A DNA stretch of 64,000 bases from Clostridiales bacterium (GCA_022793655.1 JAAWDG010000013.1:128230-192229); one strand, 5' to 3'; counted from the first letter of the stretch, positions 1 through 64,000 are shown. Notes: generated by a model from the sequence alone, not told the origin. Program-made: numbers and translations.

Positions 1-44
1 GCCGGCTGACTGAAGAGAAACTGGCAGAAGAAAAAAAGGCGAAA

Positions 45-416
45 ATGCCTCGCATTAATGGAGAAATGGTGGCACTGACACCAGATGATGAAGGAACCTT
101 TATGGGTTATGTTACTGATCGGAAATGGAACGGGTGGGAGTGTCCGCTGTTCCCGAAATCCTCTGCAGATAAAATTATGGAATATATTAACAGCAGTGTC
201 GGCGATATGAACTATGATATCGAGAATGACAGCTACACCATGAAGTACTTTGAGGGCGAAGAGGTAGAATGTTTCGAGGGTGAGGACTATCTGATAAACG
301 GTAATATTGAGCGTCTCTATCCTATCGGCAGTTACTCATGGATATGGGAGCGGGAGCGTGCGCCGGAGGAAAATGAAAATATAGATGAAGATAACTCCCC
401 AATAATGGGAATGTAG
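45..416 (+). CDS. Hypothetical ICE protein (123 aa)
   Basis: ATG ORF co-oriented with the ICE genes. No domain recognised by eye. Confidence 0.5.
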   Translation: MPRINGEMVALTPDDEGTFMGYVTDRKWNGWECPLFPKSSADKIMEYINSSVGDMNYDIENDSYTMKYFEGEEVECFEGEDYLINGNIERLYPIGSYSWIWERERAPEENENIDEDNSPIMGM

Positions 417-550
417 GAGGACTGTGTTTTTGGAAATATCGTTTAAGATATCGGAGTCGCAGTAGGAACAGCTTCTGATATATGCTTCCGAAATAGAACT
501 CTCCGCAGAGGAAATCATCATAAGAGCAATTCAAAATTTTATTAAACGAG

Positions 551-1108
551 GTGAGAATATTGTCTGAAGAAATGAAAGGCATTACAGTAAAAATTGACGC
601 TGAACTTCATGCAGAGGTACGGCAATATTTAGAAGAACACAGTATGACAATGGCAGAGTTCGTTGCGCAGGCTTTGTACAACGAGCTTCATCCAAAATAT
701 CAAACGAAGGAGCAAAACAATATGGAAAACATGAGAACTGTAGCGTTTCAGGTCCCAGAGGATCTGTTTCAGAAAATTAAGGATTATTTGCGGCGCAACA
801 ATATGTCGCAGAAGCAGTTTATTCTCGGTCTGATTGAAGACGAGCTGGAGCGAGAACAAGCCGAGTGTGAGCGCCTATCGGCGGATTGTGAAGACTTTGC
901 GGCAGAGGACGAGGAAGTAACCGCTGAGGAAGAAACGACCGCTACAGACGATTTTGAGGCGGGTTGTGAGGACAACAAGGATGAAGAACGAGTTGACGAG
1001 AATGAAGACACAGAATACTCCGATGACTTCGAAGATGAGGACGAATCCCTTGACGAATCGGATGATGAAGATGAAGACGAGGATGCCGGATTTTGTATGA
1101 AGATGTGA
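551..1108 (+). CDS. Tandem ribbon-helix-helix-like protein with a polyacidic C-terminal tail
   Basis: Two RHH-like segments (ITVKIDAELHAEVRQYLEEHSMTMAEFV and VAFQVPEDLFQKIKDYLRRNNMSQKQFILGLI) followed by a ~70-aa D/E-rich tail. The start is GTG 551 or ATG 572. Confidence 0.55.
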   Translation: MRILSEEMKGITVKIDAELHAEVRQYLEEHSMTMAEFVAQALYNELHPKYQTKEQNNMENMRTVAFQVPEDLFQKIKDYLRRNNMSQKQFILGLIEDELEREQAECERLSADCEDFAAEDEEVTAEEETTATDDFEAGCEDNKDEERVDENEDTEYSDDFEDEDESLDESDDEDEDEDAGFCMKM

Positions 1109-1199
1109 GGTGATACGGGCAACGCAATTAGCGTACCCGTCATTTCTGCTATCGGGCAGAAAATCAAAAAAATTTTTAAAGAAATAGAGATGAACAATC

Positions 1200-2732
1200 A
1201 TGCCAAAACAAATGACTGTTGAAATAATGAATGAACATCCCGGACCAGACGGCATATTTTATGCCAATCTGGATTTACCGGCAATGGATTACGAAATCCA
1301 CGATGTTTCGCAGAGATTGCGAGGCATTTGGCAAAAAAACAGAGTTCGTGAAGCTTCCGTTTTGAACTGCAGTCTTTTCCCGTCGCTTGTGGGCGTGCGG
1401 ATGGGTTCTCCGACACTTGACGAGCTGAACTTTTTCGCAAAAAGACTGGATAGCCTAAGTGAGGAAGAACAACTTGTGTTTCGCGCTGCAAGCCAACACT
1501 TCCTTCCTGACAATCCCAAAGGTGAATTTGTTAGCATAAAAGACCTTATCAACTGCACCTACGGACTGGATCAGGTAATGATCGCCTCGAATGTGGCAAA
1601 CGATGAGCAACTTGGTCAGTTCGTTATCGAAAACAATCTTCATGAGGATGTCGCAGACGTCCCCGACAACGCCCGGTATTTGCTGGATAAAAATCTGATC
1701 GGAAAGATACAGAGGGGAAATGACAGTGGCATATTCATAGACGGTTTCTATGTAGCAGTTGGAGATTATGAATTGCCGGAGACTTACAATGGCAGAATAC
1801 TGCCGGAAAAGATGGAAACGACAGAGTATATTTTTAGACTGCGTCTCAGCGGGAATGAAACCGACGATCCGCATGATCAGCAGGAATGGATTAACCTACC
1901 TTTAACGGGAGCGCGAATGAAAGCGTTTAAAGAAGCGCATGGCAAGCGAGATATTACTGATTTTTACTGCCACGCGTTTTTATCTGTCATCCCGCAGCTT
2001 CAATTTCTTACAATTTCACATTTGCAGGATTTCGATATGCTCAATACCCTTGCGCAACGCATAGCGGAGATGGATTCTCTTGATCATATCATATTTAAAT
2101 CGGCGCTGTTTGCCGAGCAGACGGATAACGTCTCCGATGCAATGGATATTGCAGCACACCTGCATGAGTATGAAATATCCTACGCCAATTCCGCTGGTTC
2201 TTTTTTCAAAGATTATCTGTCCAATTTTATGATCAATGAGTTTGACTGCGTATGGCTGAATACCCTGTCAGCACAGAATGGGGGGAAGCGGTTGCTCGAA
2301 CGGATTGGCGCAACAGAAACGCCTTACGGAATAATCTCCACAAGAGGCTGTTCGCTGTATGATCCGATCTCATATGACGAGTCAGAACTGACCTTACAGG
2401 ATATGACCGATGAAAAGCTGGATGTGATTGAAGTTCTTGACCGAAAGGCACTGTTTGCAAACGGCAGACTGCTGCCCGAAGAAATCCCAGAAGGACTGTA
2501 CGCCTATAATCTCCGGGAAAGCGATAACGGCAACCGCTTTATCTCTATTGAACCGAAGGTCGGTGTCAACCACGGCGGTACCGTACTCATGAAGGAGATA
2601 CTCGACTTCGGTGAAAGCGGGTTTATTGAATTCGATGAGGACAACGAGCCAAACTTTCTCGGTTATACCATGACGCCGCAGGAATTTGCAAATGAGGAAC
2701 AGAATCAAGGATTCGGAGGGGTGCGCCTATGA
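1200..2732 (+). CDS. ArdA-like antirestriction protein with two ArdA-like modules (510 aa)
   Basis: TLDELNFFAKRLDSLSEEEQLVFRAASQHF and DEQLGQFVIENNLHEDV...IFIDGFYV resemble the ArdA motif order (ELNRL..L.EE.., then an Y.IE..G segment). A second similar module lies at MLNTLAQRIAEMDSLDHIIFKSALFAEQ. Family assignment is from memory only. Confidence 0.45.
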   Translation: MPKQMTVEIMNEHPGPDGIFYANLDLPAMDYEIHDVSQRLRGIWQKNRVREASVLNCSLFPSLVGVRMGSPTLDELNFFAKRLDSLSEEEQLVFRAASQHFLPDNPKGEFVSIKDLINCTYGLDQVMIASNVANDEQLGQFVIENNLHEDVADVPDNARYLLDKNLIGKIQRGNDSGIFIDGFYVAVGDYELPETYNGRILPEKMETTEYIFRLRLSGNETDDPHDQQEWINLPLTGARMKAFKEAHGKRDITDFYCHAFLSVIPQLQFLTISHLQDFDMLNTLAQRIAEMDSLDHIIFKSALFAEQTDNVSDAMDIAAHLHEYEISYANSAGSFFKDYLSNFMINEFDCVWLNTLSAQNGGKRLLERIGATETPYGIISTRGCSLYDPISYDESELTLQDMTDEKLDVIEVLDRKALFANGRLLPEEIPEGLYAYNLRESDNGNRFISIEPKVGVNHGGTVLMKEILDFGESGFIEFDEDNEPNFLGYTMTPQEFANEEQNQGFGGVRL

Positions 2733-3023
2733 GTAACAAAGCAATAATCACAGATGATCTTCGGGAAATGAAGGGATGGTGATCACGTGACGGGGTTTCA
2801 TCTGCCCACTTGTGTGGGCGTTGCTCGGCGGGTGCGCTGAAAAAACACTACTCTGCTGTAGGCAGATAAACCGCATTAACTGCTATAAACAGGAAGTCCG
2901 CAAACTACAAAGGCAAACTGAACGAAATTTCATTAACAAGATCGATATTAATCGCTTTGAGAAACGATTGGTATCGGTCTTTTTTGTTTCCGGGGCGATT
3001 GATCCGGTTATCAATCAAAGGAG

Positions 3024-4016
3024 ATGATGACTATCAAGACCCCTGTAAGCTGGCTGGGCAACAAGACATCCATCCTGCATATCCTTTATTCGCTATTTCC
3101 AGTAAGCTACGGACGGTATATCGAACCCTTCGGCGGCTCTGGAGCTGTCCTCTTAGGCAAGCCTGTCCCCGACAAGTTTGAAATATACAACGATTACAAT
3201 GCAAACCTTGTCAATCTTTTTCGCTGTATGCGGGACAGACCGCTGGAATTTATTCGAGAACTCGGCTTCCTAAATCTGAACGCCAGGGACGATTTTGTGG
3301 CGCTGAAGCATTTTTTTAAGCATGAAGAATTTACCGACGAATTTCTGCACCAGGAACTGGAACTGACAAGTATTCTGCTCCCTGAACTGCAGGCTGCCGA
3401 GTTGTGTGAACTGTATCGAAAGGCGAAAGAAGATCACGACCTGCGTCGGGCTGTCATGTTCTTAAAGCTTATTCGATACAGCTATTCCAGTGGCGGTAAA
3501 TCCTATGTCTGCCAGCCCTTTAATGTGGCGAATTTGTTCTCGCTCATTGAGCAGTTTGGAAAACGAATGGCAAATGTTGTTGTTGAAAATCAGGATTTTG
3601 AGATGCTGATCCGGCACTACGACCGCAGCGATGCTTTCATCTACTGCGATCCCCCATATTTCAAGAGTGAGTACGTGTACAAGTGCGGCTTCACATGGGA
3701 TGATCATTTGCGGCTGAAACATGTTCTTGGGGAAGCTAAAGGCAAATGGCTTGTATCCTACAACGACTGTGCGGAAATCCGTGAATTGTATCGGAACTAT
3801 AACCAATTCGGATTTACACGTGTTCACAACATGGTACAAAAATATGAAGTGGGCAAGGAGTTTCCCGAGCTGCTCATCGGCAACTACGACTTTTATGAAC
3901 GAGAACAGCAGAATGCAAGGCAGCTCACAGTTTTTGAAATGGAAAATGAGCTGAGTCCCAAAGAAACTGAAAAAATCTTAAAGGAGTGTATCATTCAATG
4001 CAAGATAAGAAGATAA
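3024..4016 (+). CDS. Orphan N6-adenine DNA methyltransferase (Dam / D12 class)
   Basis: SAM-binding motif EPFGGSGAV and catalytic DPPY (IYCDPPYFKSEY). RBS aaaggag. No restriction-endonuclease partner is adjacent. Confidence 0.85.
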   Translation: MMTIKTPVSWLGNKTSILHILYSLFPVSYGRYIEPFGGSGAVLLGKPVPDKFEIYNDYNANLVNLFRCMRDRPLEFIRELGFLNLNARDDFVALKHFFKHEEFTDEFLHQELELTSILLPELQAAELCELYRKAKEDHDLRRAVMFLKLIRYSYSSGGKSYVCQPFNVANLFSLIEQFGKRMANVVVENQDFEMLIRHYDRSDAFIYCDPPYFKSEYVYKCGFTWDDHLRLKHVLGEAKGKWLVSYNDCAEIRELYRNYNQFGFTRVHNMVQKYEVGKEFPELLIGNYDFYEREQQNARQLTVFEMENELSPKETEKILKECIIQCKIRR

Positions 4017-4261
4017 GAACAGAAATGGCGCTGCTGTCCGTGCCGCTTGAACTGCTGTCCGAGGCTGGTATTATAACAGATGGCATTTTGGAAATGTACA
4101 CAGATGGAAATTGTCTTGTCATTCAGAATGCGGACGCTCATGGTGAATTTGTCTGCGACGGCAGCTGCGTAAACTGCCCCATGAGCGAGATTGACTGTAC
4201 AGGCGATTGTGAAGGCTGCCCATGTAGTGAGAATTGCGATGATGAAGAGGTAGACATATGA
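3998..4261 (+). CDS. AbrB/SpoVT-like protein with a cysteine-rich tail (87 aa)
   Basis: The N-terminal part (LLSVPLELLSEAGIITDGILEMYTDGNCLVI) looks like a swapped-hairpin fold. The tail CDGSCVNCPMSEIDCTGDCEGCPCSENC carries 9 Cys in 28 residues. SD aaggag lies 11 nt upstream, and the ORF overlaps the methylase 3' end. Confidence 0.6.
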   Translation: MQDKKIRTEMALLSVPLELLSEAGIITDGILEMYTDGNCLVIQNADAHGEFVCDGSCVNCPMSEIDCTGDCEGCPCSENCDDEEVDI

Positions 4262-4572
4262 ATACCATGTACCGAATCTTAGGCAAACGGGGCCGCATCA
4301 CGATCCCTTTTGAAATACGCCAACGAGTGGGCTTTTCCTGTAACGATGTGCTGTCCTTCGCCGAAGCAGCGGACGGTATAAGCGTAATCATTAAACGAGA
4401 AAAAATCTGCGACAACTGTAAAGGAACGAATTTTCCCGTCCGGTGCGATGACGAGATGACGCTCCTTGATTTTCTCAATGGTCTTTCAGAAGCCGAACAG
4501 CGTGCGGCACTCATTCATTTGTCAGTCAAATGGGCAGAAAAGCAAGAAGGTAATCTCAATGGCAGAGCATAA
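4258..4572 (+). CDS. AbrB/MazE/SpoVT-family DNA-binding protein (104 aa)
   Basis: N-terminus YRILGKRGRITIPFEIRQRVGF is a typical AbrB-fold motif. The start overlaps the previous stop (ATGA). Confidence 0.65.
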   Translation: MNTMYRILGKRGRITIPFEIRQRVGFSCNDVLSFAEAADGISVIIKREKICDNCKGTNFPVRCDDEMTLLDFLNGLSEAEQRAALIHLSVKWAEKQEGNLNGRA

Positions 4573-5284
4573 ACCACTTTACCGTTGGTCATTGGATAAT
4601 GCTATTCATAATAATGAGCGTGACTTGTGGCGTGACAGCTACAAAGAAAATTGCGACTGTGCAAGAGCCATCAGCCAAACAATCTCAGAAGCTTATGATC
4701 ATGACACCTTGCATTTGAACGATTGTGCGAAGCTGATGATTGAAAAATACGGATTTAACCGTGTCAACTATGTTTTAGCAAATACGATTCAGTTATCTCA
4801 CAATGACAGGCGGTATTCAGAGACTAACCGAGTATGGGCAAGAGGGTTTCATATTCCTTATGATAAACAGCGCCATGATTTTGTCGTAACTGCCCATCCG
4901 GGATTGACGGATATTTTTACGAGGCAAGTTCTCTGTGAATGGCGGGCACTCGGCTTGTTCGATGTCTCTCATTGCGAGGAAAACGATTCGGAACAGGACT
5001 ACACCGGCAAGGTTGTAGTGATTCGTCCGGAATTTCTAAAGGATGAATATAAAACGCCGGAGGATCAGCTGTTCTATATCAGCGGCGGTAACGGAGCAAG
5101 ACCAGGCGCCATCGGAAGAAAAGTATATGGAGAGTTTCTCAAGGACAGTGAAAAAACACACTATTTCCGTGATGAGATTATCGGTGTGCTAAAAGAAGAA
5201 TATCTGCCTGAATGGGCGGCTGCAAAGCTCGCTAACAAACAAGAGCCGAAGGAAGATGAAAGCTCCGGCATGACCATACAATAA
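4559..5284 (+). CDS. Conserved conjugative-element protein (possibly DUF3849-like), 241 aa
   Basis: ATG at 4559 overlaps the end of the previous gene. The family name is recalled from memory and is low confidence. Confidence 0.45.
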   Translation: MAEHKPLYRWSLDNAIHNNERDLWRDSYKENCDCARAISQTISEAYDHDTLHLNDCAKLMIEKYGFNRVNYVLANTIQLSHNDRRYSETNRVWARGFHIPYDKQRHDFVVTAHPGLTDIFTRQVLCEWRALGLFDVSHCEENDSEQDYTGKVVVIRPEFLKDEYKTPEDQLFYISGGNGARPGAIGRKVYGEFLKDSEKTHYFRDEIIGVLKEEYLPEWAAAKLANKQEPKEDESSGMTIQ

Positions 5285-5299
5285 GGGAAGGAGTAATTT

Positions 5300-5689
5300 A
5301 TGGAAGCAACCAAGAAAGACTCTGCGCCTAAAGCGGCAAAGAAAAAGAACACTCCCTCTATCCAAGTGCGGATAAACAGGATTTGTGATTATGAGGGTAG
5401 CAACATCCGTGCTTTCGCCAGCGCCAATATTGGTGGTGCATTCGCCATTCATGGCATCCGTGTGCTGGATTCGCAGAAAGGCTTATTCGTCTCTATGCCG
5501 CAGAGCAGCTACAAGGATTCGAATGGCAATAAAAAATACAGTGAAATCTTTCATGCTGTAACCGCTGAGGCGAGAAATGAGTTGAACGATAAGGTGCTTG
5601 CTGCCTATGAACAGGCGCAAAGTAAAGTGCAAGACGAAGCAGAAGCCGAACCAGAGAATAAGGAAAACAGCATGGAACCGAGTCTGTGA
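5300..5689 (+). CDS. SpoVG-like nucleic-acid-binding protein
   Basis: IRAFASANIGGAFAIHGIRVLDSQKGLFVSMPQ...FHAVTAEARNELNDKVLAAY matches the SpoVG core pattern (..A.asitld..f.ihdirvi.g..GlFVaMP....hpi....r..i...v...y). Strong RBS ggaaggag. Confidence 0.7.
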   Translation: MEATKKDSAPKAAKKKNTPSIQVRINRICDYEGSNIRAFASANIGGAFAIHGIRVLDSQKGLFVSMPQSSYKDSNGNKKYSEIFHAVTAEARNELNDKVLAAYEQAQSKVQDEAEAEPENKENSMEPSL

Positions 5690-5770
5690 CTTTTTTGATA
5701 AATTCGTAAAAAAGGTCTGGACTTTTGAGATTTTAGTGGTATTGTTGTGTTGTGAAGGACGGTGTCAACT

Positions 5771-6463
5771 ATGAAAAATAAAATACTATCTGCGATCCTT
5801 TTCGGACTACTGCTCATAACAAGCCTTACAGGATGTGTTTCCACACCGCCGATTGAATCGAAAGGCGAAGCAAAAGGCACGGTATCGGCAGGTGCAACAT
5901 CGGTTACTGAAACAAGCGATATTAAAAATGCTGAATCTGTCCCACAGACCGACGAACAAGAAGCCGCTACTCAATCCGATCCCGCCGAAACACAGCAACC
6001 AGCAGAAAAAATAAAATCCGAAATGCCTACGCAGCAAAGTGAAAAACTTGTAATGCAGGAATCTCAAAAAACTGCGGAACAGCCGAAGCCGATTAAAGAA
6101 TCAGAAGCAACTGCGCCTGTGCGGACTGAACCTTTTATACAAACTGAACCGGAGACTGAGCCTACGAAACTGAGTGAACCTACCGAGACGGAATCTCAGC
6201 AGCCTGCAGAATCGGCATTCAACATAGCCTATTGGGTATCCTACGCCAAAAATTATGCGGTAGGTATTGGCTTGGAACTTGACAGCGAAGCAGTATCCTG
6301 TTGGGATAATCCAATCAGAGCACATGCAAGATGCACTTACCTTGAGCGAGATATTCAAGACAGACTCAATTTTTATGTACAGAGTGGGGATATCACATGT
6401 GTGTGGATTTGGGCAGAGCCTCTTGGGAACGAACAATATGATATCTTTATTGGATACGCTTAA
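5771..6463 (+). CDS. Lipoprotein with a P/E/T/Q-rich linker (230 aa)
   Basis: Signal peptide plus lipobox LLITSLTGC, a low-complexity linker, then a globular C-terminal domain. Confidence 0.65.
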   Translation: MKNKILSAILFGLLLITSLTGCVSTPPIESKGEAKGTVSAGATSVTETSDIKNAESVPQTDEQEAATQSDPAETQQPAEKIKSEMPTQQSEKLVMQESQKTAEQPKPIKESEATAPVRTEPFIQTEPETEPTKLSEPTETESQQPAESAFNIAYWVSYAKNYAVGIGLELDSEAVSCWDNPIRAHARCTYLERDIQDRLNFYVQSGDITCVWIWAEPLGNEQYDIFIGYA

Positions 6464-6540
6464 ACAAAAAATAAAACTTGCCTAAAGGCACATCGTAAAT
6501 CGATGTGCCTTTTATTTATGTAAAAAGGAGATATGCTCAA

Positions 6541-9500
6541 ATGAATTTTAAAAGAAGCATAGCGGTAGTATTGACTTTTATATTGTGCCTTTCTACCTTG
6601 ACCGGATTGGGGAAAAACGCCTCTGCCGCCGGAGAAGAAGATCAGGCATTATTGATTGGTTTTCCGCGCGCGGGAGATGCAAATCCTGAAAATTGGGTAC
6701 ACGGAGAACTCCATTTCATGAATGGCTGGGTATCGCCGGAAGTGCGGAAGTATTCTGTTTACACCATCGGCTCCTATACCGGAAATATTTGCTATTGTAT
6801 TGAGCCGGGTACTCCGCTTAGCCCCGGCGATTCATTCACACAAAATAAGGACGAGTCCTTTTGGGACAACTATCCGTCCGATTACAATCATACCATTCGC
6901 GCGGATATGATTAAGATTTTTATAGGAAGAATTCTGCAGTATGGCTACACAGGCACTGTATCACCATACTGGGTATCGCAGAATCCCGAAGAAGCAAATT
7001 GCATAGCGGAAGTGATTGCGACACAACTGCTCATATGGGAAACGATTGTGGGAGAACGGGACAGCGATTTCAACCATGTCAGTTCAGGTGAGTATGATGC
7101 GGTGTTGGACTGTATCTCGGATGCCCATCCTCTCCGTAACAAAATTTTAGGCTACTATAACAGCATTGCGGCAAGCGTACAGAGCCATGGCAAAGTCCCT
7201 TCTTTTTGTACGAGAAGTACGGGAGCGAAAGTTTACGAGTTGGAGTGGAATGGCAGCGAATACACAACAACACTGACTGATTCCAACAATGTACTCGGCA
7301 ATTATACCTTTTCTGCTGACAATGCCAATGTGAAGTGCAGTGTCAAAGGAAATCAATTGACGCTGACTGCGTCCTCCGCACCGAGTGCTCCGATAACCAT
7401 AACAGCAAGCAAGACCACTGGATCAAGAAAAGGATTGATTGTATGGAGCGATGGCATTTATAAACCCAGCGAAGGGTTACAAGACCTTGTCAGTTATACC
7501 CAGTCAATCACTGACCCAGTATCAGGCTTTATAAAGGTCAAAGTTTCCTATGGTTCTGCTAAAATTGTAAAAACTTCTGAGGACGGTAAGGTAGATGGTG
7601 TGTCGTTCCATATACAAGGCAATGGTATAGATACAATCGTGCAAACGAAAAACGGCGGACAGATTCAGATCGACAACCTCACGCCTGGCGTCTATACCGT
7701 GACCGAGCTGACAGAAGAAAAATACGCGCCACAGGAAGTACGCCGTGTTACTGTAGTCAGCGGTCAGACGGCAACTGTTACTTTCAGCAATGTGTTAAAG
7801 CGCGGTGATCTCGCGGTTACCAAGACCAGCGAGGACGGACTCAGCGAGGGTGCAAAATTCCACCTCTACGGAACCTCGCTCTCCGGATTGGCTGTAGACG
7901 AGTACGCCGTTGCCGACAGCACAGGAGTTGCGACCTTTGAAGATGTCCTCATCGGAACTGGATATACTCTCGAAGAAATGGATACGGCGATCCGCTATGT
8001 CGTGCCCGAAAAGCAGGCCGCAGCCATTGAGTGGAATAAGGTGACGAACAAGTCCTTTGATAATATCCTCAAGAAATGGCAGATCACCGTCACCAAAAGT
8101 GATTCCGAAACCGGAACTGCACAAGGCAACGTTTCTCTCGGCGGGGCTGTCTATGGCATTTTTAAGGGCGATCAGCTCGTGGACACCTATACCACCGATA
8201 CAAATGGCCAGTTCATCACCAAGTTCTATATCTGTGATTCTGATTGGAGTTTGCGCGAACTGTCAGCCTCCGAAGGATATCTCGTAACTTCCGGCAGCGA
8301 GCATATCGGCGCTGAACCGAAACTCTATACAGTAGAGTACAACAGCACGGCGCTGGATGTTCTCGAAACCGTTCAAAAAGGCAAGATAGCTGTCATTAAG
8401 CACCGCGATGACGGCGAAACGCAGATTGAAACGCCCGAAGCAGGTGCTGAATTTGAGGTGTTCCTCAAATCCTCCGGCAGTTATGACGCCGCAAAGGATT
8501 CCGAGCGAGATATTCTCGTCTGTGATAAATTTGGATTTGCTGAAAGCAAAGATTTGCCGTACGGCATCTATACCGTCAAACAAACAAAAGGCTGGGAGGG
8601 CAACGAGCTGATGGAACCCTTCGATGTGTTTGTAAAAGAGGACGGCGAAATCTATCGCTACCTGATCAACAATGCCACCTTTGAAGCGCTCATTGAAATC
8701 GTGAAAAAGGATATCGAGACAGGCAAGGTGATTCCTGCATCCGGTATAGGCTTTAAGGTGCGAAACACCGATACTGGAAAGTATATCGTGCAGCATATCA
8801 ACTATCCAACGCCGGTGGATATTGACATCTACTATACCGATAGAAGCGGGAAACTTATGATGCCTGAAGCGCTCCCTTATGGAAATTACGAAATCATTGA
8901 GCAGAATACCTGTTACGGATATGTTCTTGACCCAAGTCCCGTCCCCTTCACAGTAGACGGCAGCAAGACAACTATCACAGTAGAAAAATACAATATCGCG
9001 CAAAAAGGCACAATTACCGTAACCAAGACTGGCGAAGTGTTCGCCTCTGTGGTCGAATCGGGCGAAATCTATCAGCCTGTGTATTCGGTGCAGGGGCTTG
9101 CAGGTGCAGTTTATGAAGTAAGTGCCGCTGAAGATGTTTCTACCTTAGACGGCACACTCCGATACAGCAAAGGCGAAGTTGTGGCGATGATTGAGACTGA
9201 CAGCACAGGGATAGCGACCACAGAACCACTGTATCTCGGAAAATTCGATGTGCGGGAAATCAAAGCGCCTGATGGCATGCTTGTCAGCGATGAAGTGCAT
9301 TCTGTCGAACTGACCTACTCCGGACAGGAGGTTGAAATCACAGAAACGGAGACAGCATTCTATAACGAGCGCCAGCGTGTGCAGATTGATCTTGCTAAGA
9401 TCATGGTGCAGGATGAAAAATTTGAGATTGGCATGAATGGCGAAATCCTCTCTGTGCAGTTCGGACTGTTCGCTGCCGAGGATTTGACCGCCGCAGACGG

Positions 9501-10908
9501 CAGCGTGATCCCGGCAGACGGACTACTGGAGATTGTATCCTGTGATGAGAACGGTAAAGCGGCCTTTATCACGGATGTTCCCGTAGGTGCCAAGTTGTAT
9601 GTGAAAGAGGTTGCAACCAACGAACAATATATGCTCTCAGCTGAAAAATATCCTGTAACCTTCGAGTATGCGGGCCAGAATGTGGCAGCGGTCAACATTA
9701 CTGTAAATAAGGGCGAAGCTATTGAAAACGACATCATCTACGGCAATATTAAGGGACTAAAAATTGACCGTGAAACAGAGGAAACCATCGCAGGAGCTTT
9801 GTTCGGATTATTCCGTGCGGATGTGACCGAGTTTACAGAGGAAAATGCGATCCTTACGACAGAATCCAGTGTGGACGGCGTCTTCATCTTTGAGAATGTG
9901 CCCTTCAGCAATTGGATCGTCAAGGAATTGGTCCCCGCAGAAGGATTCCTGTCCAATGAGGAACTATATCCTGTAACTGTTTCTGAGAACGAGGAAATCA
10001 TTGAAATTACTGTAGTCAACGACCGCATTCCCGAAATTGGTACGACTGCTACAGTAGACGGCGAAAAGGAAATTTGTGCTACTGAAATCTTTACGCTTAC
10101 CGACACTGTGACATATAAGCATCTGATTCCTGGCAAGGAATATGTGCTGAAGGGCATCCTTATGGATAAAACTTCAAGCAAACCGCTTGTGATCGACGGG
10201 CAGGAAATCCATTCTATAGCAGTCTTCACTCCCGAAGCACCCACAGGAAAGGTAATCGTTAAATTCACCTTTGATTCCAAGTATATAAAGGCTGATACCG
10301 ACATTGTGGTGTTTGAACGCCTGTATAGAGACGGCAAAGAACTTGCCGTTCATGCGGATATTGAGGATGAAAGTCAGACCGTCAAAGTGAAAGTTCCCAA
10401 AATCGGAACACAGGCAACGGCAGAAAGAGAAAAGGAAATCACCACAGACGGCAGAGTGGTCATTGAGGACATTGTGTCTTACTTCAACCTAACCCCCGAC
10501 AAAGAATATATGCTAAAAGGGATACTCATGGACAAGACAGTCAATCAACCTTTGCTGATAAATGGTGAGGAAATTCGAAGCTCTTTCACCTTTAAACCAC
10601 AGGCATCCTCTGGCGAAATTACAGTATCCTTTGTATTTGATGCTGGCAGTCTTATGAAGGAAACAGAAATCGTTGTTTTTGAAACACTCTATCGGGAAGG
10701 CGTAGAGGTCGCTTTTCATACGGATATCGAGGATCAGGGACAAACAGTGAAAATCATACCACCAACGCCGCCTGTTTCTGACAATCCACAAACCGGTGTT
10801 AACAGCAATCTTGGTTTATGGCTTGGACTTGGCGCTGTTGCTGCCGGCGGACTGATCGCCTTGTGTGCTATATATTGGAAACAAAAAAAGGATGACGATG
10901 ACAAATGA
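6541..10908 (+). CDS. Cell-wall-anchored adhesin with a thioester domain, Cna-B-type repeats and two VaFE ester-bond repeats (1455 aa)
   Basis: Signal peptide. Thioester-domain motifs NICYCIEPG (Cys, ~6790) and TQLLIWE (7021-7041). Repeated SpaA/Cna-B-like modules (KTSEDG...GV/AxFxL/I). Two ~120-aa repeats end IVVFERLY and IVVFETLY. The C-terminal NPQTG (10783-10797) is followed by a TM helix and the basic tail KQKKDDDDK. Confidence 0.85.
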   Translation: MNFKRSIAVVLTFILCLSTLTGLGKNASAAGEEDQALLIGFPRAGDANPENWVHGELHFMNGWVSPEVRKYSVYTIGSYTGNICYCIEPGTPLSPGDSFTQNKDESFWDNYPSDYNHTIRADMIKIFIGRILQYGYTGTVSPYWVSQNPEEANCIAEVIATQLLIWETIVGERDSDFNHVSSGEYDAVLDCISDAHPLRNKILGYYNSIAASVQSHGKVPSFCTRSTGAKVYELEWNGSEYTTTLTDSNNVLGNYTFSADNANVKCSVKGNQLTLTASSAPSAPITITASKTTGSRKGLIVWSDGIYKPSEGLQDLVSYTQSITDPVSGFIKVKVSYGSAKIVKTSEDGKVDGVSFHIQGNGIDTIVQTKNGGQIQIDNLTPGVYTVTELTEEKYAPQEVRRVTVVSGQTATVTFSNVLKRGDLAVTKTSEDGLSEGAKFHLYGTSLSGLAVDEYAVADSTGVATFEDVLIGTGYTLEEMDTAIRYVVPEKQAAAIEWNKVTNKSFDNILKKWQITVTKSDSETGTAQGNVSLGGAVYGIFKGDQLVDTYTTDTNGQFITKFYICDSDWSLRELSASEGYLVTSGSEHIGAEPKLYTVEYNSTALDVLETVQKGKIAVIKHRDDGETQIETPEAGAEFEVFLKSSGSYDAAKDSERDILVCDKFGFAESKDLPYGIYTVKQTKGWEGNELMEPFDVFVKEDGEIYRYLINNATFEALIEIVKKDIETGKVIPASGIGFKVRNTDTGKYIVQHINYPTPVDIDIYYTDRSGKLMMPEALPYGNYEIIEQNTCYGYVLDPSPVPFTVDGSKTTITVEKYNIAQKGTITVTKTGEVFASVVESGEIYQPVYSVQGLAGAVYEVSAAEDVSTLDGTLRYSKGEVVAMIETDSTGIATTEPLYLGKFDVREIKAPDGMLVSDEVHSVELTYSGQEVEITETETAFYNERQRVQIDLAKIMVQDEKFEIGMNGEILSVQFGLFAAEDLTAADGSVIPADGLLEIVSCDENGKAAFITDVPVGAKLYVKEVATNEQYMLSAEKYPVTFEYAGQNVAAVNITVNKGEAIENDIIYGNIKGLKIDRETEETIAGALFGLFRADVTEFTEENAILTTESSVDGVFIFENVPFSNWIVKELVPAEGFLSNEELYPVTVSENEEIIEITVVNDRIPEIGTTATVDGEKEICATEIFTLTDTVTYKHLIPGKEYVLKGILMDKTSSKPLVIDGQEIHSIAVFTPEAPTGKVIVKFTFDSKYIKADTDIVVFERLYRDGKELAVHADIEDESQTVKVKVPKIGTQATAEREKEITTDGRVVIEDIVSYFNLTPDKEYMLKGILMDKTVNQPLLINGEEIRSSFTFKPQASSGEITVSFVFDAGSLMKETEIVVFETLYREGVEVAFHTDIEDQGQTVKIIPPTPPVSDNPQTGVNSNLGLWLGLGAVAAGGLIALCAIYWKQKKDDDDK

Positions 10909-11240
10909 TGAAAAAAGTATATATTTGTGCTCCCCTTGGCGGTGATGTCAAAGGAAACATTGAAAAAGTCAAACAATATACTCGATATGCGCTACTATGC
11001 GGTACAGCTCCGGTTGTGTCACATTTCTACGCGCTTTGCCTCGATGATTGCATCCCGAAGGAACGAGAGCTTGGCATGGCGGCAGGCTTGAGCCTTCTGT
11101 GGTTCTGCGACGAGCTATGGATTTTCGGGGATACCATCACCACAGGGATGCAGAGTGAAATCGATTTTTGCAAAAAACTCAATATCCGAGTCCGGCATAT
11201 CAAGGAGTCGGAGGTTATGAAAACAATTGGAGGTAACTAA
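10905..11240 (+). CDS. Nucleoside 2-deoxyribosyltransferase-like (DUF4406-like) small protein
   Basis: KKVYICAPLGG...CDELWIFGDTITTGMQSEIDFCKKLNIRV resembles the NDT-like fold pattern. The start overlaps the adhesin stop (ATGATG/TGA). Confidence 0.4.
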   Translation: MMKKVYICAPLGGDVKGNIEKVKQYTRYALLCGTAPVVSHFYALCLDDCIPKERELGMAAGLSLLWFCDELWIFGDTITTGMQSEIDFCKKLNIRVRHIKESEVMKTIGGN

Positions 11241-11243
11241 GCC

Positions 11244-11576
11244 ATGAAAAAGAAAACCTTACGCCTCACCCTCTGCGTCATGATGATGGCGCTTTTGTTC
11301 ACCGTTTCCACCATGTCGGCATTTGCCGCTGGCGATGTGGCAGGAGCCATAGAGAACACATGGACTGACGCGCAGGATCAGATCAAAACCGTTGTAGATA
11401 ACGTGGTGTTTCCAGTTATCGATATGATTCTGGCTATCCTGACTTTTGTGAAATTGGGGACTGCATATTTTGACTACCGCAAGCACGGGCAGTTTGAATT
11501 TACTGCCCCGGCAATTCTGTTTGCCTGCCTTATTTTCACGTTGACCGCTCCGCTGTATATCTGGACAATTCTATAA
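11244..11576 (+). CDS. Small secreted two-TM protein, candidate T4SS pilin-like subunit (VirB2/Maff2-like)
   Basis: Signal peptide (AFAAG cleavage region) plus two hydrophobic helices, 110 aa, sitting immediately upstream of the VirB6-like gene. Confidence 0.45.
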   Translation: MKKKTLRLTLCVMMMALLFTVSTMSAFAAGDVAGAIENTWTDAQDQIKTVVDNVVFPVIDMILAILTFVKLGTAYFDYRKHGQFEFTAPAILFACLIFTLTAPLYIWTIL

Positions 11577-11630
11577 TTAGTTAAGCAAGGCTGCCCCGCA
11601 AAAAGGGCAGTCTGATTGGAGGTGAACGCG

Positions 11631-12563
11631 ATGTTTGACTGGTTAGGAGACATTTTTTCGGGGATTGGTGATACCATAGGAGGTACCTTTGAATTGCTCG
11701 GAGAACAAATATCCAATGTGATATTTGATACGATCCTTCAGTGGTTCTATAATATCATCTATGATGCTGTTGCAGACTTTTTTACCATGATGGGCGATAT
11801 GGGTGCAGATATCTTTGAGCTCGATTGGATCAAAGCAACCATTATGCTGTTCACGTTTTTAGGATGGGCGCTCTTTACTGCCGGAACGGTGGTCGCTGTT
11901 TTTGATACGGCGATAGAATACCAAAACGGCAGGGCTACCATCAAGACCACTGCGCTAAATGTATTAAAAGGCTTCTTCGCCTGTTCCTTGATCGGCATTC
12001 TGCCCATAGAACTGTACAAATTCTGCATCAGCTTGCAGAATACCTTTGCAGGCGATTTAACCCGCATCCTGTCAGGGCAGCAGAGTATCGGATTATCCGG
12101 CACCAGTACTGCTGTATGGGAGGGCTGCTTTGCCGTATCCTCACAAGTATCATTCGGGCTGCTCAATTTGCTTTGTATGGTTGCCTTTGCTTATTGCGTA
12201 ATTAAGATATTTTTCGCCAATATCAAGCGAGGCGGTATTCTGCTGATTCAGATGGCGGTGGGAAGCCTGTATATGTTCTCCGTTCCGAGAGGATATTCGG
12301 ACGGCTTCAACCAATGGTGCAAGCAGGTGGTCGCCATTTGTCTTACCGCTTTTATGCAGACAACGCTGTTGTTCCTTGGACTTTTGACTTTCCCGGAAAA
12401 TATGCTGCTGGGACTTGGTATTATGCTTGCTGCAAATGAAGTGCCGCGAATCGCCCAGCAATTCGGGCTGGACAGTTCGGTGAGAGTCAACATGATGAGT
12501 GTTGTACACGCAACGACAATGGCAGTCAATTTGACGCGCAGCGCAGCAAGGGCTGCAAAATAA
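11631..12563 (+). CDS. Polytopic membrane protein, VirB6/TrbL-like T4SS channel component
   Basis: Several predicted TM helices, placed between the pilin-like gene and PrgI/VirB4. Confidence 0.6.
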   Translation: MFDWLGDIFSGIGDTIGGTFELLGEQISNVIFDTILQWFYNIIYDAVADFFTMMGDMGADIFELDWIKATIMLFTFLGWALFTAGTVVAVFDTAIEYQNGRATIKTTALNVLKGFFACSLIGILPIELYKFCISLQNTFAGDLTRILSGQQSIGLSGTSTAVWEGCFAVSSQVSFGLLNLLCMVAFAYCVIKIFFANIKRGGILLIQMAVGSLYMFSVPRGYSDGFNQWCKQVVAICLTAFMQTTLLFLGLLTFPENMLLGLGIMLAANEVPRIAQQFGLDSSVRVNMMSVVHATTMAVNLTRSAARAAK

Positions 12564-12573
12564 TGGAGGTAAA

Positions 12574-12789
12574 ATGGAGAGTAAGGAAAAACAATACGAA
12601 ACCGGGCTGCCCGAAAATTTGCAGCACGATCTGGACGCATACAAAGAGGGGTTGAAAAACAACTCTCCCCTGCTTGACTGTCTTTGGGGCAAGTTGTATA
12701 ACAGCATCAACAGCGCCGAAATTAATGACGGCGTGATCACGGCGAACCACGCCGACTATCTTCGTAGAAAATATCTGGCGAGGGTATGA
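12574..12789 (+). CDS. Hypothetical small T4SS-operon protein (71 aa)
   Basis: RBS ggaggt and co-oriented with the operon. No motif recognised. Confidence 0.4.
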   Translation: MESKEKQYETGLPENLQHDLDAYKEGLKNNSPLLDCLWGKLYNSINSAEINDGVITANHADYLRRKYLARV

Positions 12790-12870
12790 GCGACAGGTAG
12801 AGGATGGCTGCTCGCTCAAAGAACTGTATGAACAATATAACAACGACATTACGATGGGAGGAATGATGCA

Positions 12871-13131
12871 ATGACAACCTATCTCTACCCGCAGAACCTC
12901 AAAGCCACAGCCAATCTGTGGCTGTGGGGATTGCGGGATTTTTGTATTCTTGGCATTGTCGCGCTGCTTTCGGTGGTGGCGCTGGTACAGCTTAGGATGA
13001 TTATTCCCGCTGTGGCAACACTCTGCTACGGATTCTTAACGATCCGCCTGGAGGATACTACCGTGTTGGATTTTATAAAATATGCGGTGCGCTACTTTAT
13101 ATCCACTCAGCAATATTTTGAATGGAGGTGA
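12871..13131 (+). CDS. PrgI-family (VirB3-like) membrane protein
   Basis: 86 aa with two TM helices and the N-terminus YLYPQNLKATANLWLWGLRDF. It sits immediately before VirB4, as in Gram-positive T4SS operons. Confidence 0.6.
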   Translation: MTTYLYPQNLKATANLWLWGLRDFCILGIVALLSVVALVQLRMIIPAVATLCYGFLTIRLEDTTVLDFIKYAVRYFISTQQYFEWR

Positions 13132-13136
13132 GCAGT

Positions 13137-13745
13137 TTGGGTAAACAGAAAGATAACCAGCAGAAAAGAAAAGGTTACTCCGTGCAGGAATTAATCGGGA
13201 TCAAGACATTTACCAAATATGGACTCGCCACGAACAAGGGCGAGCTTTTGTTTTTCCTTGTATCTCCGACCAATATCTCGGTGCTGTCATCCGTAAATAT
13301 CGAGATCAAAATCCGCCATTTGATGATAGTGCTGTCGGCAATCCCGAACATCGAAATTTCCTGTACAGACTCCTGCGAATGCTTTGACGATAACAAGAGC
13401 TATTTGCAGACGCGGCTTGACGAGGAACAAAACGCAAAGGTACGGAAGATTCTCAAAAAAGATGTGGAAATGCTCGACCATTTGCAGACGGAGATGGCGA
13501 CTGCCAGACAATTCCTGTTCCTTATGCGGTGTAAGAATATGAAGCCAGAGCAGGTGTTTCAGACGGCCAACCGTGCCGAGAAGACCATTTCCGAGCAGGG
13601 CTTCGAGGTACAGCGCATGAAGAAAGCGGATATCAAGCGCTTCCTTGCTGTGTACTTTGGCGCCAGCATGAACGGCGATCAGATGCCGGACACGGACGGC
13701 GAACAGTTTTATGAAGTGGATGAGGACGGTGAAATAGAATGTTAA
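13137..13745 (+). CDS. Stand-alone N-terminal-domain-like piece of VirB4 (202 aa from TTG 13137; ATG 13122 also possible)
   Basis: VQELIGIKTFTKYGLATNKGELLFFLVSPTNISVLS...ARQFLFLMRC resembles the first ~200 aa of ~800-aa Orf16/ConE-type VirB4 proteins. SD GGAGGTGA precedes the TTG. The stop overlaps the VirB4 ATG (ATGTTAA). Confidence 0.5.
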   Translation: MGKQKDNQQKRKGYSVQELIGIKTFTKYGLATNKGELLFFLVSPTNISVLSSVNIEIKIRHLMIVLSAIPNIEISCTDSCECFDDNKSYLQTRLDEEQNAKVRKILKKDVEMLDHLQTEMATARQFLFLMRCKNMKPEQVFQTANRAEKTISEQGFEVQRMKKADIKRFLAVYFGASMNGDQMPDTDGEQFYEVDEDGEIEC

Positions 13746-15571
13746 CGAGAAAACCAAAGGTACTCACGCCGGAACAGATAGAAGAAATCCGCACAAAGGA
13801 CTTTTTTGACTGCATTCTGCCTGGTACCGTCAAATTCATGTCCGACCACTATATCCTCGGCGATAGCTACTGCTGCGTGTGGGCAATTCGGGAATACCCG
13901 CCCTCTACCGAAGAACAGGCGATCTTGTCCCAGCTTGCCGACCGCACCGGCGTGACACTCCGCATCTATCACAGACTGGTGGAAAGTATGGAACAGCGGA
14001 AAATCATTCAGAATGCCACCCGCAAAAATAAGCTCATGTCCGGCGGCAATGACGTTACCGAAACCATCGAAGCCGAGGGGAATTTACAAGATGTGGTGGA
14101 GCTGCTCGCCAACCTCAGAAAAAACAAAGAGCCGCTGCTCCATTGCTCAGTGTTCATAGAGCTGAAAGCCAAGGATATGGATGCACTGAAGGAATTGCAG
14201 TCGGAGATTGCTATGGAGATTACCCGTTCCAAGATGTCAGTGGATCGATTGACCTTACGGCAGAAAGAAGGATTTCTCTCTGTTCTGCCCGTGGGCGCGA
14301 ATCAGTTCGGCGCGCAGTATGAGCGCGTGTTGCCCGCAAGCTCAGTAGCCAATATGTACCCCTTCAACTTTTCCGGCAAGACCGATCCGCAGGGCTTATA
14401 TATCGGTCGGGATAAGTACGGCACGAACATCCTCGTGGACTTCGACCGTCGCAGCGAGGACAAGACCACAAGCTGTATCCTCATCCTCGGCAACAGCGGT
14501 CAGGGTAAGAGCTATCTCATGAAGCTGATCCTGACCAACCTGCGTGAATCGGGCAAACGCATCATTTGCCTTGATCCCGAAGCGGAGTACGAGGATCTGA
14601 CCGCCAACCTCGGCGGCTGTTATATCGATTTTATGTCCGGCGAGTACACCATCAATCCCCTTGAACCCAAGGCATGGTCTGACGGCACAGGCGACACCGA
14701 TCCTGACGCGCCTGCGGCATTCAAAAAGGTGACAAGGCTGAGCCAGCACATCGCTTTTCTAAAAGACTTCTTCCGCAGCTACAAGGATTTTTCTGATGCT
14801 CAGATCGACACCATCGAAATCTTGCTCATGAAGCTGTACGCGCGGTTCGGCATTACCGACAGCACCGACTACAGCATGAAGAAACCATCGGACTTTCCCA
14901 TTATGTCGGATTTCTATGAGCTGTGCGAGGAAGAATTCATGACCTATGATAAGCAGCGCAAATACCTCTACACAGAGGAAATGCTCCAAGCTGTCTGCCT
15001 CGGCGTCCACTCCATGTGTGTGGGAGCGGAAAGAAAATATTTTAACGGGCATACCAATATCACCGATGACGCATTCCTCTGCTTTAGCGTAAAGGGCTTA
15101 ATGGATACCAATAAGCGACTTAAAGACGCTATGCTGTTCAACATCCTTTCGTATATGTCCAACGAACTGCTGGGCAAAGGGAATACGATGGCTTCAATAG
15201 ATGAGCTTTATCTCTTCCTTACCAACATGACGGCGATTGAGTATATCCGAAACGCCGCTAAAAGAGCGAGGAAGAAGGAGTCAGGAGTCATTATGGCTTC
15301 GCAGAACATTGAGGACTTCTTGATCCCGTCCATCAAGGAATTTACAAAGCCGCTGTTCTCCATCCCGACACATCAGTTCCTGTTCAATGCCGGGCAGATC
15401 AACCCGAAGGAGTATATGGATGCTTTGCAGGTAGAGCCGAGCGAATTCGAGCTGATCAAGTATCCGGAGCGCGGCACCTGCCTGTACCGATGCGGTAACG
15501 AACGGTATCTTCTACAGGTCATTGCGCCCGATTACAAATCGGCATTGTTCGGAAAGGCCGGCGGACGGTGA
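13739..15571 (+). CDS. virB4: VirB4-family conjugal transfer ATPase (610 aa)
   Basis: Walker A ILGNSGQGKS at about residue 250. Conserved VirB4 N-domain pattern (YCCVWAIREYPPST...LSQL) and a Walker B region (IDELYLF). Confidence 0.9.
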   Translation: MLTRKPKVLTPEQIEEIRTKDFFDCILPGTVKFMSDHYILGDSYCCVWAIREYPPSTEEQAILSQLADRTGVTLRIYHRLVESMEQRKIIQNATRKNKLMSGGNDVTETIEAEGNLQDVVELLANLRKNKEPLLHCSVFIELKAKDMDALKELQSEIAMEITRSKMSVDRLTLRQKEGFLSVLPVGANQFGAQYERVLPASSVANMYPFNFSGKTDPQGLYIGRDKYGTNILVDFDRRSEDKTTSCILILGNSGQGKSYLMKLILTNLRESGKRIICLDPEAEYEDLTANLGGCYIDFMSGEYTINPLEPKAWSDGTGDTDPDAPAAFKKVTRLSQHIAFLKDFFRSYKDFSDAQIDTIEILLMKLYARFGITDSTDYSMKKPSDFPIMSDFYELCEEEFMTYDKQRKYLYTEEMLQAVCLGVHSMCVGAERKYFNGHTNITDDAFLCFSVKGLMDTNKRLKDAMLFNILSYMSNELLGKGNTMASIDELYLFLTNMTAIEYIRNAAKRARKKESGVIMASQNIEDFLIPSIKEFTKPLFSIPTHQFLFNAGQINPKEYMDALQVEPSEFELIKYPERGTCLYRCGNERYLLQVIAPDYKSALFGKAGGR

Positions 15572-15657
15572 GCCAATTCCCACAATACACATAAAAATAC
15601 TAAAAGCCGTAGGTTTTATGCCTGCGGCTTTTATTTTGGCAGAAAGGAGGGCTTGAT

Positions 15658-17298
15658 ATGAGTGTAACAGTTGGTGCGGCGCTCAAAAAAATAGCTGTTG
15701 CACTGCTGACCAATCCGAAGGTACTGAAAACTATCGGCGGTATTGTGCTTGGAATTATTATCATAATTATTATGCCTATCGTGGCGATTGTTTCTATTTT
15801 TAACGGCGGTATCGAGATCGACACGAATGAACTCCAGCAGATGGTGGTGCAGAACCTATCTGCTGAGGAACAGGCGAAACTCCAGTTTGTGGAGAATACC
15901 ATGTACGCCATTGAGGACGGGATGACTGCGGCAGGCTTTTCTGATCAAAGAGTTACGGAAGCGCAGGTACTGTATGTGCTTGCGCTTTCCAATTATACAG
16001 AGCAGTCGGATTTTGTTTCTAAGCTGGTGGACTGCTTTGCGAAAAATCAAACGGACGTACAGCTCATCAACGCCGTCAACTCCGCTTTCGGAACGGATCT
16101 GTCTGCCGGGGATTTCACGAATGTCATGGGCAGCATCCGGGCTGTGTATATCGACACCTCCGGATATATTGATCCATCGATCAAGAACAATCTCGACCTT
16201 GTGGAGTGGGCAAGACAGGCACAGTCCCACGGATGGGGCTATGTATGGGGGACTTACGGCGAGGTACTGTCACGGAGCCGCTACAAAGACAAAGCCCAGC
16301 AGTACCCGGACGAGGTTGGCGGCTATGCGGATTTTATCGAGAGCCATTGGATTGGCGGCAGGACATCGGACTGTGTTGGACTCATCAAAGGCTACGGCTG
16401 GCTCAACGCAGACACCCATCAGGTGGAATATGGGACAAATGGGATGCCTGATATCGATGCGGATACCATGTATAGAAATGCTTCAGAGAAAGGCACGGTT
16501 GACACCATCCCAGAAATCCCTGGACTTGCCGTGTGGTATGAAGGTCATATCGGAATTTATATCGGAGGCGGGAAGGTCATCGAAGCGATGGGAATACAGT
16601 ACGGCGTGGTGGAAACGGATCTCGCCGGACGGGGCTGGACGCACTGGCTGAAGATATCGTATATCACTTACCTCGAAAACGATATGGCATCCTCGCCTAA
16701 TGAGAGGAAGATATGGGATGCCCTTTATACTAAGATCGGCAATCCCTATGGCGTGGCGGGATTAATGGGAAATCTGTATGCGGAAAGCGGCCTGCAGCCG
16801 GACAATCTTCAGGATAGCTATGAAAGCAGCCTTGGCCACACCGATGCATCCTACACCAGCGCAGTAGACAGTGGCGCATATGCAAGATTCCCCACTGACA
16901 GCGCCGGATACGGTTTGGCGCAGTGGACGGTGCAGGCTCGAAAGGAAAAACTGCTTGCATATAAAACCGCACAGGGCTGTTCCATTGCTGACCTGAATAT
17001 GCAGCTAAATTTTTTAATGAACGAGATGGAAACAAAATTTCCAACCGTCCTTGCCAAGCTAAAAACCGCCACATCTGTCAGAGAAGCATCCGATTATGTG
17101 CTGATTCACTTTGAAGCGCCAATAGATCAGAGCGAATTCGTTCAGAGAGAACGTGCCGTTTACGGCAATGCGTACTATACGAGATATGGCCGGACTCTTA
17201 ATACAAATGGAGTACCATTCCAAATGGCTTGCAATGACGCCGCAGACAGATGCGCCGCGAATGAAGAAGCCGAAGTTCTCTTCTGTCGTGGGCACTGA
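15658..17298 (+). CDS. T4SS-associated peptidoglycan hydrolase (N-terminal TM helix, NlpC/P60-like domain, C-terminal lysozyme-like domain)
   Basis: NlpC/P60-type segment GWGYVWGTYG...SDCVGLIKGY...GHIGIYIGG. The C-terminal GNPYGVAGLMGNLYAESGLQPDN...YGLAQWT is lysozyme-like. Confidence 0.8.
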   Translation: MSVTVGAALKKIAVALLTNPKVLKTIGGIVLGIIIIIIMPIVAIVSIFNGGIEIDTNELQQMVVQNLSAEEQAKLQFVENTMYAIEDGMTAAGFSDQRVTEAQVLYVLALSNYTEQSDFVSKLVDCFAKNQTDVQLINAVNSAFGTDLSAGDFTNVMGSIRAVYIDTSGYIDPSIKNNLDLVEWARQAQSHGWGYVWGTYGEVLSRSRYKDKAQQYPDEVGGYADFIESHWIGGRTSDCVGLIKGYGWLNADTHQVEYGTNGMPDIDADTMYRNASEKGTVDTIPEIPGLAVWYEGHIGIYIGGGKVIEAMGIQYGVVETDLAGRGWTHWLKISYITYLENDMASSPNERKIWDALYTKIGNPYGVAGLMGNLYAESGLQPDNLQDSYESSLGHTDASYTSAVDSGAYARFPTDSAGYGLAQWTVQARKEKLLAYKTAQGCSIADLNMQLNFLMNEMETKFPTVLAKLKTATSVREASDYVLIHFEAPIDQSEFVQRERAVYGNAYYTRYGRTLNTNGVPFQMACNDAADRCAANEEAEVLFCRGH

Positions 17299-17321
17299 TA
17301 CAAAACCGGAGGTAAACTCAT

Positions 17322-17990
17322 ATGAACGATATTGACATCACGCTGTATCTGAACGAGTATCGAGTCAAAGCATTGGCAGACGCTCTCGCACAGCGAACCG
17401 CCAATACGGTCGAGGATGAACTGCATAAAGCGTTTGATGCGCTTTATCTGGAATATGTTCCTGGAGAACGGAGAGCAGATATCGAAGCGCAAATTGACCG
17501 GGAAGAAATTGCAGAGCAAGCGAGATATGACGGCAAGCACCGCTTTGCCGTTTACCACATCAGGGAAAACGGCGAAAATTATCATTTCACAAGTGAGCAT
17601 TTTGTCAGTCCCATGCAGGCGGCCTACCGTTACCGCCTCTATGCAAGAGAACAACTGAGCGCCAAGCCGCAGACATTTGCGCATGCGTTCATTGAAACCG
17701 ATCCGATCCCCGTAGAAAAGTTTGCCGAGATCTGTGAGGACATGAATTCCGATTCGCGCGTGACGGCGCTGATTGAATTTGATCTGGACAACGACGCCGT
17801 CAGCGTATGCGAAAGCAGCGACAACGCATGGCAGACATACAGCTGCCACGATTTCTCCGTGGCGGCGTTCAAGGCGTACCGTTCGGATTACAGGGATGAT
17901 GATTGCCGCCGCGAGATTTTCGAGGGCAGTCTCGCCGGAAAAGAGATCGACATGGATAAGAACGAGAATCACAGCATGGCGATACAGTAA
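17322..17990 (+). CDS. Hypothetical conserved ICE protein (222 aa)
   Basis: Good RBS (ggaggt). The longer antisense ORF 17175..17972 is judged spurious. Confidence 0.5.
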   Translation: MNDIDITLYLNEYRVKALADALAQRTANTVEDELHKAFDALYLEYVPGERRADIEAQIDREEIAEQARYDGKHRFAVYHIRENGENYHFTSEHFVSPMQAAYRYRLYAREQLSAKPQTFAHAFIETDPIPVEKFAEICEDMNSDSRVTALIEFDLDNDAVSVCESSDNAWQTYSCHDFSVAAFKAYRSDYRDDDCRREIFEGSLAGKEIDMDKNENHSMAIQ

Positions 17991-18001
17991 GGAGAATAAC
18001 C

Positions 18002-18502
18002 GTGGAGAAAAACTACGAAGAATATATTACCTCAAAACAGTTTGCTCAAAATTGCTTTATGAAATTGCTATCGGACGGAAAGCCACACGCCTATAAAGAA
18101 ATCGTTGCCTATATCAATAAAACGAGAATTGAAGAAAATAGACCAGAAGTACACTCGTTATTAAATAATGCAGTATCTTTCATAAAGCCACTCGTTGACG
18201 ATGAGAATTCTCCATACACCCACATTCGGCACGGCTGGTATCAAATGACAGTACAACCGTCAATAGCAAGGTGGACACACATTTTGGATAAAGCTACAGA
18301 ACTGCAGTGCCTTATTCAAATAGAAACTAATATGACTTTAAATATCTTGAGTAACAATGATCGTCAGGAATTTGAACATATGATCTCTTTAGAATATGAC
18401 ACTACTGATTTGTTGATAGATTATATTTCCGTCTGCCTTGCCAAGTTGGAGGACATTGATAACGACATAAATGAGGATGGAGTTCCGACCATACAGATAT
18501 GA
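18002..18502 (+). CDS. Hypothetical protein in an AT-rich islet (166 aa, GTG start)
   Basis: RBS aaggag. The N-terminal part (KLLSDGKPHAYKEIVAYINK) may be winged-helix-like. Confidence 0.45.
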   Translation: MEKNYEEYITSKQFAQNCFMKLLSDGKPHAYKEIVAYINKTRIEENRPEVHSLLNNAVSFIKPLVDDENSPYTHIRHGWYQMTVQPSIARWTHILDKATELQCLIQIETNMTLNILSNNDRQEFEHMISLEYDTTDLLIDYISVCLAKLEDIDNDINEDGVPTIQI

Positions 18503-18513
18503 GGTGTAATAAT

Positions 18514-18936
18514 ATGACAAAGGAAGAATTTATACACTGTCTCAATGCGATTAAGTCAAACAGCGAACAGACTGCTAAGAAATGGATTGAATGGGCAGAG
18601 GAACAGGAAGATTACGATAGCTGTCAGCACACATTGCCAGAGAATGAATATGCAACTGCTGATATGTTCCTGGATGAATTTGCTTCTATGTTTGATCGCA
18701 TTGCAGAGAAACATGGCGCAGAAATTGCCGCCAAGATGATCGGTCTTGCTGACATTCCAGCTTGCCCATATCCGTGGGAGATAATGAGGGCCGCAGAGTA
18801 TCTTGCAGGTGGCGGTGATCTGAATAAGATCACTGAGATGGAAACAGAAGGTGTATTTGAGGATGGCAGCTACCGCCTTCCAAGAAAGATGTCAAGCGAG
18901 GAAGGTGAGCACGAAGCACCCACCATGCAGATGTGA
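18514..18936 (+). CDS. Hypothetical acidic protein in an AT-rich islet (140 aa)
   Basis: RBS tgaggtg upstream of ATG 18514, overlapping the end of the previous gene. Confidence 0.45.
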   Translation: MTKEEFIHCLNAIKSNSEQTAKKWIEWAEEQEDYDSCQHTLPENEYATADMFLDEFASMFDRIAEKHGAEIAAKMIGLADIPACPYPWEIMRAAEYLAGGGDLNKITEMETEGVFEDGSYRLPRKMSSEEGEHEAPTMQM

Positions 18937-19008
18937 ACGCCGTATCAGGCAAGTGTCCGCCCACTGTGAAATCGAGATGTAAAAGCGGATAACACAAGGC
19001 AGATGTGT

Positions 19009-19244
19009 GCTTTTCGACCTCGGACGAAAAATTCGACACGAGGTCGAAAAGCAAGCAGGAGAAAGAGAGGTGGGTTGCGATGCACCCACCTCTCGATTCA
19101 CAGCGGACGGCAACGCCGACCGCAAGGGACTTTTTGCAGTTTATCCTCTAATTTTTTAGGGTGGGTTGCTGTAGATGAAAAAATGAAACAGATGGGTTGC
19201 AAGCGAGACAAACGCCGAAAGTACGGCCGTTTGACAATGGTTGC
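19009..19244 (+). other. Candidate origin of transfer (oriT)
   Basis: Non-coding gap directly upstream of the RHH accessory gene and the relaxase. It holds a perfect 14-bp inverted repeat (GCTTTTCGACCTCG 19009-19022 / CGAGGTCGAAAAGC 19039-19052) and an 11-bp inverted repeat (GAGAGGTGGGT 19065-19075 / ACCCACCTCTC 19084-19094). There are three exact TGGGTTGC copies (19071, 19162, 19193) plus ATGGTTGC (19237). Confidence 0.5.
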
Positions 19245-19276
19245 AATATATTTGCAGATGAAACGGAGGTGGTAGG

Positions 19277-19684
19277 ATGTCTGCACCGAAGGACAAGAAA
19301 AAGTTCCTGCTATGGGCGTATCCGTCTACGCTGGAACTGGTCAAGAACAACTACAGAAAAGACAAATGTAAGAGCCAGTCGGAATTCATTGAGCGAGCCA
19401 TTCAGTATTACGTCGGTCATGTCAACGCAGACGATGACACCTCGTATCTGCCTAACGCTTTCCTCTCAAATATGAAAAGCATTGTGGTCGAGAGTGACAA
19501 CCGCATCAGCCGCCTACTGTTTAAACTGGCGGTAGAGCTTGCAGTCACCATGAATGTGGTGGCTGCAACTAATGAGATTGATAAACAATCGCTGGATCGG
19601 CTGCGCGGCGAGTGCGTGAAAGAACTGAAACGACTGAACGGTCAGTTTTCCTTCGACGATGCTGTTGACTGGCAAAGCGAATAA
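19277..19684 (+). CDS. Ribbon-helix-helix relaxosome accessory protein (MobC-like role)
   Basis: KKFLLWAYPSTLELVKNNY...SQSEFIERAIQYYV is RHH-like. It sits 3 nt upstream of the relaxase gene. RBS GGAGG. Confidence 0.55.
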   Translation: MSAPKDKKKFLLWAYPSTLELVKNNYRKDKCKSQSEFIERAIQYYVGHVNADDDTSYLPNAFLSNMKSIVVESDNRISRLLFKLAVELAVTMNVVAATNEIDKQSLDRLRGECVKELKRLNGQFSFDDAVDWQSE

Positions 19685-19687
19685 CTC

Positions 19688-21862
19688 ATGGCACGGCTGA
19701 TAACTAAATTCAAATATTTAAAGCCAAATGACCGCATGCGTGTCGGCGGCTACGCAAAATATATCGCCACCCGTAAAGGCGTGGATAAGATTGACGATTC
19801 AAAGAAATATGCTCCGGCAACTGTTCGGCAAAAGAAACTGATTGAGAAATTGCTCAAAGATTTTCCCGACTGCAAATCCATGCTCGAATACGAAGACTAT
19901 ATACAAAAGCCAAATATGGAAAATGCCTCCGAGTTTATCTCCCGCGCTGTTGAAAACAACGCGGACGAAACGAAGGACGCAAAAACCTACGCCGACTACA
20001 TCGCTACCCGTCCGAGAGCGCAGCGGTTTGGATCGCATGGGCTGTTTACGGACGACGGCGTTCAGGTGCAGCTCTCCAAAGTGTCGAAGGAACTGAATCT
20101 CCATGAAGGCAATGTGTGGACGGCAATCCTCTCCCTGCGCCGTGAAGATGCGGAGCGACTTGACTATAATACCGGCGTACGGTGGCGAGATATGCTGCGG
20201 ACGCAGACCGAAGCTCTATCAACGAACCTCCATATCCCTATGCAGAACCTCAAATGGTTTGCCGCTTTCCATAACGAGAGCCATCATCCCCATGTGCATC
20301 TGATTGTCTACTCGACAAAGCAAAGCGAAGGCTATCTCTCCAAAGAAGGAGTGAACAGTCTGCGTTCTTCCTTTGCGAAAGACATCTTTGCTGGAGACTT
20401 CATCAGTGTTTATGAGAAGCAGAGCGAGCATCGGGATACGCTAAAAGACCAGAGCCAGAGTGTTATGGCTGAAATTATCTCGCAGATCAATACTGGAGTC
20501 TATGACAATCCGAAGCTCGAATCCATGCTGACCGAGCTTGCCGATAGACTGGCAAAGAGCTCCGGCAAAAAGGTGTACGGCTATCTGAAAGCGGACGTCA
20601 AAGATTTAATTGACCGCATCGTGGATGAGCTTGCAGCCGATGAACGAGTCGCAAGGCTCTATGACTTGTGGTACGAGCAGCGGGAAAATGTCATCCGCAC
20701 CTACACGGAAGCATTGCCGGAGCGAGCGCCGTTATCACAGAACAAGGAATTCAAATCGATCAAGAACGCTGTCATACAGGAAGCGATGAACATTATCGCC
20801 GACCGTATTCCCATAGAAGATGCGGAGGAACAGCCTGCTCCCGATCCCGAACCGAGTGATATTGAAACAGAACCGATACTGACAGACGAAGAAAAGAATC
20901 CTCTCATGTGGAAGTATTATCGACAAGCCAAATATTTGCTTGATAAAGACAGCGAAGCCTATGATCCGAATACTGCCGTCGAATTCTTAATTGAGTCTGC
21001 AAAGCTTGGCTGCGGCGCCTCTAAATACCGTCTCGGCAAGATGTTCCTACGCGGCGATGAGGTGGTGAAAAATATCGACTACGCCCTGCTCTGGCTGGAA
21101 GAATCGGCAGCGGAGCAAAATCCGTATGCCGAATATCTGCTCGGCAAGACGCTTCTCAAAGGCGAAGATGTGGAACAGGACTTTCTCCGCGCGGAGGATT
21201 TGCTGCGGCGGTCATCGGCACAGGGCAACCGATACGCGAAATATACGCTCGGCAAGACTCTGCTTGACGGTGAACTGTTCCTGCAAAATATTCCCGAAGC
21301 AATCAAGCTGATTACCGAATCGGCTGACGATGGCTTCGCTCCTGCACAGTATCTCCTCGGAAAGCTATTGTACAAAGGCGAAGTCATGTCACAAAATTTG
21401 GAAAAAGCAATTGCCTATCTTGAACAGGCAACTGCGCAGAAGAATCCCTACGCCGCCTACCTTGCCGGAAAACTGCGGCTCACCGAAGACGCAGTCAAGG
21501 ATATACCAAAAGCAATCCACAACTTTGAGATCGCTGCAGAGAACGGAAATGACTACGCAGAATATCAGCTCGGTAAGATTTATCTCTACGGAAAAGATAC
21601 CGAGCGTAACTATGATAAGGCGATAGCGTACCTCACAGCCTCCGCCGAACACGGCAATCAGTACGCCGCACAGCTTCTCCACAGTATCAAATCAAACCGC
21701 AACTACTCGGCGGCACTCGGCTCGCTACGCCTGCTTGGTCAGATCAGCCGTGCGATACAGAATCGCCTGGAGGATGAGCGAAAAGACAAAGCGGGCGCTA
21801 TCGACCGCAAGCTGAAACGAATCATCGATGAGAAGAAGCAGGCGCATGGTTTGAAGCCATAA
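19688..21862 (+). CDS. MobP3/MobL-type relaxase fused to C-terminal Sel1-like repeats (724 aa)
   Basis: N-terminus KYIATRKGVDKI and histidine triad HNESHHPHVHLIVYS. The C-terminal half has at least 6 Sel1-type repeats (YRLGKMF..G, AEYLLGKTLLKG, AKYTLGKTLLDG, AQYLLGKLLYKG, AAYLAGKL, AEYQLGKIYLYG). Confidence 0.85.
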   Translation: MARLITKFKYLKPNDRMRVGGYAKYIATRKGVDKIDDSKKYAPATVRQKKLIEKLLKDFPDCKSMLEYEDYIQKPNMENASEFISRAVENNADETKDAKTYADYIATRPRAQRFGSHGLFTDDGVQVQLSKVSKELNLHEGNVWTAILSLRREDAERLDYNTGVRWRDMLRTQTEALSTNLHIPMQNLKWFAAFHNESHHPHVHLIVYSTKQSEGYLSKEGVNSLRSSFAKDIFAGDFISVYEKQSEHRDTLKDQSQSVMAEIISQINTGVYDNPKLESMLTELADRLAKSSGKKVYGYLKADVKDLIDRIVDELAADERVARLYDLWYEQRENVIRTYTEALPERAPLSQNKEFKSIKNAVIQEAMNIIADRIPIEDAEEQPAPDPEPSDIETEPILTDEEKNPLMWKYYRQAKYLLDKDSEAYDPNTAVEFLIESAKLGCGASKYRLGKMFLRGDEVVKNIDYALLWLEESAAEQNPYAEYLLGKTLLKGEDVEQDFLRAEDLLRRSSAQGNRYAKYTLGKTLLDGELFLQNIPEAIKLITESADDGFAPAQYLLGKLLYKGEVMSQNLEKAIAYLEQATAQKNPYAAYLAGKLRLTEDAVKDIPKAIHNFEIAAENGNDYAEYQLGKIYLYGKDTERNYDKAIAYLTASAEHGNQYAAQLLHSIKSNRNYSAALGSLRLLGQISRAIQNRLEDERKDKAGAIDRKLKRIIDEKKQAHGLKP

Positions 21863-21918
21863 TAGTTTGCCATGATTTACCGATAGAATAAAGGTGCGAT
21901 ATGCGATATAATAGATAC

Positions 21919-21932
21919 GAAACATTTGTTCG
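21919..21932. promoter_or_regulatory. Candidate LexA (SOS) operator upstream of dinB
   Basis: AAACATTTGTTC (21920-21931) has the reverse complement GAACAAATGTTT, which fits the Firmicutes GAAC-N4-GTT(C/T) SOS box. It lies between a TATAAT hexamer (21907-21912) and the dinB RBS. Confidence 0.5.
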
Positions 21933-21952
21933 TTGCTATTTTGGAGAGGTTT

Positions 21953-23194
21953 ATGGAAAGAATCATACTGCATTCGGATTTGAATAATTTTTATGCCTCG
22001 GTAGAGTGTTTATATAATCCGTCCCTGCGAGGAAAGCCTATTGCTGTGTCCGGCAATCCCGAAGAGCGTCACGGGATTGTACTTGCGAAAAATTACGCCG
22101 CCAAAGCCTGCGGTGTTGCTACGGGAAATCCGCTGTGGATGGCAAAACAGAAATGTCCGGATATTGTTTTTGTGCCTCCGCACTACGATCTGTATATGAA
22201 ATACTCGCAGATTGCGCGTGAGATTTACAGCGAATACACCGATCAGGTGGAGTCATACGGACTTGACGAGTGCTGGATGGATGTAACCGGCAGCACGCAT
22301 CTGTTCGGCGACGGAAAGGCGATCGCGGACAAACTGCGTGAGAGAATCAAATTTGAGCTTGGCGTGACCGCATCGGTCGGAGTCAGCTACAATAAAATTT
22401 TTGCCAAGCTCGGCAGCGATATGAAAAAGCCGGACGCGACCACCGTTATTACAAGCGACCGCTTCCGTGAAATTGTATGGCCGCTGTCTGTAAATGATCT
22501 TCTCTATGTAGGACGGGCAACGCATAACAAATTGAAGCGATACGGCATTCAGACGATCGGCGATCTTGCACAGTCGGATCAGAATTTTCTGAAAAGTCTG
22601 CTCGGGCAAAACGGAGTCATGCTGTGGATGTTCGCAAACGGGCTGGATACTTCTCCGGTATCTAATATCGACGCGAAATCCTTAATTAAATCCATCGGAA
22701 ACAGCACGACCGCACCGCGCGATCTTGTTACCGATGAAGATATTCGTATTACACTTATGGTATTGTGCGAGAGCGTATCCGCACGTATGCGGGAGTACGG
22801 CTTTGTCTGCAACACCTTACAAATCGGCGTGCGTGACAACGAGCTGCACAGCTACGAAAGACAGGGTAAGCTGTACTATCCCAACCGCACAGCAAAAGCA
22901 TTGCTTGATAAATCGTTTGAATTGTACAAGCGTCATCACACATCGGGTAAGCCTGTGCGTTCGCTCAGTGTCCGTGCCTGCAATCTGTCGCTGAATGAGA
23001 ATGAACAACTGTCACTGCTTCCGGAGATTTCGAACATTCAAAGGCAGGAGACACTGGAGAGTACCGTGGATCATATCCGAAAACAATTCGGCCACTTCTC
23101 CATTCAGAATGGATTGCTGCTCTCCGATAGACAGTTATCTTCCCTCAATCCTAAAGACGACCATGTGATTCACCCAGAGTCTTTTTTAAAATGA
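21953..23194 (+). CDS. dinB: Y-family DNA polymerase IV (DinB/ImpB type)
   Basis: ILHSDLNNFYASVE, GLDECWMDVTG and SVGVSYNKIFAKLGSDMKKP are canonical Y-family motifs. RBS ggagag. Confidence 0.9.
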   Translation: MERIILHSDLNNFYASVECLYNPSLRGKPIAVSGNPEERHGIVLAKNYAAKACGVATGNPLWMAKQKCPDIVFVPPHYDLYMKYSQIAREIYSEYTDQVESYGLDECWMDVTGSTHLFGDGKAIADKLRERIKFELGVTASVGVSYNKIFAKLGSDMKKPDATTVITSDRFREIVWPLSVNDLLYVGRATHNKLKRYGIQTIGDLAQSDQNFLKSLLGQNGVMLWMFANGLDTSPVSNIDAKSLIKSIGNSTTAPRDLVTDEDIRITLMVLCESVSARMREYGFVCNTLQIGVRDNELHSYERQGKLYYPNRTAKALLDKSFELYKRHHTSGKPVRSLSVRACNLSLNENEQLSLLPEISNIQRQETLESTVDHIRKQFGHFSIQNGLLLSDRQLSSLNPKDDHVIHPESFLK

Positions 23195-23247
23195 TAATGC
23201 ATATAGAAAAAAGTACAGCATATAGTTCATTTGAGTGAGGTGATTCT

Positions 23248-23709
23248 TTGAAAATACAATGGAAAAAATTGATTTTATGTATTGTACTCCCGCTTGCGGT
23301 CGGCGGTTTGTCCGCACTTTTAACACGCGGCGGAATGGAAGTTTTCCAGTCGTTAAATAAACCGCTGCTTTCTCCTCCGGGATGGCTGTTTCCGGTCGTA
23401 TGGACGATCTTATACATTCTGATGGGGATTGCTTCATATCTTGTGCTTACATCGGGAAAACCGAACCGTGCTGCCCTGACTGTATACGGAATACAGCTTG
23501 CTTTTAATTTCTTTTGGTCTATCATTTTCTTTAACCTTGAAGCCTATTTGTTCTCCTTTATCTGGCTTGTGATCTTATGGATTCTTATATTTGTAACCAT
23601 GATCCTGTTTTACGGAATATCGAAGCCAGCAGGATATCTTTTGCTTCCGTATTTACTGTGGGTGACATTTGCAGGATACCTTAACTTTTATATTTATCTT
23701 CTCAACTAA
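23248..23709 (+). CDS. tspO: TspO/MBR tryptophan-rich sensory protein
   Basis: Five TM helices with LNKPLLSPPGWLFPVVWTILY, YGIQLAFNFFWS and LLPYLLWVTFAGYLN. TTG start. Confidence 0.85.
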   Translation: MKIQWKKLILCIVLPLAVGGLSALLTRGGMEVFQSLNKPLLSPPGWLFPVVWTILYILMGIASYLVLTSGKPNRAALTVYGIQLAFNFFWSIIFFNLEAYLFSFIWLVILWILIFVTMILFYGISKPAGYLLLPYLLWVTFAGYLNFYIYLLN

Positions 23710-23710
23710 A

Positions 23711-23747
23711 AGAAAACCATTGTCTGACAAAGAGACAATGGTTTTCT
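23711..23747. terminator. Bidirectional intrinsic terminator
   Basis: 15-bp perfect stem AGAAAACCATTGTCT / AGACAATGGTTTTCT with a 7-nt loop, between convergent genes. Confidence 0.75.
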
Positions 23748-23751
23748 TCTC

Positions 23752-24186
23752 TTATAGAAACTTACGGATATCAATCGCCAGTTTTTCTTCCAGATTTATA
23801 AGCCGCTTTGCAATATCCTTACTTTTCTCATCAGCGGCTTCGTATTGGTTCAGATATCTGTTCAGGGATTTTACGCCCATGTTGCATCCGTCTGTGATCA
23901 GATCGGCAACGGTTTTATCCGACTCGTCGATGCCCAGCTTTACATTTGTTTTTATCCATGACATACCTTTTGCCATAGGGTTTGGTTCTTTACCCTCGTC
24001 ATGAAATTCATCAAGCAGTGTCTGAATTTCCGTGTTTAATTTCTCATGTTCGTTTCTGCAATCCGCCAAATAGTTCCGCAGGGTATCGTCATGAACATAG
24101 TTCATAACATCATCAATGGATGAAATTCCCATTTTAATTCCGGCGTCGCATTCACGAAGCAACTTTATTGTATCCTGCTCAATCAT
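23752..24186 (-). CDS. Helical (four-helix-bundle-like) protein of unknown function (144 aa)
   Basis: ATG at 24186 with RBS aaaggagaaa. All-helical heptad-like sequence. Confidence 0.4.
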   Translation of the reverse strand: MIEQDTIKLLRECDAGIKMGISSIDDVMNYVHDDTLRNYLADCRNEHEKLNTEIQTLLDEFHDEGKEPNPMAKGMSWIKTNVKLGIDESDKTVADLITDGCNMGVKSLNRYLNQYEAADEKSKDIAKRLINLEEKLAIDIRKFL

Positions 24187-24263
24187 TTTATTTCTCCTTT
24201 TAAGTCTTTGATACAGAATAGTGTACCCGAAAAAAGGAATACTATTTGTATTGAGGTGTGCAT

Positions 24264-24503
24264 ATGGCAAGAAAAGTTTTTGTGGAAGTTATGGCGAGGT
24301 TTGATACCGAAGGAAAGATAACGCCGCTGTCCCTTTTGTGGGAGGATGGAACGGTGTATGAAATAGACCGAGTGATTGATGTGCGCCGTGCGGCTTCTCT
24401 GAAAGCGGGCGGCATGGGAATACGGTATACGGTCAGGATAAACGGAAAACAAAGTTATTTATTTTATGAAGAACCGAAATGGTTTGTGGAGGCAAAAGTC
24501 TGA
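24264..24503 (+). CDS. Small hypothetical protein (79 aa) upstream of the SRAP gene
   Basis: RBS gaggtg. No motif recognised. Confidence 0.4.
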   Translation: MARKVFVEVMARFDTEGKITPLSLLWEDGTVYEIDRVIDVRRAASLKAGGMGIRYTVRINGKQSYLFYEEPKWFVEAKV

Positions 24504-24599
24504 AAGATAATGACAGCAAGAAGCGTGAGCACACCTCTTTCACACACGATTTGCACCTCATGCCGAGGCACAAATCCAAAGAAAGGCAGGATTATAATT

Positions 24600-25166
24600 A
24601 TGTGCGGACGGTATTCATTATTTGATGATCAAGATAATACGGAGATACGGCAGATCATTGCGGAAGTGAATCAGCGATATCCCGACCGACCGATTCGGAC
24701 AGGCGAGATATTTCCGACGAACACCGTGCCTGTATTGACAGCGGACAAATTGAATTTGTCTCCGAAACCGCTTGTATGGGGTTTTCCGAAATTTACGGGC
24801 AGTGGAGTTATCATCAACGCCCGCGTGGAAACGGCAGGGGAAAAGAAAACATTTCGAGAAAGCCTTCTCACAAACCGATGCATCGTACCGAGTACAGGAT
24901 TTTATGAATGGAATGCACAAAAGAAAAAATATCTGTTCCGGCTGCCCGGTGAACAGGTATTGTATATGGCAGGAATTAGTAAGGAGTATGATGGGACACA
25001 AAGATATGTAATTCTCACAACCTCCGCTAACGAGTCCATGAAGGATGTGCATCACCGAATGCCGGTGATCCTGCCGAAAGATAAATTACAGATGTGGACG
25101 TCAGACACCGATGCAGCGATGAATTATCTGCACAGCGATATGCCGCAACTTGTAAGGACAGAATAA
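24600..25166 (+). CDS. SOS-response-associated peptidase (SRAP/YedK family; abasic-site DNA-protein crosslinking)
   Basis: Begins MCGRYSL (catalytic Cys2), with conserved FYEW and HHRMPVIL motifs. Confidence 0.85.
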   Translation: MCGRYSLFDDQDNTEIRQIIAEVNQRYPDRPIRTGEIFPTNTVPVLTADKLNLSPKPLVWGFPKFTGSGVIINARVETAGEKKTFRESLLTNRCIVPSTGFYEWNAQKKKYLFRLPGEQVLYMAGISKEYDGTQRYVILTTSANESMKDVHHRMPVILPKDKLQMWTSDTDAAMNYLHSDMPQLVRTE

Positions 25167-25178
25167 TGCTATTGTTTA

Positions 25179-25219
25179 CCCCTGATTAAGTTTAAACTTA
25201 ATCAGGGGATTTTTTATTT
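25179..25219 (+). terminator. Intrinsic terminator (30-bp perfect palindrome plus T-run)
   Basis: CCCCTGATTAAGTTTAAACTTAATCAGGGG (25179-25208) followed by ATTTTTTATTT. Confidence 0.8.
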
Positions 25220-25234
25220 ATGAAAGGAGTTACC

Positions 25235-26155
25235 ATGTCAAGCTATATTCATTTTACAGACGAGCAGAAAGAACAAGCGCGTCAGACCGACCTCGCCGAT
25301 CTGCTTCGCAGACAGGGCGAAACGCTGAAACGCTCCGGTTCGGAATGGGAATGGCGTGACGGATCGCAGAAGGTGACCGTCCGGGGAAATCTGTGGTTTC
25401 ATCAATATGAACAGAAAGGCGGCGATGCCATTGCATTCGTCCGCCGCTTTATGGGCAAGACCTACACGCAGGCAATGGAATATTTGATCGGCGGCTGCGA
25501 AGGCACACTCGCCGTATCATCGCCTATCGTTAAAGAACGAAAGCCGTTTGTATTGCCGAATAGGAACGATACGATGCGCCGAGTCTATGCCTATCTTGTA
25601 AACCATCGCGGCATTGACCGCGATGTACTGTATGCATTTGTGCAAAAAGGATTGATTTATGAATCGGCACAATATCACAATGCGGTATTTATCGGGAAGG
25701 ATCAGGCAGGCGTTCCCCGTCATGCGCATCTGCGAGGCACAGGACAGACAAGCACCTTCAAAGGAAATACTGATAGCTGCGATCCGATGTACAGTTTTCA
25801 CTGGCGTGGAGCAAGCGACAAGCTATATCTGTTCGAAGCGCCCATCGATATGCTCAGTTTCATATCCATGCATTTAAAAGACTGGCAAAAGCACAGCTAC
25901 GCTGCCTGCTGCGGAGTGTCCGATTATGTGCTATGGCAGATGATAAAGGATAATCCTCGAATCGATACCGTCTATCTCTGCCTCGATAATGACGAGGCAG
26001 GATGCAAAGCGAACAAACGAATATCCGATGCCCTTTATAAAAAGGGCATAAAACACGAAATCCTCATTCCAAACCGAAAGGACTGGAATGAGGATTTACT
26101 ATATCTGGCAGAAGAACAGAAGGTGGAAGAACCATGTCAGGCGTTACAGCTTTAG
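25235..26155 (+). CDS. Toprim-domain protein (DUF3991/primase-like) of conjugative elements
   Basis: LYLFEAPIDMLSF and YLCLDNDEAG (Toprim acidic motif). RBS aaaggag. Confidence 0.7.
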   Translation: MSSYIHFTDEQKEQARQTDLADLLRRQGETLKRSGSEWEWRDGSQKVTVRGNLWFHQYEQKGGDAIAFVRRFMGKTYTQAMEYLIGGCEGTLAVSSPIVKERKPFVLPNRNDTMRRVYAYLVNHRGIDRDVLYAFVQKGLIYESAQYHNAVFIGKDQAGVPRHAHLRGTGQTSTFKGNTDSCDPMYSFHWRGASDKLYLFEAPIDMLSFISMHLKDWQKHSYAACCGVSDYVLWQMIKDNPRIDTVYLCLDNDEAGCKANKRISDALYKKGIKHEILIPNRKDWNEDLLYLAEEQKVEEPCQALQL

Positions 26156-28035
26156 TGTTTGTAGGGGTTATTATGTTTGCTGTCCTCGGCGGCGTGACGC
26201 TTCTTGCCCATATCTATACGCTAAATAATATTAAAGCCAAAACAGTCGGCGACGGCCAGCACGGTACGGCGCGATGGGCAAACAAAGCGGAAATACGAAA
26301 GACTTATCAGCACATTCCCTTTACGCCGGAGCGATGGCGTAAGCAGGCACAGAACGAAAAAACGCCGACCACCGAGGATGGCAAGGAGCTTCCACAAGGC
26401 ATTGTTGTGGGATGTACCGGCAATACCACTGCAATGGTGGACACCGGCGATGTCCATGCGCTGATGATCGGTGCGGCCGGTGTCGGCAAAACCGCCTATT
26501 GGCTGTATCCCTGCATCGAGTATGCCTGCGCCTCCGGCATGAGCTGGCTCTCAACAGACACCAAAGGAGACATCATGCGAAACTACGGTCAGATCGCCAA
26601 AGACTACGGCTATCATGTATCGGTAATTGATTTGCGTAATCCGACAAGGAGCAACGGCAACAACCTCCTGCACCTGGTCAACAAGTATATGGACTTGTAT
26701 CAGGCACATCCCGACCAGCTCGTCTACAAGGCGCGGTGTGAGAAGTATGCCAAGATTATTTCCAAGACCATCATCCTCTCCGGCATGGATGCGGCGAGTT
26801 TTGGTCAGAACGCATACTTCTATGACGCCGCCGAAGGACTGCTGACCGCAACGATCCTGCTTGTGGCTGAATTCTGCAATCCGGAGCAACGGCACATCGT
26901 CTCGGTGTTCAAGATTATTCAGGAATTGCTCGCTCCCTCCGGCAAAAAAGGCAAGAATCAGTTCCAGCAGCTCATGGAATTACTGCCGAATGACCATAAG
27001 GCAAAATGGTTTGCGGGAGCTGCGCTCAATACCGCAGAACAAAGCATGGCAAGCGTTATGAGTACGGCACTGTCCCGCCTTAATTCCTTCCTCGACTCGG
27101 AGCTGGAGCAAATCCTCTGCTTCGATACTGAGATTGATGCGGAAAAGTTCTGTAAGGAAAAATCGGCGCTGTTTATTATTATGCCAGAAGAAAATCCGGC
27201 AACCTTCTTCATGATCTCGTTGATCATTCAACAGCTCTACCGGGAAATCCTTGCCGTTGCGGATGAGAACGGCGGTAAGTTGAAAAAACGCTGTATCTTC
27301 TTCTGCGACGAGTATGGAACGCTGCCGAAGATTGAAAGCGCAGAGATGATGTTCTCTGCCTCACGTTCAAGGCGATTGCAGATTGTGCCAATTATCCAGT
27401 CCTTCTCGCAGCTTGAAAAAAACTATGGCAAGGAAGGCTCGGAAATAATCATTGACAACACCCAGCTAACCATCTTTGGTGGCTTTGCCCCTCAGTCAAA
27501 TTCTGCAGAGGTTCTGTCAAAAGCACTCGGCTCAAGAACGGTCATGAGTGGATCGGTCAGTCGTTCAAGGAATGATCCGTCAGAATCCCTACAAATGATT
27601 GAGCGTCCGCTGATGACAGCCGATGAGCTGAAATCCATGCCCAAAGGGCAATTTGTGGTGATGAAAACAGGCTTCTATCCCATGAAGGTCAAGCTGAAGT
27701 TGTTCTTCAATTGGGGCATCAAGTTCGATGAAAAGCATCCCTATGCTGTACCTGATCAGGGAAACCGTAAAGTGGAGTACGCAGAGAAAAAGGCAATCAT
27801 TGATGGCATCATCAGAAAATACCATCCGGAGCTGTTAGAACCGCCTACGTTAGCAGAGAACGCTCCCGCGGGCGGTCAAGAGCAACCCATGAGCGAAAAA
27901 AATCAACAGCAGTCGCAGGATAAAGGCAAACGAAACGGCGGAGCATCTCTACAAACAGCACCGAAGCCCCGTCGGCTGGAGGCTCCTGCGCCTGCCGATA
28001 AGAAAGCGAAGGTGACAAGCGATGGGCAGGCTTGA
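26134..28035 (+). CDS. virD4: Type IV coupling protein (VirD4/TraG family)
   Basis: N-terminal TM helix, Walker A GAAGVGKT, a Walker B-like FFCDEYG, and a basic/Pro-rich C-terminal tail. Confidence 0.9.
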   Translation: MSGVTALVFVGVIMFAVLGGVTLLAHIYTLNNIKAKTVGDGQHGTARWANKAEIRKTYQHIPFTPERWRKQAQNEKTPTTEDGKELPQGIVVGCTGNTTAMVDTGDVHALMIGAAGVGKTAYWLYPCIEYACASGMSWLSTDTKGDIMRNYGQIAKDYGYHVSVIDLRNPTRSNGNNLLHLVNKYMDLYQAHPDQLVYKARCEKYAKIISKTIILSGMDAASFGQNAYFYDAAEGLLTATILLVAEFCNPEQRHIVSVFKIIQELLAPSGKKGKNQFQQLMELLPNDHKAKWFAGAALNTAEQSMASVMSTALSRLNSFLDSELEQILCFDTEIDAEKFCKEKSALFIIMPEENPATFFMISLIIQQLYREILAVADENGGKLKKRCIFFCDEYGTLPKIESAEMMFSASRSRRLQIVPIIQSFSQLEKNYGKEGSEIIIDNTQLTIFGGFAPQSNSAEVLSKALGSRTVMSGSVSRSRNDPSESLQMIERPLMTADELKSMPKGQFVVMKTGFYPMKVKLKLFFNWGIKFDEKHPYAVPDQGNRKVEYAEKKAIIDGIIRKYHPELLEPPTLAENAPAGGQEQPMSEKNQQQSQDKGKRNGGASLQTAPKPRRLEAPAPADKKAKVTSDGQA

Positions 28036-28282
28036 TTATTTATACCGCATGGAGTTGCCACACCGTGCGATATCCGTTTATATCTATCTCATGGATAGAG
28101 CGAATAAGGACGGACAATGCTGGCCGGCAATACCGACCATAGCGTTGGATCTGAAACTGTCGCAGTCCACGGTTCGACGAGCCTTGCAGGATTTGCGAAA
28201 AGTTGGACTTCTTAAAACCGAACAGCGATACCGCACTAAAGGCGGCAAAAGCAGTTTACTTTACAAAATCCAAAATTACTGA
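28022..28282 (+). CDS. Winged-helix DNA-binding protein (86 aa)
   Basis: IPTIALDLKLSQSTVRRALQDLRKVGLL is an HTH segment. The ORF overlaps the virD4 3' end. Confidence 0.55.
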   Translation: MGRLDYLYRMELPHRAISVYIYLMDRANKDGQCWPAIPTIALDLKLSQSTVRRALQDLRKVGLLKTEQRYRTKGGKSSLLYKIQNY

Positions 28283-28544
28283 CGAAATAAAAAAAGCCCT
28301 ACCCTGTCGCCAAGGGGGGGCTATACCCATTTGGTGACAGGTGCCTCCTGTCATAGCGGTAGGAGAAAGTGAACTATACCCACTGTAAGATTAACTACAG
28401 CAGAAAGAAAACAAATTATATAAAATATATCATTTTGTCAAAATATGTAATCGCAATACTCCTATACTAATCGAATTACTTTCTTAATAAATAATTGTAA
28501 TTTGATTATACTAATAATATCGAAAGGTATGGGGGCTATTATAG

Positions 28545-28874
28545 ATGGTGGAAAAGAGTATTGGAAAACGCATTCAAGAATTCAGAAAAAGAAAAGGACT
28601 GACGCAAGATGACCTCGCTGAAATGATTGATATCAGCCCAAATTATCTGTCTGCATTAGAGAGAGGCGTTTATAATATCAGTATCGACTTATTAATTAAA
28701 ATAATGAATTGTCTGGATTGCACCGCCAATGATCTTTTTTGTGATGTAATGCATTCGGGTTATGAAATAAAGGCTTCGCGGCTTTCTGACATGATCGAAA
28801 ATTTGCCGCCTAAAGAACAAAGCCGCATATTCAGCGTAGTGGAAGCAATGGTAAAAACTTATCTAAAACAATAG
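28545..28874 (+). CDS. XRE-family HTH regulator
   Basis: IGKRIQEFRKRKGLTQDDLAEMIDISPNYLSALERG. Confidence 0.75.
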   Translation: MVEKSIGKRIQEFRKRKGLTQDDLAEMIDISPNYLSALERGVYNISIDLLIKIMNCLDCTANDLFCDVMHSGYEIKASRLSDMIENLPPKEQSRIFSVVEAMVKTYLKQ

Positions 28875-28893
28875 AATTTAAATAATGCAAAAC

Positions 28894-28930
28894 AAAGAAT
28901 CCGCTTTTTACGGATTCTTTATTTTTTTTC
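28894..28930 (+). terminator. Intrinsic terminator
   Basis: AAAGAATCCG / CGGATTCTTT stem, 7-nt loop, then a T8 run. Confidence 0.75.
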
Positions 28931-28939
28931 TGTAAGTGG

Positions 28940-28968
28940 TAGACAACCATTATAAATCGTGCTATAAT
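28940..28968 (+). promoter_or_regulatory. Sigma-A-type promoter (TAGACA, 17-nt spacer, TGcTATAAT)
   Basis: -35 TAGACA at 28940-28945 and -10 TATAAT at 28963-28968, with TGn immediately upstream. It is followed at once by the palindrome GTAATGCGATT-ATTCA-AATCGTATTAC (28973-28999). Confidence 0.5.
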
Positions 28969-28974
28969 AGCAGT

Positions 28975-29195
28975 AATGCGATTATTCAAATCGTATTACA
29001 AGTAATTCGTGGAATGGTTGATGAACTCGGGCGTGTTGTGCTTTTTGTATTTTGGTAAGTTTCTCAATTGTTGATAACAGGATTATAATTGAAAATGAAA
29101 AGCCTTACTAACTCACTTGTAAAAGCACTGAAAACATTAGAAAAAATGAAACATAAATAACTTAAAAAGGTTCTTCAAAGAATCTTTTTAAGTTA
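28975..29195 (+). ncRNA. Candidate ~220-nt transcript (sRNA or micropeptide RNA) convergent with the XRE gene
   Basis: Bounded by the promoter above and the 14-bp hairpin at 29161-29192. It contains only 14- and 20-codon ORFs without good SD sequences. Confidence 0.25.
29161..29192. terminator. Bidirectional AT-rich hairpin terminator
   Basis: 14-bp stem (CTTAAAAAGGTTCT / AGAATCTTTTTAAG) directly after the stop of the - strand XRE gene, with U-rich flanks on both strands. Confidence 0.55.
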
Positions 29196-29510
29196 TTTAT
29201 GAAGTTGCTTTATGTCAGCGATGATGCCACGAATAATATTAAGTTGACTTGGCGATAGGGTTTTAAGTTCTGCTATCACTTCGTTGAGAAGCATTGGATT
29301 TTCAATGTCTTGTCGAAAAAACTCCTCCGGCGTAACTTTAAGGTATTCACAAATATATAAAAACCCTTGCATAGAAGGCATAGCTTTTCCATTTTCAATT
29401 CTATTTATATAGCTGGAATTTTGCCCTATGTCTAAAGACATTTCTCTACCGCTGACACCTTTCGCTTCACGCAGTTGTGTTAATCTCTTTGCAAATAGGT
29501 CTTCATACAT
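29193..29510 (-). CDS. XRE-family HTH regulator (cI-like position)
   Basis: LTQLREAKGVSGREMSLDIGQNSSYINRIENG. Divergent from the AbrB-like operon. Confidence 0.75.
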   Translation of the reverse strand: MYEDLFAKRLTQLREAKGVSGREMSLDIGQNSSYINRIENGKAMPSMQGFLYICEYLKVTPEEFFRQDIENPMLLNEVIAELKTLSPSQLNIIRGIIADIKQLHK

Positions 29511-29882
29511 ACCAACACCTTCTTATTATATAACATTCATATTAGATATTATATGTCATACGAATGCCGATAATAGGATATCAGGTGTTTTATTTAACGT
29601 ATTGTGCGTCATACAATATCTCGTTTTATCAAATTAAGGATTTTTTATATCCAACAAAGCGTTGTTATAAAATTTTTGATAATAAAAAGTCAAAAATTTG
29701 CCTGCATCGGCAAGCGGACTTTATTAGTTTTTTTAAAAATAATTATCAATCGTGTTTATTGGCATTCGGCGCAACAATGGCGACAGTAAGGACATTATCA
29801 GATATTAGAATTGAAAAAGACTAAATCGAAGTAGACAAAGCGAAACCAAAAGATAATATAAATAAAAAACGGAGAAAACATA

Positions 29883-30143
29883 ATGTTAAAATGTTTAAAG
29901 CGACTTGATGATGTTGGTAGATTAGTTCTGCCGAAAGAACTACGGAAGGCATTAGAGCTTACTCCTAAAGATTGGATAACAATTAAGCTGTCTGGTGAGG
30001 AGATGGTTATAAAAAAATTAGTGGATTCATGCGCATTTTGTGAAAGCAAGCAAAAACTAATAAAAATAAAAGAAAAGTTTGTTTGTGAGCACTGTCGTAA
30101 AGATTTGTGTAGAATTTATGATGAATTAAAACAAAAAATATAA
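29883..30143 (+). CDS. AbrB/SpoVT-like protein with a C-terminal CxxC...CxxC zinc ribbon
   Basis: KRLDDVGRLVLPKELRKALEL (AbrB-fold motif) plus CAFCE...CEHC. Confidence 0.6.
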   Translation: MLKCLKRLDDVGRLVLPKELRKALELTPKDWITIKLSGEEMVIKKLVDSCAFCESKQKLIKIKEKFVCEHCRKDLCRIYDELKQKI

Positions 30144-30167
30144 ACTAATAAATTTATGAGGTGAAAA

Positions 30168-30623
30168 ATGCAATATTTACTTAGGGATGTATTTAGTTTT
30201 GAGTGCGGAAGATGTCTTATTTCCGTGCCGGGAAATTATTATTTTTTCTCGGAAAGCTCAGAATACTTCATATTTACACCTGTTGACGACAAGGATATTA
30301 AGATAACCTATGAAATCAATAATTATGAAAACGATTGGGATATTACCGACGAAGATATCTATGAGGATATAAAGCAATCGATACATAACCATCAGCGAGA
30401 TACCTACGAAACGGAGGCACCTATTGAAGCTTTTGAAAATAATAACCTAAAAGGCTATTGTTCGACCTATAGTGATGATGAGGAGGATGTATATGAAGCA
30501 GGTATGTTACTTGGTAATAGTATAGCCTTAACAGTTACAATCTACGACCAAACCCATTCAATTGAAGAAATAAAGAACTCGACGGAATTTAAGGCACTCT
30601 TTAACGGCATAAAGAAAATTTAA
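30168..30623 (+). CDS. Acidic hypothetical protein (151 aa)
   Basis: RBS gaggtga. D/E-rich (for example DWDITDEDIYEDI and YSDDEEDVYE). Confidence 0.5.
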   Translation: MQYLLRDVFSFECGRCLISVPGNYYFFSESSEYFIFTPVDDKDIKITYEINNYENDWDITDEDIYEDIKQSIHNHQRDTYETEAPIEAFENNNLKGYCSTYSDDEEDVYEAGMLLGNSIALTVTIYDQTHSIEEIKNSTEFKALFNGIKKI

Positions 30624-30934
30624 GCTATTAGAATATTTATTAAGATTGTACAGCACGTGATCTCATAGTACATGCTTTTATAAAATAATCCAATCATTCT
30701 AAAAAGTAACATTTTTCTAATGTATTTTCCGATATAATGTAATTAATTATAAGAAATATCTACTAATTAATTTAAGGGTAATACAAATATATACCGATGA
30801 AAAAGCCAAAAAAGATATGAAAATGTCCGCGCATAGGTTTTAATAGGAAAAAGATATATTCGTTTTTCTGAAAGGTTTTAGAAAATGAAGGATATAAAAA
30901 GAATACTATTACCATCACTGTATATGTGCGTTAG

Positions 30935-30978
30935 AGCGCCCGATTTGCTTTTTGCAAATCGGGCGCTATTTGTTTTTT
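30935..30978 (+). terminator. Intrinsic terminator T1
   Basis: 14-bp GC-rich stem AGCGCCCGATTTGC / GCAAATCGGGCGCT, followed by ATTTGTTTTTT. Confidence 0.75.
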
Positions 30979-31326
30979 ATCTCGACAAAAAATAAAGGTA
31001 AAGAATATAAACTTTATTTTTTTGACGGCGAATTTAAAAAGAAAGGTGACATGTTTTGCCATTTAGTGAAGAACGACCTCGGATGTGTGTTCACATAAAA
31101 AATATAGTTTGTTTGACGTAGCAGGATTGCCTCGTGTAATGCTCTGACCGTGTGGCAATGCTGCCGTGTGTTGGAGTGATGTTTTTTGAACGCGAACCAA
31201 TACATAATCGTTAGGGTTGTCTTTCCTGCTATCCGTAGGAAAAGACAACATCATTGTGCGAAGAACAATGGTGCGGAGAAAAGGCCGCAAAAGGACAAGC
31301 CTCTGTGCTACATTCTTCATCGTACA

Positions 31327-31372
31327 GCCAAATTTGCCCGTGATTTTTCAAGGAGCAAGTTTGGCTTTTTTT
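31327..31372 (+). terminator. Intrinsic terminator T2
   Basis: 11-bp stem GCCAAATTTGC / GCAAGTTTGGC (one G-U pair), 17-nt loop, then a T7 run. Confidence 0.6.
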
Positions 31373-31488
31373 ATGATGCGCAAACTATAAAAATTTTTAC
31401 TACAAAACCGGTAGGCATCGGTTGTCGTGACCCGCCTTCAATCAATCGTTTTGATTATTTTCAAATTCATTGATTGGAGGATAGCAGC

Positions 31489-31944
31489 ATGAATGCTGAT
31501 AATAAGAAAATATGGGTAGATGGGAAATCTGTTGAAGTAACAGATGAAGTTTATGATGCCTATATGAAAGGTGATCGAAAAATACGCTACTTTGAAATAG
31601 ATTTAAAAACAGAGAGGATGCACATCAAAGGATGTGATAGAATCGCTGTTGTTCCAAGCCGTGAGGATTCATTGGACAGGCTAATGGACGATCAAGCCTA
31701 CCAGTTTTCTGATGACAGCGAAGGAGTGGAAGAATTTGTACTCCGCAAAGTTTCTTATGAAACACTCTACGAAGCATTGGACAAGCTGTCAAAGGATGAG
31801 CAGACTTTTGTCTTTGCAATGTTCTTTGAGAATAAAACGGAAAGGGAATTGGCTGCACTTATGGGTATTACACAGCCGGCGATCCACAAGAGAAAAATAA
31901 AAATACTTGATAAGCTAAAAAATTTTTTAAAAAATAGTATTTAG
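31489..31944 (+). CDS. Sigma-70 region-4-type (Tn916 Orf7-like) small sigma/HTH factor
   Basis: C-terminal LSKDEQTFVFAMFFENKTERELAALMGITQPAIHKRKIKILDKLK. RBS GGAGG. Confidence 0.7.
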   Translation: MNADNKKIWVDGKSVEVTDEVYDAYMKGDRKIRYFEIDLKTERMHIKGCDRIAVVPSREDSLDRLMDDQAYQFSDDSEGVEEFVLRKVSYETLYEALDKLSKDEQTFVFAMFFENKTERELAALMGITQPAIHKRKIKILDKLKNFLKNSI

Positions 31945-31953
31945 CGGTTATCA

Positions 31954-31997
31954 GCCCCTTCACTCAACGGCAAATAGAGTGAAGGGGCATTCTTATT
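31954..31997 (+). terminator. Intrinsic terminator after the sigma-like gene
   Basis: 12-bp stem GCCCCTTCACTC / GAGTGAAGGGGC, followed by ATTCTTATT. Confidence 0.65.
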
Positions 31998-32446
31998 GCC
32001 TCTGGTGATCATTGAAAACTGAATAGCACAGCGCATTTTTTACCTTCCTTCTGCTGTCGGGAAACCGGCAAGCCACAAGAGATCATCTCAGACGGTGCGG
32101 GGCATCCGTACCGAAGGTCATGACAGGCAGGAGGGACAATGATACTTGCGTCCAGTCACAGGTCGAGCGTTGAAGCAGAGTGTAATGCTAACCGAGCAAA
32201 TATGCGAAAGCATATTTGACCGCAAAGCTATGCTTTGCGTGCCGTCGCAACCAATGAGGGCGCCTCGGAGAGTTCCTCGGAGGGGTGAGATTCCCATGAG
32301 GTCTGAAAGGCTTTGCCTTTCATCTGCACAGACCGGAAAATGCGTTCCCGTGTATCCGAGGGGCGGCGAGGATCGAATATCGGTAAAGAACAAAACGATT
32401 GATACGAATACAAGGCGGCTGTTTCCAGAATGCAAACAACCGCCTT
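31998..32446 (+). ncRNA. Candidate large structured non-coding RNA / leader upstream of mazF (class unknown)
   Basis: Stacked hairpins: 32053-32073 (GAAA loop), 32091-32119, 32166-32189, 32197-32218 (9 bp, GAAA loop), 32221-32239, 32300-32334 and 32412-32446 (13 bp). More GC-rich than its flanks. The ORFs crossing it lack an RBS and look non-protein-like. Confidence 0.4.
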
Positions 32447-32467
32447 TTACTTATGGAGGAAAATATC

Positions 32468-32821
32468 ATGGAAAAAATCAAAAGAGGGCAAATCTACTAC
32501 GCCGAATTATCTCCAATAATCGGCAGTGAGCAAGGCGGCAACCGTCCCGTTGTTATCCTACAAAACGATAAAGGAAATCTCTACAGTAATACCACGATTG
32601 TAGCGGCAATCACAAGTGAGCTGGATAAAACCCATCTGCCCACGCATATCATTTTCACAGCGAACTGTATGGAAAAAACCTCTATGGTTTTGCTTGAGCA
32701 GATTAGGACGCTGGACAAATCTCGTCTTAACAATTGTATTGGGATAATGGATGATAGAACAATGCAGCGAATTGACCACGCAGTTGCAATCAGCTTGGGA
32801 CTTGAACATTTGGGGGATTAA
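32468..32821 (+). CDS. mazF: MazF/EndoA-type endoribonuclease toxin
   Basis: KRGQIYYAELSPIIGSEQGGNRPVVILQND...LPTHI...[14 protein letters not shown] closely resembles Bacillus EndoA/MazF. RBS GGAGGA. No antitoxin ORF lies upstream. Confidence 0.9.
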   Translation: MEKIKRGQIYYAELSPIIGSEQGGNRPVVILQNDKGNLYSNTTIVAAITSELDKTHLPTHIIFTANCMEKTSMVLLEQIRTLDKSRLNNCIGIMDDRTMQRIDHAVAISLGLEHLGD

Positions 32822-32823
32822 AA

Positions 32824-33162
32824 ATGAATGAAAAAAAGGGGTGGATGTATATCCGAAAAACACATCAACCGGTTATAAGTCTTGACGAACAAAAAGTGCA
32901 GCTCAGAAAATGGAGTGAATATCAGGGATACAAGATTGTTGGAGAAACGGCTATACTTGGCGGCAACGAAAAATCAAAGAATACTATAGTGAATATCCTC
33001 CACCAAGAGCCTCCAGCAAACGGTGCAACATATCTTATTACACCGTCTTTTTCTCACCTTTCCCGCAGCTTTTTCCAAACAGTTGAAATACTGAAAGAGC
33101 TGAATGAATACGGAATAGGCATTATTACGGCAAACAATCCAGTTGCTCCTAATCTAAAATAG
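32824..33162 (+). CDS. Stand-alone, probably inactive resolvase catalytic-domain protein (112 aa)
   Basis: WMYIRKTHQPVISLDEQ...YKIVGE...YLITPSFSHLSRSFFQTVEILKELNEYGIGIIT aligns to the serine-recombinase N-domain pattern (YxRVSTxxQ..SLxxQ...DRLSR...). The nucleophile Ser is Thr, and there is no DNA-binding domain. Starts 3 nt after the mazF stop. Confidence 0.6.
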   Translation: MNEKKGWMYIRKTHQPVISLDEQKVQLRKWSEYQGYKIVGETAILGGNEKSKNTIVNILHQEPPANGATYLITPSFSHLSRSFFQTVEILKELNEYGIGIITANNPVAPNLK

Positions 33163-33251
33163 AAAATATACAGTAGCCAGAAATAGAATTAGAAGATAAC
33201 GAAACAAATTGCGCTAATGCATCACAGTTTATAATATGAGGTGAAGAAACA

Positions 33252-33404
33252 ATGAATCAGACCGATCTAAATAACGCATCTTTTGCTTACAGCGTGAGCA
33301 TGCTTCGAATGCTGCTCAGAATGAAGCTTATTACCAAAGAAGAATACGATCAAATCGCGCATATCAGCGCAGAGTTTTATGGCGTAGAAGTTTATTGTGT
33401 CTGA
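33252..33404 (+). CDS. Possible 50-aa ORF
   Basis: ATG ORF MNQTDLNNASFAYSVSMLRMLLRMKLITKEEYDQIAHISAEFYGVEVYCV with a weak SD (gaggtgaag). Too short for the ORF track. Confidence 0.3.
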   Translation: MNQTDLNNASFAYSVSMLRMLLRMKLITKEEYDQIAHISAEFYGVEVYCV

Positions 33405-33542
33405 AGTGATAATTTTTCAGTTTAGCGCTGGATATATTTGTACTTCTGTGGTATTGTTAGTGCTACCCAAAGGGTAACACAGTTGCCGCAGAACAAGCGG
33501 TAATATAAAAGCAGGCAGCAAGCCTGCGGAAAGGAGAAAGAA

Positions 33543-35102
33543 ATGCAAATAACGGAAATTGCTGCTGAACGAAAGCAAAATACAAACGATATTCGCTTGG
33601 CAGCCTATTGCCGGGTATCAAGTGATTCCACCGACCAGCTCCACTCCTTTGCCACACAGATTCGGTACTACAAGGATTATGAAAAGAAGCATCCGCAGTA
33701 CAAGCTGATAGACATCTATGCAGATGAAGGGCTGACAGGCACGGATATAAAAAAGCGCGATGAGCAAAACCGATTGATCCGTGATTGCAAGAAAGGCAAA
33801 ATTGACCGCATCATCGTCAAATCTGTATCCCGCTTTGCCAGAAACACGCGGGAGCTTCTCGTCACACTGCGAATGCTGAAGGAAATCGGCGTGAGCGTGT
33901 ACTTCGAGGAACAAGGCATTGATACTGACAAAATCAATATGGAAATGATTGTAGCATTCCCCGGTATGGCGGCTCAACAAGAGTCGGAAACCATATCGGG
34001 GAATATGCGTTGGAGTTACCAGAAAAGGATAGGATCGGGCGAGTTTAATTGCACCTATCCGGCATATGGATTCAGCCTTGTAAAAGGAAAGCTGGAAATC
34101 AACGAATCGGAAGCGTATGTGGTGCGGAGAATATTTAATTTGTATCTTCAAGGAATTGGGATGCAACGGATTGCCAATCTGCTCAATGAAGAAAACATTC
34201 CCCGCAGAAAAGAAACGCAGAAATGGCACTGCTCAACTGTTAAATATGTTTTGAATAACGAGAGATACATGGGTGACGCTATTCTCCAAAAGAGTTATAC
34301 AACTGAAACCCTGCCGTTTCGCAAGCGCAGGAACAACGGCGAATTTCCAAAGGTCTATGTGGAAAACAGTAATCCGCCTATCGTTAGTAGAGAGGTATAT
34401 CAAACGGCACAGAAGCTGCAAGAAGAACGGGCTGTTCACAGGTGCAGTCGACATTCTACCTATCCGCTGTCAAAGATGCTTCGTTGTCCCGACTGCGGCA
34501 GAGCTTTCCGACGACAATTTGTAGCCGGCAAAGCTTATTGGCTATGCGCAGGCAAAGCGGCAGGATCAACTGACTGTAAAAATAGGCGCGTGAAAGAGGA
34601 TAAAGTTTATGAATCCTTTAATCAGATGGTATGGAAACTAAAGGCTTATCGAGACCAGCTTCTCACCCCCCTGATTCGTCAGATGGAATCTATGCAGAGC
34701 CAATCCAGTCATTTACAGGAACCAATCCGAGCCATTGATAAGGAAATCGCTGATCTTAGCGCACAGAACCTTGTAGTTGCAAGATTTCATACTAAAGGTA
34801 TACTGAATGCCGCAGACTTCTCCGCACAAGCAGATGCGTTAAGCAGTAAAATCCGTGAGCTTCGCGCAAAACGCCATAAATTGCTTGCTATGGATGAAAC
34901 GAACGAACTGATCAATACCTTGTGCGACCTGAACAAAAAAATACGAGAGTATGAACCTACTGGCGGCTTTGATGAGGAACTATTTGAGCAGATCGTTGTT
35001 TCCGTCGTCGTGAACGATAACGCCTCGCTCACCTTTAAGTTGCTCGGCGGTGTAGAATTAACTGAAGAAATCCCATTGAAAGGAAGGTGTAAATCCACAT
35101 GA
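33543..35102 (+). CDS. Large serine recombinase 1 (519 aa)
   Basis: Catalytic motif AAYCRVSSDSTDQ, resolvase domain, recombinase domain, zinc ribbon (CPDCG...C..GK...C), and a coiled-coil tail. Confidence 0.9.
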   Translation: MQITEIAAERKQNTNDIRLAAYCRVSSDSTDQLHSFATQIRYYKDYEKKHPQYKLIDIYADEGLTGTDIKKRDEQNRLIRDCKKGKIDRIIVKSVSRFARNTRELLVTLRMLKEIGVSVYFEEQGIDTDKINMEMIVAFPGMAAQQESETISGNMRWSYQKRIGSGEFNCTYPAYGFSLVKGKLEINESEAYVVRRIFNLYLQGIGMQRIANLLNEENIPRRKETQKWHCSTVKYVLNNERYMGDAILQKSYTTETLPFRKRRNNGEFPKVYVENSNPPIVSREVYQTAQKLQEERAVHRCSRHSTYPLSKMLRCPDCGRAFRRQFVAGKAYWLCAGKAAGSTDCKNRRVKEDKVYESFNQMVWKLKAYRDQLLTPLIRQMESMQSQSSHLQEPIRAIDKEIADLSAQNLVVARFHTKGILNAADFSAQADALSSKIRELRAKRHKLLAMDETNELINTLCDLNKKIREYEPTGGFDEELFEQIVVSVVVNDNASLTFKLLGGVELTEEIPLKGRCKST

Positions 35103-35953
35103 AGAACCGTAATATCCCATTCGGATATCAGTATCAAAACGGAGTTGTAACGCTGCATCCGATAGAAGAACAGGTACTCCGGCAGATTGCCAGAGATTAC
35201 CTGGCCGGTCAGTCGCTACTGAAAATTGCAGAGGGTTTGAATGCTAATCAGGTTGAATATCAGCCCGGTATTATTGGCTGGAACAAAGCGAGGATCATGC
35301 GTCTGCTTGAAGATAAGCGCTATCTTGGTGACGGCGGATATCCCGCCATTATCGATGCGGATACTTTTGCTTCGATTCAAATTAAGAAGTACAACCGAAA
35401 CAAATTGAAAAATATAGACAGGCAATCAGACATTTTCCAAATTACCGTCCCTGTCCTGTGTCCCGACTGTGGCACAGAGATGCACCGCAGACACGACAGT
35501 CGATGCAAATGCACCGAGCGGTGGTTTTGTCGCAATAAGGATTGCAAAACCCTGATTAAACTATCAGACCACGATCTGCTCTCACAGATCACAGCAATTC
35601 TCAATCAGCTCGTCGTTCATCCCGAACGGATAAAAGGCGATAAATTGCAGGAATTGGCTCCAACCACTGAACAGAGAAGGCTTGACAATGAAATCGGCAG
35701 GATGATAGATACCAAAGTGCACGAGAAAGAAACACTACAAAAGAAGATGTTAGAGATGGTTTCCCTCAAATACAAATTGATTCCGTCAACTGTCGGAACT
35801 GCATACAGATTAAAAGCGGACTTCGAGCAATCGGGTCCGCTTTCTGTATTCTCAGCTGAACTTTTTGGAAATACAGTAAACGCCATTTATCTAAACAGGG
35901 ATAGCACTATTGAACTTAAACTGCTGAACGGTCAGCGAATCGGAAAGGAGTAA
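35099..35953 (+). CDS. Recombinase-domain/zinc-ribbon protein lacking the catalytic resolvase domain (284 aa)
   Basis: Starts directly with the recombinase-domain pattern IPFGYQYQNGVVTLHPIEEQVLRQIARDYLAGQS...WNKARIMRLLEDKRYLGDG, followed by CPDCG...C zinc-ribbon cysteines. No YxRVS motif. ATGA overlap with the previous gene. Confidence 0.75.
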   Translation: MKNRNIPFGYQYQNGVVTLHPIEEQVLRQIARDYLAGQSLLKIAEGLNANQVEYQPGIIGWNKARIMRLLEDKRYLGDGGYPAIIDADTFASIQIKKYNRNKLKNIDRQSDIFQITVPVLCPDCGTEMHRRHDSRCKCTERWFCRNKDCKTLIKLSDHDLLSQITAILNQLVVHPERIKGDKLQELAPTTEQRRLDNEIGRMIDTKVHEKETLQKKMLEMVSLKYKLIPSTVGTAYRLKADFEQSGPLSVFSAELFGNTVNAIYLNRDSTIELKLLNGQRIGKE

Positions 35954-35957
35954 AAGT

Positions 35958-37595
35958 ATGTCAGAAACAACAGTACAACCACCGAGGGTAGTTCGGGTAA
36001 TTCCTGCAACTATTGATGTGGCAAAGGAAATAAAGGAAGCCTACCGTCAGATTCGGGTAGCCGCCTACTGCCGAGTATCTACTAATCAGGAAGAACAACT
36101 CAATAGCTACGAAGTGCAGAAAAACTACTACGCCGAGAAAATCAATAGCGAGCCGAAATGGACACTGGTGGATATCTTTGCCGATAAGGGAATCACTGGC
36201 ACCAGCGTCAAGAAGCGGGATGAATTCAACCGCATGATTCGAATGTGCAAGCGTGGTAAAATCGATATGATTATCACCAAATCCATCAGCCGTTTTGCAA
36301 GAAACACAGTAGACTGCCTTACTTATGTGCGAAAACTAAAGGATATGAATGTGGATGTCTTTTTTGAAGAACAGGGCATTCACAGCACACAGCCTGGCGC
36401 TGAATTCTATATTACTATTTACGGATGCATCGCACAAAGCGAATCAGAGAACATAAGCGCTAATGTCAAATGGGGCAAAGCACAGAGCGCTAAGGAAGGT
36501 AACGTATCATTTCACTACAAAAACTTCCTTGGCTACCGCAAGGGCGCAGACGGCAAACCGGAAATTGTTCCCGAAGAAGCGGAGATCATTCGCACTATTT
36601 ACAAACGCTTCCTTGCGGGAGACAGCTTTGGAAGTATTATAGCGTATTTGGAGGAACGCCGCATCCTGTCGCCAAGCGGAAAAGAGAAATGGCAGTATTC
36701 CACCATCCAATCAATTCTCTCAAATGAACGCTATAAAGGTGACGTTATTATAAACAAGACTTATATAGTAGACTGCATCAGCAAGAAAGTGAAGGTCAAC
36801 AATGGCGAACGGACTAAATACTATGTCAAGAATAATCATCCCGCCATTATCGATGCTGGCACATTCGGCAGAGTTCAGGAAGAATTGGCAAGACGATCCG
36901 GCAAAAGAAAAGTCAAGATGGTCGGCACGAAAACCGAACAAGGAAAATACTCCGGTAAATATGCGTTAACTGAACTGCTGGTCTGCGGAGAGTGCGGAAC
37001 ACCCTATCGCCGATGCACATGGACGGTCAAAGGACAAAAGAAAATTGTGTGGCGTTGTATCAACCGGTTGGACTTCGGCAAGAAATACTGTCATACATCC
37101 CCGACCATAGAAGAAAGCGTCCTGCATAGCGCCATCATGACCGCAATCATGGAACAAGCACAACAGAACGTCGAAGTATTAAAAATGCTTAAACTGCACA
37201 TTGGCATGGGAATCAAAGCAGATGATACAGAAGACAAGAGCCTTGATATGCAAATCCGTATAGCAGAGATTGACGCTGAATTCAAGCAAATGCTTCAAGC
37301 AATTTCTTCCGAAAATTTAGAAACCTACGATGAAACAAAAATGACAGAGCTAATGTACGAAAAGCAAAGCCTGCAACAGCAGCTTTCGCAGATCGCAGAC
37401 AGACAACAAAAGCGAGAGAATGCAAAATCCCGATTAGCCGAAATCGTCACCATCCTTGACGGATTGAAAAATCACCCGATGGATTACGATGATACCCTCG
37501 TCCGCCAAATACTCGAATGCGTGGTAGTCGAGAACAAAGAACGAATTAAAGTAGTATTCGTCGGCGGTCTTAAAGCGGAACAGGAACTTCAATAA
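35958..37595 (+). CDS. Large serine recombinase 2 (545 aa)
   Basis: AAYCRVSTNQEEQ catalytic motif, recombinase domain, CGECGTPYRRC...WRC zinc ribbon, and a coiled coil. Confidence 0.9.
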   Translation: MSETTVQPPRVVRVIPATIDVAKEIKEAYRQIRVAAYCRVSTNQEEQLNSYEVQKNYYAEKINSEPKWTLVDIFADKGITGTSVKKRDEFNRMIRMCKRGKIDMIITKSISRFARNTVDCLTYVRKLKDMNVDVFFEEQGIHSTQPGAEFYITIYGCIAQSESENISANVKWGKAQSAKEGNVSFHYKNFLGYRKGADGKPEIVPEEAEIIRTIYKRFLAGDSFGSIIAYLEERRILSPSGKEKWQYSTIQSILSNERYKGDVIINKTYIVDCISKKVKVNNGERTKYYVKNNHPAIIDAGTFGRVQEELARRSGKRKVKMVGTKTEQGKYSGKYALTELLVCGECGTPYRRCTWTVKGQKKIVWRCINRLDFGKKYCHTSPTIEESVLHSAIMTAIMEQAQQNVEVLKMLKLHIGMGIKADDTEDKSLDMQIRIAEIDAEFKQMLQAISSENLETYDETKMTELMYEKQSLQQQLSQIADRQQKRENAKSRLAEIVTILDGLKNHPMDYDDTLVRQILECVVVENKERIKVVFVGGLKAEQELQ

Positions 37596-37813
37596 TACCA
37601 AGATTCAAACCCCTCTGTAAAAACGCCTAAAAACGCCATCGCAATCTGAACCCCTGTGGTTTGGACTGGGTGGTGTTTCACTTTATAACTCCAGTATTTA
37701 AGCGGCTTTTCAAGGTCGTTTTTCTTTTTAATCATTTGGACTGATAAAGAAGAAAAATGTGAATTTTGAAATAAGATCATCTAAAACGAATGAATCCGAA
37801 CTCGTCAGTCCAT

Positions 37814-37962
37814 TTAATTATTCCGATTTTCCCTTCGTTTTAAGGCGTATTCTATCTCTTTCTATTCAGGAGTTTTGTATTGTAAAAAATAATATACTTG
37901 TCCACTGCATCACGAAAATCCTTTTCTGGTTTATTATTGTGTAGAAGAAAAGTCACTCCAAA
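37814..37962 (-). pseudogene. Possible decayed C-terminal fragment of an rve-type transposase/integrase
   Basis: Minus-strand frames read ...KPEKDFRDAVDKYIIFYNT, then after a frame change KTPE*KEIEYALKRRENRNN*. This is reminiscent of the ..YN..R....KTP.EY.. transposase C-terminus. It is broken by stops and a frameshift. Confidence 0.25.
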
Positions 37963-38031
37963 TCATTGCAGTTCTTTGAGAGTGGTTATAAAAACAACCT
38001 TAATTATGTCTTTTAAGTTGATATATATACT

Positions 38032-38529
38032 TTATCTGTTATTTACTGTTTCAGGATAAATATCATGATGCGCAAGACGCTCCCATGCAACCTGCTCCCA
38101 TTTTGTACCTGGTCTGCCGTAATTGCAGTACGGATCAATAGAAATTCCTCCCCGCGGCAGGAACTTTCCCCATACCTCTATATATGCAGGTTCCATAAGT
38201 TGAATCAGATCATTCATAATTATGTTTACGCAATCTTCATGGAAATCTCCGTGATTGCGGAAGCTGAATAAATATAGTTTTAATGACTTGCTTTCAACCA
38301 TAAGCTCTCTTGGAACATAGGATATATACAGCGTTGCAAAATCCGGCTGCCCGGTAATCGGACAAAGGCTGGTAAACTCAGGACAATTAAATTTGACAAA
38401 ATAGTCGCGTCCGGGATGCTTGTTTGGAAATGTCTCAAGAATCTCAGGCGTATAATCTGATGCATACTGTGTGTGCTGATTGCCAAGCAGTGTTATACTT
38501 CCTTTTTCATGCTCGTTTCTTTCATTCAT
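38032..38529 (-). CDS. queF: NADPH-dependent 7-cyano-7-deazaguanine (preQ0) reductase
   Basis: 165 aa type-I QueF with [23 protein letters not shown] and [20 protein letters not shown]. Confidence 0.95.
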
Positions 38530-39217
38530 ATCTTTTTCCCTCCATTGCCGGATCTTCTATTCCATTTGCTGCAAACGCCGCGGCGCGGTCACGGCATGTA
38601 CCGCAAACACCGCAGGGTATATCCCCCCCCTCATAACAACTCCACGTCAATGCATATGGCACACCAAGCGCAAGTCCTTTTTGTATAATCTGCGCTTTGT
38701 TCATTTTAACAAATGGGGCTTCAATGTGCAGTTGCTGTCCGCTTCCTAAATACACGGCGCGGTTCATGGAATCATTGAAAGCGTCACTGCAATCCGGATA
38801 AGCATTGCCTGCTGCATCGTCGCTGTGAGCGCCATAATAGATTGCCTCACAACCATGTGAAAGAGCAATGCTTGCCGCCGATGCAAGAAACAACCCATTT
38901 CGGAAAGGAACATATGTAGATACCGGGTTCCCATCTGTATGCGCCAACTGCTCCGCGTAGCTTTCCTTTGGAATTTCATCTGTTGATTTGGAAAGCAGCG
39001 CGCAGTTTGAATCTGCAAAGATCAGCGCAAGATCAAGCTGCTTAAAAGTAACTCCGTAATATTCTGCTATTCTCCTTGCCGCTTCAAGTTCCTTGTTATG
39101 GGTTTGCCCGTAAAAAACAGAAAGCGCAAGAACCTCTCCCACACCATACTTTTCAATAGCTAATCCAAGGCAGGTTGTACTGTCAACTCCACCGCTGAAA
39201 AGAACTAATGCTTTCAT
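38522..39217 (-). CDS. queC: 7-cyano-7-deazaguanine synthase
   Basis: [16 protein letters not shown] (PP-loop) and C-terminal zinc-binding cysteines [18 protein letters not shown]. Confidence 0.95.
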
Positions 39218-39783
39218 TTGTTTTCCTCCAATAAATTTTGTAATTGTATATCCGTTTTAAATGCACCACGAAATGTTTTGGTCACCGTTTGTGCCGAAAC
39301 ATTTTTTATTCCACGCGCTGTCATACAGCTGTGGGATCCGATGATACGAACGCCTATATCCTGCGTCCCCGCAGCTTCCGATAGGATTTCTACAATATCC
39401 TGTCCCAACCGTTCCTGTAGTTGAAGCCGTTTGGCTGCCATATCACAAATTCGGGCAATCTTGCTAAGCCCAAGAACACGCCCACAAGGAATATAGGCGA
39501 TATTTACTTTTATATCGTACATCAACGCCATATGGTGTTCACAATAGCTGAACACGCTGATATCCTTCATCACAACAGCACTGCGGCTCTCACTATCTGC
39601 CACCGCAAAGGTCTTTCCAAACATTTCTGCAATTTCATGATTCGAATACTGCGTTCCCGCAAGCACTTCTTCATACATTTTGGCAACTCGTCTGGGCGTT
39701 TCGCGAAGCCCCTCTCGGTCAGGATTTTCGCCAATTGCTTTCAAAATTCCGCGCACATGATATTCAATCGCTTTTGTATCCAT
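39214..39783 (-). CDS. folE: GTP cyclohydrolase I
   Basis: GLRETPRRVAKMYEE, SYCEHHM and QLQERL motifs. Confidence 0.95.
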   Translation of the reverse strand: MDTKAIEYHVRGILKAIGENPDREGLRETPRRVAKMYEEVLAGTQYSNHEIAEMFGKTFAVADSESRSAVVMKDISVFSYCEHHMALMYDIKVNIAYIPCGRVLGLSKIARICDMAAKRLQLQERLGQDIVEILSEAAGTQDIGVRIIGSHSCMTARGIKNVSAQTVTKTFRGAFKTDIQLQNLLEENK

Positions 39784-39814
39784 ATTTATGACCGTACCTT
39801 TCTAACTTGAAAAC

Positions 39815-40486
39815 CTAAACGCCGCGCCGTGTCGGATTCCAGATATATTTATGAAGTTGCAGCTGCAATCTAACCTGATTCAGCATATGTTCTTTCATGA
39901 AGGATACAATCGTATCCGGATGAATTTCTCCGAATACCGGACTGAAATAAACGCAGCAGCGTGAAGTAAGATCAAATTTGCGAATAATCTCCGTCGCACG
40001 TTTTAAATCCTTAAGATCGCTAACAACAAATTTAACAGTATCCTTTGCAGTGAGATAAGAGAAATTTTCCGTACACATGTATTTCTCCATTTCGCTTCCC
40101 GGAAGTTTATAATCCATGGTTACGCTTGTATGTTCTGAAAACGGAGCAAATGTTTTCAATGGCACACTGCCGTTAGTCTCTATTTCCACATATAAACCAT
40201 GCATATTCAGCGCAGCAATCAAATTTCCTATATTCTTCTGTAAAAGGGGTTCACCACCTGTCAGAGTAACATTTTGAACGCCTGTAGATATAACATAATC
40301 GGTAAGCTGCCCGACTGTCATTTCTTCAGCAATGGCGTCATCGGAATTGGCCCAGCGTGTATCACAGTAGCTGCAATGCAAGTTACACGTACAAAAACGC
40401 AAAAAAACAGCAAGTTCGCCTGCACGTCTTCCTTCGCCGTTAATACTGACAAATTTCTCTGCTACAGATAAGCTGCACATACTCAC
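39815..40486 (-). CDS. queE: 7-carboxy-7-deazaguanine synthase (radical SAM)
   Basis: FLRFCTCNLHCSYCDT cluster motif, 223 aa. Confidence 0.9.
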   Translation of the reverse strand: MSMCSLSVAEKFVSINGEGRRAGELAVFLRFCTCNLHCSYCDTRWANSDDAIAEEMTVGQLTDYVISTGVQNVTLTGGEPLLQKNIGNLIAALNMHGLYVEIETNGSVPLKTFAPFSEHTSVTMDYKLPGSEMEKYMCTENFSYLTAKDTVKFVVSDLKDLKRATEIIRKFDLTSRCCVYFSPVFGEIHPDTIVSFMKEHMLNQVRLQLQLHKYIWNPTRRGV

Positions 40487-40902
40487 ACCTCGTAAACTGC
40501 GCAGTTATCCGGCGTTTCATAAACGGTTACTCTGTAAATCGGCAGTCCCTTCTCATATAGTTTTTCAAAGAAGCAACGGGCAAAATTTTCGGCCGTGGGG
40601 CGGAAATCAACTGAAATCGAGTGAAAATTTTCAGATAAAAGCGCCGCTTCCGTGTCCGGTTTCAAAGAATTTTTTTCGTAAATCAGCGTATGATCAAAGC
40701 GGTTGGCAAGTTCTCTAACAGCTTGCTTCAAATCACCGAAATCAACTAGCATACCGTTGCAACTTCCATTTTTTTGCAATTGATCACCCGAAATCTCTAC
40801 TTCAATCACCCAATGATGCCCATGCAGGTTAGCGCACTTTCCATCATACCCCTGCAAAAAATGTGCACTGTCAAATGATGCGGATGTTTTTAAATAATAC
40901 AT
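40483..40902 (-). CDS. queD: 6-carboxy-5,6,7,8-tetrahydropterin synthase
   Basis: FDSAHFLQGYDGKCANLHGHHW (PTPS-family motif). Confidence 0.9.
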   Translation of the reverse strand: MYYLKTSASFDSAHFLQGYDGKCANLHGHHWVIEVEISGDQLQKNGSCNGMLVDFGDLKQAVRELANRFDHTLIYEKNSLKPDTEAALLSENFHSISVDFRPTAENFARCFFEKLYEKGLPIYRVTVYETPDNCAVYEV

Positions 40903-40930
40903 AGTCTCCCTCTCTTTTTTCTGTCTTTAT

Positions 40931-41045
40931 AAAAAAAGCAGCCGATAAAAACCGGCTGCATCTGCAAAACAAAATTCCCGTAAATAGTTTTACTGGATGC
41001 CCTGGTTTTGTTTTTCGACAGGATGGCGCAAACGAACTGTCGTTA
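40931..41045 (-). promoter_or_regulatory. preQ1-I-like riboswitch with a terminator expression platform
   Basis: Minus strand reads CGACAG-UUC-GUUUGCGCCAUC-CUGUCG-AAAAACAAAACCAGGG (~41001-41042): P1 stem, UUC, a C just before the 3' P1 strand, and an A-rich tail with GGC able to pair the loop GCC. Then comes the terminator GCAGCCG-GUUUUUAU-CGGCUGC plus U7 (40931-40959). Located in the queD leader. Confidence 0.6.
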
Positions 41046-41058
41046 TTTAGTTTTGGTT

Positions 41059-41087
41059 ATTGTATCATGACCCGATATATATGTCAA
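41059..41087 (-). promoter_or_regulatory. que operon promoter (TTGACA, 17-nt spacer, TACAAT)
   Basis: On the minus strand: TTGACA (41087-41082), a 17-nt spacer, then TACAAT (41064-41059). Confidence 0.65.
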
Positions 41088-41195
41088 GTGAAATCCTTAT
41101 TATTCTCTGAAGCTTTTGTTGGGGATTTAGCGGTGTGTTCCACTGCTCACATTTTAAAAATTTCATGCATATTCTTATACGAGAGGAATTAGCCT

Positions 41196-42092
41196 ATGAA
41201 TCAAAACAATCGTTATAATAACGCAAATCACTGTAATTTCCCGGTTGGATTTCCGCCTCAGCATCAGGACGAACAACCGGGACTTGAATATATTATGACA
41301 CCGATACCTATGAGTGAGTGCTGCAAATCCCGTCCAAAACTGACAAATAAAATTGCACTGATAACTGGAGGTGACAGCGGAATAGGGAGAGCCATTGCAT
41401 ATGATTTTGTGAAGGAAGGCGCAAAAGTTGCAATAGTTTATTTTGATGAAGATCGTGACGCCAACGAAACTGCAAACCGAATCAGACAGCTCGGCGGAGA
41501 ATGTATTCTCTTACAGGGTGATTTAAAGAATCCTGAATTTGCCAAACACTGTGTAGAAAAAACAGTGCAATGTTTCGGTACATTAGATATCCTTATCAAT
41601 AATCATGCATTTCAGTTTGTACAGAGAAGCATAATGGATATTTCACATGAACAGCTGGAATTTATATTCAGAAATAATGTGTTCTCTTTTTTCTATTTAA
41701 TTCAGCATGCATTGCCTTATATGAAGAAAGGAAGTTCAATTATCAATACAACGTCTGTTACCGCATATGAAGGAAATAAAGATCTGATTGATTACAGCGC
41801 GACTAAAGGTGCGATTGTAGCCTTGACAAGATCTTTGTCGATCTCTCTTGCCGAAAAAGGAGTCAGAGTTAATGCTGTTGCTCCGGGACCTATCTGGACA
41901 CCGCTTATCCCTGCATCTTATTCGGCAGAGGAAGTAAAAACTTTCGGAACAAAGACTTCACAGGTTCCGATGATGCGTGCCGGACAGCCGTGTGAGGTGT
42001 CTCCCTGCTATGTTTTTCTTGCTTCTGAAGACGCAAGCTATATGACAGGTCAGGTGCTTCATCCAAACGGAGGGACAATTGTCGGATCATGA
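41196..42092 (+). CDS. SDR-family oxidoreductase (YdaD/YhdF general-stress type)
   Basis: ALITGGDSGIGRAIA, NNHA, and YSATKGAIVALTRSL (YxxxK). Confidence 0.8.
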   Translation: MNQNNRYNNANHCNFPVGFPPQHQDEQPGLEYIMTPIPMSECCKSRPKLTNKIALITGGDSGIGRAIAYDFVKEGAKVAIVYFDEDRDANETANRIRQLGGECILLQGDLKNPEFAKHCVEKTVQCFGTLDILINNHAFQFVQRSIMDISHEQLEFIFRNNVFSFFYLIQHALPYMKKGSSIINTTSVTAYEGNKDLIDYSATKGAIVALTRSLSISLAEKGVRVNAVAPGPIWTPLIPASYSAEEVKTFGTKTSQVPMMRAGQPCEVSPCYVFLASEDASYMTGQVLHPNGGTIVGS

Positions 42093-42376
42093 CGAGATAA
42101 TTAAGTATTTTTCTTATGGATATTTTGTTTTATAACCCCAGTAATTATGCAACTTTTCAAAGACTTTGTTTATTTTCTTCATTATTCGCAAATTTATATT
42201 GCAAGAAAATTCCCCAAACGAATAAATCTGAACCAATTGGTTTATTTGATCATCCTCAATCTACTTGCTTATTTTAAAGTATATTCTTTCTGTCATTGTT
42301 CAATAGTCTTGTATTACGTGAGTTCAAATCCACCACCAAAACCGCAAAAATATCTTTTTTATAGTGCTTAGACAGA

Positions 42377-42414
42377 AAAGCGACAAGCTAATGCTTGTCG
42401 CTTTTTCCTTTTTT
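42377..42414. terminator. Intrinsic terminator (usable on both strands)
   Basis: 12-bp stem AAAGCGACAAGC / GCTTGTCGCTTT, TAAT loop, and T-rich tail. Confidence 0.65.
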
Positions 42415-42435
42415 CGCATTTTGCTGTTGCCGTTT

Positions 42436-43017
42436 TCAGTTTGCATCCACATTGTCTAACCCGCATCTGGTATCCGGCGCGTCGCTATGTGTCGGAAGCC
42501 ATTCAATGATATTGGCGATTGTGTCAACTTGTTCTTGTGTTAAGTCGGCTTGGCCTTTTTCACAGCGGGCGTAACTGTCATGCAGGTTGACCCCGTAGCC
42601 TGAGCCAAATTCGGTATCTACGTTATATTCGCATTCGCATTTACAAACCTTGTCGGGATCATAGTCTAAATTAATCAGAATGTCCGTGAGTTCAACCGAC
42701 TTGCCGCCCATAAAGGTGTATGAAAAAGAGTCTGTATCGGTCACTGTTGTAAAAAAATTAGTTGTTGAGACAGTGGTTTGGGTGTTGCCGCAGTATCCGG
42801 TGATGGGGTCGGCGACTGTCTGCTTTTCTTCGGCGGGCGTGTGGGCGTGATTATCTTGATCAGCCGGTTTATTCTCAATTTTATCGGACTGGGCTTGAAC
42901 TGAAGCGGTTTCGTCAGTCGGCGCAGTGCTTCTCATTTCAGATGCATTTGCTTGCCGACAGGCAACAAGCGTGCCTAAAAGCAATAGACATAGTATAAGT
43001 AAGATGATTTTTTTCAT
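42436..43017 (-). CDS. Lipoprotein of unknown function
   Basis: Signal peptide plus lipobox LGTLVAC. Last gene of the ECF sigma operon. Confidence 0.6.
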   Translation of the reverse strand: MKKIILLILCLLLLGTLVACRQANASEMRSTAPTDETASVQAQSDKIENKPADQDNHAHTPAEEKQTVADPITGYCGNTQTTVSTTNFFTTVTDTDSFSYTFMGGKSVELTDILINLDYDPDKVCKCECEYNVDTEFGSGYGVNLHDSYARCEKGQADLTQEQVDTIANIIEWLPTHSDAPDTRCGLDNVDAN

Positions 43018-43631
43018 TTTTCGGTTTCCTTCTTTGCTGTGATCAAGTCAAGCAGCTTTTGCAGTTCAGCTTGCAGTTCATCGGTTAACAGAATTTCTTG
43101 ATTTGTTGATTCGTCGATAAGTTTGTTGCCGTCAAGCGTATAGACAACCTGCTCTCCCTCCGGCGTGATGCATGTGATCGTTTGAGTGTCCGGCGGGAGC
43201 ACGCGGTCGGTCGTGGTTGGTATGCCGAAGCTCTGTTCTTCATTCTGACCATAGGTGTCTGCATCTTTGGTTTGGCTGCCTTCGTTCTGGAAAGTATCTT
43301 GGATGATAGCCAAAAGTTGATCGGCCGTTTCCTCTCCGGTTCCCTTGTTTTTATTTGTCAAGGATTGATCGGCGTCCGGCAGTTCTGTGATGATCCCTTG
43401 AGGGTTGTTAGTGTCCGAATCGGGCAAATCCGTGCCGATTCCTCCGGCCGGAGAACTCATTTTGTGATTCATGGTGGTGATCATTGGCAGATAGGCGGCA
43501 GAAAGAACGACAAGACCAAAACAAAATGGCGCTAAACTGATAAGAAGGCGTTTGCGATGTCTTTTTCTTTCTTTGATACGATTCTCGCTGCGGCGAAAAA
43601 CCTCGGCTTTGCATTCTTTTAATTCTCTCAC
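43014..43631 (-). CDS. Single-pass membrane protein, putative anti-sigma factor
   Basis: Basic N-terminus and one TM helix (LISLAPFCFGLVVLSAAYL). Overlaps both neighbouring genes. Confidence 0.45.
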   Translation of the reverse strand: MRELKECKAEVFRRSENRIKERKRHRKRLLISLAPFCFGLVVLSAAYLPMITTMNHKMSSPAGGIGTDLPDSDTNNPQGIITELPDADQSLTNKNKGTGEETADQLLAIIQDTFQNEGSQTKDADTYGQNEEQSFGIPTTTDRVLPPDTQTITCITPEGEQVVYTLDGNKLIDESTNQEILLTDELQAELQKLLDLITAKKETEK

Positions 43632-44179
43632 GATAAAAATAAATCCTCCTCTCCTAATAGGATGCGAAGTTCTTTTTTTGCGCGATACAGAAGATTATCC
43701 ACCTGCTTGCGTTTTTTCTTCATGATTTTGGCCGCTTCTTCATAAGTCATTTGCTCAAAATAAATCAAGTGAATGACCACACGCATATCCTCCGGCAGTT
43801 TTGCAACGGCCGCGTTTACCATGCGCTTGCGTTCATCAGACAGCACCATCTCTTCTAATGTTTTTTCATCGCTATGCAGTGGCTCGGCGAAAGACAGTTC
43901 GGTAAAGCTTATCACTTTGTGATGCTTGATGTAGTCAAGCGCCCGGCTTCGGCCCAGCATGAAAAGATATGTTTTCAGTGTAACGCCAAAATGGTATCGA
44001 TGTTTGTGTACAATTAAATCAGAAAAAACATCAATCGCAATATCTTCGGCGGCGTGGTCATCATGCACATAACGATCGATGAAGAATACAAGACTGTGGA
44101 ACAGCTCTTCCATAATCTCATCAAAAGCACTTTCATCACCCTCCAGGAAACGGCGGTAGCTACGGGCACCGTTATCCAT
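43628..44179 (-). CDS. ECF-type sigma-70 family RNA polymerase sigma factor
   Basis: Region 2 (DHAAEDIAIDVF, LKTYLFMLGRSRALDYIK) and region 4 (IYFEQMTYEEAAKIMKKKRKQVDNLLYRAKKEL). Confidence 0.85.
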   Translation of the reverse strand: MDNGARSYRRFLEGDESAFDEIMEELFHSLVFFIDRYVHDDHAAEDIAIDVFSDLIVHKHRYHFGVTLKTYLFMLGRSRALDYIKHHKVISFTELSFAEPLHSDEKTLEEMVLSDERKRMVNAAVAKLPEDMRVVIHLIYFEQMTYEEAAKIMKKKRKQVDNLLYRAKKELRILLGEEDLFLS

Positions 44180-44320
44180 TAATTTCCTCCTTGCCTGTCG
44201 GGATCACGTCTGACCCCTTCACTGATTATACGATTGAACCTGTTTACATTCCTTATGAATATTGAAAAACCGGCTTGCTTTTTGAAAAACGGAAGCAGGG
44301 CAAATTTCATAAAACAAAAC

Positions 44321-44351
44321 AGCGGCAAGGAGCCTTGTACTCTTTGCCGCT
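44321..44351 (-). terminator. Terminator of the AraC-family gene
   Basis: Minus strand: AGCGGCAAAGAG-uacaagg-CUCCUUGCCGCU, followed by GUUUUGUUUU. Confidence 0.6.
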
Positions 44352-44408
44352 ATGATTTAGCTTTCTTATCAAGTAAAATCATTAAACTATGAAAAAAGTA
44401 AAGATTGT

Positions 44409-45248
44409 CTAATGTGAATTTGTGTTATTTTCTTTATCTTGGCTTGGACTCACATTAAACTTTAATTTATAAGCCCGATAAAATGAGGAATAGTCGTTAA
44501 ATCCGCAGGAAATACAAGCGTTTTGCGCCGAATGGCCAGACAAGATCATTTCCCTTGCCGCCATGAGACGCTTAATGGATATATATTCCCATACCGAGGT
44601 GCCTGTTGTGTTTTTGAAAATTTTGCCTAACTGTGATTTGCTTAAGTAAAAATGAGCGCTGATGGTTTCAAGCGATAAGTCGTTAAATAATTCATCATTG
44701 ACATACCGCAAAATGCGGTTGGGCAGCGGATCGTTTGGCAAATCGGTTTCCTTTTTTGTGCCGTAGACGCGGGCCATCTCTGACAACAGATATACAAATC
44801 GGCTCATAACGGCCAGCCGCAAAAGGCCGGACTCTTGCTCGTGATAATAGGTCAGTTCTTCTAATGATTCCCAAGCTTTCTTCGAGTAATCAGCCGCATG
44901 AAAGCAGTTCTGCTGCCCTAAGGGACGCTCATATACTAAACGCAGCAAAAGACCTGAGGGATCAACTCTTTCTAAAAAAGAGGGCCGCACATTGAATACC
45001 ATTCTGCCGTAAGGCTCGTGTGGACTTATTTTGGGCATATGCGCTTCTGCATTGCGCATGATGAGGATATCCTTTGGGGCCAGTTGGTACTCAGTGCCTT
45101 CTATAATGTAACTGCCGCTGCCTCTGCAAAAAGCAAAGAACTCAATATCTTCATGTGCATGCATTTTGTAAGTGTCGGGGCAGAGACTTTGATCGACCGC
45201 ATAGCGAAAATAGAAATCATCGCCTTGATATTCGAGCAGGTTTGGCAT
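44409..45248 (-). CDS. AraC-family transcriptional regulator (cupin domain plus HTH)
   Basis: C-terminal AraC HTH (LSLETISAHFYLSKSQLGKIFK...GFNDYSSFYRAYKLKF). ATG 45248 with RBS agggagaa. Divergent from uxaC. Confidence 0.85.
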   Translation of the reverse strand: MPNLLEYQGDDFYFRYAVDQSLCPDTYKMHAHEDIEFFAFCRGSGSYIIEGTEYQLAPKDILIMRNAEAHMPKISPHEPYGRMVFNVRPSFLERVDPSGLLLRLVYERPLGQQNCFHAADYSKKAWESLEELTYYHEQESGLLRLAVMSRFVYLLSEMARVYGTKKETDLPNDPLPNRILRYVNDELFNDLSLETISAHFYLSKSQLGKIFKNTTGTSVWEYISIKRLMAAREMILSGHSAQNACISCGFNDYSSFYRAYKLKFNVSPSQDKENNTNSH

Positions 45249-45475
45249 AATTTTCTCCCTAACAAAAAGAGCCCTGTGGGTCTTCTTTATAGCCAATAGG
45301 ATCATCAAAAAAATGATGTTTGGTTTAGTTCATTAAAATATACGCAAGTTAATCGGAAATTTACTTGTATTATACCGCAGAAGCATTCGATTTGCAATAT
45401 ACATAACCCATAATGCAATTGTATTGTCAAGGCAGTTGCACTATAATAAATTAAGTTCATTGTAGAGAGGTGTAT

Positions 45476-46846
45476 ATGGATAAATTTTTATTGTTAGAAA
45501 GCGACGCAAGTCTGACACTGTATGAGACAGTGAAGGAACTGCCCATTCTTGATTATCACTGCCATTTAGATCCGAAAGAGATTTACGAGGATCGCCCCTT
45601 TGAGAATTTAGGCGCTATGTGGCTGCACCATGATCATTATAAATGGCGGCTCATGCGCGCCGCCGGCGTTCTGGAAGACTTAGTGACAGGCAGCGGAGGA
45701 GACCAGGCCAAGTTTGATGCCTATGCGGGTGCAATTGCCCTTGCAGCGGGCAATCCGTTATATCATTGGACAGCTATGGAGCTTTCACAGTTTTTTGGCA
45801 TTGAACAGCCGTTAAATGCCGACACGGCCCCGTCCATTTGGCAAAGGGCCAATGAGATTATCCGCGCGCAGGCCCTTTCACCACGGAAATTGATTGAAAG
45901 GTCCCGCGTGCAGTATATTGCCACGACCGATGATCCGGCTGATTCGCTTGTGTATCATGACAAAATCAGACAAGATGCATCATTTGCCTGCCAAGTGGTA
46001 CCTTCGTTTCGCACCGACCGGGTGTTGAGCATTCAGGCAGAGGGTTATGCCGACTACATAGCCAAATTATCCGCCGCGGCGGACATTGATATTAAAAACC
46101 TTAGCACTCTTAAAGACGCTTTGTGCCGCCGTATGGACTTTTTTGTGGATCGTGGGTGCCGGTTTTCGGATATTGGCATTCCCGCTTTTCCGGAAGGCGT
46201 GCTAAACAATCAGGCAGCGGGCGCGGTGTTTGAGAGGGCTTTGGCTGGTAAATACATTGGCGAGGACGAATATCGTGGCTTCTTAGGGCATATGTACGTC
46301 TTTTTAGGCGGTGAGTATAAAAAACGGGAGATGGTCATGCAGCTGCATATGGCGGTGCGCCGCAATACCAATACGCGTTTATACGAAAGGGTTGGTGCGG
46401 ATGCCGGCGGCGACTGCATGGATGACAGCATACCAATGGGTTCGCTCTTGCTTTTACTCGACGCCATGGCGAAAGAAGATAGCTTACCAAAGAGTATACT
46501 CTATGCGCTGAATCCGGCCATGATTCCTGCGCTTTGTGCGGCGGCCGGCAGCTTTTCTGATGTCAGATGCGGTGCTGCCTGGTGGTTTTGTGATCATAAG
46601 CGGGGCATTCGTGAGGTGCTTGAAACAGTGGCGGAAATCGGTCACTTAGCTGCTTTTCCGGGTATGTTGACCGACAGCAGGAGCTTTTTATCCTATGCCA
46701 GGCATGATTATTTCCGAAGGATTGTTTGCAGTCTGCTGGCTGGCTGGGTAGAAAAAGGCGAGTTTGACAAAGGGGCGGCGCCGCTTTTGGCGCGTAAGCT
46801 TTGCTATGATAACACAAAAGAGTTGATTGGAGGTGGGGAACTATGA
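45476..46846 (+). CDS. uxaC: Glucuronate (uronate) isomerase
   Basis: [10 protein letters not shown] and [15 protein letters not shown] are UxaC motifs. Confidence 0.9.
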
Positions 46847-47904
46847 AAATGTCGTTTCGATGGTATGGAAAAGATGATCCAGTAACACTCGCACAGATTC
46901 GGCAAATTCCCGGTGTTGTCAACATCGTATCAGCGGTCTATGATGTGCCGCCAGGACAAGTGTGGAGCGAGAAAAGCATCCAAGATCTGTGCGGTGTCAT
47001 CGAGCATGCGGGTCTTGCTTTTGAGGTGGTCGAAAGCGTGCCGGTGCCTGAATCAATTAAACTGGGCGACGAGAGGGCCGAGGCGTGTATCGCTGCTTAT
47101 TGCGAAAATGTTCGCCGCTTGGGCAAAGCGGGCGTCAAATGCATTTGTTATAACTTTATGCCTGTTTTTGACTGGTTCCGCAGCGAAATGGCACGCTCGC
47201 AAGCCGATGGCGCCAACGCACTGGCCTATGAACATGAAGCAGTGATCGCCATGAATCCGCAAGAGAATGAGATCTCGTTGCCAGGCTGGGATGAGAGCTA
47301 TACCCGCGCCGAACTGCGTACGTTGTTAGCTGCTTATGATAAGATCACCGAAGAAGATTTGTGGTCTAATTTAGAGCGTTTTTTAAAAGCAGTTGTGCCA
47401 GTGGCCGAAGAGGTGGGTATCAACATGGCCATTCATCCGGATGACCCGCCGTGGGGTCTCTTCGGGCTGCCTCGTATTATTACAGACAGGGAGAATATCA
47501 GACGGTTTTTAAAGTTAGTAGACCGGCCGGCAAACGGGCTTACCTTTTGTACTGGCTCGCTGGGTGCAAGCCAAGAAAATGATTTGGTCGCTATGGCGGG
47601 TGAGTTTGCAGACCGCATTCATTTTGCCCATTTGCGCAATGTGCGGCACACGGGCGAGCGTTCGTTTGAAGAAGTGGGGCATTTATCCGCTTGTGGATCG
47701 TTTGACATGTATGCCATTGTCAAGGCGTTGGTAAAAGGTGGCTTTGATGGTTATGTCAGGCCGGATCATGGCCGTATGATTTGGGGTGAAACTGGCCGGC
47801 CTGGCTATGGTCTATATGACCGTGCCTTGGGGGCGACGTATTTAAACGGTCTGTTTGAAGCTTGCTATAAAGAAGAAATGATAGAAAAAGGAGAAACGAT
47901 ATGA
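46843..47904 (+). CDS. uxuA: Mannonate dehydratase
   Basis: [17 protein letters not shown]-terminus and a 353-aa TIM-barrel UxuA pattern. Confidence 0.9.
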
Positions 47905-48722
47905 AAACAGCGGTCATTACAGGGGGCGGCGGCGTATTGTGTTCGGCCTTCGCCAAGGCGCTGGCGGCCGATGGTTATGCGGTAGCGCTTCTTGATTTAG
48001 ATGGAGAAGCAGCCGCAAGCGTAGCCGATGAAATTTGCGCCGCCAGTTTCCAGGCAGAGGGCTTTAAGGCCAATGTTTTAGTTAAAGAAGAACTAATCGC
48101 CGTGCGAGAGGAGATTCATGCCCGCTTTGGCCCATGCGATTTGTTGATTAATGGCGCCGGCGGTAATCATCCTTCTTGCACGACGGCCCATGAGACCTAT
48201 GGCCAGGGGGATGCAGAAAGAGAGGATATACTTACTTTTTTTAACATACCCAAAGAACAATTTTCGTTTGTGTTTGACCTTAATATATTGGGAACGCTTT
48301 TGCCATCCCAAGTATTTTGCGCCGATATGATTGGCCGAAGCGGCTGTAATATCGTCAATATATCTTCGATGAATGCTTATCGACCGCTGACCAAAATTCC
48401 CGCTTATAGCGCGGCAAAAGCGGCGGTTTCCAATCTGACCCAGTGGATGGCCGTGCATTTTGCCGAGGCAGGCATTCGCGTCAATGCGTTGGCGCCTGGT
48501 TTCTTTGTCACCAAACAAAATAAAGATATGCTGTACGATGCGAAGGGCAACCCAACTCCCAGAACTGATAAAATTTTGCGGGCTACCCCGATGGGCCGCT
48601 TTGGCAAGCCTGAGGAACTGTTAGGCGCGCTGCGTTTTCTCACCGACGAGAGCAAAGCCGGTTTTATCACCGGCGTGGTGCTGCCGATTGACGGTGGATT
48701 TTCGGCCTATTCGGGTGTGTAG
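47901..48722 (+). CDS. SDR-type D-mannonate oxidoreductase (fructuronate reductase)-like
   Basis: ITGGGGVLC glycine motif, YSAAKAAV (YxxxK), and its position after uxuA. It resembles the YjmF/UxuB SDR subfamily. Confidence 0.65.
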
Positions 48723-48794
48723 AAGAAGTTTTTATAATGGTATGAAAAAAACATGCAAATCGTTTAGCGATTTGCTTTGGGGAGGATGGTAAAT

Positions 48795-49655
48795 ATGTCA
48801 TTTTTGATTAGTGCGTTTTCGGATGAGGCAGGTGTGTCACTGTCCGAGCAAATGGACGCGCTTACCCGCAACAAAATGGCTGGTATGGAAATACGCGGCG
48901 TAGATGGCAAAAATGTTTCTAAGCTGTCAGAAAAAGAGGCCGAGAATATTCGAGCGGCGCTTGCCGCGCAAGGACTTTCCATCTGGTCGGTGGGCTCACC
49001 AATTGGCAAGGTTTCGATTGAGGAACCTTTTGCACCGCATTGGGAGGCTTTCTTGCATACGCTTGCGATCGCGAAAAGTCTTGGCGCCGAGGTGATTCGC
49101 ATTTTCAGTTTTTATATGCCCAAAGACAAACCGGCAGAAACCTATCGTTTAGAGGTAATGGAGCGTCTTTCCCGCATGGTGGATAAAGCTGCATCGGTTG
49201 GCCTTATGCTTTGCCATGAAAACGAAAAAGGCATCTATGGAGAAAGCGCCGACTGCTGTTTCGATATAACCGAAACGGTGGAAGGTATGGGTCTTGTGTT
49301 TGATCCGGCGAATTTTATACAAGCCGGCGAGCCGGTGCTGCCGGCATGGCAAAAGCTGAAGCGGCATGTGCGCTATTTGCATATTAAGGACGCTCTGGCC
49401 AACGGGTGCATTGTTCCGGCTGGCAAGGGTATTGGATGTATCGATACACTGCTTCGGGAATATGCTGAGCTGGGCGGCCGCCGGCTGACACTCGAGCCGC
49501 ATTTGAGCGTTTTTGATGGCTTTAACGGATTAGAGCGAGAGGTCGATGCGGCTTCTAAATTAGGATTGTATGCTTATGCTTCGCAAAATGAGGCATTCGA
49601 CGCGGCGGCTGATGCACTGAGAGAACTGATTGCCAAGGTGAACGCATCAATTTAA
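48795..49655 (+). CDS. Sugar phosphate isomerase/epimerase (xylose-isomerase-like TIM barrel) 1
   Basis: IRIFSF...LCHENEKGIYG...DPANFIQAG pattern. RBS ggagga. Confidence 0.7.
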   Translation: MSFLISAFSDEAGVSLSEQMDALTRNKMAGMEIRGVDGKNVSKLSEKEAENIRAALAAQGLSIWSVGSPIGKVSIEEPFAPHWEAFLHTLAIAKSLGAEVIRIFSFYMPKDKPAETYRLEVMERLSRMVDKAASVGLMLCHENEKGIYGESADCCFDITETVEGMGLVFDPANFIQAGEPVLPAWQKLKRHVRYLHIKDALANGCIVPAGKGIGCIDTLLREYAELGGRRLTLEPHLSVFDGFNGLEREVDAASKLGLYAYASQNEAFDAAADALRELIAKVNASI

Positions 49656-49687
49656 AATATATTTTGAAATAGGAAGGAGTGATCCAT

Positions 49688-50437
49688 ATGATTATAGGCG
49701 CACAGTTGTATACAGTACGGGAGTTTTGCAAAACGCCCGAAGATTTGGCTCAAACGCTAAAAAAGATAGCGGATATTGGTTATCGAACGGTACAGGTGTC
49801 GGGCACATGTGCCTATGAGCCAGCATGGCTGCAAGAGCAGCTGTCTGCTAATGGCCTTTCCTGTGTAATCACACATACCGATCCAGCGCGCATTGCGGCC
49901 GAACCAGAGGTGATTTGCCGGGAACATTGTGTATTTCATTGTGACTATATTGGCATTGGCTATTATGAACTGCATGCAGAGGGAGCCGTTGATCGTTTTG
50001 TCAACAATTTTACCAAGGCGATGCAGGTGATTCACGCACAGGGGAAAAAACTGATGTATCACAACCACGACTTGGAATTTGCGAAAATAGACGGCCGTAC
50101 CGCCTTAGAATGGCTTGCCATGCGCACCTCGCCCGAACAGCTTGGTTTTACGCTTGACACCTATTGGGTGCAGGCGGGCGGCGGGGATCCAGCCTATTGG
50201 CTGCGCAGTCTTAAAGGCCGGGTTTCTTGTGTACATTATAAGGATATGGGCTATGGGCGCAAGATGCTGCCGATTGGCTCGGGCAATATGAATTTTGATG
50301 AAATATTGAAGGCAAGTGAAGAAGCAGGCGTCAAATATGCGCTTGTCGAGCAGGATGACTGCAATGGAGAGGATCCATTTGCTTGCTTGGCTGAAAGTTT
50401 TGCATTTCTTACATCGCGCGGACTGCGTGCAGAATAA
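49688..50437 (+). CDS. Sugar phosphate isomerase/epimerase (TIM barrel) 2
   Basis: IGAQLYTVRE...YHNHDLEF...DTYW...HYKD pattern. Confidence 0.7.
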   Translation: MIIGAQLYTVREFCKTPEDLAQTLKKIADIGYRTVQVSGTCAYEPAWLQEQLSANGLSCVITHTDPARIAAEPEVICREHCVFHCDYIGIGYYELHAEGAVDRFVNNFTKAMQVIHAQGKKLMYHNHDLEFAKIDGRTALEWLAMRTSPEQLGFTLDTYWVQAGGGDPAYWLRSLKGRVSCVHYKDMGYGRKMLPIGSGNMNFDEILKASEEAGVKYALVEQDDCNGEDPFACLAESFAFLTSRGLRAE

Positions 50438-50453
50438 ATGAGGAGGAACAGAA

Positions 50454-51611
50454 ATGGATAAGGTAAAGATAGGCATTATCGGCATCGGCAATATGGGTAC
50501 ACAGCATTACTACCATATCAACGATGGCAGATGTCCTGAACTTGAGGTTGGTGCCGTAGCCGATATTAGTGAAGAGAGACGCGCATGGGCGAAAGAGACG
50601 ATGCCCGAATCGGTCGCCGTGTTTGCTACGGCAGATGAATTGATGGAAAGTGGTCTTGTGCAGGCGGTGATCATTGCTGTGCCGCATTATTCGCACCCCG
50701 AACTCGCCATGAAGGCAATGCGCCATGGGCTGCATGTCATGGTGGAAAAACCGGCCGGTGTTTACACGAAGCAGGTGCGTCAGATGAATGAAGCAGCGGC
50801 TGAAAGCAACGTGGTTTTCGGCATGATGTTTAACCAGAGAACTAACCATATTTACCGCAAAATGAGAGAAATCATTCAAAGCGGCAAATACGGAAATATT
50901 CGTCGGACCAACTGGATCATTACCGACTGGTATCGTTCACAGGCTTATTATAATTCGGGCGGATGGCGCGCTACTTGGAGCGGCGAGGGGGGCGGCGTGC
51001 TGCTCAACCAGTGTCCGCACCAGTTAGATTTATGGCAATGGATTTGCGGTATGCCGAAGAAGGTGAGCTGCTACATGCAGTTTGGCAAATGGCATGATAT
51101 TGAGGTTGAGGACGATGTAACTGCCTATGTTGAATATGAAAACGGTGCCACAGGCGTGTTTATTACGACTACGGGTGACGCGTTTGGTACTAACCGCTTT
51201 GAGGTGCAGATGGACGGCGCCAAATTAGTGGCAGAGAACAATCAGCTTCGCATATGGGAATTTAACACGCCTGAGCCCGAATTTACTCGCACGAATACGG
51301 TGCCGTTTGGCAATCCCGGCGCGACCGAACTGTCTTTTGAAACCGATGGCCAGAATCCACAGCATGTGGGTGTGTTAAATGCGTTTGCCGGCGCGATTTT
51401 GAGAGGAGAACCGTTAGTAGCAAGGGGAGAGGAAGGTATTAACGGCCTGACTCTTTCGAACGCCATGCATCTTTCACAGTGGCTTGGCCGTCCTGTTGAG
51501 CTGCCGTTGGATGAAGATTTATATTATGAAGAGTTAGCAAAGCGTGTGAAAACTTCTCGCCGCAAAGACAATGCGATATCGACTTTCGCCGATGTAGACG
51601 GAACTTATTGA
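50454..51611 (+). CDS. Gfo/Idh/MocA-family oxidoreductase 1
   Basis: KIGIIGIGNMG Rossmann motif, EKP motif (MVEKPAG) and GGGVLLNQCPHQLDL. Confidence 0.85.
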   Translation: MDKVKIGIIGIGNMGTQHYYHINDGRCPELEVGAVADISEERRAWAKETMPESVAVFATADELMESGLVQAVIIAVPHYSHPELAMKAMRHGLHVMVEKPAGVYTKQVRQMNEAAAESNVVFGMMFNQRTNHIYRKMREIIQSGKYGNIRRTNWIITDWYRSQAYYNSGGWRATWSGEGGGVLLNQCPHQLDLWQWICGMPKKVSCYMQFGKWHDIEVEDDVTAYVEYENGATGVFITTTGDAFGTNRFEVQMDGAKLVAENNQLRIWEFNTPEPEFTRTNTVPFGNPGATELSFETDGQNPQHVGVLNAFAGAILRGEPLVARGEEGINGLTLSNAMHLSQWLGRPVELPLDEDLYYEELAKRVKTSRRKDNAISTFADVDGTY

Positions 51612-51639
51612 TGAATCCATGAAAAGAGAGGGCGAGAGT

Positions 51640-52818
51640 ATGGAAACCGTTCGCTTCGGCATCATTGGCATTGGCAATATTGGGTCGGCTCATGCCAATT
51701 GTTTGACGCATGGTCAAATTCAAGGGGCAGTTCTTACCGCTCTGTGCGACTGGGATGCCGACAAAGAAAAAATACTAAGAGAAAAATATCCGCACATTGC
51801 TTTTTATGACCAGGCAGAAGCGCTATTGCAAAGCGGCTCTTGTGATGCGGTGATCATTTCGACGCCGCATCCATCTCATGTGGCGCTCGCCATGCAGGCT
51901 TTTGAGAACGGCCTGCATGTGTTAGTTGAAAAACCCGCCGGCGTTTGTGTGAGCGATGTTTATCGCCTCAATGATATAGCCGAGCAAAGCGGACGTGTTT
52001 TTGGCATTATGTTCAATCAGCGAACAGAGCCTTTGTATCAAAAGGCAAAGGCTTTGCTTCGCGCGGGTGCCATTGGCGAGATGAAAAGGGTTCATTGGAT
52101 TATCACAAATTGGTATCGCACTCAGCAATATTATGATTCAGGCGGGTGGCGTGCTACTTGGCGGGGTGAGGGCGGCGGTGTGTTGCTTAACCAGGCACCA
52201 CACAATTTAGATCTTTTGCAGTGGATCTGCGGTATGCCAACGCGCCTTCGCGCTTTTTGCTATGAAGGTAAGCATCATCATATAGAGGTAGAGGATGAGG
52301 CCACCCTCTATATGGAGTATGAAAACGGTGCTACCGGATTATTTGTGACGTCGACTGGTGAATTTCCCGGTACAAACCACTTGGAAATTACAGGAGATTG
52401 TGGTAAAATAGTAGTCGAGGAAGGCCACATTAAATTATGGACAATAGAAGAAAGTGAAAGACACTATTGTTTCCATGCGAAAAGCGGTGATCCTTTACCG
52501 GCTGTTACCACCGAAATCATTGAGCCGGAAGGACCGCCTGGCACTCACGCGGCGATTATCCAAAATGTAACGAATGCGATTCGGTTTGGGCAGCCGCTCT
52601 TAGCGCCTGGATCGGATGGAATTTATGAGCTTTCACTATCCAATGCAGCGTATCTTTCCTCATGGCAGGATCGCTGGGTGTCGCTTCCTATGAAAGGAGA
52701 TGAGTTCGACACGGCTTTTGCGCAAAGAGCCGCTGCTGCTTCATACAATAAGCAAAAATCAAGTCCATTGGACAGCGAGATGGGACAGTATAAGAAAAAA
52801 TGGCAAGTTAACTGGTAG
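51640..52818 (+). CDS. Gfo/Idh/MocA-family oxidoreductase 2 (paralogue)
   Basis: RFGIIGIGNIG, LVEKPAG and GGGVLLNQAPHNLDL. Clearly paralogous to the previous gene. Confidence 0.85.
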   Translation: METVRFGIIGIGNIGSAHANCLTHGQIQGAVLTALCDWDADKEKILREKYPHIAFYDQAEALLQSGSCDAVIISTPHPSHVALAMQAFENGLHVLVEKPAGVCVSDVYRLNDIAEQSGRVFGIMFNQRTEPLYQKAKALLRAGAIGEMKRVHWIITNWYRTQQYYDSGGWRATWRGEGGGVLLNQAPHNLDLLQWICGMPTRLRAFCYEGKHHHIEVEDEATLYMEYENGATGLFVTSTGEFPGTNHLEITGDCGKIVVEEGHIKLWTIEESERHYCFHAKSGDPLPAVTTEIIEPEGPPGTHAAIIQNVTNAIRFGQPLLAPGSDGIYELSLSNAAYLSSWQDRWVSLPMKGDEFDTAFAQRAAAASYNKQKSSPLDSEMGQYKKKWQVNW

Positions 52819-52831
52819 TGGAGGAATAAAA

Positions 52832-53473
52832 ATGGAAAAAATGATTCAAAGCTTAGAGGCCTATGGGGTTGTTCCGGTCATTCAAATTAACCGGACTGAG
52901 GATGCAATTCCGCTTGCAGAAGCGCTGATCGAGGGGGGACTGCCTTGTGCGGAAATTACCTTTCGTACACCGTGCGCGGCCGAAGCGATTGAAACGATAG
53001 CAAAGCGTTATCCTGACATGCTGTTAGGCGCGGGTACGGTGTTGACAACTGAGCAGGCCGACCGGGCCATAGACGCTGGGGCAAGCTTTCTTGTCAGCCC
53101 AGGATTGAATGAAACAACCGTTCGTTACAGCATTGAAAAAGGATATAAAATGGTACCTGGCGTGTGTACGCCGAGCGATATTGAAAAAGCGCTCATGCTT
53201 GGGCTTTCTTATTTGAAATTTTTTCCAGCCGAGGCGGCAGGCGGCATTCCTATGTTAAAGGCGATGTCTGCACCTTATGGCGCTATCCGGTTTATGCCGA
53301 CGGGCGGCATTAAAGAAAATCAGTTAAGCGAATATCTTGGTTTACCCTTTGTCTTTGCCTGCGGAGGCAGCTTCATTGCACCGGCCAGCGATATTGAAAA
53401 CGGACATTTTGATAAAATTAGTCAAACAGCGCGTCGGGTAGCTGATGCAGTAAAACAGATAAAAACAAAGTGA
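52832..53473 (+). CDS. eda: 2-dehydro-3-deoxy-phosphogluconate (KDPG) aldolase
   Basis: VVPVIQINRTEDAIPLAEALIEGGLPCAEITFRT and KFFPAEAAGG. Confidence 0.9.
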   Translation: MEKMIQSLEAYGVVPVIQINRTEDAIPLAEALIEGGLPCAEITFRTPCAAEAIETIAKRYPDMLLGAGTVLTTEQADRAIDAGASFLVSPGLNETTVRYSIEKGYKMVPGVCTPSDIEKALMLGLSYLKFFPAEAAGGIPMLKAMSAPYGAIRFMPTGGIKENQLSEYLGLPFVFACGGSFIAPASDIENGHFDKISQTARRVADAVKQIKTK

Positions 53474-53487
53474 AGGGGAGATAAAAC

Positions 53488-54510
53488 ATGAAACGAATTG
53501 TTACTTTTGGAGAAATTATGGTGCGCTTAGCACCCGAAGGATACCGTCGGTTTACACAAGCTGATCGTTTTGAAGTTACTTATGGCGGCGGTGAGGCAAA
53601 TGTAGCGGTTTCGCTGTCTCATTTTGGCATGGACGCGGCGTTCGTTACAAAACTGCCTGCGCATGAGATTGGGCAAGGGGCGGTCAATTCGCTGCGCCGG
53701 TTTGGCGTGGATACCGCTTCTATTGTTCGCGGCGGCGCACGGGTAGGTATTTATTATTTGGAAAAAGGCGCCTCACAGCGGCCCTCTAAGGTCATTTATG
53801 ACCGGGCTGGTTCGGCGCTGGCTGAGGCTGAATCTTCTGATTTTGACTGGGCGCGTATTTTAGAAGGAGCCGATTGGTTCCATTTTACAGGCATTACACC
53901 CGCGTTAGGCGCGAATGTGGCAGCGCTTTGTTTAGAAGCGGTCAAAACAGCAAAACAAATGGGCATCACTGTCAGCTGTGACTTAAATTATCGTAAAAAT
54001 CTGTGGACAAAAGAGGAAGCGGGGCGCTGCATGGGTGAGTTAATGCCTTATGTAGACGTGTGCATTGCGAACGAAGAGGACGCCAAGGACGTATTTGGCA
54101 TTGCAGCCAGAGATACCGATATTACCAGCGGCAAGGTCAGTGCAGATGGGTATATTGACGTAGCGAAACAGTTAAAAGATCGGTTTGGATTTTCGCGCGT
54201 GGCTATAACACTGCGCGAATCAATTAATGCGAGTTTAAATGATTGGTCAGCGCTCTTATACAGTGGTGATTCTTATCATTTTAGCAAAAAGTATCGTATT
54301 CACATTGTGGACAGAGTCGGCGGCGGGGACAGCTTTGGCGCCGGATTGATTTACGCATTATCGCAAAATCAGTCAGATGCAGAGGCGATTGAGTTTGCCG
54401 CGGCTGCTTCTTGCTTGAAGCATACGATCGAAGGGGATTACAATCTTGTTTCAGCCGATGAGGTATTAAAACTTGCGGGCGGCGATGGCAGCGGCCGGGT
54501 TCAGCGATAA
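53488..54510 (+). CDS. kdgK: 2-dehydro-3-deoxygluconokinase (PfkB family)
   Basis: IVTFGEIMVRL, GGGEANVAV and DRVGGGDSFGAGLIY. Confidence 0.9.
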   Translation: MKRIVTFGEIMVRLAPEGYRRFTQADRFEVTYGGGEANVAVSLSHFGMDAAFVTKLPAHEIGQGAVNSLRRFGVDTASIVRGGARVGIYYLEKGASQRPSKVIYDRAGSALAEAESSDFDWARILEGADWFHFTGITPALGANVAALCLEAVKTAKQMGITVSCDLNYRKNLWTKEEAGRCMGELMPYVDVCIANEEDAKDVFGIAARDTDITSGKVSADGYIDVAKQLKDRFGFSRVAITLRESINASLNDWSALLYSGDSYHFSKKYRIHIVDRVGGGDSFGAGLIYALSQNQSDAEAIEFAAAASCLKHTIEGDYNLVSADEVLKLAGGDGSGRVQR

Positions 54511-54610
54511 GTTTTTCTTACATGATCTGCCAATATAACTTTTTATAAAGTGAACAAAACACGCTGCATTTGTTTTCGATGACAGCGTGTTGTTGTTTGG
54601 GGAGAAAAAT

Positions 54611-55429
54611 ATGATTGAAATCAAAAAACATGAGTTGTCCGACCATATATATCGGTTCGCAGAAAAGGGCAATGTTTCGGTAGACGCGTATCTTGTTTGC
54701 GGCAGAGAGCGTGCCGTGGTTATCGATGGCCTTCATCAGGCGAAGGGTCTATATGATATGGTTCGCAAAATAACCAATAAACCGGTGAGTTTACTGTTGA
54801 CGCATGGGCATTTTGATCATGCGGGAACGGGTTTTTGTGAGTTTTTAGTGGCAGGCTGCGATTGTTATGTTTCTTGCCAGGATTTACCTTTGCTTATCGA
54901 AATGTATGGAGAGGAATTTTGCCAAAATCCACATCTGCACAACGTAAAAGAAGGCATGCATTTTGATTTAGGGGATGATGTGCTTACGGTTATTTCAATG
55001 GCTGGTCATACACAGGGTTCGATGCTGTTCTTTTTAGAGGAAGAAAAGAAACTGTTCACTGGTGATGCCATAGGCTCTGGTGCTTTATGGATGCAGCTAA
55101 AAGAGAGCAGCCCGCTGATTGATTACATAAAGGAACTAAGGCGTTTAGCATCCTTTTTGTCAGACCAAGGGACTGTTTCTATTTATCCGGGACATTCTTG
55201 TCAGATTGTGCCTTATTTGCAGACCGGCCAAGATTATTTGGATATAGCCTATGTCAATTCGCTCATACAGCTAACACAGGATATTATAGCGGGAAATGTG
55301 CGGGGCAAAGAGGCAAATATGTCGGCCGCCATGTTTACTGGTATTCAGATTTTAAGCGCAAGCGGACCCTATATCACCGATTATTGTTATGATGGACAAC
55401 ATGTAACAGAAGCTAAAGATAATCATTAA
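54611..55429 (+). CDS. MBL-fold metallo-hydrolase
   Basis: LLTHGHFDHAG (HxHxDH). Confidence 0.8.
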   Translation: MIEIKKHELSDHIYRFAEKGNVSVDAYLVCGRERAVVIDGLHQAKGLYDMVRKITNKPVSLLLTHGHFDHAGTGFCEFLVAGCDCYVSCQDLPLLIEMYGEEFCQNPHLHNVKEGMHFDLGDDVLTVISMAGHTQGSMLFFLEEEKKLFTGDAIGSGALWMQLKESSPLIDYIKELRRLASFLSDQGTVSIYPGHSCQIVPYLQTGQDYLDIAYVNSLIQLTQDIIAGNVRGKEANMSAAMFTGIQILSASGPYITDYCYDGQHVTEAKDNH

Positions 55430-55435
55430 AAATCA

Positions 55436-55468
55436 AAACATCACCCAGCTTTTCAACGGGTGATGTTT
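55436..55468. terminator. Bidirectional terminator
   Basis: 11-bp stem AAACATCACCC / GGGTGATGTTT between convergent genes. Confidence 0.65.
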
Positions 55469-55492
55469 TCGTTTTGCAGGATTTTTATGTAA

Positions 55493-56155
55493 TCATTTAG
55501 ATTTATGTTTTGATGCAGGGCTACGGCGGGATTCCTTTATTTTTCGCAGAGCTAATTTTCGTATCTCAGACGGCAGTGTGTCTAAGTAAGGTTCACTTTG
55601 TTTGGGATAGCAAATCATACATTCAGCAAAGAGCCAAGCGGCGGCCATATTAAAATAATATTCTCGGTCAGAAAGGCCTTGTATAATGGTAAGAACCGTT
55701 TCGATCCATGCTTCTGTCACATAATATTGCAACAGAGAAACCAAACCAAAACGCGCCGTATATTCATGCGAAGCGTCAATCCATTCTTTGATATAGATGA
55801 GACTGCGTTCCTTTTCTTGTCCTAAAAACTTTAAGGTGCCGCATACGCAGTCACAGACAGCCCAGTTATCAATATAGGGCAGAAAAAACTGAGTAACCTT
55901 CATTTTTTCATCGTAGGGCATTGCCGCATAGCCGATGACCATGCCAAAAAGCATGGTGCTTTCGTAAGTGGAAAAATCGGCTGTCTGCAAAAAGGTTTCG
56001 CTATCTTTTTTAGCAAGTTCTTTCGCGGTTTTACGCAATATTGGCATGCGCACACCCAGCATGCGCTCGGGCGCATAGTTCGGAATGAGTTTTAGATTAA
56101 ATTGTTTATATTTTTCATCAATATGGTCTTTTAAAAGATCGTAAACGCGGTTCAT
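55493..56155 (-). CDS. DNA alkylation repair protein (AlkD-like HEAT-repeat family)
   Basis: LIPNYAPERMLGVRMPILRKTAKEL and IDNWAVCDCVC motifs. Confidence 0.7.
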   Translation of the reverse strand: MNRVYDLLKDHIDEKYKQFNLKLIPNYAPERMLGVRMPILRKTAKELAKKDSETFLQTADFSTYESTMLFGMVIGYAAMPYDEKMKVTQFFLPYIDNWAVCDCVCGTLKFLGQEKERSLIYIKEWIDASHEYTARFGLVSLLQYYVTEAWIETVLTIIQGLSDREYYFNMAAAWLFAECMICYPKQSEPYLDTLPSEIRKLALRKIKESRRSPASKHKSK

Positions 56156-57492
56156 TCTTTACTGTCCTTATTGTTAATTTCCGCAATCCACTTTTGGGTG
56201 TCTTTATAATCGCCAAGCGCCTCAAATAATGCTAATGCTTCGTCATATTTACCATCATGGTAAGCATACAGCGCGGCTTTATATTTTTCGTTTTTAAATT
56301 CTTCGGTGGCTTGTTCTAATTGCTTTTCGCTATCCTGATAATCGCCCAGTTTACGGAATAGTTCGATGGCCTTTTCGTACTCACCCTTACTTAAATAATC
56401 AGAAGCGATTTTGTATCGACAAGCCAAAACTTGGTCGGCGCTGTCTAAAAATGATTCTAATTTTTCAAAATCAGCGGCGGCTTTCTCATATTCACCCTTT
56501 TCCTGTTTCAGCATAGCTGAACAATAGGCGGCATATCGTTCGGATTCGCTGTAAGAGCCGAGTTCTGTAAATGCAGTGTATGCTTCGTTAAAGTGACCCC
56601 AAGTAAAACTGTGTTTAGCCTTTTCATATTTTTCGGCTAATTCGTTTTCTTGTTTGGTATCTTCTATATCGGCTAGCCTTTGCTTGGCGTCTTTATAGTC
56701 GCCTAACGATTCAAAGAGTTCCTTCGCTTTGGTAAAATTGTTGGCTTGTTGTGCGCGGACTGCCTCTGCATAGATCGCGTCAAGAGAAGCGGTTTTTGCT
56801 TGGGCCGCTTTTTCCTTGCTGTCTTTGTAATCGCCAAGAGCTAAGAAAGCTTTTTCTGCTTCGGTATAATCGCCCTTTGCTAAATAAGCGGCCGCTTTTG
56901 TATAATCTTTTTCCAAAATGGCTGAAGAGGTTTGTTGGTTGGCTGTTTCGCTTTTATCTTTGCTGTCTAAAAATCCATCTAAAGAATCGAACAGGCGGAC
57001 CGCCTCATCATAATTCTCATCCTGCATAGCTAAAATGCCGCGAAGATAGATAGTATATTTCTCGCTGTCTTTATAGTCGCCAAGATCTTCAAAAAAAGAC
57101 AAAGCCGCTTTGTAATTTTGCGCTTCAAAGCGCTGTTTGGCTTTATTATATTGGTTGGCAGGACGAATGGCAAACAGATAAACCAGCAGCAGGGTAGTCA
57201 AAAGAACAACGCCCGCTGCGATGGGGATGATTTTTTTTAGCAATGCTTTGCGTTTTAGACGCTTCATTTCTTCAGGCGAAACTTTTCGATGCCCTTTTGA
57301 TTCAAAGGCGGATAAATCTGCGTATTTACCATGATTGATCTGCTCTGGCGTTGCTTTCAGAGAATACAGCTGCTCATCGCGCGTCATTTTTTGCCGCATA
57401 GATTCGTCGACCATTTCTTCATAGCGTTCTTCAAATGCATCGCTTTGGTCAGACATTTTCTGATTTTGAAAATTTGCATTTTTGTTATTCAC
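56152..57492 (-). CDS. Membrane-anchored repeat protein (six or more F.xLGDYKDS repeats, TPR-like)
   Basis: GTG start, one TM helix (IIPIAAGVVLLTTLLLVYLFAI), then repeats LGDYKDSEK, LGDYKDSKEK, LGDYKDAKQR, LGSYSESER, LGDYQDSEKQ and LGDYKDTQKW. Confidence 0.7.
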   Translation of the reverse strand: MNNKNANFQNQKMSDQSDAFEERYEEMVDESMRQKMTRDEQLYSLKATPEQINHGKYADLSAFESKGHRKVSPEEMKRLKRKALLKKIIPIAAGVVLLTTLLLVYLFAIRPANQYNKAKQRFEAQNYKAALSFFEDLGDYKDSEKYTIYLRGILAMQDENYDEAVRLFDSLDGFLDSKDKSETANQQTSSAILEKDYTKAAAYLAKGDYTEAEKAFLALGDYKDSKEKAAQAKTASLDAIYAEAVRAQQANNFTKAKELFESLGDYKDAKQRLADIEDTKQENELAEKYEKAKHSFTWGHFNEAYTAFTELGSYSESERYAAYCSAMLKQEKGEYEKAAADFEKLESFLDSADQVLACRYKIASDYLSKGEYEKAIELFRKLGDYQDSEKQLEQATEEFKNEKYKAALYAYHDGKYDEALALFEALGDYKDTQKWIAEINNKDSKE

Positions 57493-57593
57493 TGTAAATG
57501 ATCTCCTTTCTTCACCAAGTTCGTTGTATTATAAACATTGGTCTGTATAATTTTCATGGTAACCCACAATTGGATGGTATTGAAAACTATTAA

Positions 57594-57852
57594 GCTGTTC
57601 TTACTTATATCATAAAGTTTTCAGCTCTCTCAAAGTTTATCGTTTCCGGCATTGCTGGAATGCAGCCTTGCAGGCTGCAAGATAAACTTTCTAAGAACAA
57701 GCCATACGGCTTGTTCTTATTATATCGTATCTATTCAACTACCTTGAAATTTAACGGTGCCGGTTTATCCGGCAGGACGTGCAAGCGTACCTGCACGGCC
57801 AGTTAAATTTCTTAAGAACAAGCTGCAAAGCTTGTTCTTATTATATCGTATC
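57594..57852. repeat. Two and a fraction tandem ~121-bp units, each a three-way-junction module plus an 11-bp hairpin plus a TTATATCGTATC box
   Basis: Conserved boxes GCT(T)GTTCTTA(c)TTATATC(a/g)TA at 57594, 57709 and 57830. Hairpins AAGAACAAGCC/GGCTTGTTCTT (57693-57718) and TAAGAACAAGC/GCTTGTTCTTA (57813-57840). Closing stems AAAGTTTATC/GATAAACTTT (57632/57681) and GAAATTTAAC/GTTAAATTTC (57746/57802), each enclosing two unrelated hairpins. Confidence 0.7.
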
Positions 57853-57916
57853 GTTTCAAGATATGCAAGGACAATAGAAATAATCCTTAATTTATTTGTT
57901 TTTTCAAAATTTGTAT

Positions 57917-59359
57917 TTACAACAAATGGCGAATAAGCGGTGAAATGATTCGCAAAAGTGTGTATTTGATCTTAGCCGATGTAGAGAGCGTATGTTCTTG
58001 AAACAGCGGACCGTATTCATATTGACCGTCTTTTTGCATGACGCGGCTGGCCTGTATATTTTCTTCTGCGCTTTCTCTTAGCTGTTTGTTCAGTGCTTCA
58101 CAGTCTACCGCAAGCATCAGTTCTGTGTCAAGATAGGCGCTTCTCATATCCATGTTAAAGGAACCGACAATACTCATTCTTTGATCAATTAAAATCGTCT
58201 TGGTGTGCAGCGAATGCTGACCGGCATATTCATAGACGTTGGCACCGGTTTTCCATATCTTTTGTTTTTGATTAAGATAATCACAACAGCCGAATGGATT
58301 TGCGCCCGATTCAGCGGCATTGGTAATGATTTTAATTTCTCGCTCTCCAGCACATAAATCTGTTAAATCTTGATACATGCGTTTGCTGCAAATAATATAG
58401 GGGGTTATACATACAATTTGTTCGCCCTGCGACATTAATTCAACCATAGAATACCAAAGTTCTGGCTCTTTGTTAATGGGTTTCGGCGGATTGGACAGCA
58501 GTGTTATTTTATTGGCCGGCATGGTGATGGCCTCCCAGTTGGGTGTTTCAAATGCTTCTGCGTAATCGATTTTTATTTGCTTATAGCGGGCCAAAAGCGA
58601 TTCTTTGGCTTTTTTTATTTCGTCATTTTCTTTACAGGAATAGGGTTTGCAGCAGTCAAGCGACCAAATCTCATCAAAATAGTTTCTTAGTTGATTCATC
58701 GAACTATGTTCGTTTTGCTCTGTTTGGTAAACAAGGAGTTCTCTATCCATATTTTTCGTGTCACTATAGTTACCCAGAAACAAATCATAAGTGTTACGGC
58801 CGCCGAGCAGATAGGCTGTGTGGTCAATCACAAACGTTTTGTCATGCAGTCTAAGAAGTGCTTTCCATGGGAGAAAAAGTTGGACCGGGTTGTATCGTTT
58901 GATTTGGATATTGGGGTGGCTCGCTAACGCTTTGAAATAGTTGCTTTTGGAAAGGTGAACGATAGATGTGGCGTGGTCGACCAGCAGTTTAATTTGTACC
59001 CCGCGTTCGGCCGCTTGCAAAAGGGCCGCCATGATGTCTTTTCCGCTTTCGTCGTCCATCATATCAAAGGTGGAAAATAGAATTTCTTCTTTTGCGGTTT
59101 CAATTAACATGAGTCGATACAAGAGTGCATCCTGATTATCGTCAATACAAGCCACCCGATCTGTGCCCGGTGTGTCGCTGTAACAATCTGCCGGATTGAA
59201 CGATGCTTGATAATCTTGGCTCACTTCTTTGTGATGAAGCAGCGGTAAAATGGAAGCTAAAACAAGCCAAAGCAAAATGACAGCAAGTACAGCGCAAGTA
59301 ATTTTGATGCCTGTCTTACCTTTGCTTGTAGTGTGTTTTATGTTTTTTTCTTTTTTCAT
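57917..59359 (-). CDS. Phospholipase D / cardiolipin synthase-like protein (two HKD motifs, N-terminal TM helix)
   Basis: LHDKTFVIDHTAYLLGGRN and LHTKTILIDQRMSIVGSFNMD. Confidence 0.8.
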   Translation of the reverse strand: MKKEKNIKHTTSKGKTGIKITCAVLAVILLWLVLASILPLLHHKEVSQDYQASFNPADCYSDTPGTDRVACIDDNQDALLYRLMLIETAKEEILFSTFDMMDDESGKDIMAALLQAAERGVQIKLLVDHATSIVHLSKSNYFKALASHPNIQIKRYNPVQLFLPWKALLRLHDKTFVIDHTAYLLGGRNTYDLFLGNYSDTKNMDRELLVYQTEQNEHSSMNQLRNYFDEIWSLDCCKPYSCKENDEIKKAKESLLARYKQIKIDYAEAFETPNWEAITMPANKITLLSNPPKPINKEPELWYSMVELMSQGEQIVCITPYIICSKRMYQDLTDLCAGEREIKIITNAAESGANPFGCCDYLNQKQKIWKTGANVYEYAGQHSLHTKTILIDQRMSIVGSFNMDMRSAYLDTELMLAVDCEALNKQLRESAEENIQASRVMQKDGQYEYGPLFQEHTLSTSAKIKYTLLRIISPLIRHLL

Positions 59360-59521
59360 AACTTAAGGACTCTTTTCTATTTGTTAAATAGTGGCTGCGC
59401 AATGAACGACACCAGCATTTTTGAAAAAGCGAATCAATAATGAACCATTATTATATAGCATAGTTGTGAACAACTTGCTAATATCGTCGGCTTTTATGTA
59501 TGCGCGAACAAAATGGCAAAT

Positions 59522-59551
59522 AAAAACAGACTGCAAAAGCAGTCTGTTTTT
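59522..59551. terminator. Bidirectional terminator
   Basis: ACAGACTGC-AAAA-GCAGTCTGT flanked by A4/T4+ runs. Confidence 0.65.
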
Positions 59552-59553
59552 GG

Positions 59554-59934
59554 TTAGGCTGTGCCAGCATCGGATACCTGTTGGTCGTGCAGACCGAAGG
59601 AAACGCCGATGGCACTGTTCACTTGTTCCATAATTTCGCCGTCAATATGGCCCATTTTTTCTTTGAGCCGTTTTTTATCAAGAGTCCGAATTTGCTCAAG
59701 CAGAATAACCGAATCTTTTGCAAGACCAAATTCCTCGGCACAGCCGATAATGTCTATATGAGTGGGAAGGCGGGTTTTAGACATCTTGCTGGTTATGGCC
59801 GCGGCAATGACCGTTGGACTATATCGGTTGCCAATGTCATTTTGTACAATGAGAACGGGTCTCACGCCTCCCTGTTCGCTGCCTATAACGGGACTGAGGT
59901 CCGCATAATAAATATCGCCTCTTTTTATGTTCAC
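59554..59934 (-). CDS. mazF: MazF/EndoA-type endoribonuclease toxin (chromosomal copy, GTG start)
   Basis: [47 protein letters not shown]...LPTHI...[25 protein letters not shown]. Confidence 0.9.
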
Positions 59935-60199
59935 GATTTTTCCATCTCCTCGCTTTTAGTGTTGTCCCGTACTGCGCTTTTTAGTCACAGTCAATTTCAT
60001 TTTATGAAAATTACCATGGATAGTGAAAGACTGGATTTTCATGTTTGTTTATGGTAAAATAGGCAATGATAAATCTTGAAGAAGATAAAGCGAAAACGAA
60101 GAGAAAACTTATACACTATGCGCGATTAACCTATTTTTACGCTTAGCAGAAATATTGGATTGCGGGAATTGGCGCGGGTAAGAAAGGTGAACTGATTGT

Positions 60200-62008
60200 A
60201 TGAAAATGATCTGGCAGTATTTAAAGCAATATAAAAAGGAGTGTGTTTTATCGCCTCTATTTAAAATGTTGGAAGCGGCGTTTGAACTCTTGGTGCCTCT
60301 GGTAGTGGCTTCTGTTATTGACAGGGGACTTTCCGGGCCTGACCGTGCGCACATCTATCGTATGTTTGCCATATTGATTGGCCTTAGTGCGCTTGGTCTT
60401 ATCTGTTCGATTACAGCGCAGTTTTTTTCAGCAAAAGCGGCGGCTGGGTTTGCCGCTAAATTAAGACATGCGCTGTTTGCCCACATACAGTCTCTTTCTT
60501 ATGCTGATCTCGATTCGTTCGGCACACCCCGCTTAATCACACGCATTTCCAGTGATGTGACGCAGGTGCAGACAGGGGTCAACTTGTTCTTAAGGCTTAT
60601 CATGCGCGCTCCGTTTGTGGTGTTTGGCGCCATGATCATGGCCTTTACAGTTGATGTTAAAAGCGCGCTGGTATTTTGCGTGGTGATTCCGCTGTTATTG
60701 TTGGCTGCTTTTGCGATTATCGTTGGCTGTATTCCTCTCTATAAAAAAGTGCAGGATCATCTTGACGCGGTGACAATCTCTGCCCGCGAAAATTTAACGG
60801 GTGTGCGTGTCATTCGCGCATTTGCGAAAGAAGAGCAGGAGCGAAAAGCATTTGATCAAAAGAATGATGCTCTTTGCGCGGTGCAGAAATTTACCGGTAA
60901 AATATCAGCGCTTTTGAATCCCATCACGTATTTGATTATTAACATTGCCATTGCTGCCCTTATCTATACGGGTGCGCTTCGCGTGGACAGCGGCGTGTTA
61001 ACACAAGGGGAGGTTGTGGCGCTTTATAATTATATGGCGCAAATTTTGACCGAACTGATTAAAATGGCGAATTTAGTGATTACGATGACGCGGGCGGCGG
61101 CTTCCACCGGTCGAATTCAGGAAGTATTTGCCGCGAGATCTTCCATGGAGAATGGAATCGATCAACACTTTGACGGGGCAGAGGTGTCTTTTCATGATGT
61201 TTCTTTGACCTATCGCGGTGATACAGCCCCCTCTTTATCGAATATTACGTTTACGGCAAAAGAAGGACAGACGATTGGTATTATCGGCGCGACCGGCTCG
61301 GGCAAAAGCACATTGGTGCATTTGATTACTCGTTTTTATGACGCGACAAAGGGCGAGGTGTTCGTCGGCGGAAAACCGGTTCAGTCGTATGATACAGCGG
61401 TGCTTCGTGATGCGATTGGCATTGTGCCGCAAAAGGCGGTATTGTTTAAAGGAAGTATCCGAGCGAATCTGGTAAATGGTGCGCCTGATGCAACCGAAGA
61501 AGATATTCATCATGCTTTAGAACGGGCGCAAGCGCTTGAATTTGTAGAAAAAAAGACACATGGCATGGAAGAAATGATCGAACAGGGCGGGCGCAACTTG
61601 TCAGGCGGCCAACGACAGCGCCTAACTATTGCCCGTGCTTTAGTCAAAAAGCCGCGCATATTGATTTTAGACGATTCATCATCGGCGCTCGATTATGCGA
61701 CTGAAGCTTCTTTACGAAAATCCATACAAACTTGTGATTTTCATCCGACGGTGTTTATTGTTTCGCAGCGGGCTTCTTCGGTCATGCATGCCGATCAGAT
61801 TATCGTGCTCGAAAATGGTGAGATGGTGGGCTTGGGCCAACATGAAGAATTGTTAAAAAACTGTCCGGTTTATGCAGAGATCTATGATTCTCAATTTGCT
61901 CCGCAGGAGCAAGGGGCTTCGCAGGAGCAAGGGGCTTCGCAGGAGCAAAGGGCTTCGCAGGAGCAAGGGGCTTCGCAGGAGCAAAGGGCTTCACAAGAGG
62001 AGTCTTGA
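60200..62008 (+). CDS. ABC exporter half-transporter A (TMD-NBD) with a degenerate catalytic site and a repeat tail
   Basis: Walker [10 protein letters not shown] and signature LSGGQRQR. Walker B is ILILDDS (Asp in place of the catalytic Glu) and the H-loop is IVSQR (Gln in place of His). C-terminal (QEQ[GR]AS)x5. Confidence 0.9.
61903..61992 (+). repeat. Five tandem copies of an 18-bp unit (GCAGGAGCAARGGGCTTC) inside the ABC gene 3' end
   Basis: Copies start at 61903, 61921, 61939, 61957 and 61975, with a single A/G polymorphism between them. They encode [12 protein letters not shown]. Confidence 0.95.
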
Positions 62009-62100
62009 TCGCAATGCTGAGGATCAGGTTTTAGCTCTGGTCTTTGGTTTGTTTTCCAGTAATTCTGAAACAGCTATCCATTCTATAGAAAGGTTGCATT

Positions 62101-63828
62101 ATGAAAACAATACAAAAAATATTATCGATTATAAAACCCTATTCTGTTTTTATCGTCTTTTCACTTTTGTTTGCGGCGGCTTCTGTTTTATTTACGCTAT
62201 TGATTCCTGTTTTAGCAGGTGATGCGATTGATTTGCTTGTGGGCGCCAATCAAGTTTCCTTTTCTTTGTTAGGACCTAAACTTGTTTATATTATTGTTTG
62301 TGCGGTGGGACTTGCTCTTTCACAGTGGCTGCTTGGGGTGATCAACAATAAGTTGGTTTTTCATACTGTGCATGATTTGCGTGCCAAAGCATTTGCTAAA
62401 ATTACGGTTCTGCCACTGTCTTATTTAGACGCGAATCCGTCAGGCAAGACGGTGAATCGCATGATTGCTGACGCAGATCAGCTGGCTGATGGACTGCTCA
62501 TGGGCTTTTCGCAGTTGTTTACAGGTGTTTTGACAATTGTGGGGACCTTGGTGATTATGTTCATGAAAAGTGTGTCGGTTGCTTTTGTTGTGGTTTTGGT
62601 CACGCCGCTTTCTTTGTTTGCGGCTTCGTTTATAGCCAAACGGGTATACAAATACTTTACAGAGCAGACCAAAACCCGTTCTGAGCAAACGGCGGTTATT
62701 GATGAAATGATCGGTGAAAAAAAGACGGTGACAGCGTTGGGACTTGAACAAGAAGCCATTGCCGTATTTGATGCTTCTAATGAAGCATATCGCAGGGCTA
62801 ATTTATTAGCAACTTTTTATTCTTCTATTATTAATCCGACCACGCGTTTTGTGAATAACCTGGTGTACGCTGGTGTGTGTTTGTTTGGCGCCTTAGCCGT
62901 TTTGTCCGACGGCGGTTTCACTATTGGGGCGCTCAGCGCTATGTTAGCTTATGCGATTCAGTATACAAAGCCTTTTAACGAGATTTCTGGAGTAGTGACC
63001 GAATTACAGAATGCGCTTGCCTGTGCCGAAAATATTTTTGAGTTAATCGACCAGCCGGCCGAGCCTGCGAATGCTGCGGGCGAGTTATCGGATGTTGCGG
63101 GGACAGTTTCGATTGAACATGTTTCGTTCTCCTATGATAAAACTAAACCGCTCATTGAGAATTTGAATGTGCAGGCAGCCGCAGGACAGCGAGTCGCAAT
63201 TGTAGGGCCGACAGGCTGCGGCAAAACAACCATTATCAATTTGCTGATGCGCTTTTATGATATTGATGAGGGGCGTATTTTAGTGGATGGCATTGATGTA
63301 AGAGATGTTACTCGTCAATCGCTGCGGCGTTCGTATGGCATGGTGCTGCAGGAAACCTGGCTGAAAGCGGGCACTATTCGGGAAAATATTATGTTTGGTA
63401 AACCAGACGCAACAGAGCAAGAGGTAGTTGCTGCGGCTAAGGCTGCGCATGCACATTCATTTATCAAACGCTTGTCGAATGGTTATGATACAAAGATTGG
63501 CGAGGATGGTGGCAGCTTATCGCAGGGGCAAAAACAGTTGTTATGTATTGCAAGGGTCATGCTTTCACTGCCGCCGATGCTGATTTTGGACGAGGCAACC
63601 TCTTCGATCGACACGAGAACCGAAATCAAGATTCAAAAAGCATTTGCCACAATGATGGAAGGACGTACTTCATTTGTGGTTGCTCATCGTTTGTCTACCA
63701 TTAAAAATGCAGATATTATATTGGTTATGAAAGACGGACATATTATTGAGTCGGGTTCGCATCAGGAACTGCTTGAAAAAGGCGGATTTTATCATCATTT
63801 ATATCATTCGCAGTTTGCCAAGGCTTAG
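62101..63828 (+). CDS. ABC exporter half-transporter B (TMD-NBD), consensus catalytic residues but a deviant signature
   Basis: Walker [10 protein letters not shown], Walker [10 protein letters not shown]-loop VAHRLST, and signature LSQGQKQ instead of LSGGQ. Confidence 0.9.
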
Positions 63829-63854
63829 CATCAATTTTATGTACAAAACAAAAA

Positions 63855-63879
63855 AGACGCTTATAAAGCGTCTTTTTTT
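63855..63879 (+). terminator. Intrinsic terminator after the ABC pair
   Basis: GACGCTTATAAGCGTC palindrome followed by a T7 run. Confidence 0.7.
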
Positions 63880-63880
63880 G

Positions 63881-64000
63881 TTATCCTTCAAAATCGACTG
63901 TATTGCTTGATACAGCGCCTTCATAGGTGACATAATCGAGCGGGTCGACGGTTTGTTCATCCATTGTCATGGCGAAATGCAGGTGGGGGACTTCAGCACA
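63881..64000 (-). CDS. 3' end of an M23-family (LytM-type) peptidase gene (partial; runs off the window)
   Basis: The minus-strand frame ends ...AEVPHLHFAMTMDEQTVDPLDYVTYEGAVSSNTVDFEG*. PHLHF is the M23 HxH motif. Confidence 0.45.
   Translation of the reverse strand, partial: CAEVPHLHFAMTMDEQTVDPLDYVTYEGAVSSNTVDFEG

Follow-up and report, generated by a model that had tools for sequence, protein, structure and literature searches.

Why does a Clostridiales bacterium carry, ahead of a gene for a TPR-repeat protein, two and a half copies of a ~120-bp block that joins the core of a promoter to a terminator-like hairpin and a foldable Y-shaped segment? Here, we investigated this question in a 64-kb stretch of DNA, analyzed over its full length and called the window below, together with orthologous loci from related genomes.

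Genomic setting of the repeat units

The copies lie in an intergenic gap at 57493-57916, between two genes on the minus strand. A preliminary description made from the DNA alone had placed them between a PLD-like gene and a GDYKDS-repeat gene, and the flanking genes bear this out. The PLD-family gene (57917..59359, minus strand, stop codon at 57917) encodes a 480-aa protein with an N-terminal membrane helix and a match to Pfam PLDc_2 at 6.6e-36; it is 100% identical to NCBI MCI8590174.1, listed as “MAG: Clostridiales bacterium.” The TPR gene (56152..57492, minus strand) encodes 446 aa comprising an N-terminal region, one membrane helix, and repeated LGDYKDS/TPR-like units, with 100% identity to MCI8590173.1. 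Downstream of it, a DNA-alkylation-repair gene (55493-56155) overlaps the end of the TPR gene. The part of the leader closest to the TPR gene (57493..57546, minus strand) contains a ribosome-binding site, GGAG, at 57506-57503. A promoter-like ATGAAA-18-TATAAT near this site (57557-57528, minus strand) is not conserved in L001 or L002, two of the related loci described next.

The order PLD - TPR - DNA_alkylation is preserved in the syntenic loci L001, L002, L003, and L012. Protein identity to the window is 82-86% for L001 (the same as L006, GCA_022791195.1, a related MAG), 83-87% for L002 (the same as L010 and L011), and 62-64% for L003 (the same as L012). The TPR genes of L007, L008, and L009 are more distant, at 35-41% protein identity. 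Fourfold degenerate sites of the flanking genes are 46-54% identical between the window and related lineages, and we used this value as a neutral yardstick. A scan of genome contigs for extra orthologous leaders gave 4 loci, of which one duplicates L001, and a scan of metagenome proteins gave none. The cluster members are identical copies of L002 or L003.

Architecture of the units

Read on the minus strand, each unit runs from the last ~20 nt of a promoter (TTGAA.. GATAC GATATAAT) through hairpin H, one nucleotide, and the Y-shaped module to a stretch of ~8 nt that reads CAAGGTAG or GAGAGAGC. Units A (57632-57731) and B (57746-57852) are both built from a 10-bp closing helix that encloses two hairpins, then a 12-bp hairpin and an identical 13-nt box. 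The Y-shaped module of unit B (57746..57811, minus strand) is closed by 57746-57755 pairing with 57802-57811 and contains inner hairpins at 57758-57774 and 57776-57799. In unit A, the module (57632..57690, minus strand) is closed by 57632-57641 and 57681-57690, with inner hairpins at 57644-57660 and 57661-57679. All helices listed for the two units in the preliminary description were found at the positions it gave, with one correction. It had assigned an 11-bp stem to the conserved hairpin; the stem has 12 bp, with a T-A pair at its outer end that coincides with the last base of a -10 hexamer.

The copy of this hairpin in unit B, H_B (57813..57840, minus strand), is a 12-bp perfect palindrome, TAAGAACAAGCT/AGCTTGTTCTTA, that starts on the final T of the -10. 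The copy in unit A, H_A (57692..57719, minus strand; TAAGAACAAGCC/GGCTTGTTCTTA), has identical stems. Between the two units, the junction at 57719..57745 (minus strand) holds the box a second time (GATACGATATAAT, 57731-57719), its TATAAT spanning 57724-57719.

A repeat search of the window returned a 62-nt repeat with a period of 121 bp. Three copies of TGTTCTTA follow one another at intervals of 116 and 121 bp, and the combination of hairpin stems and box is found exactly twice in 64 kb against 0 expected. We also searched strictly for a perfect 9-bp closing helix around two perfect hairpins; unit B was the only match in 64 kb, and 100 Markov shuffles gave none. Both units fold to the same architecture on either strand. 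Unit A reaches -46.7 kcal/mol (z = -9.0) on the plus strand and -43.3 kcal/mol (z = -6.7) on the minus strand; the values for unit B are -46.3 kcal/mol (z = -6.1) and -47.5 kcal/mol (z = -7.5), respectively. None of 200 shuffles folded as well as units A and B.

A partial third copy had been noted at 57594-57614. It is real, and it belongs to a decayed unit with a closing helix of its own, unit C (57547..57614, minus strand). Its box is reduced to a relic (TATGATATAAG, 57614-57604), and of the hairpin only the 5′ arm is left (TAAGAACAGC, 57603-57594); the 10-bp closing helix (57590-57581/57556-57547) encloses just one small hairpin. Unit C folds to -16.4 kcal/mol (z = -1.9) on the minus strand and to -10.0 kcal/mol (z = +1.2) on the plus strand; its helices form only on the minus strand, where alone they include G-U pairs.

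The loops of the Y-shaped modules are unrelated to one another (GCA / UUCC / ACUA / UACG and AAU / UUU / AUAAA), and the junctions consist only of U and AC/CC. Across the compared units, we found no conserved unpaired core nucleotides in the junctions or loops.

The box is part of a conserved promoter

The preliminary description pointed out that the box reads TATAAT on the minus strand. This hexamer appears to be the -10 of a promoter conserved in orthologous loci. The box of unit B (57841-57852; GATACGATATAAT in gene orientation) comprises the spacer end and the -10 of a minus-strand TTGCAT-17-TATAAT. A 17-nt spacer separates the -35, TTGCAT, at 57868-57863 from the -10 at 57845-57840, and both lie within a conserved promoter region of the TPR gene at 57840..57889 (minus strand). 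Upstream of the -35, a AAGGATTATTTC...ATT segment is also conserved. The -10 matches the consensus at 6/6 positions and the -35 at only 3/6, which is below the 4/6 cut-off of a simple scanner for the -35. The exact 29-mer of this promoter occurs once in the 64-kb window. Unit A duplicates only its last ~20 nt, leaving the -35 outside the duplicated block; 18 nt before the -10 of the unit A box, the -35 position reads TTCAAG (3/6).

Roughly 50 nt around the promoter, including ~20 nt upstream, are 94-96% identical in L001 and in L002/L010/L011, vs ~50% at fourfold degenerate sites. The core is identical in L001 and L002/L010/L011 and has three substitutions in L003/L012, where it stands ~30 nt before the ribosome-binding site without any repeat unit. 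Thus, the promoter upstream of the orthologous TPR gene is conserved in four lineages, one of them free of repeats. In L007 and L008, a promoter-like TATAAT/TATAGT leads straight to the ribosome-binding site. By its sequence, the box is the spacer and -10 of a predicted sigma-A-type promoter conserved in orthologous loci, and because the promoter is kept where no repeat exists (L003/L012), the box is taken as a promoter core older than the repeats. With the usual 7-nt spacing after the -10, transcription is predicted to start at ~57833, inside the 5′ arm of H_B.

Probable origin of the units by duplication

L001 has two units that align as orthologs of the window units. Its first box is intact; the second has decayed to TTTCTGTTCTCAT (TTCTCAT) with the hairpin retained, and its second Y-shaped module is truncated by a deletion. 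L002/L010/L011 have one unit whose hairpins have decayed and which shows no significant fold (z = 0.06). After this unit comes a relic of the box, GAAACTAGATATAG, which runs into a leader alignable with the ancestral leader of L003. A box relic joined to an L003-like leader is the signature of tandem duplication of a promoter region. The more distant relatives L003/L012, L007, and L008 have no repeat units. From these alignments, the repeats are evidently an insertion or duplication between promoter and ribosome-binding site in one small clade, and the duplication evidently predates the split from the sister lineage L001.

The decay of the L002 unit and the truncation of the second unit in L001 indicate that the function, whatever its nature, is dispensable.

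Helices of the Y-shaped modules are kept paired

The preliminary description also proposed that selection keeps the shape of the junction module, and the comparison with orthologs upholds this. We aligned helices in register by their flanks and counted pairs by script; our data include three unit-bearing lineages. A MAFFT alignment of the three intact units misplaces the inner hairpins of unit B; therefore, we relied on the script count of in-register pairs. Of the 68 in-register helix cells, 65 were Watson-Crick at ~50% neutral identity, and 10 of 25 positions carried compensated double changes. Helix P1 (units B, A, and L001-1) contributed 28 of 30 Watson-Crick cells and four compensated positions, helix P2 (units A, L001-1, and L001-2) 24 of 24 and four, and helix P3 (units A and L001-1) 13 of 14 and two. 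In a neutral star-tree simulation at the observed fourfold-site divergence, a mean of 58% of cells were paired and 0 of 20000 runs reached 90%. On our own in-register alignment, with three unit-bearing lineages available, the helices of the Y-shaped modules are kept paired by what read as compensated substitutions.

The internal helices had been called unrelated between units. For unit A, this does not hold, as its helices have in-register homologs with compensated changes in the L001 units. It stands only for the inner hairpins of unit B, which are in register with no other unit and were apparently replaced, yet hairpins occupy the same places. Wobble pairs are scarce, with about three G-U pairs per strand: two of the three in-register mismatches become G-U on the plus strand; on the minus strand, G-U pairs occur in unit C and in an extension of P2 in unit B. 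The wobble pairs favor neither strand, and their near absence fits palindrome maintenance at the DNA level as well as it fits selection on RNA.

Hairpin H

Hairpin H evolves differently from the Y-shaped modules. Its stems show no differences between copies within each genome, in the window or in L001, whereas the loop plus top pair of H_A and H_B differ at 5/6 positions, with the top pair complementary in both (C-G vs T-A). Gene conversion would have homogenized the loops too; since they have diverged, the stems of H in the window seem to be constrained at the sequence level in both copies. Between the window and L001, the stems have four shared differences, one of which is compensated and one of which gives a G-G mismatch in both L001 copies. 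Those two copies are identical to each other (AAAAGCAAGCC-TTCG-GGCTTGGTTTT) and lie ~115 bp apart, vs 121 bp in the window.

The format of H, with an A-rich flank, a GC core, a 4-nt loop, and a T-rich flank, is that of the terminators at 59522-59551 (directly after a PemK toxin gene), 63850-63878, and 42376-42405. Its 12-bp stem and 4-nt loop satisfy the stem rule for terminators (GC-containing, at least 5 bp, short loop). The T-tract is interrupted (TTCTTA) and fails a simple U-tract rule of at least five T in eight on both strands in the window, and the simple terminator rule finds no terminator-like site at 57300-58100. In L001, H passes the U-tract rule on one strand only, the one that does not carry the genes; on the gene-bearing strand, GTTTTACA falls one T short. 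The window, L001, and L002 show no terminator-like hairpin between the PLD stop and the promoter, whereas in L003, where H is absent, a canonical terminator directly follows the PLD gene.

Searches for known families and further copies

Next to the sequence comparisons, we searched RNA and mobile-element collections for relatives of the units. At gathering thresholds, Rfam 15 matched only a pemK RNA at 32136-32299 in the window and nothing at the repeats. A permissive search (E ≤ 10) of 57400-58000 returned only eukaryotic miRNA and snoRNA models at E of at least 0.23, far below threshold. No further copies of the units were found in the 64-kb window, the 13 fetched loci, or phage, plasmid, and viral collections. 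Specifically, a phage BLAST and a pattern scan of viral contigs gave no match to the units, and the 32-nt promoter pattern had 0 matches in metagenome contigs. The only plasmid match by BLAST covers 38 nt of a primase gene on a Calothrix plasmid (E = 5e-3), and we took it as chance. On these searches and comparisons, the feature is real, uncatalogued, and apparently selected for structure; it is probably a local, lineage-restricted leader, not a widespread new RNA class.

Several specific identities were rejected along the way. As integron attC sites, unit A (GTTTATC/GATAAAC) and L001-1 mismatch the R″(RYYYAAC)/R′(GTTRRRY) boxes, with only unit B matching; moreover, the helices are perfect, lack extrahelical bases, and lie 121 bp apart with no credible ORF between them. 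In the sequences searched, readings as attC, MITE, oriT, inverton, or CRISPR-like elements all lack partner genes, dispersed copies, or cassette content. As for an operator, no further palindrome or paired half-sites exist elsewhere in the window. The small ORFs inside the units lack ribosome-binding sites and run across the helices, and we do not regard them as coding. The convergent dual-promoter “rifampicin alarm” architecture (PMC12802891) was also set aside: its antisense promoter would have to be the candidate at 57523-57551, which is weak and lacks conservation in L001.

A model for the leader of the TPR gene

We think it reasonably likely that the repeats arose when a promoter-proximal part of the TPR gene's 5′ leader, on the minus strand, was duplicated in tandem. 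The preliminary description had offered three options for the units, and the one that fits best is serial regulatory leaders for the minus-strand gene; small RNA genes and recombinase or binding modules fit poorly, for reasons given below. H starts at the last base of the -10, so RNA initiated at this promoter cannot hold the outer half of the H_B 5′ arm. That half is perfectly complementary and conserved, though it lies outside the predicted promoter-initiated RNA. As promoter-initiated RNA cannot hold the complete H_B, we infer that the targets of H_B are transcripts that come in from the PLD gene. There, it would serve as a terminator or 3′-end hairpin on PLD read-through, insulating the PLD gene from the TPR gene, and the hairpin probably does terminate or insulate such read-through. 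In keeping with this, PLD is without another terminator in the three lineages with H (the window, L001, and L002), unlike in L003.

The TPR mRNA would then begin inside H_B and carry a structured leader of ~340 nt, made of module B, H_A, module A, and unit C. Within this RNA, the 3′ arm of H_B, being free, could find a partner in the 5′ arm of H_A, with module B lying between the two. This would allow promoter-initiated transcripts past H_A, while read-through transcripts would face two hairpins. As the Y-shaped modules have no conserved unpaired bases, a role by shape alone suggests itself; by analogy with structured Gram-positive leaders (PMC7509114, PMC5737220), they may act as compact spacers or as structures that protect against decay near the 5′ end, and they are most likely not ligand sensors.

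The arm swap can be taken one step further, to a relay that terminates selectively by promoter through the same palindrome at the start site and 121 bp downstream. Read-through RNAs would hold both complete hairpins and be stopped. RNAs started inside H_B would carry the 3′ arm only, and the Y-shaped module would hold this arm beside the 5′ arm of H_A, preventing termination; the 5′-arm-only relic in unit C would mop up the freed 3′ arm. We consider such a relay unlikely. Forcing the pairing of the H_B 3′ arm with the H_A 5′ arm gives -109.6 kcal/mol vs a minimum free energy of -109.8 kcal/mol, so the two are isoenergetic, and before the 3′ arm of H_A is made the swapped pairing is itself the minimum free energy fold. 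However, these energetics follow from having two identical palindromes and hence are not independent evidence. In L001, the GC core of the first hairpin, H_1, is still inside the promoter-initiated RNA, which weakens the arm-swap model there. If true, the relay would explain why the H stems are identical within a genome, being under three pairing constraints and not two, while the other helices drift by compensation. It would also explain the variable loops and the single-arm last copy.

Alternative explanations

The units might have no present function. Under this explanation, which we regard as improbable, they would be an evolutionary by-product of a tandem promoter duplication, with palindromes made or kept by replication template switching (quasi-palindrome correction). 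Template switching copies an exact complement and so mimics compensatory evolution, and the mechanism is documented (PMC8794818). The pairs at this locus are nearly all perfect Watson-Crick with almost no wobble on either strand, the inner hairpins of unit B were replaced and not gradually changed, units decay freely in L002 and in unit 2 of L001, and the element is found in three lineages only, all of which a by-product would lead one to expect. However, three different helices in three or four units stay paired at a neutral identity of ~0.5. The H stems are frozen in both copies while their loops are randomized, which points to selection and not to mutation bias, and template switching is not known to maintain nested three-way architectures. 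A functional alternative on the same strand is a tandem set of small RNA genes, as the preliminary description had suggested, in which the unit B promoter would yield an RNA of ~140 nt that is made up of module B and ends at H_A, and the second TATAAT or the proximal site would drive the TPR mRNA. A perfect -10 before each window unit, the position of H_A after module B, and 100% conservation of box and H between the window copies suit this arrangement. Yet the second box lacks a -35 (TTCAAG at 18 nt), and in L001 this box has decayed to TTCTCAT with its hairpin kept, so that the only conserved promoter must read through H_2 to reach the TPR gene. Only the distal copy has a -35, and a complete promoter and terminator for every copy, as in an LhrC-like array, was not found. 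With a poor U-tract of H on the gene strand and no conserved single-stranded seed region, we regard tandem small RNA genes as quite improbable.

The same features can be read on the opposite strand, as plus-strand RNAs that are either antisense to the leader or independent small RNAs, each with a Y-shaped module, H as its terminator, and the box as a U-rich tail. A structured domain and a hairpin followed by UUAUUAUAU make up a canonical small RNA or riboswitch layout, H of L001 satisfies the terminator rule only on the plus, non-gene, strand, and two mismatches turn into G-U there. However, no conserved promoter serves these RNAs: the TATTCA/TATACA candidates lack the invariant final T, and TTGTAT-16-TATAAT at 57523-57551 is absent from L001. 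There is also no plus-strand gene in need of termination, unit C folds on the minus strand only, and the box is accounted for by a minus-strand promoter that is conserved even without the units. Altogether, we give plus-strand RNAs hardly any weight. A weak terminator on the plus strand, which the preliminary description had proposed, is still conceivable in view of the L001 result, but neither a conserved promoter nor a gene on that strand would feed it. An element acting as DNA is also very unlikely, whether H is a palindromic operator at +1 in two copies 121 bp apart or the units are a site for recombination or a mobile element (attC-like, MITE, or oriT-like). The half-sites of H are conserved while its center varies, H overlaps the start site, and the closing helix of unit B happens to match the attC R″/R′ consensus (ATTTAAC/GTTAAAT). 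However, the positions flanking the loop are complementary in both copies (C-G and T-A), which is the expectation for a hairpin and not for an operator spacer, and the spacing of H is not kept between the window and L001. No regulator, integrase, or relaxase adjoins the locus, and no further copy exists in the window, the loci, or the phage, plasmid, and viral collections. The suggestion of recombinase or binding modules thus finds no support in the sequences searched, where neither dispersed copies nor cassette ORFs occur and attC-type boxes do not match consistently.

Significance and relation to known systems

If the reading as a duplicated leader of the TPR gene is true, the locus is a compact natural case of a promoter nested between a stop codon and the terminator of that stop codon's gene. 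It would also show a structured leader that grew by tandem duplication and whose shape is held by compensatory change over a short evolutionary distance, which would make it a case study for the origin of leaders and insulators. The arm-swap relay, if true, would offer a design idea for synthetic insulators. The element is restricted to a small number of genomes from uncultured gut Clostridiales, one of which can do without it, and has no tie to a known regulatory ligand or pathway. The locus opens no long-standing question.

By analogy, the units resemble terminator-plus-promoter junctions, structured 5′ leaders, and serial attenuators, and they are a member of no named family. Like the intrinsic (Rho-independent), often bidirectional terminators of Firmicutes, H has an A-rich flank, a GC core, a 4-nt loop, and a T-rich flank, and the gene upstream has no other terminator. 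Unlike them, its T-tract is interrupted, it overlaps the -10/+1 of the next gene, it is duplicated 121 bp downstream, and a Y-shaped module follows it. Tandem riboswitches and attenuators likewise place a promoter, a folded domain, and a terminator-like hairpin in series before an ORF, with repeated arms that can pair alternatively. However, the units described here have no conserved junction or loop nucleotides and no Rfam family, occur in three lineages only, and decay in some.

In processive antitermination RNAs, such as HK022 put and Bacillus EAR, an RNA folded just after the promoter lets that polymerase pass downstream terminators. The leader RNA proposed here would similarly separate promoter-initiated from read-through transcripts, but the conserved sequence features and defined RNA polymerase contacts of put and EAR are not evident in it.

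The hairpins also share perfect stems, multi-nucleotide “compensatory” differences, and lineage-specific appearance with hairpins produced by template switching (PMC8794818). However, that account concerns mutational origin and not function, and it leaves the freezing of the H stems in both copies unexplained. Finally, structured 5′ leaders and stabilizing 5′-proximal stem-loops of mRNAs in Gram-positive bacteria, such as those of B. subtilis aprE and hbs (PMC7509114, PMC5737220), also have a stable structure just past the predicted start, with shape rather than sequence conserved and no ligand-binding core. Unlike the aprE and hbs leaders, the structure at this locus is modular and tandem, and each module is a three-way junction.

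Sequence conservation around the TPR promoter

Sequence conservation at the TPR promoter extends beyond the promoter hexamers. Comparison of three lineages, the window and the two related syntenic loci L001 and L002, revealed a block of ~20 nt immediately 5' of the -35 element, with the sequence AAGGATTATTTC[T/C]ATT[G/A]T[C/T]C, that is near-invariant (window 57869-57889, minus strand; L001 6478-6497; L002 3534-3553). The promoter spacer is as invariant as this block. Neutral sites are only ~50% identical among the same three lineages, and the invariance of block and spacer measured against this yardstick suggests a candidate regulator-binding site or UP element. The promoter also has what we take to be a loose likeness to forespore-type promoters (GCATA ... 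xATAATA).

A promoter-like site, ATGAAA-18-TATAAT, is found just 5' of the TPR ribosome-binding site (57528-57557, minus strand). Its TATAAT is not kept in the related lineages, reading TTCAAT in L001 and TATCTA in L002, and the site may therefore be either a second promoter specific to this lineage or a chance occurrence.

Gene layout and neighboring genes

In the 64%-identity lineage (L003/L012), the PLD gene ends in a canonical terminator, CAGGTCTGATG-TATCG-CATCAGACCTG-TTTTCT (L003 6436-6462; L012 2262-2290), followed by ~130 nt of unrelated spacer and then the conserved TPR promoter. The order is thus reversed between lineages: terminator then promoter in L003/L012, whereas in the window the promoter precedes the hairpin.

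Directly upstream of the PLD gene is a PemK/MazF-type toxin gene (59554-59934, minus strand; Pfam 6.2e-36); a textbook terminator, AAAAACAGACTGC-TTTT-GCAGTCTGTTTTT (59522-59551), comes after the toxin gene. This PemK-PLD adjacency is also kept in L001 and L002. No antitoxin family was recognized in the 81-aa ORF upstream of the toxin gene (60109-60354).

In the TPR-like protein itself (56152-57492, minus strand), a single membrane helix precedes ~8 LGDYKDS/A motifs that recur every ~35-40 residues. The protein has few full-length homologues; a homologue search of 5.8 billion sequences found only ~10 at ≥35% identity.

Other features of the window

The sole Rfam gathering-level match in the window is a pemK RNA motif (RF02913; 32136-32299, plus strand; 61.2 bits), which lies in or beside a low-GC stretch (GC 0.35 at 28-32 kb). 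An 18-bp tandem repeat, GCTTCGCAGGAGCAAGGG (61898-61992, plus strand; 5.3 copies, 94% matches), sits within the 3' end of an ABC-transporter ORF (60200-62008), and the C-terminus of the encoded protein would carry a repeated 6-residue peptide.
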